Shown here in pieces: positions 1 through 38,926 of a DNA stretch of 38,926 nt. The notes under the pieces were generated by a model. That model ran no database searches and was not told the DNA's origin. It saw only the letters and a program-made list of their open reading frames with translations. Both the position numbers and the translations under genes were made by a program. This stretch comes from Eledone cirrhosa. Its lineage: Eukaryota. The stretch is from contig CAXHJY010000164.1 of assembly GCA_964016885.1 (NCBI GenBank), positions 1 through 38,926 on the forward strand, given 5' to 3'. Every line of letters begins with the position of its first letter. Within the stretch, counting starts at the first letter, position 1.

Positions 1-38
1 TCGAGTATGGTTTCTAATTAGTTGTCAAACTCTCTCTC

Positions 39-105
<67 letters not shown>

Positions 106-461
106 GTGTGTGTGTGCATGTATATATATACGTATATATATATGTGTGCGTGTATATATACACATGTGTGTGTGTGAATATATGTTCATTAGAAGTAATC
201 TCTTATAGGCTGCAGGCTTGTATCCGTAAATTCTGATGAGCTCAAAAATTAACGCATCGTTCCCCTACAGCCCGTAAAATATATAACTAATGAATACAAT
301 AAAACGTAGTACACTACATTCAAAGTTCTGTGTCGAGATGTTTCGTGAATTGCTCTGCTACTTACCCTAATCATACATAATGGGTGTGCGTATATAGATA
401 TACATATATATGCACACATATATGTGTATGTATATCTATATATATATATATATAAATATTA

Positions 462-561
<100 letters not shown>

Positions 562-636
562 AATATATTTTAAACGATATATATGTGGATATATCTATAG
601 AGAAACAAACTATTTTGTACACATATACAGACCAAA

Positions 637-738
<102 letters not shown>

Positions 739-788
739 GTATGTTTTACATATGTATTTAAATATATATATATCATTAGCTCATATGC

Positions 789-926
<138 letters not shown>

Positions 927-962
927 CAATAGACAAAAATTCATGTGGAACGATTTCTGCAC

Positions 963-1043
<81 letters not shown>

Positions 1044-1149
1044 TAAGTATGATCAATTAAGGCTACGTCAATGGAAGATGGACGGAAGATTCTGGAATAA
1101 ATTGAAGGCAATGATGATTTTAGTGTGTTACCTGTTATTGTATTAAATT

Positions 1150-1188
1150 GTCCTAATATTTCGGGTCTAAATCCCTTTATCAGAAGAC
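1150..1188 (-). ncRNA. Degenerate minimal type I hammerhead ribozyme motif (PLE-type)
   Basis: Minus strand reads GTCTT-CTGATAA-A-GGG-ATTTAGA-CCC-GAAATATT-AGGAC. Helix I is GTCTT/AGGAC, helix II is GGG/CCC, and helix III is the self-complementary ATAT. The core has a G>A change (CTGATAA). Confidence 0.5.
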
Positions 1189-1304
1189 TGCTTTTGCAAA
1201 ATACATACTTTTGAAACAAACTTATAATTTTCTTATCATTTGACCAACATTTTCTAAAACAAAGTTTCAATTAAACCATAAATCAACAATAAAAACAATA
1301 ATAA

Positions 1305-1426
1305 TTGTTTCTACTTTTGGCACAAGGCCAGTAAATACCCAGTGTATTACTGGTACTTTATCTTATCGACCCCGTAAGGATGAAAGGCAAAGTTAACCTT
1401 GGTGGGATTTGAATTCAGACCGTAAA
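1305..1426 (-). mobile_element. tRNA-derived SINE, 5'-truncated copy
   Basis: Reverse complement of the near-complete copy at 38566-38743 (tggcacaaggcc...tggtac...atcgac...aaggatgaaaggcaaagttaacct...atttgaa). Confidence 0.9.
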
Positions 1427-1849
1427 CTGTTGTCCCTTGAGGTGTCTGGGTGAGATCTGCAGTCAGCTTATGCAAACACAAATCACACCACCACCAGCAG
1501 CAGCACCACCACCACAACCACCACCACCACCAACACCAACACCAACAACAACAATAGCAGCAACAATAGCAATTACAAGAACGTCAAAGGGAGACATTAA
1601 CCAACTCAGCAGTGAATGTGTCACGTTGAATGTTTTAACGACGCCATTTTCAATAGTTATAAATTTTAACAATTTTCTCAACCTAGTTTTCTTAATTAAT
1701 TGAAGAGCAGAAACGATAACGGAAATGGAAAAACAATATACCCCCTCACCCCTCACCCACCACCTCACCCCTCACCTCACCTCACCCCACCCCACACCGC
1801 CAACTAAACCGTCAAATAATAATAATAATAATGACAATAGTAATAATAA

Positions 1850-1994
1850 TTGTTTCTACTTTTGGCACAAGGCCAGCCATTACCCAGTACATTACTGGTA
1901 CTTTATTTTATCGACTCCGTAAGGATGAAAGGCAAAGTTAACCTCGGCGGGATTTGAACTCAGAACATAAAGGGCCATAATTCTATGCTGCAGG
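1850..1994 (-). mobile_element. tRNA-derived SINE copy
   Basis: Same family. B-box GAGTTCAAATC on the minus strand, and an (AAT)n tract at its 3' end. Confidence 0.9.
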
Positions 1995-2060
1995 ACTCAG
2001 TCGTGTTTGTTCCTCGTATTCTTATTCTGCCAGTTTTGTTTTTGTAGTGGTAGTAGCACC

Positions 2061-2124
<64 letters not shown>

Positions 2125-2403
2125 ACAGTAGTAATAGTAGTAGTAGCAGTAGTGCAACTAGTAACAGTAATAATAATAATAGTAGTGGTAGTAGTAGTAG
2201 TTAAATTTGTTTTTGTTGTTGCCCTTCTTCGTCTCCTCCCCCTCCCCCTCCCACAACCTCCCCTCCCTCTCTCCCCCATCATACCAATTCCGATCTTATA
2301 AATGATTTGACTGTTTGAAACAAACGAGTTTGAGACAAGCTGAGAGGCCATAAAAACCACGGAAAGGTAATATTTCGTAAACGTTTTAAAAAGAGGGAGA
2401 AAA

Positions 2404-2860
2404 GTGTCAGATGGCGGCGTCGTCGGATGTGAGAGGAAGGAGAGAGAGAGGGTTGTATAGAGAGGAGGGAGAGTGTTAGATGGCATCGTCGTCGGATGTG
2501 AGAGGAAGGAGAGAGAGAGGGTTGTATAGAGAGGAGGGAGAGTGTTAGACGGCGGCGTCGTCGGATGTGAGAGGAAGGAGAGAAAGAGGGTTGCATAGAG
2601 AGGAGGGAGAGTGTTAGACGGCGGCGTCGTCGGATGTGAGAGGAAGGAGAGAGAGAGGGTTGTATAGAGAGGAGGGAGCGTGTTAGACAGCGGCGTCGTC
2701 GGATGTGAGAGGAAGGAGAGAGAGGGAGAGAGAGAGGGCTGTATAGAGAGGAGGGAGAGTGTTAGACGGCGGTGACGGAAACGACGAGAGGGGCGTGGTA
2801 AGAGAGAGGATGGAGAGAGAGAGAGGGGGAGAGTGTTAGATGGCGGTGTTGTCGGATATG
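2404..2860. repeat. ~69-bp minisatellite, 7 units (gtgttagaYggcggcgtcgtcggatgtgagaggaaggagagagagagggttgtatagagaggagggaga)
   Basis: Unit starts at 2404, 2473, 2542, 2611, 2680, 2759 and 2833. The last two units are degenerate. Confidence 0.95.
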
Positions 2861-2899
2861 GAGGGAGGTGCGTGGTGAGAGAGAGAGAGAGAGAAAGTG

Positions 2900-2963
<64 letters not shown>

Positions 2964-3267
2964 CGAGAGAAGAAGAGAGGGCGGCGATGGGGAGAAATAG
3001 CGGCAGCGGTGGCGGCGGCGTTTGTTGAGTTAATTTCAGGTATAATTAGTCAAACCCATTATTAGCCAGTAATTTGGCCGCCAACCCTCCCCTACACGCC
3101 ACGACGCCGCCACCAAACGAGAGGAAAGTAAATGAATGGAAACAAGTAAAATGTAGGAGTATAATTTAGAAGTTAATTTCCTTTGGTTTATTACCAGTTG
3201 GAGTAGAAATTAGCATTTAGCTGTCACAACAGCGATCTTTCAAACTACAACACTTTTGCTATAGACT

Positions 3268-3472
3268 TATACGAGGGTCGGCTGAAAATTTCATAGTCTG
3301 ACCAAGATCCTAAATTTTTGATACTATTCGCTACTTCCTTATACCACGGTCGGTTGAAAATTTCATCGGGTGACCAACATCCATGAAGGAAAATATTCGC
3401 TACTTCCTTATACGAGGGTCGACTGAAAAATTCAAGGTAAACATAGAACCAAGATACTCTCATGGAATGACC
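3268..3472. mobile_element. Three tandem copies (~70 bp) of a Tc1/mariner-like terminal inverted repeat
   Basis: TA|TACGAGGGTCGRCTGAAAA motif at 3270, 3342 (variant) and 3411. TA-preceded TACGAGGG..GAAAA termini are typical of mariner elements. No transposase ORF is present. Confidence 0.7.
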
Positions 3473-3513
3473 GGATAAAGTGTCTATATGTCTATGTGTA
3501 GATGTGGGTTTAT

Positions 3514-3570
<57 letters not shown>

Positions 3571-3627
3571 CCCACATCTACACATACACATATGTACACC
3601 CACATCTATACACATATATGTATATAC

Positions 3628-3760
<133 letters not shown>

Positions 3761-3971
3761 CATATGTATATACATATATACAAACAAACAGACATATACA
3801 TACACAGATATATACACACACACACATATATATATATAGACACACACACGCACATATATATATACACACACACACACATATATACATATATACATATATA
3901 TATATATATACAAAAACCCACATCTATATACATATATCTATACACAGATATACACGCATATATACATACAC

Positions 3972-4058
<87 letters not shown>

Positions 4059-4064
4059 CATAAT

Positions 4065-4199
<135 letters not shown>

Positions 4200-4316
4200 A
4201 ACGTTTGATATCTTAAATACGTTGTTAATAAGATAAGTTATGATATGAACCGTGTAAGATTAAGAACTTCTGTTGATGAGACTTCACAAATGAGATTCTT
4301 GCCCCCCCTCTCCCTC

Positions 4317-4449
<133 letters not shown>

Positions 4450-4477
4450 TATATACATATACCCACATATGTGTATT

Positions 4478-4526
<49 letters not shown>

Positions 4527-4657
4527 ATTTTTATATATATATGTATATATTTATATATATATATTCATACACACACACACACATATATATATATATTTAA
4601 ATATTTATACACACACACATATATATATATTATACACACACAAGACACACACACACA

Positions 4658-4735
<78 letters not shown>

Positions 4736-4737
<2 letters not shown>

Positions 4738-4992
4738 GTTATGTAATAAACGACATAAGATAATTATTTCATTTACCTGTGGTTTCTTGAAGACAGCTAT
4801 TTACATCTGTCTTCAGTCGTCAGAATGAATAAAATCTATTTTATTCATTCTGACGACTGAAGACAGATGTAAATAGCTGTCTTCAAGAAACCACAGGTAA
4901 ATGAAATAATTATCTTATGTCGTTTATTACATAACTAAAAAGCTCTGTAGCCTACATAGAGCACTCTTTTGCTTTACCTTTCTTATGGAAAT

Positions 4993-4997
<5 letters not shown>
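4736..4997 (+). mobile_element. Fold-back PLE/retrozyme-like end: perfect 100-bp inverted repeat plus ~60-bp tail, within (TA)n
   Basis: 4736-4835 is the exact reverse complement of 4838-4937 (2-nt spacer CT). The tail contains ctctg..atagagcact..tttacc. (TA)n lies on both sides. Confidence 0.8.
4841..4909 (+). ncRNA. Type I hammerhead ribozyme (mirror copy on the minus strand in the left arm)
   Basis: Helix I TTATTCATT (4841-4849) pairs with AATGAAATAA (4900-4909). Core CTGACGA at 4850-4856. Helix II TGAAGACAG/CTGTCTTCA. GAAA at 4887-4890. Helix III ACC-aca-GGT. Predicted GUA cleavage after 4899. Confidence 0.8.
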
Positions 4998-5038
<41 letters not shown>

Positions 5039-5149
5039 CACATACATATAAAGATATGCATATATATACACATATATAAACATAAATATATATACACATA
5101 TATAGATACATATACATACATATATAAACATACATATACATATATATAT

Positions 5150-5195
<46 letters not shown>

Positions 5196-5459
5196 GTATG
5201 TGTGTAAATATATATATATATATATATACATATATACATACATATATATGAAAGATATCCATTACAAGAAAGGTATCCATTAGATAACAGACGACACCAG
5301 CGCCCCTACCTCTCACCGTCTCCAGCTCCACCCCTCGGACAACCTTAATGGAATACTGAACAAAGGGAGATAACAGTCTTTTTTTAACCTAATGAGGAGA
5401 CATTCATAATATTGGAGGTGTATTTATTTAGTTTTTAATGGATTCCACACAGCAGGTAA

Positions 5460-5595
<136 letters not shown>

Positions 5596-5628
5596 GCTAC
5601 TATTACTACTACTACTACTGCTACTACA

Positions 5629-5743
<115 letters not shown>

Positions 5744-5747
5744 GTAC

Positions 5748-5779
<32 letters not shown>

Positions 5780-5802
5780 TCTGTCATTACCGTAACATAA
5801 TT

Positions 5803-5896
5803 CTGACGAGCTTTTCATTCAAGAGCCGCACCAGATCAATACAGATCAAACCTTGTGAGCTGATCAATCGCGAAACGTGCGTCATACCTCAATAAA
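5803..5896 (+). ncRNA. Hammerhead-like motif with long helix II region, followed by AATAAA
   Basis: CTGACGAG-C (5803) ... GC-GAAAC-GTGC-GTC (5870-5883), then AATAAA at 5891. Helix I is poor. The island is bounded by TGTCATTA/TAATGACA and (TA)n. Confidence 0.5.
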
Positions 5897-5903
5897 TATA
5901 ATG

Positions 5904-5975
<72 letters not shown>

Positions 5976-6079
5976 GTATATATAGATAAATATATATAGA
6001 TACATATATATGTGTGTATATATAAATATATACAGTGAAAAACAAAGGGAAGATCATTCATTCTTATATACACACATTT

Positions 6080-6138
<59 letters not shown>

Positions 6139-6187
6139 CTAATATATATGTATATATATACATATATATATATATACATATATATAC

Positions 6188-6262
<75 letters not shown>

Positions 6263-6263
6263 C

Positions 6264-6393
<130 letters not shown>

Positions 6394-6584
6394 CATATAT
6401 ATACACCCTATCTCAAGACAGACTGTCATAAAGAAGTCGGAATTAATAGGAAACGAAGACAGAAATTAGAAATAAAGAAAAAATACGTCAAAGAAGAAAA
6501 GGAAAAAATGGAGGGAAAAATTTAGTAAAGATAGAAAAATAGAGAATTGTGGAGAAGTGGACCAAGTGAATTTAATGAAGAGTG

Positions 6585-6647
<63 letters not shown>

Positions 6648-6853
6648 CTGTACGTATGTATGTATGTGTGTATGTATATCGTGTATATATATATGTATGT
6701 ATATTGTATATATATATATATACATATATATAGTATATATAATATATATGTATTATATATATACCATATGTATACATATACTATCCATATATATATATAC
6801 TATATGTACATAAATACTATATATATTTATACATGTATATATATGTACATATA

Positions 6854-6937
<84 letters not shown>

Positions 6938-6943
6938 ATATAC

Positions 6944-6986
<43 letters not shown>

Positions 6987-7062
6987 CGTTGGTATATTTA
7001 TACGCACACACATAAATACGTTTATATGTGTGTCTGTGTGTATATATATACGTGTGTATATA

Positions 7063-7094
<32 letters not shown>

Positions 7095-7275
7095 CGTGTG
7101 TGTGTATGGATACATACAATGTCTTTTGACATTGATAAGCAACACGGGTCATTTGACAAATGTGGAATGTGGTGGCAAAAGTGGAGGACCGTATCACATT
7201 GATTTCCTTTCAGACATTTAGTGTTGCTTTAAAGAGACGCTGGGGAGATATTAAGGTGAAACGTGATAGACGTGG

Positions 7276-8140
7276 GTGTAAATTTCAAGATGGCCGCTAT
7301 GTGTTGTTGAAGATGTTGGCGACGCTGGTGTAGATTTCAAAATGGTGGCTATGTAATGTTGTTGACGCTGGCGACGGTGATGGTGAAGATTTCATGATGG
7401 CCGCTATGTGATGTTGATGATGTTGGCGACGATGGTGAAGATTTCAAGATGGCCGCCATGTGTTGTTGATGATGTTGGCAACGGTGATGGTGAAGATTTC
7501 ATGATGGCCGCTATGCGATGTTGATGATGTTGGCGACGATGGTGAAGATTTCAAGATGGCCGCCATGTGTTGTAGATGATGTTGGCAACGGTGATGGTGA
7601 AGATTTCATGATGGCCGCTATGCGATGTTGATGATGTTGGCAACGGTGGTGAATATTTCAAGATGGCCGCCATGTGTTGTTGACGATGTTGGTGACGGTG
7701 GTGAATATTTCAAGATGGCCGCCATGTGTTGTTGAAGATGTTGGCGACGGTGGTGTAGATTTCAAGATGGCCGCCATGTGTTGTTGATGATGTTGGCGAC
7801 GGTGGTGAAGATTTCAAGATGGCCGCCATGTGTTGTTGATGATGTTGGCAACGGTGGTGAAGATTTCAAGATGGCCGCTATGTGATGTTGAGGATGTTGG
7901 CAACGGTGGTGGTGTAGATTTCAAGATGGTGGCTATGTAATGATGATGTTGGCGACGGTGATGTAGATTTCAAGATGGTCGCTATGTAATGAGGATGTTG
8001 GCGGTGGTGGTGTAGATTTAAAGATGGTGGCTATGTAATGATGATGTTGGCGACGGTGATGTAGATTTCAAGATGGTCGCTATGTAATGAGGATGTTGGC
8101 GGTGGTGGTGTAGATTTAAAGATGGTGGCTATGTACTGTT
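7276..8140. repeat. 49-55-bp minisatellite, ~17 units, consensus atttcaagatggccgccatgtgttgttgatgatgttggcgacggtggtgaag (52 bp)
   Basis: Direct periodicity, with dimeric higher-order repeats of 107 bp (7441 to 7548) and 98 bp (7943 to 8041). Confidence 0.97.
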
Positions 8141-8163
8141 GGTGATGGTGCTGGTTTGCAAGA

Positions 8164-8314
8164 ATGGTTTCTAATTTAGGCACAAGGCCAGCAATTTGAT
8201 TAAATCGACCCTAGTGTATTACTGGTACCTTATTTTATCGACCACCGTAAGGATGAAAGACAAAGTTAACCTCGGCAGGATTTGAACTCGGAACCTAAAG
8301 GACCATGTGCTGCA
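8164..8314 (-). mobile_element. tRNA-derived SINE copy
   Basis: ggcacaaggccagcaatttgattaaatcgaccc...aaggatgaaagacaaagttaacctcggcaggatttgaactc. Same family, with a longer internal segment. Confidence 0.9.
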
Positions 8315-8315
8315 T

Positions 8316-8655
8316 ATAATAATAATAAGAAGAAGAAAAAGAAGAGGAAGAAGAAGAAAAAAGAAAAATGTAAAATAGAAAAAAGAAAAAATAGAAAAAA
8401 GAATAAAAAGAAGAATGCAAAGAAGAAGAAGGCAAAAAGAAGAAGAAGGCAAAGGAGAAGAAAAAGAAGGCAAAGAAGAAGGCAAAAAAGAAAAAGAAGG
8501 AAACGAAGAAGGCAAAGAAGAATAAAAAGGAAAAAAGAAGAAGAAAAAGAAGAAAAAGAAGGCAAAGAAGAAGGCAAAGAAGAAAAAGAAGGCAAAGAAG
8601 AAAAAGGCAAAAAAGAAGAAGAGGAAGGAGAATAAAAAGGCAGTGAAGAAGAAGA
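8316..8655. repeat. Purine-rich (GAA/AAAG) low-complexity tract
   Basis: Directly visible. Source of the K/R/E-rich ORF 8282-8635. Confidence 0.9.
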
Positions 8656-9440
8656 ACTGTGTTCAGTATCGTTTGATCCGGAACCCATTTGGTTGATAAG
8701 TCGCTGCTCAAACAATATAAATTGCAGCACACACACGACACTACTAAAAGTGAATTTCTTAACGACGAAATATTAAAGTAAAATTAAGTTGACATCTTAC
8801 TTAATTAAATACAAGTTACAGTATCTCTAACAATTAATTACGTCTTTTTATCGACTTCTATTTCGAGCATTGCCTAATTAGTGGATATTAATTAAAATCT
8901 TCTATCATATAAAACGCCTGAAACTTATAATCAGCTGATTGGTTCGTAAGATCATCAAATTCGGAATTAGCTTTAGTCATGGGGTACGCTAACTACGTCG
9001 TTGCCCAAGATATACGATTAAAATGGCGTCGAACATAGTTTTAGTTTTAAATATAGACGCTAACTCTTTAGTAAATAACGGCTTATTAAATTTAATAGAA
9101 ATAGACGCAAGCTTTGCCGCATTTTCATTAGAGAAATTTTAGCCTGATATTGGGGTTTAAAACCCTTTAAGAATGGAATAGGAGGAGTTTTGGCGTATAT
9201 GTAGGTCAATACACATCCTTCTCGATTTAGAGGGCTTCAAACACCACCAGGCTTAATTTCTTTAGTCAAATTACGGCGAAGACCAAAATCCGAAGAAGGC
9301 AGGAAAAGTTTCAGAAGATCCTGTAATAAGGTGAAATCAGAAATTTTAATCTGCACTGTGAAACTGGCAAAGGAAACAAATAAATATTCTTAAAAAGACT
9401 CCAGTTGCATTTTCGATTTCTTTTCCTTATACTTTGTAGA

Positions 9441-9939
<499 letters not shown>

Positions 9940-10384
9940 ACAACATTATTTGCTTGAATTCCAAGTTACTTCTTAAAATTTCTATGTCAAAATTCATTAA
10001 AATTTATCCACCATGATATATATTTATTGTTAAGCAAAATATATCGAATCTTTTGGCAGGATTAGTGACAGAGACCCTTTTCAAATACAACTTTCTTTCT
10101 AAATATTTTCACAATATTTTCACAAGATATATTTTTTTTAGAAAGGTGTCACATTTTTATTAAACATATTTTTGAAGAAGACAGTTCGTTCTCAAAAATG
10201 TCTTTTGGCTTTCAAATATAGTTTCCATCATTGGTGTTTTACTCAGTACGATAGACAGACGATAAATATAAAATATATTTTGTAAAAACTGAAATATATA
10301 TCTGTATATATATATATAATCTAATTATATATATGTACAGATATTTACAAATATATACATGCAAACATACACACTCAAATATAT

Positions 10385-10419
<35 letters not shown>

Positions 10420-10509
10420 TTTTCATATATATAATATTCTATATTTATACATATATACATATATATAATATACTTATATATATATATGATATTATTATAT
10501 ATATAATAC

Positions 10510-10580
<71 letters not shown>

Positions 10581-11120
10581 CACATGCATACATACGTGTC
10601 CGTGTATTCCGAAAATAAATAAATAAAAATATATAACATAATATATAACAAAATATATAACAATATATATATATCAATATATATATAACAATATATAACA
10701 CAATATATATATAATAATATATATAAACTTAACGACAAAACAAAGATGTCAGCGATAAAAGCAACAGCATGTATTACGATCTCAGCTGTGAAAAATTCAA
10801 AATGTCAGCCAATGGACTCTTGTTGGGGATTTTACACTAAAAGCATTCATTAGCTTTTAGTAAGCTACTGAGAACTAAGGCATTGTGACATTTAGAGTTT
10901 TTCAAACTTGAAATTCGTATCTATTACTTTCACTTTTACTTTAGGTAGGTCTCTGTTCTCTTCCCCGCCTCAACTAAGGATTTCTACCTCTTGTGTTTGT
11001 TATTTTACTCTGCTCTGTTGCTCTATCTGTTTATAAGTTTGTACCGTGCTGTACTGTAATGTGCTGTGGTCTGGTGTGGTGTGTGTGTGTGTATTTCTCT
11101 AGGATGTGATCTGTGTGTGC

Positions 11121-11186
<66 letters not shown>

Positions 11187-11195
11187 ATGAGTATA

Positions 11196-11313
11196 TAACG
11201 CTTGATATAGCAGATATACTCAGACATAGTATATCTGCTATATCAAGCGTTAACCTAATATATCCCTTCAATGTACTGTACCGATTGTGTTGTTTCTGTT
11301 TACCTTTTACATA
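11196..11313 (+). mobile_element. Short fold-back island: perfect 25-bp inverted repeat plus tail
   Basis: 11196-11220 pairs with 11228-11252 across a 7-nt loop. The tail ends tttaccttttac, like the 4938-4997 tail. It lies between TA/CA tracts. Confidence 0.6.
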
Positions 11314-11316
11314 GAT

Positions 11317-11350
<34 letters not shown>

Positions 11351-11373
<23 letters not shown>

Positions 11374-11507
11374 TATCCATCCACTGTGTCTATCTGTTTG
11401 TCTATTATTTTGTTTGTTATATTTTTCTTACTCGATTTTTATGTAAACTCCCCCCACCCATGTACATGTCCCTTTCTTTTGTGCCCTAGTGGCAAATAAA
11501 CAGAAAT

Positions 11508-11587
<80 letters not shown>

Positions 11588-11790
11588 AACTACCTACCTA
11601 TCTATCTATTTATCACCCTTCCTCCCTCCCTACTTGCCTACCCACCTACCAACCAACCTACCTACCTACCTACCTACCTACCTACCTACCTACCTACCTA
11701 CCTACCTACCTACCTACCTACCTACCTACCTACCTACCTACCTACGTCCCTATCTATTTATCAACCTACCTACCTACCTAACAACCTACC
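11351..11790 (+). mobile_element. Probable retroposon 3' end with AATAAA, followed by (TATC)n and (CCTA)n tracts
   Basis: tgtaaactc...gccctagtggcaAATAAAcagaaatt resembles the LINE tail at 27200-27240. Confidence 0.45.
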
Positions 11791-11985
11791 TACAACACTA
11801 CTTCTGTACATAAATACTTCGAAAGGTCAGCCATTTCTTATATATTTTTGTTTACACCGAAGTCTACTAAAAGTGATAAACAAGAATTTATTTTTTCATC
11901 TATTATTTTCCACTTGAAGGCGGCCATTTTGTTACGGACGAAGAATTAATGGAACATGTTTTTATTTGTTTCGGTTCCCTGCTCA

Positions 11986-12049
11986 CTGAGTTCAAAGCCC
12001 GCCGAGGACAACTTTAACTTAAATCGTTCTGGGAGGTCGATAAATAAAC
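11986..12049 (+). mobile_element. Degenerate SINE fragment
   Basis: ctgagttcaaagcccgccgaggacaacttt...ggtcgataaataaa matches the same SINE family. Confidence 0.7.
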
Positions 12050-12117
12050 TTCAGGTCCGGATAGACAAAATCCCAGACCTCATTTGCTTACCCCCCCCCC
12101 CACGTATATAAATATAT

Positions 12118-12204
<87 letters not shown>

Positions 12205-12205
<1 letters not shown>

Positions 12206-12259
12206 GGTGCCCCAGCATGGCCTCAGCCGGATGGCTGAAACAGGTAAAAGAGTAAAAGA

Positions 12260-12260
<1 letters not shown>
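12205..12260 (+). mobile_element. 3' end of a second SINE-like family with (AAAAGAGT)n tail
   Basis: cggtgccccagcatggc...ctgaaacaggtaaaagagtaaaagag. A related sequence occurs at 38885-38926. Confidence 0.65.
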
Positions 12261-12303
<43 letters not shown>

Positions 12304-12370
12304 TCTTTTACTCTATATATCTACCTACCTCACCCACTCTCTCTCTATATATATATGTATATATATACAT

Positions 12371-12466
<96 letters not shown>

Positions 12467-12985
12467 TTCTGAGTATGTTTGTGTTTGTCTGTGTGGATCT
12501 GTTTTGTGTTTGTCAGTCTCTGTGTCAGACAGTGTATGTTTGTCTGTCTGTGTGTCTGCCTGTGTGTATTTGTCTGTCTGTATATATGTTTGTCTGTGTG
12601 TGTTTAGTATTATTTGCTTTTAACAATTTAAATACCTCGCTAGACATGATAGACACAAGACTTCTCGTTTTCCCCATTTCCAAATACCACAAATTTAATA
12701 TTGCTATAGATTACTAAGATTGCTGCACAAATTGAATCAACACGATAATTGCTCTTATTTTCAGTAGAAAAACGATATTCTACGATATCCTATCGTATCC
12801 TGTGACATCGTACGATATTATATAATATCGTTGTGTTGTTTGATTCGTCAATAAATACCACGTTAGTTATCTTATCGACAAGAAAATGTCATAGACTATT
12901 TTATGGCTTGTGTCATAGGAGATTAACTTTTTGATTTTGTAACAAATTTAGACTGTTATATAGATGAAATAATTATATATACTAG

Positions 12986-13336
12986 CAGAAAAACCACCCA
13001 GCGGCCGGTTTTTCTGCAAGTATGTGTAGTGTACATATTAATATTAAGAGTAAAGACCCGCTTCGGTCATGAATGAACGTGAAAAGAGGGGTTTTAGTCC
13101 CGAAATATCATAGATAAAACGAAAACCATCCTGCAGGCGGCTTTTCTGCAAGCATCTGTAGTGTGCATATTGATATTAAGAGTAAAGACCCGCTTCTGCC
13201 TTGAATGAACAGAGCATTTTAGTCCCGAAATATCATAGGTAAAACAAAAACTCCCCCTGCGGGCGCTTTTTTGTTGGCGTGTGTAGTGTGGATATTTATA
13301 TTAGAAGTAAAGACCCACTTCCGTCATAAATGATCC
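12986..13336. repeat. ~2.7 diverged tandem copies of a 125-135-bp unit containing the Helitron 3' hairpin
   Basis: Units start at ~12986, ~13121 and ~13246. They share tgtagtgt..atatt..gtaaagaccc.cttc..atga. Confidence 0.9.
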
Positions 13337-13343
13337 GCTTCCA

Positions 13344-13623
13344 GTTTCACTTTGATGGTGAATATTACACCTGTTTCACTTTGGAGGTGAATATTACACC
13401 AGTTACATTTTAGAGGTGAATATTACACCTGTTTCACTTTGGAGGTGAATATTACACCAGTTACATTTTAGAGGTGAATATTACACCTGTTTCACTTTGG
13501 AGGTGAATATTACACCTGTTTCACTTTGGAGGTGAATATTACACCTGTTTTACTTTGGAGGTGAATATTATACCTATTTCACTTTGGAGGTGAATATTAC
13601 ACCGGTTTCACTTTGGAGGTGAA
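13344..13623. repeat. 29-bp minisatellite, ~9.7 units (gtttcactttggaggtgaatattacacct)
   Basis: Exact 29-bp period. Each unit holds the near-palindrome AGGTG-AATATT-ACACCT. Confidence 0.97.
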
Positions 13624-13934
13624 AATTGGTATTTCCCATTATTTTGATATGTCTTGAATGAATATGGCCTTGAAAATGGTCGGAAATTAGCAAATAATCA
13701 TTTTGTAAAGGAGTTATGAAACAAAAACTGTAACTATACACTAAAAGCCACTTAAAACATTCAAAACATCAAAACATTAAAACGTCATAAATATATTCGC
13801 CACTCAAGAGAATTTCAAAACCACACCATTTAAATATGTCTTGATTACCTACCTTGGCGTATATATATCGATATAACTATATGTATGTATATTTATGTAT
13901 GAGTTCTCTCTCTCCCTCTCTCTCTCGCGCTCTC

Positions 13935-13971
<37 letters not shown>

Positions 13972-13998
13972 AGAGAGAGAGAGGGAGCTCGTACAGAA

Positions 13999-14114
<116 letters not shown>

Positions 14115-14404
14115 CTGTATGTACATATACACATATTCACAAACACACTCATATATCCATATATATATAGAGAGATTATCTAGCTCGGCGTATATATGTC
14201 TATATATGTATGTATATATATGCATGTATATATATGTATATATGTGTATGTATATGTATGTATATGTATGTATATGTATGTATATGTATATATATATGTG
14301 TATGACCTGCGAGATAATTTGAATATACCCGTGCTAATTGGCTTGCTGTATTAAAATTCAAAGCTAAGGCACTTTTCATTTCATTTTAAATACATTAATT
14401 ATAT

Positions 14405-15102
14405 GAAAAACAACAACAAAAACATACAAAAAACAACATAAAAAGAATAGCAAAACAACACTAAAAATAGCCGAAAATACAGCAAAAACAACAACAATAG
14501 AAAAAAACAGCAAAATCTACAGCAAAAAAACAGCAAAAAGACAACAGCTAAAAAAAAACAACGCAAAAAAACAACAGCAAAAACAACACAAAAAAACATC
14601 ACTAAAACAACAATAAAAACATGGAAAAACAACAACAAAAACACCAAAATCAACACCAGAAACAACACCAAAAATATCACCACAAACAACACAAAAAAAA
14701 ACAGCAAAACAACAACACCAAAAAAAACAACACAAAAAACAACACCAAAAACAACACCAAAAATATAACCAAACAACATAAAAACCTCACCACAAACAAC
14801 ATTAAAAACCTCACCACAAACAACACAAAAACCTCACCACAAACAACACAAAGATCTCACCACAAACAACACAAAAACCTCACCACAAACAACACAAAAA
14901 CCTCACCACAAACAACATTAAAAACCTCACCACAAACAACATTAAAAACCTCACCACAAACAACATTAAAAACCTCACCACAAACAACACAAAAACCTCA
15001 CCACAAACAACACAAAGATCTCACCACAAACAACACAAAAACCTCTCCACAAACAACATTAAAAACCTCTCCACAAACAACATTAAAAACCTCACCACAA
15101 AC
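14405..15102. repeat. AAC-rich low-complexity tract grading into a 23-24-bp minisatellite (aaaaacctcaccacaaacaacatt), ~14 units from ~14780
   Basis: Directly visible periodicity. Source of the KTSPQTTL ORF. Confidence 0.95.
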
Positions 15103-15369
15103 TCTATGAAAAATCATTATTGCTATCTTGGTGGACATCGCCATATAATTAACTGATGTAAAAATTTTGGTTTAAAAATTTTTTAATCTATGCAACAGTA
15201 CATTTCACGCTGTGTAGCTGATAACACACACACACACTTATATAGACACTTATACACACACACCTATACACGCACATACCTACATACTCATATACACACT
15301 TATACACACATACGCAAATCTATATATAATAATAAAAGGCTGGTAAGTTTTAAAAAGCCGATACAATGC

Positions 15370-15400
<31 letters not shown>

Positions 15401-15405
<5 letters not shown>

Positions 15406-15615
15406 AACGAGTAGGACCCCGACGGATGAGCTCAAGGCGTTTCGACGGCTAATTCTGGACAAAATTCTGGAGTAATTTAGTCCAGAATTAGCCGTCGAAA
15501 TGGCTTGAGCTCATCCGTCGGGGTCCTACTCGTTCTTATTACCCACTCTACTACCCTAAGTATTGAGTACTTTGGTGCGTTATGGTCCACCTGGTTCCTT
15601 ACCACATTTCCTTCG

Positions 15616-15617
<2 letters not shown>
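15401..15617 (+). mobile_element. Fold-back PLE-like end: 60-bp inverted repeat plus ~78-bp tail, in (TA)n
   Basis: 15401-15460 pairs with 15480-15539 (2 mismatches). The arm contains CGAAAY. The tail reads actctacta..tattgagtac..tgcg..acctgg..cttacc. Confidence 0.75.
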
Positions 15618-15664
<47 letters not shown>

Positions 15665-15719
15665 TCTGCGGTAGATATATATATATATATATTAAGGACT
15701 TAGCCATCTGAATATCTGC

Positions 15720-15756
15720 CTCCGACGAGACTCTCTGGGCGAAAAACGCGTGAGAG
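15720..15756 (+). ncRNA. Decayed hammerhead-like motif
   Basis: ctCCGACGAG-actctctggg-CGAAAAACGCGTGAGAG resembles CTGACGAG..CGAAACGCGTC with palindromic ACGCGT, but has several core mutations. Confidence 0.35.
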
Positions 15757-15825
15757 CTATATGAAGATATGTTTTAACGGGTTGTGACTCTTTAATTCAC
15801 TCATTCATTTGCTTATATATATATG

Positions 15826-15978
<153 letters not shown>

Positions 15979-15995
15979 ATATATATATGTATATA

Positions 15996-16044
<49 letters not shown>

Positions 16045-16071
16045 ATATATATATATATGTATATATATATG

Positions 16072-16199
<128 letters not shown>

Positions 16200-16363
16200 C
16201 ATATATATATATGATTGGCAAATAAATTAACTATGGAGATATAAATGATACAGAAGTGAAAACCAACCAAACAGTGAGTGCGTTTTGTTATTATTATTTC
16301 TAGGAAATTATAACAATATGACCCTCCCCAAGCATAACAATATTCATATAAAAAACCTTGCAA

Positions 16364-16433
<70 letters not shown>

Positions 16434-16712
16434 AACATAAATTATCGAGATTCGCATTTCGGCTCCCGAAATAACGAAAAAAACCTCTGAGATGTGAGGC
16501 AAGTGCTCAATGATTCAGATGAACCAGAGCTATAACAAACGTTAAAGGCCAAACACACTGAGACGATCGTTAAACAATCATTCGCATAGCCAAAAAAAAA
16601 CGATCAAGTAATTCGGGTATTGAAAATTATATATGTATAATATATAGAAGTAGTAACACAACAGTTAATTCACCATACTGAGAACAATTGTTTCAACTTT
16701 CAGTATTCTACC

Positions 16713-16845
<133 letters not shown>

Positions 16846-17090
16846 TATATATATATATATCTTTCTGTTGCTCGAAAGACAATACTTGTCATCTAATGAT
16901 TTGGAAAGGTCACTAAGATTATAAAATAACAGATTTTAAACACCAACAAATCATTCAAAGTCTTGTAAAATATAAGAAAATATTCTAAAGTGTTCTACAA
17001 TCTTTTACATCCGCCATTTATTATCAGAAAAGGAAACTATGAACGCCATGATGTAAAGTTAACGTTTAGCAAATTATTGAGGAATCTCTC

Positions 17091-17158
<68 letters not shown>

Positions 17159-17166
17159 GGTATCTA

Positions 17167-17389
<223 letters not shown>

Positions 17390-17850
17390 CATATATATAC
17401 ATATATATATATATGTATATATATGTATATATCTATATATATATGTATATATAAATATATATACATTCACAAATATTTATACAAACAATTATACATACAT
17501 CTATACAAATATATACATATATACACATACATGTACATCTATACATATATACAAAAATATAGACACATATACACAAATTTAAACAAACTTATACCCACAT
17601 ATACACATATACATACATATATACATATATATATATATGAATTTATTTATACACACACACACATATATATATATATATAGATGCATATATATATATACAT
17701 ATATATATATACAAATACACACACATATAAACACAAATATACACAAATATATAGAAATAATAGACAAATATATACACTTATACTCAAATATACGCATATA
17801 TATATATATGTAGAAATATAGACAAGAACAAATATATATATACATATATA

Positions 17851-18024
<174 letters not shown>

Positions 18025-18089
18025 GATAGATAGATGAATATATAGAACTATATACACACAAAATATATATAAAATAATATATAAAAATA

Positions 18090-18340
18090 TGCAAATAGGT
18101 CGACAAACATGGCGGATATTTGCAGAAGATTCACAGCGACTTCATCTCGTCTGTGATATTCACAAAGGAAATTCTTTAGTTTCCTTTTGCTACATTCATA
18201 ATACACGAATCATGCGTTCCAAAATTCCGAGAAGGTGAAACCGCCATTGAAACAATGGTCAGCAGCCTCACAAAATCTCGTGAGAATCACTTTTCCGTTT
18301 TGGTTTCCTCCACGCAATCTTGTTACGTATAAATATTCTC
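18090..18340. promoter_or_regulatory. Promoter/enhancer-like island
   Basis: AAACATGGCGG (18105) and CCGCCATTG (18241) YY1-type motifs, CATTG-aaa-CAATG inverted Sox-like pair, TCTCGTGAGA near-palindrome (18276) and TTCCG. Motif evidence only. Confidence 0.35.
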
Positions 18341-18383
18341 TCGCTCTCTGACTTTCCCCACCGAATCTCTCTATCTCTCCGCC

Positions 18384-18423
<40 letters not shown>

Positions 18424-18642
18424 CCTCTCTCACTCCCTCTCTCTCTCTCTGTCTCTTTCTCTGTATCTATCTATCTATCTCTCCGCCTGTCTCTCTATTT
18501 CTGCCTCTCACACATTCATTGACTCTCACTCTCTCTCCTTCATACACACACACTCACACACACACACACGTATATACACACATATATATATACTATTCTT
18601 TCTCTCTCTTACTCTGTCTCACACGCACACACACATATACAT

Positions 18643-18695
<53 letters not shown>

Positions 18696-18945
18696 CACAG
18701 AAACTTTATACACTTTATATACATTATATAGTTTATATACTTTATATATATAATATACTTTATATACTTTATATACATTATATAGATTATATACTTTATA
18801 TACTTTATATATAGTATAAAACTCTTTTTTAAAAGAATTGTCCTTCTCATTTTTGTCACAATAATGTCACTTTGACGAATCAAAGAAAAGGGGAAAAAAA
18901 GCAAAACAGATCCTTAAATATATTTTCCGTGCTGTTTCCAACTTC

Positions 18946-19045
<100 letters not shown>

Positions 19046-19449
19046 TATATATATATATATATATACTGCTACTCACACACATACAAACACACCCATATAT
19101 ATATGTATGTATTTAGGTATATATATTGGTATATATACATATACACACACACACAAACACACAGACACACACATATATATATTTAAGTCTATACAATCAA
19201 AGAACATTTCCCTACATTTAGGCAGCAGTGAAATATAGGAGAATCTTTCAGAAAATATCTTAATTACAAATGTGTAAACACACACACATACACACCCATA
19301 GACACCCAGACACATGCACATACACACCCATAGACACACACACACATATACACACCCATAGGCACACACACACACACAAACACATAGACACACATAGACA
19401 TACACAAACACATTTTTAAAATTTACCTTTGTAGGCGTGATTATTCAGA

Positions 19450-19640
<191 letters not shown>

Positions 19641-19727
19641 GTATATATATATATGTATATATATATACATATATATATATATTATATATTTATATATATA
19701 TTTATATATATATATATATATATGATA

Positions 19728-19812
<85 letters not shown>

Positions 19813-19839
19813 CATATATATTTATATATATATATTATG

Positions 19840-19885
<46 letters not shown>

Positions 19886-20552
19886 CATATAATATATATA
19901 TTTATATATATATATGTATAATATATATATACACATATATATATTACATATATATATACATATATATGTTATATTATATATATATACATTATATATATTT
20001 ACATTATATATATGTGTGTGTGAATTAATGACCATTGGTAAATTTAAAATTATAAATGTTCCTGGCAAATCGTTTGAAATATTTTGACTAGTTAACTAGA
20101 AACGGGGCATGCCCCCCCTCCACCATACATATATACACAGATATATATACATACATGCTTACATATACATATATACAGATATATATACACACACACATAT
20201 ATATATATATATGTATATATATATGGTATATATATATATATATATATAAATATATATACATACATATCTATGTATATATATATAAATATATATATATATA
20301 AATATATATAAATATATATATATTATATATATACAACATACATATGTATGTACGTATATATATATGTATATATCATTAAGTTTAATGAATTGCAAGAAAG
20401 TAAGCCACCAACAACAACATAATCGAACGCGTTCAAACCCCCCCATACAGGAATGCTATATATACATGAATATATTACACACACGCATACACATATATGT
20501 ATATATAAAGAGTGATAGATGTATATTATATATATATATACACGAACACACA

Positions 20553-20588
<36 letters not shown>

Positions 20589-20700
20589 GTATATAAATAT
20601 AGGAGAGAGAGGAAGATTTATATATATATATATACACACATGCACACACATATATTATATATATATATTATATATATATATATATATACACACACATATA

Positions 20701-20781
<81 letters not shown>

Positions 20782-20837
20782 CACACTCTTGAACACGTTC
20801 ATACTCATACACAAACATAGAAACATATGATGGAAAG

Positions 20838-20868
<31 letters not shown>

Positions 20869-21054
20869 CAATAATAATAAAAACAACAACAACAACACCA
20901 ACATGAAAACATAGAAAAACACAATAACCACAACAACAACGACAACAACAAGACGAAAAAGAAGAAGAAGCGAGCGATTATAGTGGTATATAAACCACTT
21001 TGTTTGATCAGAGATAATCTTAATGATTGCTTGAGAAGTATTTTTGAAGTAGGT

Positions 21055-21415
21055 GGCGCTGCTGGTGTTGGTGGTGTGGTGGAGTGGTGGTGGGAGAGGT
21101 TGAGATTTTTGATTGGTGGAGGAGGTGGTGGTGTGAGCTGAGTTGGAGTGGTGGGGAGAGGTGGTGAGGGAAGGTGGGTAGGTTTCGAGGTTGGGCGTGG
21201 TTGGTGGTGGCGGAGAGGATTAGGGGATTTTGATTGGTGGAGGAGGTGGTTGTGGGGTAGCGTGGGTAGGTTTCGAGGTTGGGCGTGGTTGGTGGTGGTG
21301 GAGAGGATTGGTGGCTTTTTTTATTGGTAGAGGAGGTGGAGGAGGTGGTGGAGAGAGGTGGTTAGGTTTGGAGGTTGGTGCTTTGCTGGTTGGTGGATGG
21401 TGGTTTGGTAGGGGA
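21055..21415. repeat. G/T-rich degenerate tandem repeat
   Basis: gtgggtaggtttcgaggttgggcgtggttggtggtgg occurs twice, 88 bp apart. tttKattggt.gaggaggtgg occurs three times. Confidence 0.85.
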
Positions 21416-21469
21416 GAATATATATGAGTAGCGCTGCACGGGGAGTTTGGTGCTCGTTAAGAGGAAGAC

Positions 21470-21506
<37 letters not shown>

Positions 21507-21532
21507 TATACTGTATATATATATATTTATAT

Positions 21533-21570
<38 letters not shown>

Positions 21571-21699
21571 GTATATATATATATATAGTATATATATATA
21601 TATATATATATATTATATTATACAGTATATATATATATAGTTTTGCGAGGTTTTTGATATGAAATCGTGTGTCGAAAACAAATATTGTTATACTTGTAT

Positions 21700-21741
<42 letters not shown>

Positions 21742-21743
21742 AT

Positions 21744-21780
<37 letters not shown>

Positions 21781-21914
21781 ATATATATATATATAACAAT
21801 ATATATATACACAATATATATAATATATATAATATATATATATATATAAATATATATAATAATACTATAATATATATATAACAATATATATATATATATA
21901 TAAACAATATATAT

Positions 21915-21964
<50 letters not shown>

Positions 21965-22452
21965 CTCGGACACAATAGAGAGAAAAAAAATAGAAACATT
22001 TGATTCCACCATTCCGATGACGCTACCTGAAGGCTTTCACTACCAAAGTAAGGAATCGTTCTGGTATATTCCTCGTCTAATCTCTCTTAGTTTTACGCTC
22101 TTTTAGACGTGTCAAATTTTCCTTGTTAAATATTCGCTGTATCGAACAGATAAGCATCCATCATAAAGATGGAAAGGTTATCAGGCAAAATGGATGCTAA
22201 ACCAAACCAAACCAAACCAAACCACAAACCGAACGAACCACCACCACCACCATCACCGCGGACGCCATCATCTTGAGATGGGAGATAATTTAGTGTAATT
22301 CCAATATTTGACCTTTACACAAGAAATTGCTGCTACTTAGAGAAAGAAAACACGGCCAACCCTTTCTTCTTCCTCTTTGCCTTCTTCTTCTTCTTCTTCT
22401 TCTTCTTCTTCTTCTTCTTCTTCTTCTTCTTCTTCTTCTTCTTCTTCTTCTT

Positions 22453-22483
<31 letters not shown>

Positions 22484-22516
22484 TCATTTTCACAATTATT
22501 GATATAACAACAACAA

Positions 22517-22566
<50 letters not shown>

Positions 22567-22570
22567 TCTA

Positions 22571-22601
<31 letters not shown>

Positions 22602-23413
22602 CAAAAGCACGTGGTTGCATAGCTACACTCGCTGCTCATAAATTATGTGCAAGGCCACTTAAACTGTTTGTAAGTCATTTCCCCACCACGTTATAGAGAT
22701 CAGGTTCACACACAAATGCATTAAACACATTTTAATATGTAATTAAGTTTAATTAATTACTTTCAGTTGCGAGGTTGTCTCCCCCTTGCTTTACTCTTTA
22801 GTAAAGTTTGATTATTGAAATAAACTGTGGTCGGTCGTGTCTTCTCACACATCATCGGCGTCATCGTTATCGTCATCGTCATAGTCATCGTCATCGCCAT
22901 CGTCATCGTCAGCGTTATTATCATCATCGTCATCATCATCATCATCATCGTCATCATCATCATCGCCATCATCATCATCAACGTGTGTCTATCACAATGT
23001 GTCAGCGTCGATTTGGTTGGTTGGGAGACGTCACATGACTCCTAAATGAGAGACATGTCAATCAGGTCCTGCATTGGTACCTATTGGAATATGCTAAGGG
23101 AACGTCCCAAGATCCTGTATTGGTAACCCCATGAAAGAAGCGAAGGGCAGACCAAAATCCTGTATTGGTGCTCTTTGGAAAGAGGCAAAGAGAATGTCCC
23201 CCCCACACACACATGATATATATATATATATATGATGTGTGTGTGGGGACGTGTATATATATATATATATATATACAATAAAATATGTCCATAGAACCAT
23301 TTGATAAAATATATACACCATCTCCTCTCCCAATCACCATAATCAACCACACAAAAACCCAATTAAACCAGGTTATAAGATTAAAAGGCATGAAGAGATA
23401 ATAGATAAATATA

Positions 23414-23459
<46 letters not shown>

Positions 23460-23659
23460 TATATATATATGTATAAATATACATTTTAATATAAATATAC
23501 ATATATATATTTATATAAGTATACATATATATGTGAAAATAAATATACATGAATATATTATATATATATTTATATATGTATATTAATATATATATACATA
23601 CATATATATACTTATACAATATATTAATAAATGGAAACTATATTTATAAAACCATATTT

Positions 23660-23720
23660 ATTTTATTATACATATTTCAAGGGCAACCAAGGCAAATTAT
23701 GGTGCGCTTCTTCAGATGAA
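23660..23720 (-). ncRNA. Degenerate hammerhead-like motif
   Basis: Minus strand reads CTGAAGA-AGCGCACC..GGTTGCCCTT-GAAA-TAT-GTA-TAATAAAATAAA. Helix II is imperfect and helix I is not evident. Confidence 0.4.
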
Positions 23721-24261
23721 ATACAGATTTGTTTCATAAATAAATATTGACATACCCGGGAAAAAGACAACATTAACGGTTGGAGCTTCCTGGACTTACT
23801 TGTTGAGTGCTTTATATCAGTTATAAAAATGTTTAAGCTTGTTGAATCCCCAAAAATTAAATATAACCTCTGCATATATATACTTATATATATATTAATA
23901 TGAAAATACAGATGAATAACATAAAGAGTATATTTTAAAAATTAAACAATATATATATTCATTTTCTGTTCGTGTATGTTTGAATACATACACACATATA
24001 GCCACACACAAACACATATATACATACATATATACACACATATATACACACATATATACACACATATATACACACATATATACATATATAATTCGAGGAT
24101 AGATATTTTATTTTATTTTCTTTCTTTAATATCCTTTTGCACATAAAAATATGATGAATATCATAGAGAGAAAAAAAATGAAATATAAACTCCATTTAAA
24201 AAAAAAATGTATATTTTATATACAAAATATATTAGAAAATATATTACAAAATAGCGAAAAT

Positions 24262-24304
<43 letters not shown>

Positions 24305-24318
24305 ATATATATATATAT

Positions 24319-24367
<49 letters not shown>

Positions 24368-24491
24368 TATATATGTATATATATATATTATATATATACA
24401 CACACACAGAAAGATTTTTTGTATATATATATATACAATTGTATATATGCATATGCCCCTGTATATATATGTATATATATATATATATATT

Positions 24492-24549
<58 letters not shown>

Positions 24550-24578
24550 TGAATATATATATGTAAGTATATAAATAA

Positions 24579-24650
<72 letters not shown>

Positions 24651-24687
24651 TATATATATATTAAATATATATGTATATATGTATATA

Positions 24688-24793
<106 letters not shown>

Positions 24794-24810
24794 ATATATA
24801 TATATATATA

Positions 24811-24864
<54 letters not shown>

Positions 24865-24883
24865 ATATATATATATGTATATA

Positions 24884-24914
<31 letters not shown>

Positions 24915-25047
24915 GAGAAATGAGCAATCGGAAAACGTATATTTGACATTTTTGAAAATATTTTAAAGCACAAAAGCTATAACAAGAAGACCAGCAACTA
25001 AACTCCTCAGCAGGAGTATAGTACTACTGCTACTACTACTACTACTG

Positions 25048-25079
<32 letters not shown>

Positions 25080-25110
25080 GCTACTGCTACTACTACTGGT
25101 GGTGGTGCTG

Positions 25111-25175
<65 letters not shown>

Positions 25176-25266
25176 GGTGCTGCTGCTGCTACTACTACTA
25201 CTACTACTACTACTGCTGCTGCTGCTACTACTACTACTGCTGCTGCTGCTACTACTACTACTCCTC

Positions 25267-25309
<43 letters not shown>

Positions 25310-25625
25310 AATAATAACAATTTGAAAACGTTCACTGCTTCCATACACAAATTTACACACACACATATCTATATGTATGTATATATAGATATATATGTGT
25401 GTGTGTACAGGCATGCATATATACACACATATACACATGTACACAAGCACACACATACACCCACACATATACACATATATACACGCACGCACATACACAC
25501 ACACACGCACATATATACAGTATATATATACATAAGTGTGTGTGTACAGATATGCATATACACACACACATATATACACACGCACCCACATATATATGTG
25601 TGTGTGTGGGTGTACATACACACAG

Positions 25626-25660
<35 letters not shown>

Positions 25661-26013
25661 CACACAATATTTAGCAGTGAAATACCAAAATCTAGATGAA
25701 ATATCAAATGATATATTTAAAAAAAACCACATCCACCATTTCCAACAAAAAAATATATTAAATAAAACAAAAATACCAACAACAATAATATAGATAACAT
25801 CAATAACAACAACACCAACAACAACTACAACAACATCAACAACAACTACAACAGCCTTAGCAATAATCAAAGGAGCCTTAGTAACAAATGTTCCCTCCTC
25901 CTGCTAAAATGGAAAATGGCGGAGAGGGGGAAAAAATGGAAAAATGGTTAATATGAAATTTCGTGAAACTATAAACAATTTTTCGATAAAGATATATATT
26001 ATGATAAAACAAT

Positions 26014-26081
<68 letters not shown>

Positions 26082-26388
26082 TGTGCGTGTGTGTACATGT
26101 CACACATACATATACATGACACAGACATATATATATGTGTGTATGTATGTATGACACATACATATGTCATATATATATATATATGTATGTATGTATGACA
26201 CATACATATGTCATATATATATGTATCAATACTCGTATTTTAAAATAAATATATATATGTATATATATATGATATATGTATATGAGAAAAAAAAAAATGT
26301 ATATTTATTCAAATATATTTATTCAAATATACACACTCGTAATTTTAGATGAATACATATATGTGTATATATATGACACATATGTATA

Positions 26389-26448
<60 letters not shown>

Positions 26449-26524
26449 AATACGTGTTTGTGAGTATGATACATATATATATATATATATATACTTACTT
26501 ACATGTATATATATTTAAATATAA

Positions 26525-26561
<37 letters not shown>

Positions 26562-26594
26562 CATACATATATATATATATTTAAATATATATAT

Positions 26595-26640
<46 letters not shown>

Positions 26641-26925
26641 ATATACATACATATATATATAACATGAAAAAAAATAAATTTAGTAATACTCAGAAAACAG
26701 CTGCGTTTTTCAGTAATGAGAACCAACATAAATACATCAACATCAGTCGTATACATATCATTTAAATCCGCCGATTAAAGACCGCAGCATGAAACTTTTG
26801 AGATGATATTCCGAAATATGTGGTCGCCATTTTGTGGCTTATGTTATTTACTTTATATTGCATCGTATTGCTGAGTTTTAAAAATAAAATTTCGTTATCT
26901 TTATTATTATTATTATTATTATTAT

Positions 26926-27238
26926 GAAAGATGGGTGAGAGAAGCAAGTATGGCCCGAGTGAATGGACCTACTCTGAGTATGTGTCTGTAAATTAAAGGT
27001 GGAAAACTGGGAGAGGGAACTTGCCCTGGTGGTCAGTGTCACTGTGGCCTTTTAATGGGCTTTCTCCACAAATGTCCCTCGGAAGTCTCCCCCCTATTGG
27101 GGAATTTTTCATTGTTATTTTTTATTACATCCTCTGTTTTTTTTACACGCAGAAATGCCCATTTGTACCGTCCTGTATTGTCCTGTACTGTCCTTAATGT
27201 CTACTTTATGTAAACTCTTGTGGTTAATAAAGAAAGCA

Positions 27239-27269
<31 letters not shown>

Positions 27270-27270
27270 T
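26926..27270 (+). mobile_element. 5'-truncated LINE (L1/Tx1-like) 3' end inserted in (ATT)n
   Basis: Residual reading frame ERWVREASMARVNGPTLSMCL* (26926-26991), then a 3' UTR, AATAAA and an (ATT)n tail. The last ~145 bp recur at 36755-36915. Clade assignment is from recall. Confidence 0.7.
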
Positions 27271-27518
27271 ATCATTCTTCTTCTTCTTCTTAAACCTATT
27301 TCGTTTATGTTATATACCCTTGTATATAAATGAGTTAGGTATGTTTATAATTTTACATATATAACCACACACACATATACATACACACATATATATATAC
27401 ATACATATATAAATATATATATATATATATATACACACACATATATATATATTCATATACATATACATATATATATATATACATATACATATATATATAT
27501 ACTCACACATATATATAC

Positions 27519-27565
<47 letters not shown>

Positions 27566-28023
27566 CATATATATATATATATCTCGGGAATTTTACCCGC
27601 CTTAGATATATATATATATATGTATATATATATATGTACATACATATAAATATATATATATATATATGCATATATACAAATAAATATAATATATATGCAT
27701 AAGTATACAAATAAATACATATGTATATACACATATATCTATGTTTCTAACTGCACGGACACACACATTAAAATGTATTATATATATATATATATATATT
27801 GGTAAACGGAATAGAAAATGCTGACAAATTGTTCACAGTTGAAAAATGGTTTAATTAGGAATAAAAGAGTATTAGTGATTGTATGGGTTAGTATTCAGTT
27901 GTGGTTTTAAGTTTTTAAGTTTTTACCGGTTGCGCATTTCTAAATGCTTTTCAAAAATAATTTTGAGATAGAGTGTCCGTGCTGTTTGCTCTGATCTGAG
28001 TATATATATATATACTCACACAC

Positions 28024-28240
<217 letters not shown>

Positions 28241-28252
28241 TAAAAAAAAAAT

Positions 28253-28427
28253 ATATAGATGAGATTCTACAGGACTAGAACTGCTTCATTCTTTAGAAAT
28301 CATCAGTGATTCCTGATGATTTCTAAAGAATGAAACAGTTCTAGTCCTGTAGAATATCATCTATATTATAACTTTTATACTCTGCTATTTATTGAGTACC
28401 TTACCTGCGATTCAACCCGGAATAACT

Positions 28428-28433
<6 letters not shown>
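28253..28433 (+). mobile_element. Fold-back PLE-like end: 54-bp inverted repeat with hammerhead core plus tail, in (TA)n
   Basis: 28253-28306 pairs with 28313-28366 (2 mismatches, 6-nt loop). The right arm starts CTGATGA-T-TTC-taaa-GAA-T-GAAAC-agttcta-GTC. The tail reads actctgcta..tattgagtac..tgcg..acccgg..cttacc. Confidence 0.8.
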
Positions 28434-28492
<59 letters not shown>

Positions 28493-29129
28493 TATACACA
28501 CATGTATATATACGTATCTATCACAAACGTGACATATTTTTATTTGTTATGTTTTGAAGCCCATTTTAAAATATTAAATTTACGTTTTATCATCGCGGTT
28601 ATAAATATTTTTTTATTATCTGTAACACAGTGTATAAATTATTTCAAACATAATTTACAAATATTTTTCATATTTTAAATTCCTTTTTACAGTATTTATA
28701 AAATTAAAATTATAATCACTTATATAGGCGATATTACAGATTCCTATTACAAGATCTTTTTTACCCCCGATATATCGAAATTAAATTTAAAGGTCGAATC
28801 AGATTTTGCTAGAGAGATGTTTTTAAAAAATTATATATCTACACAAATTATAGCCATACACATTTATATTATAATAAATGCACACAATTTCGTCTGTCTG
28901 TCATACGAACACTGAGATTGTTTAAATAAAATCTTTCTGAAATATATATTTAGTATAATGTATTTAGTAGTAATGTGAGCCAATGGAAGGGGGAAGTGTT
29001 TGTAAATGTTTTCGTTCATTCTAAATACAATTTAGCGTTCTCCGTCAAGTATTTGATTGGTTTGGCATCATACACACAAACACACACAAACACACACACA
29101 CACACGTATATATACATATATACACACAC

Positions 29130-29172
<43 letters not shown>

Positions 29173-29231
29173 AGTATATATATACATACATATACACACG
29201 CATATATATATATATACATATACACACACAA

Positions 29232-29270
<39 letters not shown>

Positions 29271-29517
29271 CACACATATATATACATAAATACACGTATA
29301 TATATATATATACATATACACACGTATATATATATACACGTATACAAACATATATACACACGTATATATATATATATATACATATACACACGTATATATA
29401 TATACATGTATACATACATATATACACACGCATATACGTGTACATATATTTGTGTATACATTTTTTGAACACCCTACATATATATATATATATATATAAA
29501 AATACATACAGCCACAC

Positions 29518-29568
<51 letters not shown>

Positions 29569-29707
29569 CAATATACAAAGCTATCAAATACATCTCTCTC
29601 TTCCTCTCTTTCTCGCCATATTTATTTTCACCTAAATCTACTATCTTTCAATCCACAAACTAATCTCTACGCATATATATATATATATACATATACCTCA
29701 GTAGCAT

Positions 29708-29769
<62 letters not shown>

Positions 29770-29858
29770 CATATACATATATGCACATATATATATATAC
29801 ATATATATACATATATATATATACATACACATACATATATGCACATATATATATATAT

Positions 29859-29925
<67 letters not shown>

Positions 29926-29951
29926 CATATACATATATGCACATATATACA

Positions 29952-30055
<104 letters not shown>

Positions 30056-30076
30056 TACATATACATATATACACAT

Positions 30077-30118
<42 letters not shown>

Positions 30119-30139
30119 GCATATATACATATATACATA

Positions 30140-30224
<85 letters not shown>

Positions 30225-30550
30225 CTATATACATATATATATGCATATATATATTTTTTTCATTGCATCTTCCAGGTTTCACCGAATCCACCAATCCCCC
30301 TCTACCCCCAATATCCCCCCCCCATCCTAATCCACCTTCCATCCCCCACAGTGTTCATGATTACTTCCCGTTCGTTTCATTTTTCTTATTATATATCTCA
30401 TTTCTTTATTAATATATGGCGGACCATTGCTAATAATTCCGATCTGTATATCTCAGATATTTCTTTACTGTTGTTTACCTATGGTTTATATACATTTTTT
30501 ATACGTACATTCAATCACGGAGCATTTCCAAACACACACAGATGCGTGTA

Positions 30551-30643
<93 letters not shown>

Positions 30644-30655
30644 TCAACACGCACA

Positions 30656-30741
<86 letters not shown>

Positions 30742-30795
30742 TATATATACATATATATATATGTGTATATATACACACCACAAGCACATGCATAT

Positions 30796-30923
<128 letters not shown>

Positions 30924-30960
30924 TATATATATATATGTATATAAACACACCACACGCACA

Positions 30961-30999
<39 letters not shown>

Positions 31000-31032
31000 A
31001 TATATATATATATTTAATATATGTATATATTT

Positions 31033-31120
<88 letters not shown>

Positions 31121-31211
31121 TACACACACTACACATATATGCATATATATATATACGCCACAGACACGCACTTGCATATATATACACACAAACATATATG
31201 TATATAAATAA

Positions 31212-31296
<85 letters not shown>

Positions 31297-31397
31297 GGTG
31301 TGTGTGTGTGTGTACTATCACGTGATCGCAGAATTTGTTTTTTTCAAATGCTACAGAATATTGCGTGCCTTCATGTAAATTGTATAAATAAGTCACT

Positions 31398-31441
<44 letters not shown>

Positions 31442-31449
31442 ATTGTGTG

Positions 31450-31549
<100 letters not shown>

Positions 31550-31669
31550 TCCTTTGAGTCATCATGCACGCTTATTGATTTAATATCGCGTGTAGATGAA
31601 AAAAATACTGCATCGCCCAGGTTCAAATGAGTATATATATATACATATATATATATATATACATACTAC

Positions 31670-31768
<99 letters not shown>

Positions 31769-31992
31769 TAACATATATGCATTATATATATATATATATA
31801 TATTACATATATACATAATATATATGTATTATATATATATATAGGTTTGTATATAGATTACATACATATATGATATATGTATATATCTAAACACATACAC
31901 ACGCATGTATATATATGCATAAGTATAGATTACACACATCGCAATGTACTGCTTAGGTTCATGTGAGTACACACATAAGAAATGATACATAC

Positions 31993-32132
<140 letters not shown>

Positions 32133-32188
32133 ATACATATATAAATATATATGTATATATATATATATACGTATACATATATATATGC

Positions 32189-32264
<76 letters not shown>

Positions 32265-32282
32265 GCATATATATATGTATAC

Positions 32283-32314
<32 letters not shown>

Positions 32315-32316
32315 TT

Positions 32317-32451
<135 letters not shown>

Positions 32452-32565
32452 TATATTCTCTCTACATATGAAAATTAGCAAATAGGACCATCACACAAAT
32501 CAGTCTGAACGTAGATAGTCCGAGAACAAAGGGAAAGATTCACTGAATATTGGTATATATTAATG

Positions 32566-32630
32566 AAAGTTAACCTCGGCGGGATTTAAACTCAGATCTT
32601 AAAGGCCCGTAACTCTATGCTGCAAGGCAC
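32566..32630 (-). mobile_element. SINE fragment (B-box region)
   Basis: aaagttaacctcggcgggatttaaactcaga...ggcccgtaactctatgctgca matches 1934-1994. Confidence 0.85.
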
Positions 32631-32632
32631 GG

Positions 32633-32714
<82 letters not shown>

Positions 32715-32737
32715 AACATATATATCTCTCTCTCTCC

Positions 32738-32768
<31 letters not shown>

Positions 32769-32778
32769 CATATATATA

Positions 32779-32817
<39 letters not shown>

Positions 32818-32905
32818 ATATATCTATCTCTCTATATATATATATATATATGTTCTTGAATGTTTGGTAGGTAGAGTCCATAACACCAATCAAACCCCTT
32901 TTATA

Positions 32906-32950
32906 GCTCTGACGGATCCTACGGTTACGTAAGGAAGAAACATTGTAAGC
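32906..32950 (+). ncRNA. Minimal type I hammerhead motif with one core variant
   Basis: GCT-CTGACGG-A-TCCTACG-gtta-CGTAAGGA-A-GAAAC-att-GTA-AGC. Helices I, II and III can all form. It sits in a ~145-bp island between (TA)n tracts. Confidence 0.65.
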
Positions 32951-33006
32951 CCACAAAAATCTTTTGATGTTTTAGACGCTCTTGTGTTCTTTATCATATA
33001 TATCTA

Positions 33007-33111
<105 letters not shown>

Positions 33112-33320
33112 GTATATATATATATATACGTGTATATATATATATGTATGTATATATATACGTGTACATATATATGTACGTCAATACTCATCTTTTTCCA
33201 TTGATCTGAGGGTACTAAACCCCATTATCAGACTAACATTTCTTTAGTTAAAAAATACGGTGAAAATTATTCTATTTTCTAAATTCAAACCTGCTCACTG
33301 TTTCAAAACATACTTACTTG

Positions 33321-33371
<51 letters not shown>

Positions 33372-33425
33372 TATAAATATATATATATGTTATAATATAT
33401 ATCATATATATATACATAATATATA

Positions 33426-33618
<193 letters not shown>

Positions 33619-33920
33619 GTATATATATACATATATATGCACATGCATATATATATGTATATATCTATACACAGGTATATAAATATACATATATATATAT
33701 ACACACATATATATATTTACCCAAAGAAAAACGACACAGCTTGTACTTAGATACACATACATATATACACACACACATATATACACACACACATATACAC
33801 ATGCACATTATAACCAAAACAAATATAGGAAATAAAAAGTTGTTTTTAAATACACCTGGGAACTCTCCCCTCCCCAACTTTATATTAATAAACCAAGGTA
33901 AAGTTACACGTATTTCAAGG

Positions 33921-33966
<46 letters not shown>

Positions 33967-34071
33967 CTGTCATATATCTTTATAGCTGTTCAGATATATA
34001 TTCTCCTATCCCCCCCAGTCGCATTCTTTAAATTGGTCTTTATCATTTTCTCATCCATTAATATATATATA

Positions 34072-34229
<158 letters not shown>

Positions 34230-34243
34230 TTTATATATATATT

Positions 34244-34416
<173 letters not shown>

Positions 34417-35332
34417 GAAAGGTATAGAAAGTATTGTAACAAGAAGCCAACAGTATTACATAATATATAATATAAATATATATATATATACAGGTGACAA
34501 TGTGTAGGTGTGTGTGTTTATATTATCTCCGAATTTCCTATTCGTTTCTGTTTGAAAATGTATTTAAGAATTTTCCTTTGTCTTATTGTTGTTATTGTCT
34601 TGTTATTGTTGTTGTTTCTGTTGTTGTTATTGTGTTGTTTTTGTTGTTGTTATTGTTGTTGTTGTTGCTGTTGTTATTGCTGCTATAGCTGTTGTTGCTA
34701 TTGCTGTTGTTGCTCTTATAGCTGTTGCTTTTGTTGTTGTTTTTGTTCTTGTTGTTGTTGCTGTTGTCCTTAATGCTTTAGAAATTCAACTATATTATAA
34801 AATGTACATCTTCTGCAAATAATCATTTTGACGTGCTTCTCTCTCTCCCTCTCTCCCCCTCTCTCTGCCCCTCTCTGCCCCTCTCTCTGCCCCTCTCTCC
34901 CCCTCTCTCTGCCCCTCTCTCTCCCTCTCTCCCCTATCTCTCTCCCTCGCTCTCCCTGTATCTCTCCCTCTCTCCCCCTCTCTCTCTCCTTGTCTCTCCC
35001 TGTGTCTCTTTGTCTCTCTCTACCCATTTTCTCACTCTGTTTAACTGTCTCTCACTCCCCATCTCGCTGTGTCTCTCTCCCTCTATCGCTCTCTCTGTCT
35101 CACCGTCTCTCTACCTTATTCCCATTCTCTCTAACTGTCTTTACCTCTCTCTCTTTCCCTCTGTCTCCCCCTGTCTCTCCTGCTCCCTATCACTCTCTGT
35201 CTCTATCTGTGCTACTCCCTCTGTCTGTCTTTAAATTATATATACAGTATATATATATATATATATGCAAATATATATATATATATATATATACAGTAGA
35301 TATATATATATATATATATTTATGTATGTATA

Positions 35333-35376
<44 letters not shown>

Positions 35377-35385
35377 TGTATACAT

Positions 35386-35452
<67 letters not shown>

Positions 35453-35480
35453 AATATATATATATATATATATATACAGT

Positions 35481-35524
<44 letters not shown>

Positions 35525-35625
35525 ACTGTATATATAGATATATATATACTGTATACATATACATACATATATATATATATATATACACACATATATATAT
35601 ATATATATGTATATGTATGTATATA

Positions 35626-35656
<31 letters not shown>

Positions 35657-35664
35657 TTATATGT

Positions 35665-35720
<56 letters not shown>

Positions 35721-35790
35721 ATATATATATATATACATATAAATATATGTATATATACATATATATGTATATATATATATACACATATAA

Positions 35791-35821
<31 letters not shown>

Positions 35822-35847
35822 CCCACATATATATATATATGTATATG

Positions 35848-35916
<69 letters not shown>

Positions 35917-35988
35917 CTCTGTCAGTGTCTCTCTCACACTTCCTCACACAGACACTCACAAACACGCTAACTCTCTCTCCCTCTCGCC

Positions 35989-36036
<48 letters not shown>

Positions 36037-36578
36037 GATGGATGTGTAACTATATACACAATACATTCAAATGAAAGCCAACAGGTGCGTGTGTTTATAT
36101 TGGCAACATGACCCTACCCAAGTATAACAATATCTGCTTCAACACACGTCTTCAGATAAGAAATCTTGCAAATGAAATACAGAAACGAAGTCATGGTGGT
36201 GGTGGTGATGTGGTGGCGCGAGTGGTGGTGTATGTAAGTAGTAAACGAGGTAAAGGTGGTGGTGGTGGTGGTGTTGGTGGTGCTGGTGGTGTAGTGGCGG
36301 TGGTGGTGCTGTAAGTTCAAAAGCAAAGTGTCATTTAAAAACCATCTTCAATCTTCTTTAAAATAAAGCTGTTTAGAATGTGGCTTGCATTTTCTAGCAG
36401 CTTCCAATATAAATACGCACACACACACACACATATACACACATACACACACACACACACATACACACACATATACACCCACACACATACACATATACAC
36501 ACACACACACACACTTCCACACACACACACACATATACACCCACACGCACACACACGCACACACACACTTACACACTT

Positions 36579-36609
<31 letters not shown>

Positions 36610-36699
36610 CAGATATGTGCATAGTTATTCGTGTAAACCTCTACTATACATGTTGCTGTTGTTGTTATTGTTACACACATCATCATCATCATCATTATT

Positions 36700-36754
<55 letters not shown>

Positions 36755-36756
<2 letters not shown>

Positions 36757-36915
36757 GGAAATTTTTCATTGTTATTTTTTATTACATCCTCTGTTTTTGT
36801 TTTTTACACGCAGAAATACCCATTTGTACCGTCCTGTATTGTCCTGTACTGTCCTTAATGTCTACTTTATGTAAACCCTTGTGGTTAATAAAGAAATCCT
36901 TATTATTATTATTAT
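36755..36915 (+). mobile_element. Second, shorter copy of the LINE 3' tail in (ATT)n
   Basis: Near-identical to 27097-27250. Confidence 0.85.
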
Positions 36916-37123
36916 TGTTGTTGTCGCTCTCGTTGATGTTATTGTCGTTGTTGTTATAGTTGTTGTCTTTTGCAAGGGGTATATACACATCCTTATGGCG
37001 GTTAACAGCGATAATCCAGTGTGTTTATTGCGTATATAAGACCTACAATATATTCCGCAGTAAATACTTACATGCATATTAAAATAGCTGCATGTCTTTT
37101 AATCACGGTTTTTATTTGTTTCA

Positions 37124-37243
<120 letters not shown>

Positions 37244-37375
37244 TAAAATAACCGATATATATATATATTTATGTACTATATACATATATATATATTTGTT
37301 ATATATTTATACACATATATATAATATATATATTTACATTCAGATTTCCATATACATATATATATATATATATGC

Positions 37376-37460
<85 letters not shown>

Positions 37461-37780
37461 TATATAGACATGTGTGTGTACAAACGGATATACACTCATA
37501 ATACATAGAACCATATTTTGAATAATGTTTATATAATCATATATATTTCTATATACAGTTCCTAATAGTATGCATGTATGTATATATCCATATCTATGTA
37601 TGTATGTATATATGTATGTATGCCTGTATGTATGTATGTAACTATATATGTATGTTCGTTTGTATTCATGCACACACATATATAAATATATATATATATA
37701 ATTTATACACACACATATATAAATATACATACATACATATATGCATATATACGTATCTATATTCTATATCTCTTTGTGTG

Positions 37781-37819
<39 letters not shown>

Positions 37820-37917
37820 GTATACATATATATGCATGTACATAAACAAACTTATCTCTTCTTTCTATTATCTACCTATCTGTATACACGAAATCACACA
37901 CACATGCACACACACAC

Positions 37918-37949
<32 letters not shown>

Positions 37950-38072
37950 GTATATATATTTATGTATATATATATATGCGTGTGAGTTATAAACAAACAG
38001 ACACTCACTCACAGACACACATATGTATATTTATATATACATACTTACATTTATTCATACACATATATAGTG

Positions 38073-38106
<34 letters not shown>

Positions 38107-38390
38107 TATATAAGCATATTCACTTTCCACTTCTTTAATCAGCGATGCGTAAAGTTCCTTGTTAGATCATGTGCTCATGCTAACATTAAACACAGCAGTG
38201 GTTGTCTTAAGCATTTGCGATGCTATACGTTGCATGAAAAAATAATGTTAGCTTCCTGCAATATACGTAGCATGAAATAATTCCTTTATTAGGCAATGTC
38301 TAAGATGTATATGATGGATCCTCTTACGAACACTGTACAGTCACCGCTGAAATATTTTGTGAATATATTTACACAGTTCGGATATAATAA

Positions 38391-38457
38391 GCGTGGCTAC
38401 GTGGCTACGTGGTTAAGGTGTTTGACGCATGCTTAGTAGATTGTGTGTTCGATTTCA
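38391..38457 (+). mobile_element. tRNA-like SINE head (Pol III A/B boxes)
   Basis: TGGCTACGTGG (A-box-like, locally duplicated), then GTTCGATTTC (B-box-like). No intact cloverleaf. Confidence 0.5.
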
Positions 38458-38565
38458 ATGTATCTTTATCCATAGACGGGGACTGTCCTATTCAATTAAT
38501 GGTTCACACTGCTTTACCGGATTCCCTTGACAGTCACCATCCATGGACCCGATTCTACAATTCAT

Positions 38566-38743
38566 TGGCAGTATCGGTAGAGGGTCGGACGTCATGCTTT
38601 GACGTATAGAGTTACGGCCCTTGCCATTCTGAGTTCAAATCTCGCCGAGGTTAACTTTACCTGTCATCCTTACAGGGACGATAAATGAAGTACCAGTAAT
38701 GCACTGGGTAATTGCTGGCCTTGTGCCAAACGTAGAAGCAATC
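38566..38743 (+). mobile_element. Near-full-length tRNA-derived SINE
   Basis: A-box-like TGGCAGTATCGG (38566) and B-box GAGTTCAAATC (38631). The body is shared with five other copies in the window. Confidence 0.9.
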
Positions 38744-38884
38744 ATATACGACAGGTCAGGTGTTGTAGTTTATTTCATCAGAAACCTGCTTGATATAGGT
38801 TTTGGTTTGTCATACTCTGCTAGCTCTTCCTTGGGCAGGTAGGTTAACCCATAACTCTTTTCAATTATATAATAAACTGAAAAC

Positions 38885-38926
38885 GCAGTGCTCCAGCATG
38901 ATCGTGGTTAAATGATTGAAAGCAGT
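38885..38926 (+). mobile_element. 3' portion of the second SINE-like family (runs off the window)
   Basis: gcagtgctccagcatg...atgattgaaa resembles 12205-12245. Confidence 0.55.

Follow-up and report, generated by a model that had tools for sequence, protein, structure and literature searches.

The window analysed here is the whole 38,926-nt stretch of an Eledone cirrhosa contig, in which a crude scan of open reading frames (ORFs) gave no convincing gene and no evident host gene. Its longest perfect palindrome other than simple sequence lies at 4736-4937. The two arms, 4736-4835 and 4838-4937, are exact reverse complements of 100 bp each with 0 mismatches, and they are separated by a 2-nt spacer, CT (4836-4837); re-measurement thereby reproduced the perfect 202-bp palindrome of the original prediction. 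Base pairing ends immediately outside both arms, and the sequence beyond them is not symmetric. The element is longer than the palindrome first reported, with the right arm running on for about 60 nt (4938-4997) into a tail conserved in its family, and (TA)n bounds the palindrome on its left and right sides. The features, in order, are as follows:

4720..4737, no strand: (TA)n target microsatellite on the left, whose final TA is common to the element end, as read from the sequence.
4736..4835, minus strand: tail-less copy of the end repeat (pLTR), comprising the last 100 nt only of the element 3' end.
4764..4832, minus strand: hammerhead motif, the mirror of the plus-strand copy, with a predicted cut 3' of 4774 on the minus strand.
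4836..4837, no strand: apex CT, the junction of two 5'-truncated copies; the apex varies among insertions.
4838..4937, plus strand: inverted, tail-bearing copy of the pLTR.
4841..4909, plus strand: type I hammerhead motif with a long stem II and a 3-bp stem III, with a predicted cut after 4899.
4938..4997, plus strand: tail, where the element body begins; just one of the two arms has it, and at locus L073 it leads into an ORF.
4997..5027, no strand: (TA)n target microsatellite on the right, as read from the sequence.

A complete hammerhead core had been proposed for both strands, and a type I core was indeed found on the plus strand and mirrored on the minus strand. The right-arm core consists of CUGACGA (4850-4856), GAAA (4887-4890), and GUA with the predicted cut after 4899, surrounded by stem I (4841-4849/4900-4909), stem II (4858-4866/4877-4885), and stem III (4890-4892/4896-4898); the type I features, namely, a CUGANGA core, GAAA, UH, and three stems, are all present. 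Stem III is merely 3 bp long, and, as reported for hammerheads with such a short stem III, cleavage is poor and depends on dimers (PMC4209133). At the G10.1-C11.1 position closing stem II, C4857 stands opposite A4886 instead, followed by a U-A pair. The A facing C is invariant among 28 aligned family copies, the usual pair being missing family-wide; this pair is described as a conserved trait and not an absolute requirement (PMC4209133). The Rfam hammerhead models gave no match at the gathering score, and relaxing the search to E<=5 returned 66 sub-threshold matches of hairpin type and zero of hammerhead type. In 28 of the 124 copies, picked to cover the range of variation, the three stems are paired in 95.7% of cells, compared with 29-49% in slid controls, a percentage that is not a probability, as the copies are related. 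Two-sided changes occur at four pairs in these copies, three of them in stem II. Such conservation of pairing suggests that the hammerhead fold mattered to the active element.

The copy in the window carries three rare alleles within the hammerhead motif (G4869, G4876, and A4895), and its changes disrupt stem II and the dimer pairs without compensation. In folding predictions, A4895 favours a misfold in which the CUGA core is paired, makes the stem III self-duplex less stable (-3.9 instead of -8.2 kcal/mol), and leaves stem III pairing at 0.05 in the right arm alone, against 0.62-0.67 in the L007 copy. Because of A4895, the ribozyme is predicted to be weak even when no antisense is present, and the self-cleavage expected of a transcript starting at the apex finds no backing in the modelled fold, the right arm alone being predicted to misfold. 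For the full palindrome, the hairpin is favoured by about 150 kcal/mol (-161.8 vs. -13.0 kcal/mol), and in read-through RNA, the ribozyme is predicted to be silent owing to this hairpin. The idea of a ribozyme locked in a duplex can therefore be kept as a folding prediction, in that the antisense comes first in read-through from either side, with the ribozyme predicted to lie buried in the hairpin.

The palindrome arm belongs to a large family of Penelope-like retroelements, whose end repeat (pLTR) it represents. A 17-mer at the hammerhead start has 984 exact matches in the genome (control, 0), and a search of the 3.0-Gb genome with the arm gave 50 matches from the best 40 of 1599 candidates. 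The same motif stands head to head within 30 nt at 27 loci, where the control pattern gave 0. Since the apexes vary among these 27 tight loci, the palindromes appear to have been formed afresh at every insertion; on the same ground, a single amplified palindromic unit of the MITE kind was rejected. Among neighbouring pairs no more than 12 kb apart in the first 100 matches listed, 17/19 are head to head and 1/19 direct, and the spacers between head-to-head copies range from 0 to 7.4 kb. Searches of the main text of papers yielded no account of this family.

The ends of the copies fall at two sites 60 nt apart, one at arm position 100 and the other past the tail, and usually run into (TA)n. Tail-less arms elsewhere mostly stop at the same base and are then followed by (TA)n, which adjoins most of the family arms listed. 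One tailed and one tail-less arm were found in 40/40 scored pairs, as at 4736-4937, where the right arm is tailed; a scored pair is the closest divergent pair of a locus with both copies covering most of the arm, a definition that 40/79 loci provide. The 27 tight palindromes comprise 23 that are one-tailed and four that are interrupted by other sequence, with none two-tailed. At L020, both arms of an outer pair are tailed; this pair lies outside the score, which takes only the closest pair per locus. The possibility that tailed arms always end just upstream of stem I, as an RNA start would dictate, was rejected, their extents varying from a few to approximately 400 nt, although in tight pairs the opposite arm adds to the apparent extent. 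CT, AG, or CTAG recurs at the apexes of several loci, including those of the window, L044, L049, L054, and L060; these letters are missing from the usual upstream sequence and were possibly added at joining. Elsewhere in the genome (G000:C28:45837816-45856424), eight same-strand copies with an A-type loop III allele lie 2-4 kb apart as a tandem array of the hammerhead repeat.

The parent element is a Penelope-like element with an endonuclease, as judged from sequence at the level of the family: an ORF with reverse transcriptase (RT) followed by an endonuclease is joined to the end repeat at L066, L069, L071, and L073, and not at the 4736-4997 stub. L066, L069, and L071 each have an inverted tailed copy on one side and a direct tail-less copy on the other, flanking RT or endonuclease sequence that reads towards the tail-less copy. 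At L073, the hammerhead and tail lead straight into a broken ORF whose recognisable part starts well past the tail, while at L021/L033, the inverted tailed copy adjoins a 5'-truncated RT. The RT and GIY-YIG endonuclease domains of these ORFs were assigned from sequence motifs and look Neptune-like, a clade label that is tentative. A Pfam search of 10 ORF pieces from related loci placed no RT or GIY-YIG family above the cut-off; the protein assignment therefore rests on these motifs together with a lead from atlas neighbours of the L069 ORF piece, which point to PF26215, with GIY-YIG in 48% of the members of one cluster. Both L066 and L069 have a Cys-rich motif ahead of the endonuclease, a motif that would be expected of the Neptune clade between RT and endonuclease but is also found in Nematis (PMC8557442).

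A second copy of the locus, 99.5% identical, is present on contig C447, which matches window positions 1-5455 and has the same insertion, spacer, and flanks; a flank probe matches only this contig and that of the window (C191). The arms differ from each other at 0 positions in the window and at four in C447. Between the two contigs, the unique flanks differ at 11/2030 positions (0.54%), the right arm at 1/100, and the left arm at 3/100, the left-arm excess over the flank giving a one-sided Fisher p=0.025 in a post hoc comparison at a single locus. This second copy bears on whether the palindrome is a fold-back chimera of library preparation or assembly, as perfect arms on a small, unplaced contig might suggest. 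A chimera would hardly account for an equivalent insertion with four arm differences on another contig, for the asymmetric sequence beyond the arms, for arms that stop at the two end points usual for the family, or for a junction type common to 27 loci against a control of 0, and an artefact of this kind as the origin of the palindrome is extremely unlikely.

Perfect arms are uncommon, yet not extraordinary. In 38 other pairs, the arms differ at a mean of 3.74 positions and are perfect in 1/38, with a perfect pair expected by chance at approximately 2.4% (Poisson), and differences are alike in tight and wide pairs (3.77 vs. 3.69). The window copy departs from the family majority at four sites, G4869, G4876, A4895, and C4921, all rare alleles, which occur in 7, 4, 3, and 5 of 110 copies, mostly on the window and C447 contigs. 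G4869, G4876, and C4921 are present in all four arms of the window and C447, whereas at one of the three left-arm differences C447 has the family base where both window arms carry the rare A4895. Because the C447 left arm differs at 3/100 positions, one of them at the family allele against A4895, the comparison suggests that the right arm of the window was copied over its left arm once the two copies of the locus had separated; homogenisation of arms through template switching has been described in yeast (PMC8604942; PMC3820800). The original prediction had offered "very recent or homogenised" as alternatives, of which homogenisation fits the C447 comparison. The unpaired tail carries three substitutions in 58-59 nt relative to its closest sampled relatives, and with the rare alleles this speaks against the other part, such that the insertion of the palindrome is probably not very recent. 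A general homogenisation of tight palindromes was considered and rejected, as rare shared alleles are found in 1/22 tight and 1/16 wide pairs and arm divergence is equal. Separately, a head-to-head pair of a diverged subfamily (L094; G000:C5:102978172-102978367) has identical arms with common rare alleles.

Two other accounts of the perfect match were weighed against overwriting of the left arm. In the first, the insertion is real and the identity is an error of assembly or polishing that hides a true left arm like that of C447, since reads from one arm can map to the other. The window is a whole 39-kb unplaced contig with 0 arm differences against four at the matching locus, and such an error would look the same as an overwritten left arm; however, arms of 100 bp are short enough that typical reads should reach the unique flanks, L094 too has identical arms with a common rare allele, and template switching has been described as homogenising arms (PMC8604942; PMC3820800). 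In four sequencing runs, the family is present and carries the majority allele at each of the four diagnostic sites; among the matches listed, no piece spans this locus. Polishing error is thus a lesser explanation with a small but appreciable chance of being right. In the second, both arms were recently copied from one already diverged template and C447 gained its four differences later, as could be argued from the three alleles common to all four arms of both contigs and from A-type loop III alleles at 23 other places. Against a diverged template, no other sampled copy (124 copies at 79 loci, including the window and C447) carries three or four of the four alleles, the C447 left arm would have to revert to the exact family base, and three changes in 100 nt exceed the 0.54% divergence of the flanks; this account is considered unlikely.

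Taken as a whole, the locus is very probably an extremely shortened Penelope-like insertion, in which two hammerhead end repeats stand head to head in (TA)n, likely copied from two start sites, with arms likely homogenised later. The enzyme of the element would copy from two start sites approximately 60 nt apart, one for each cut target end; both copies would halt approximately 3 nt past stem I and then become joined. By analogy with the anole element, in which copying begins at one site on each side of the tail, mainly from uncut RNA (PMC11167929), the two copy ends may mark two starts of reverse transcription, and both target strands of that element are cut and extended in vitro (PMC11167929). 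The left arm would later have been overwritten by the right one via template switching or conversion, and the copy is now presumably passive debris. Palindromes have been noted at the head-to-head junction of such elements, and self-priming on an antisense template was proposed (PMC3846280). A fold-back route to the inverted junction is conceivable, but on its own it leaves two fixed, different arm ends unexplained. The layout of an inverted copy plus tail in (TA)n is already published (PMC8557442; PMC3846280; PMC4209133): an inverted 5'-truncated copy at the 5' end, with a 30-40-bp tail that is often confined to one end, and a bias towards microsatellites (PMC8557442), and hammerhead pairs on opposite strands 100-700 bp apart, with low activity and a need for dimers (PMC4209133).

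As retroelement debris of published shape, the single locus carries little weight. The one-tail rule in 40 scored pairs provides genomic support for the extension of both cut target ends from two start sites; PMC8557442 lists this step of Penelope transposition as unexplained. The C191 and C447 contigs offer a natural setting in which arm homogenisation of a 100-bp palindrome can be tested, and the hairpins, if transcribed, would be a large source of endogenous double-stranded RNA.

A built-in self-silencing switch had been read into the palindrome, a claim that the comparison with the family does not support: Penelope-type integration yields this layout as its standard by-product, and spacers reach from 0 to 7.4 kb. 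A selected switch would have the hairpin RNA block the ribozyme and feed Dicer/ADAR while RNA started at the apex self-cleaves. The hairpin is predicted to dominate, Penelope copies of a rotifer give antisense small RNA (PMC3846280), and such hairpins are numerous (27 in this family and 2801 in another), all of which a switch would accommodate; even so, the decay rate of the arms is equal whatever the spacer in that 0 to 7.4 kb range, the breaks in stem II and in the dimer pairs of the window copy are uncompensated, just 3 nt of repeat are left upstream of stem I, the crude ORF scan of the window turned up no evident host gene, and the small RNAs of the rotifer are mostly piRNA-like, with no tie to hairpins made in the passages drawn on here (PMC3846280). 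Selection for a switch is accordingly very improbable. A looser and speculative proposal, itself quite doubtful, is that Penelope-type integration seeded thousands of hammerhead hairpins that on read-through supply double-stranded RNA, which silences or is edited against the families they come from, with C191/C447 as a hairpin re-perfected by arm-to-arm copying, through which a ribozyme-weakening change spread to both arms.

Other repeats were recorded in the window and in C447. A second head-to-head palindrome of another family lies in (TA)n at 28253-28372, with a tail to approximately 28433, a hammerhead core of CUGAUGA, GAAAC, and GUA, and an apex at or within stem I; the tight junction of this family occurs at 2801 loci (control, 0), and a related copy is present in C447. 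A third repeat family with hammerhead-like motifs, for which there are 2929 candidates, is represented at 5780-5905 by one decayed copy; its relatives are approximately 85% identical, most of them having CCGA for CUGA, with an inverted partner in some of the top matches. Compared with the window, C447 has extra sequence within the right-hand (TA)n run (L031; G000:C447:59631-59980), made up of an inverted copy of the 4938-4997 type of tail together with a palindromic insert from a different family, in which the back half of a hammerhead is preserved. Between TA-rich runs at 11196-11252, perfect inverted arms of 23 bp flank an 11-nt spacer, with an extension on one side; this is possibly another stub of the same kind as 4736-4997. 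Minisatellites occupy 7275-8147 (52-nt period), 13344-13627 (29), and 2403-2724 (69).

Among known systems, animal non-LTR retrozymes (bioRxiv 10.64898/2026.07.22.740005) are likewise short, protein-less, hammerhead-bearing, and related to the pLTR of Penelope-like elements (PLEs). Theirs are described as tandem head-to-tail units (bioRxiv 10.64898/2026.07.22.740005), whereas the locus is one head-to-head pair, and the sampled family copies reach into the parent element with varied lengths. The locus does not fit a retrozyme, as tandem head-to-tail monomers are missing around its single head-to-head pair and only 1/19 neighbouring pairs is direct. PAc, the Poseidon element of Anolis carolinensis, shares two element ends bracketing the tail, AT-rich targets, and an uncut RNA template, which fits arms that retain the whole ribozyme, but its ORF begins within the hammerhead, unlike the family ORF well beyond the tail; in the sections of the PAc paper drawn on here, the inverted copy is left unexplained (PMC11167929). 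The hammerheads of metazoan PLEs are also of type I with a long helix II, an extra base after A9, opposite-strand pairs, and a short near-palindromic helix III suited to dimers (PMC4209133); in contrast, the present family has no G10.1-C11.1 pair in the usual place, where C faces A ahead of a U-A pair, and the window copy is without part of the dimer palindrome. The closest likeness in layout is to canonical endonuclease-bearing PLEs such as Penelope/Poseidon, Neptune, and Nematis, which have an inverted, 5'-truncated head-to-head copy, a one-ended tail, a microsatellite target, a hammerhead in the pLTR, and, in fuller copies, RT followed by a C-terminal endonuclease (PMC8557442; PMC3846280). 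Compared with these, the target-site duplication is unreadable inside (TA)n, the tail is approximately 60 nt instead of the published 30-40, and the body has been wholly lost at 4736-4997, so that two pLTR pieces touch.
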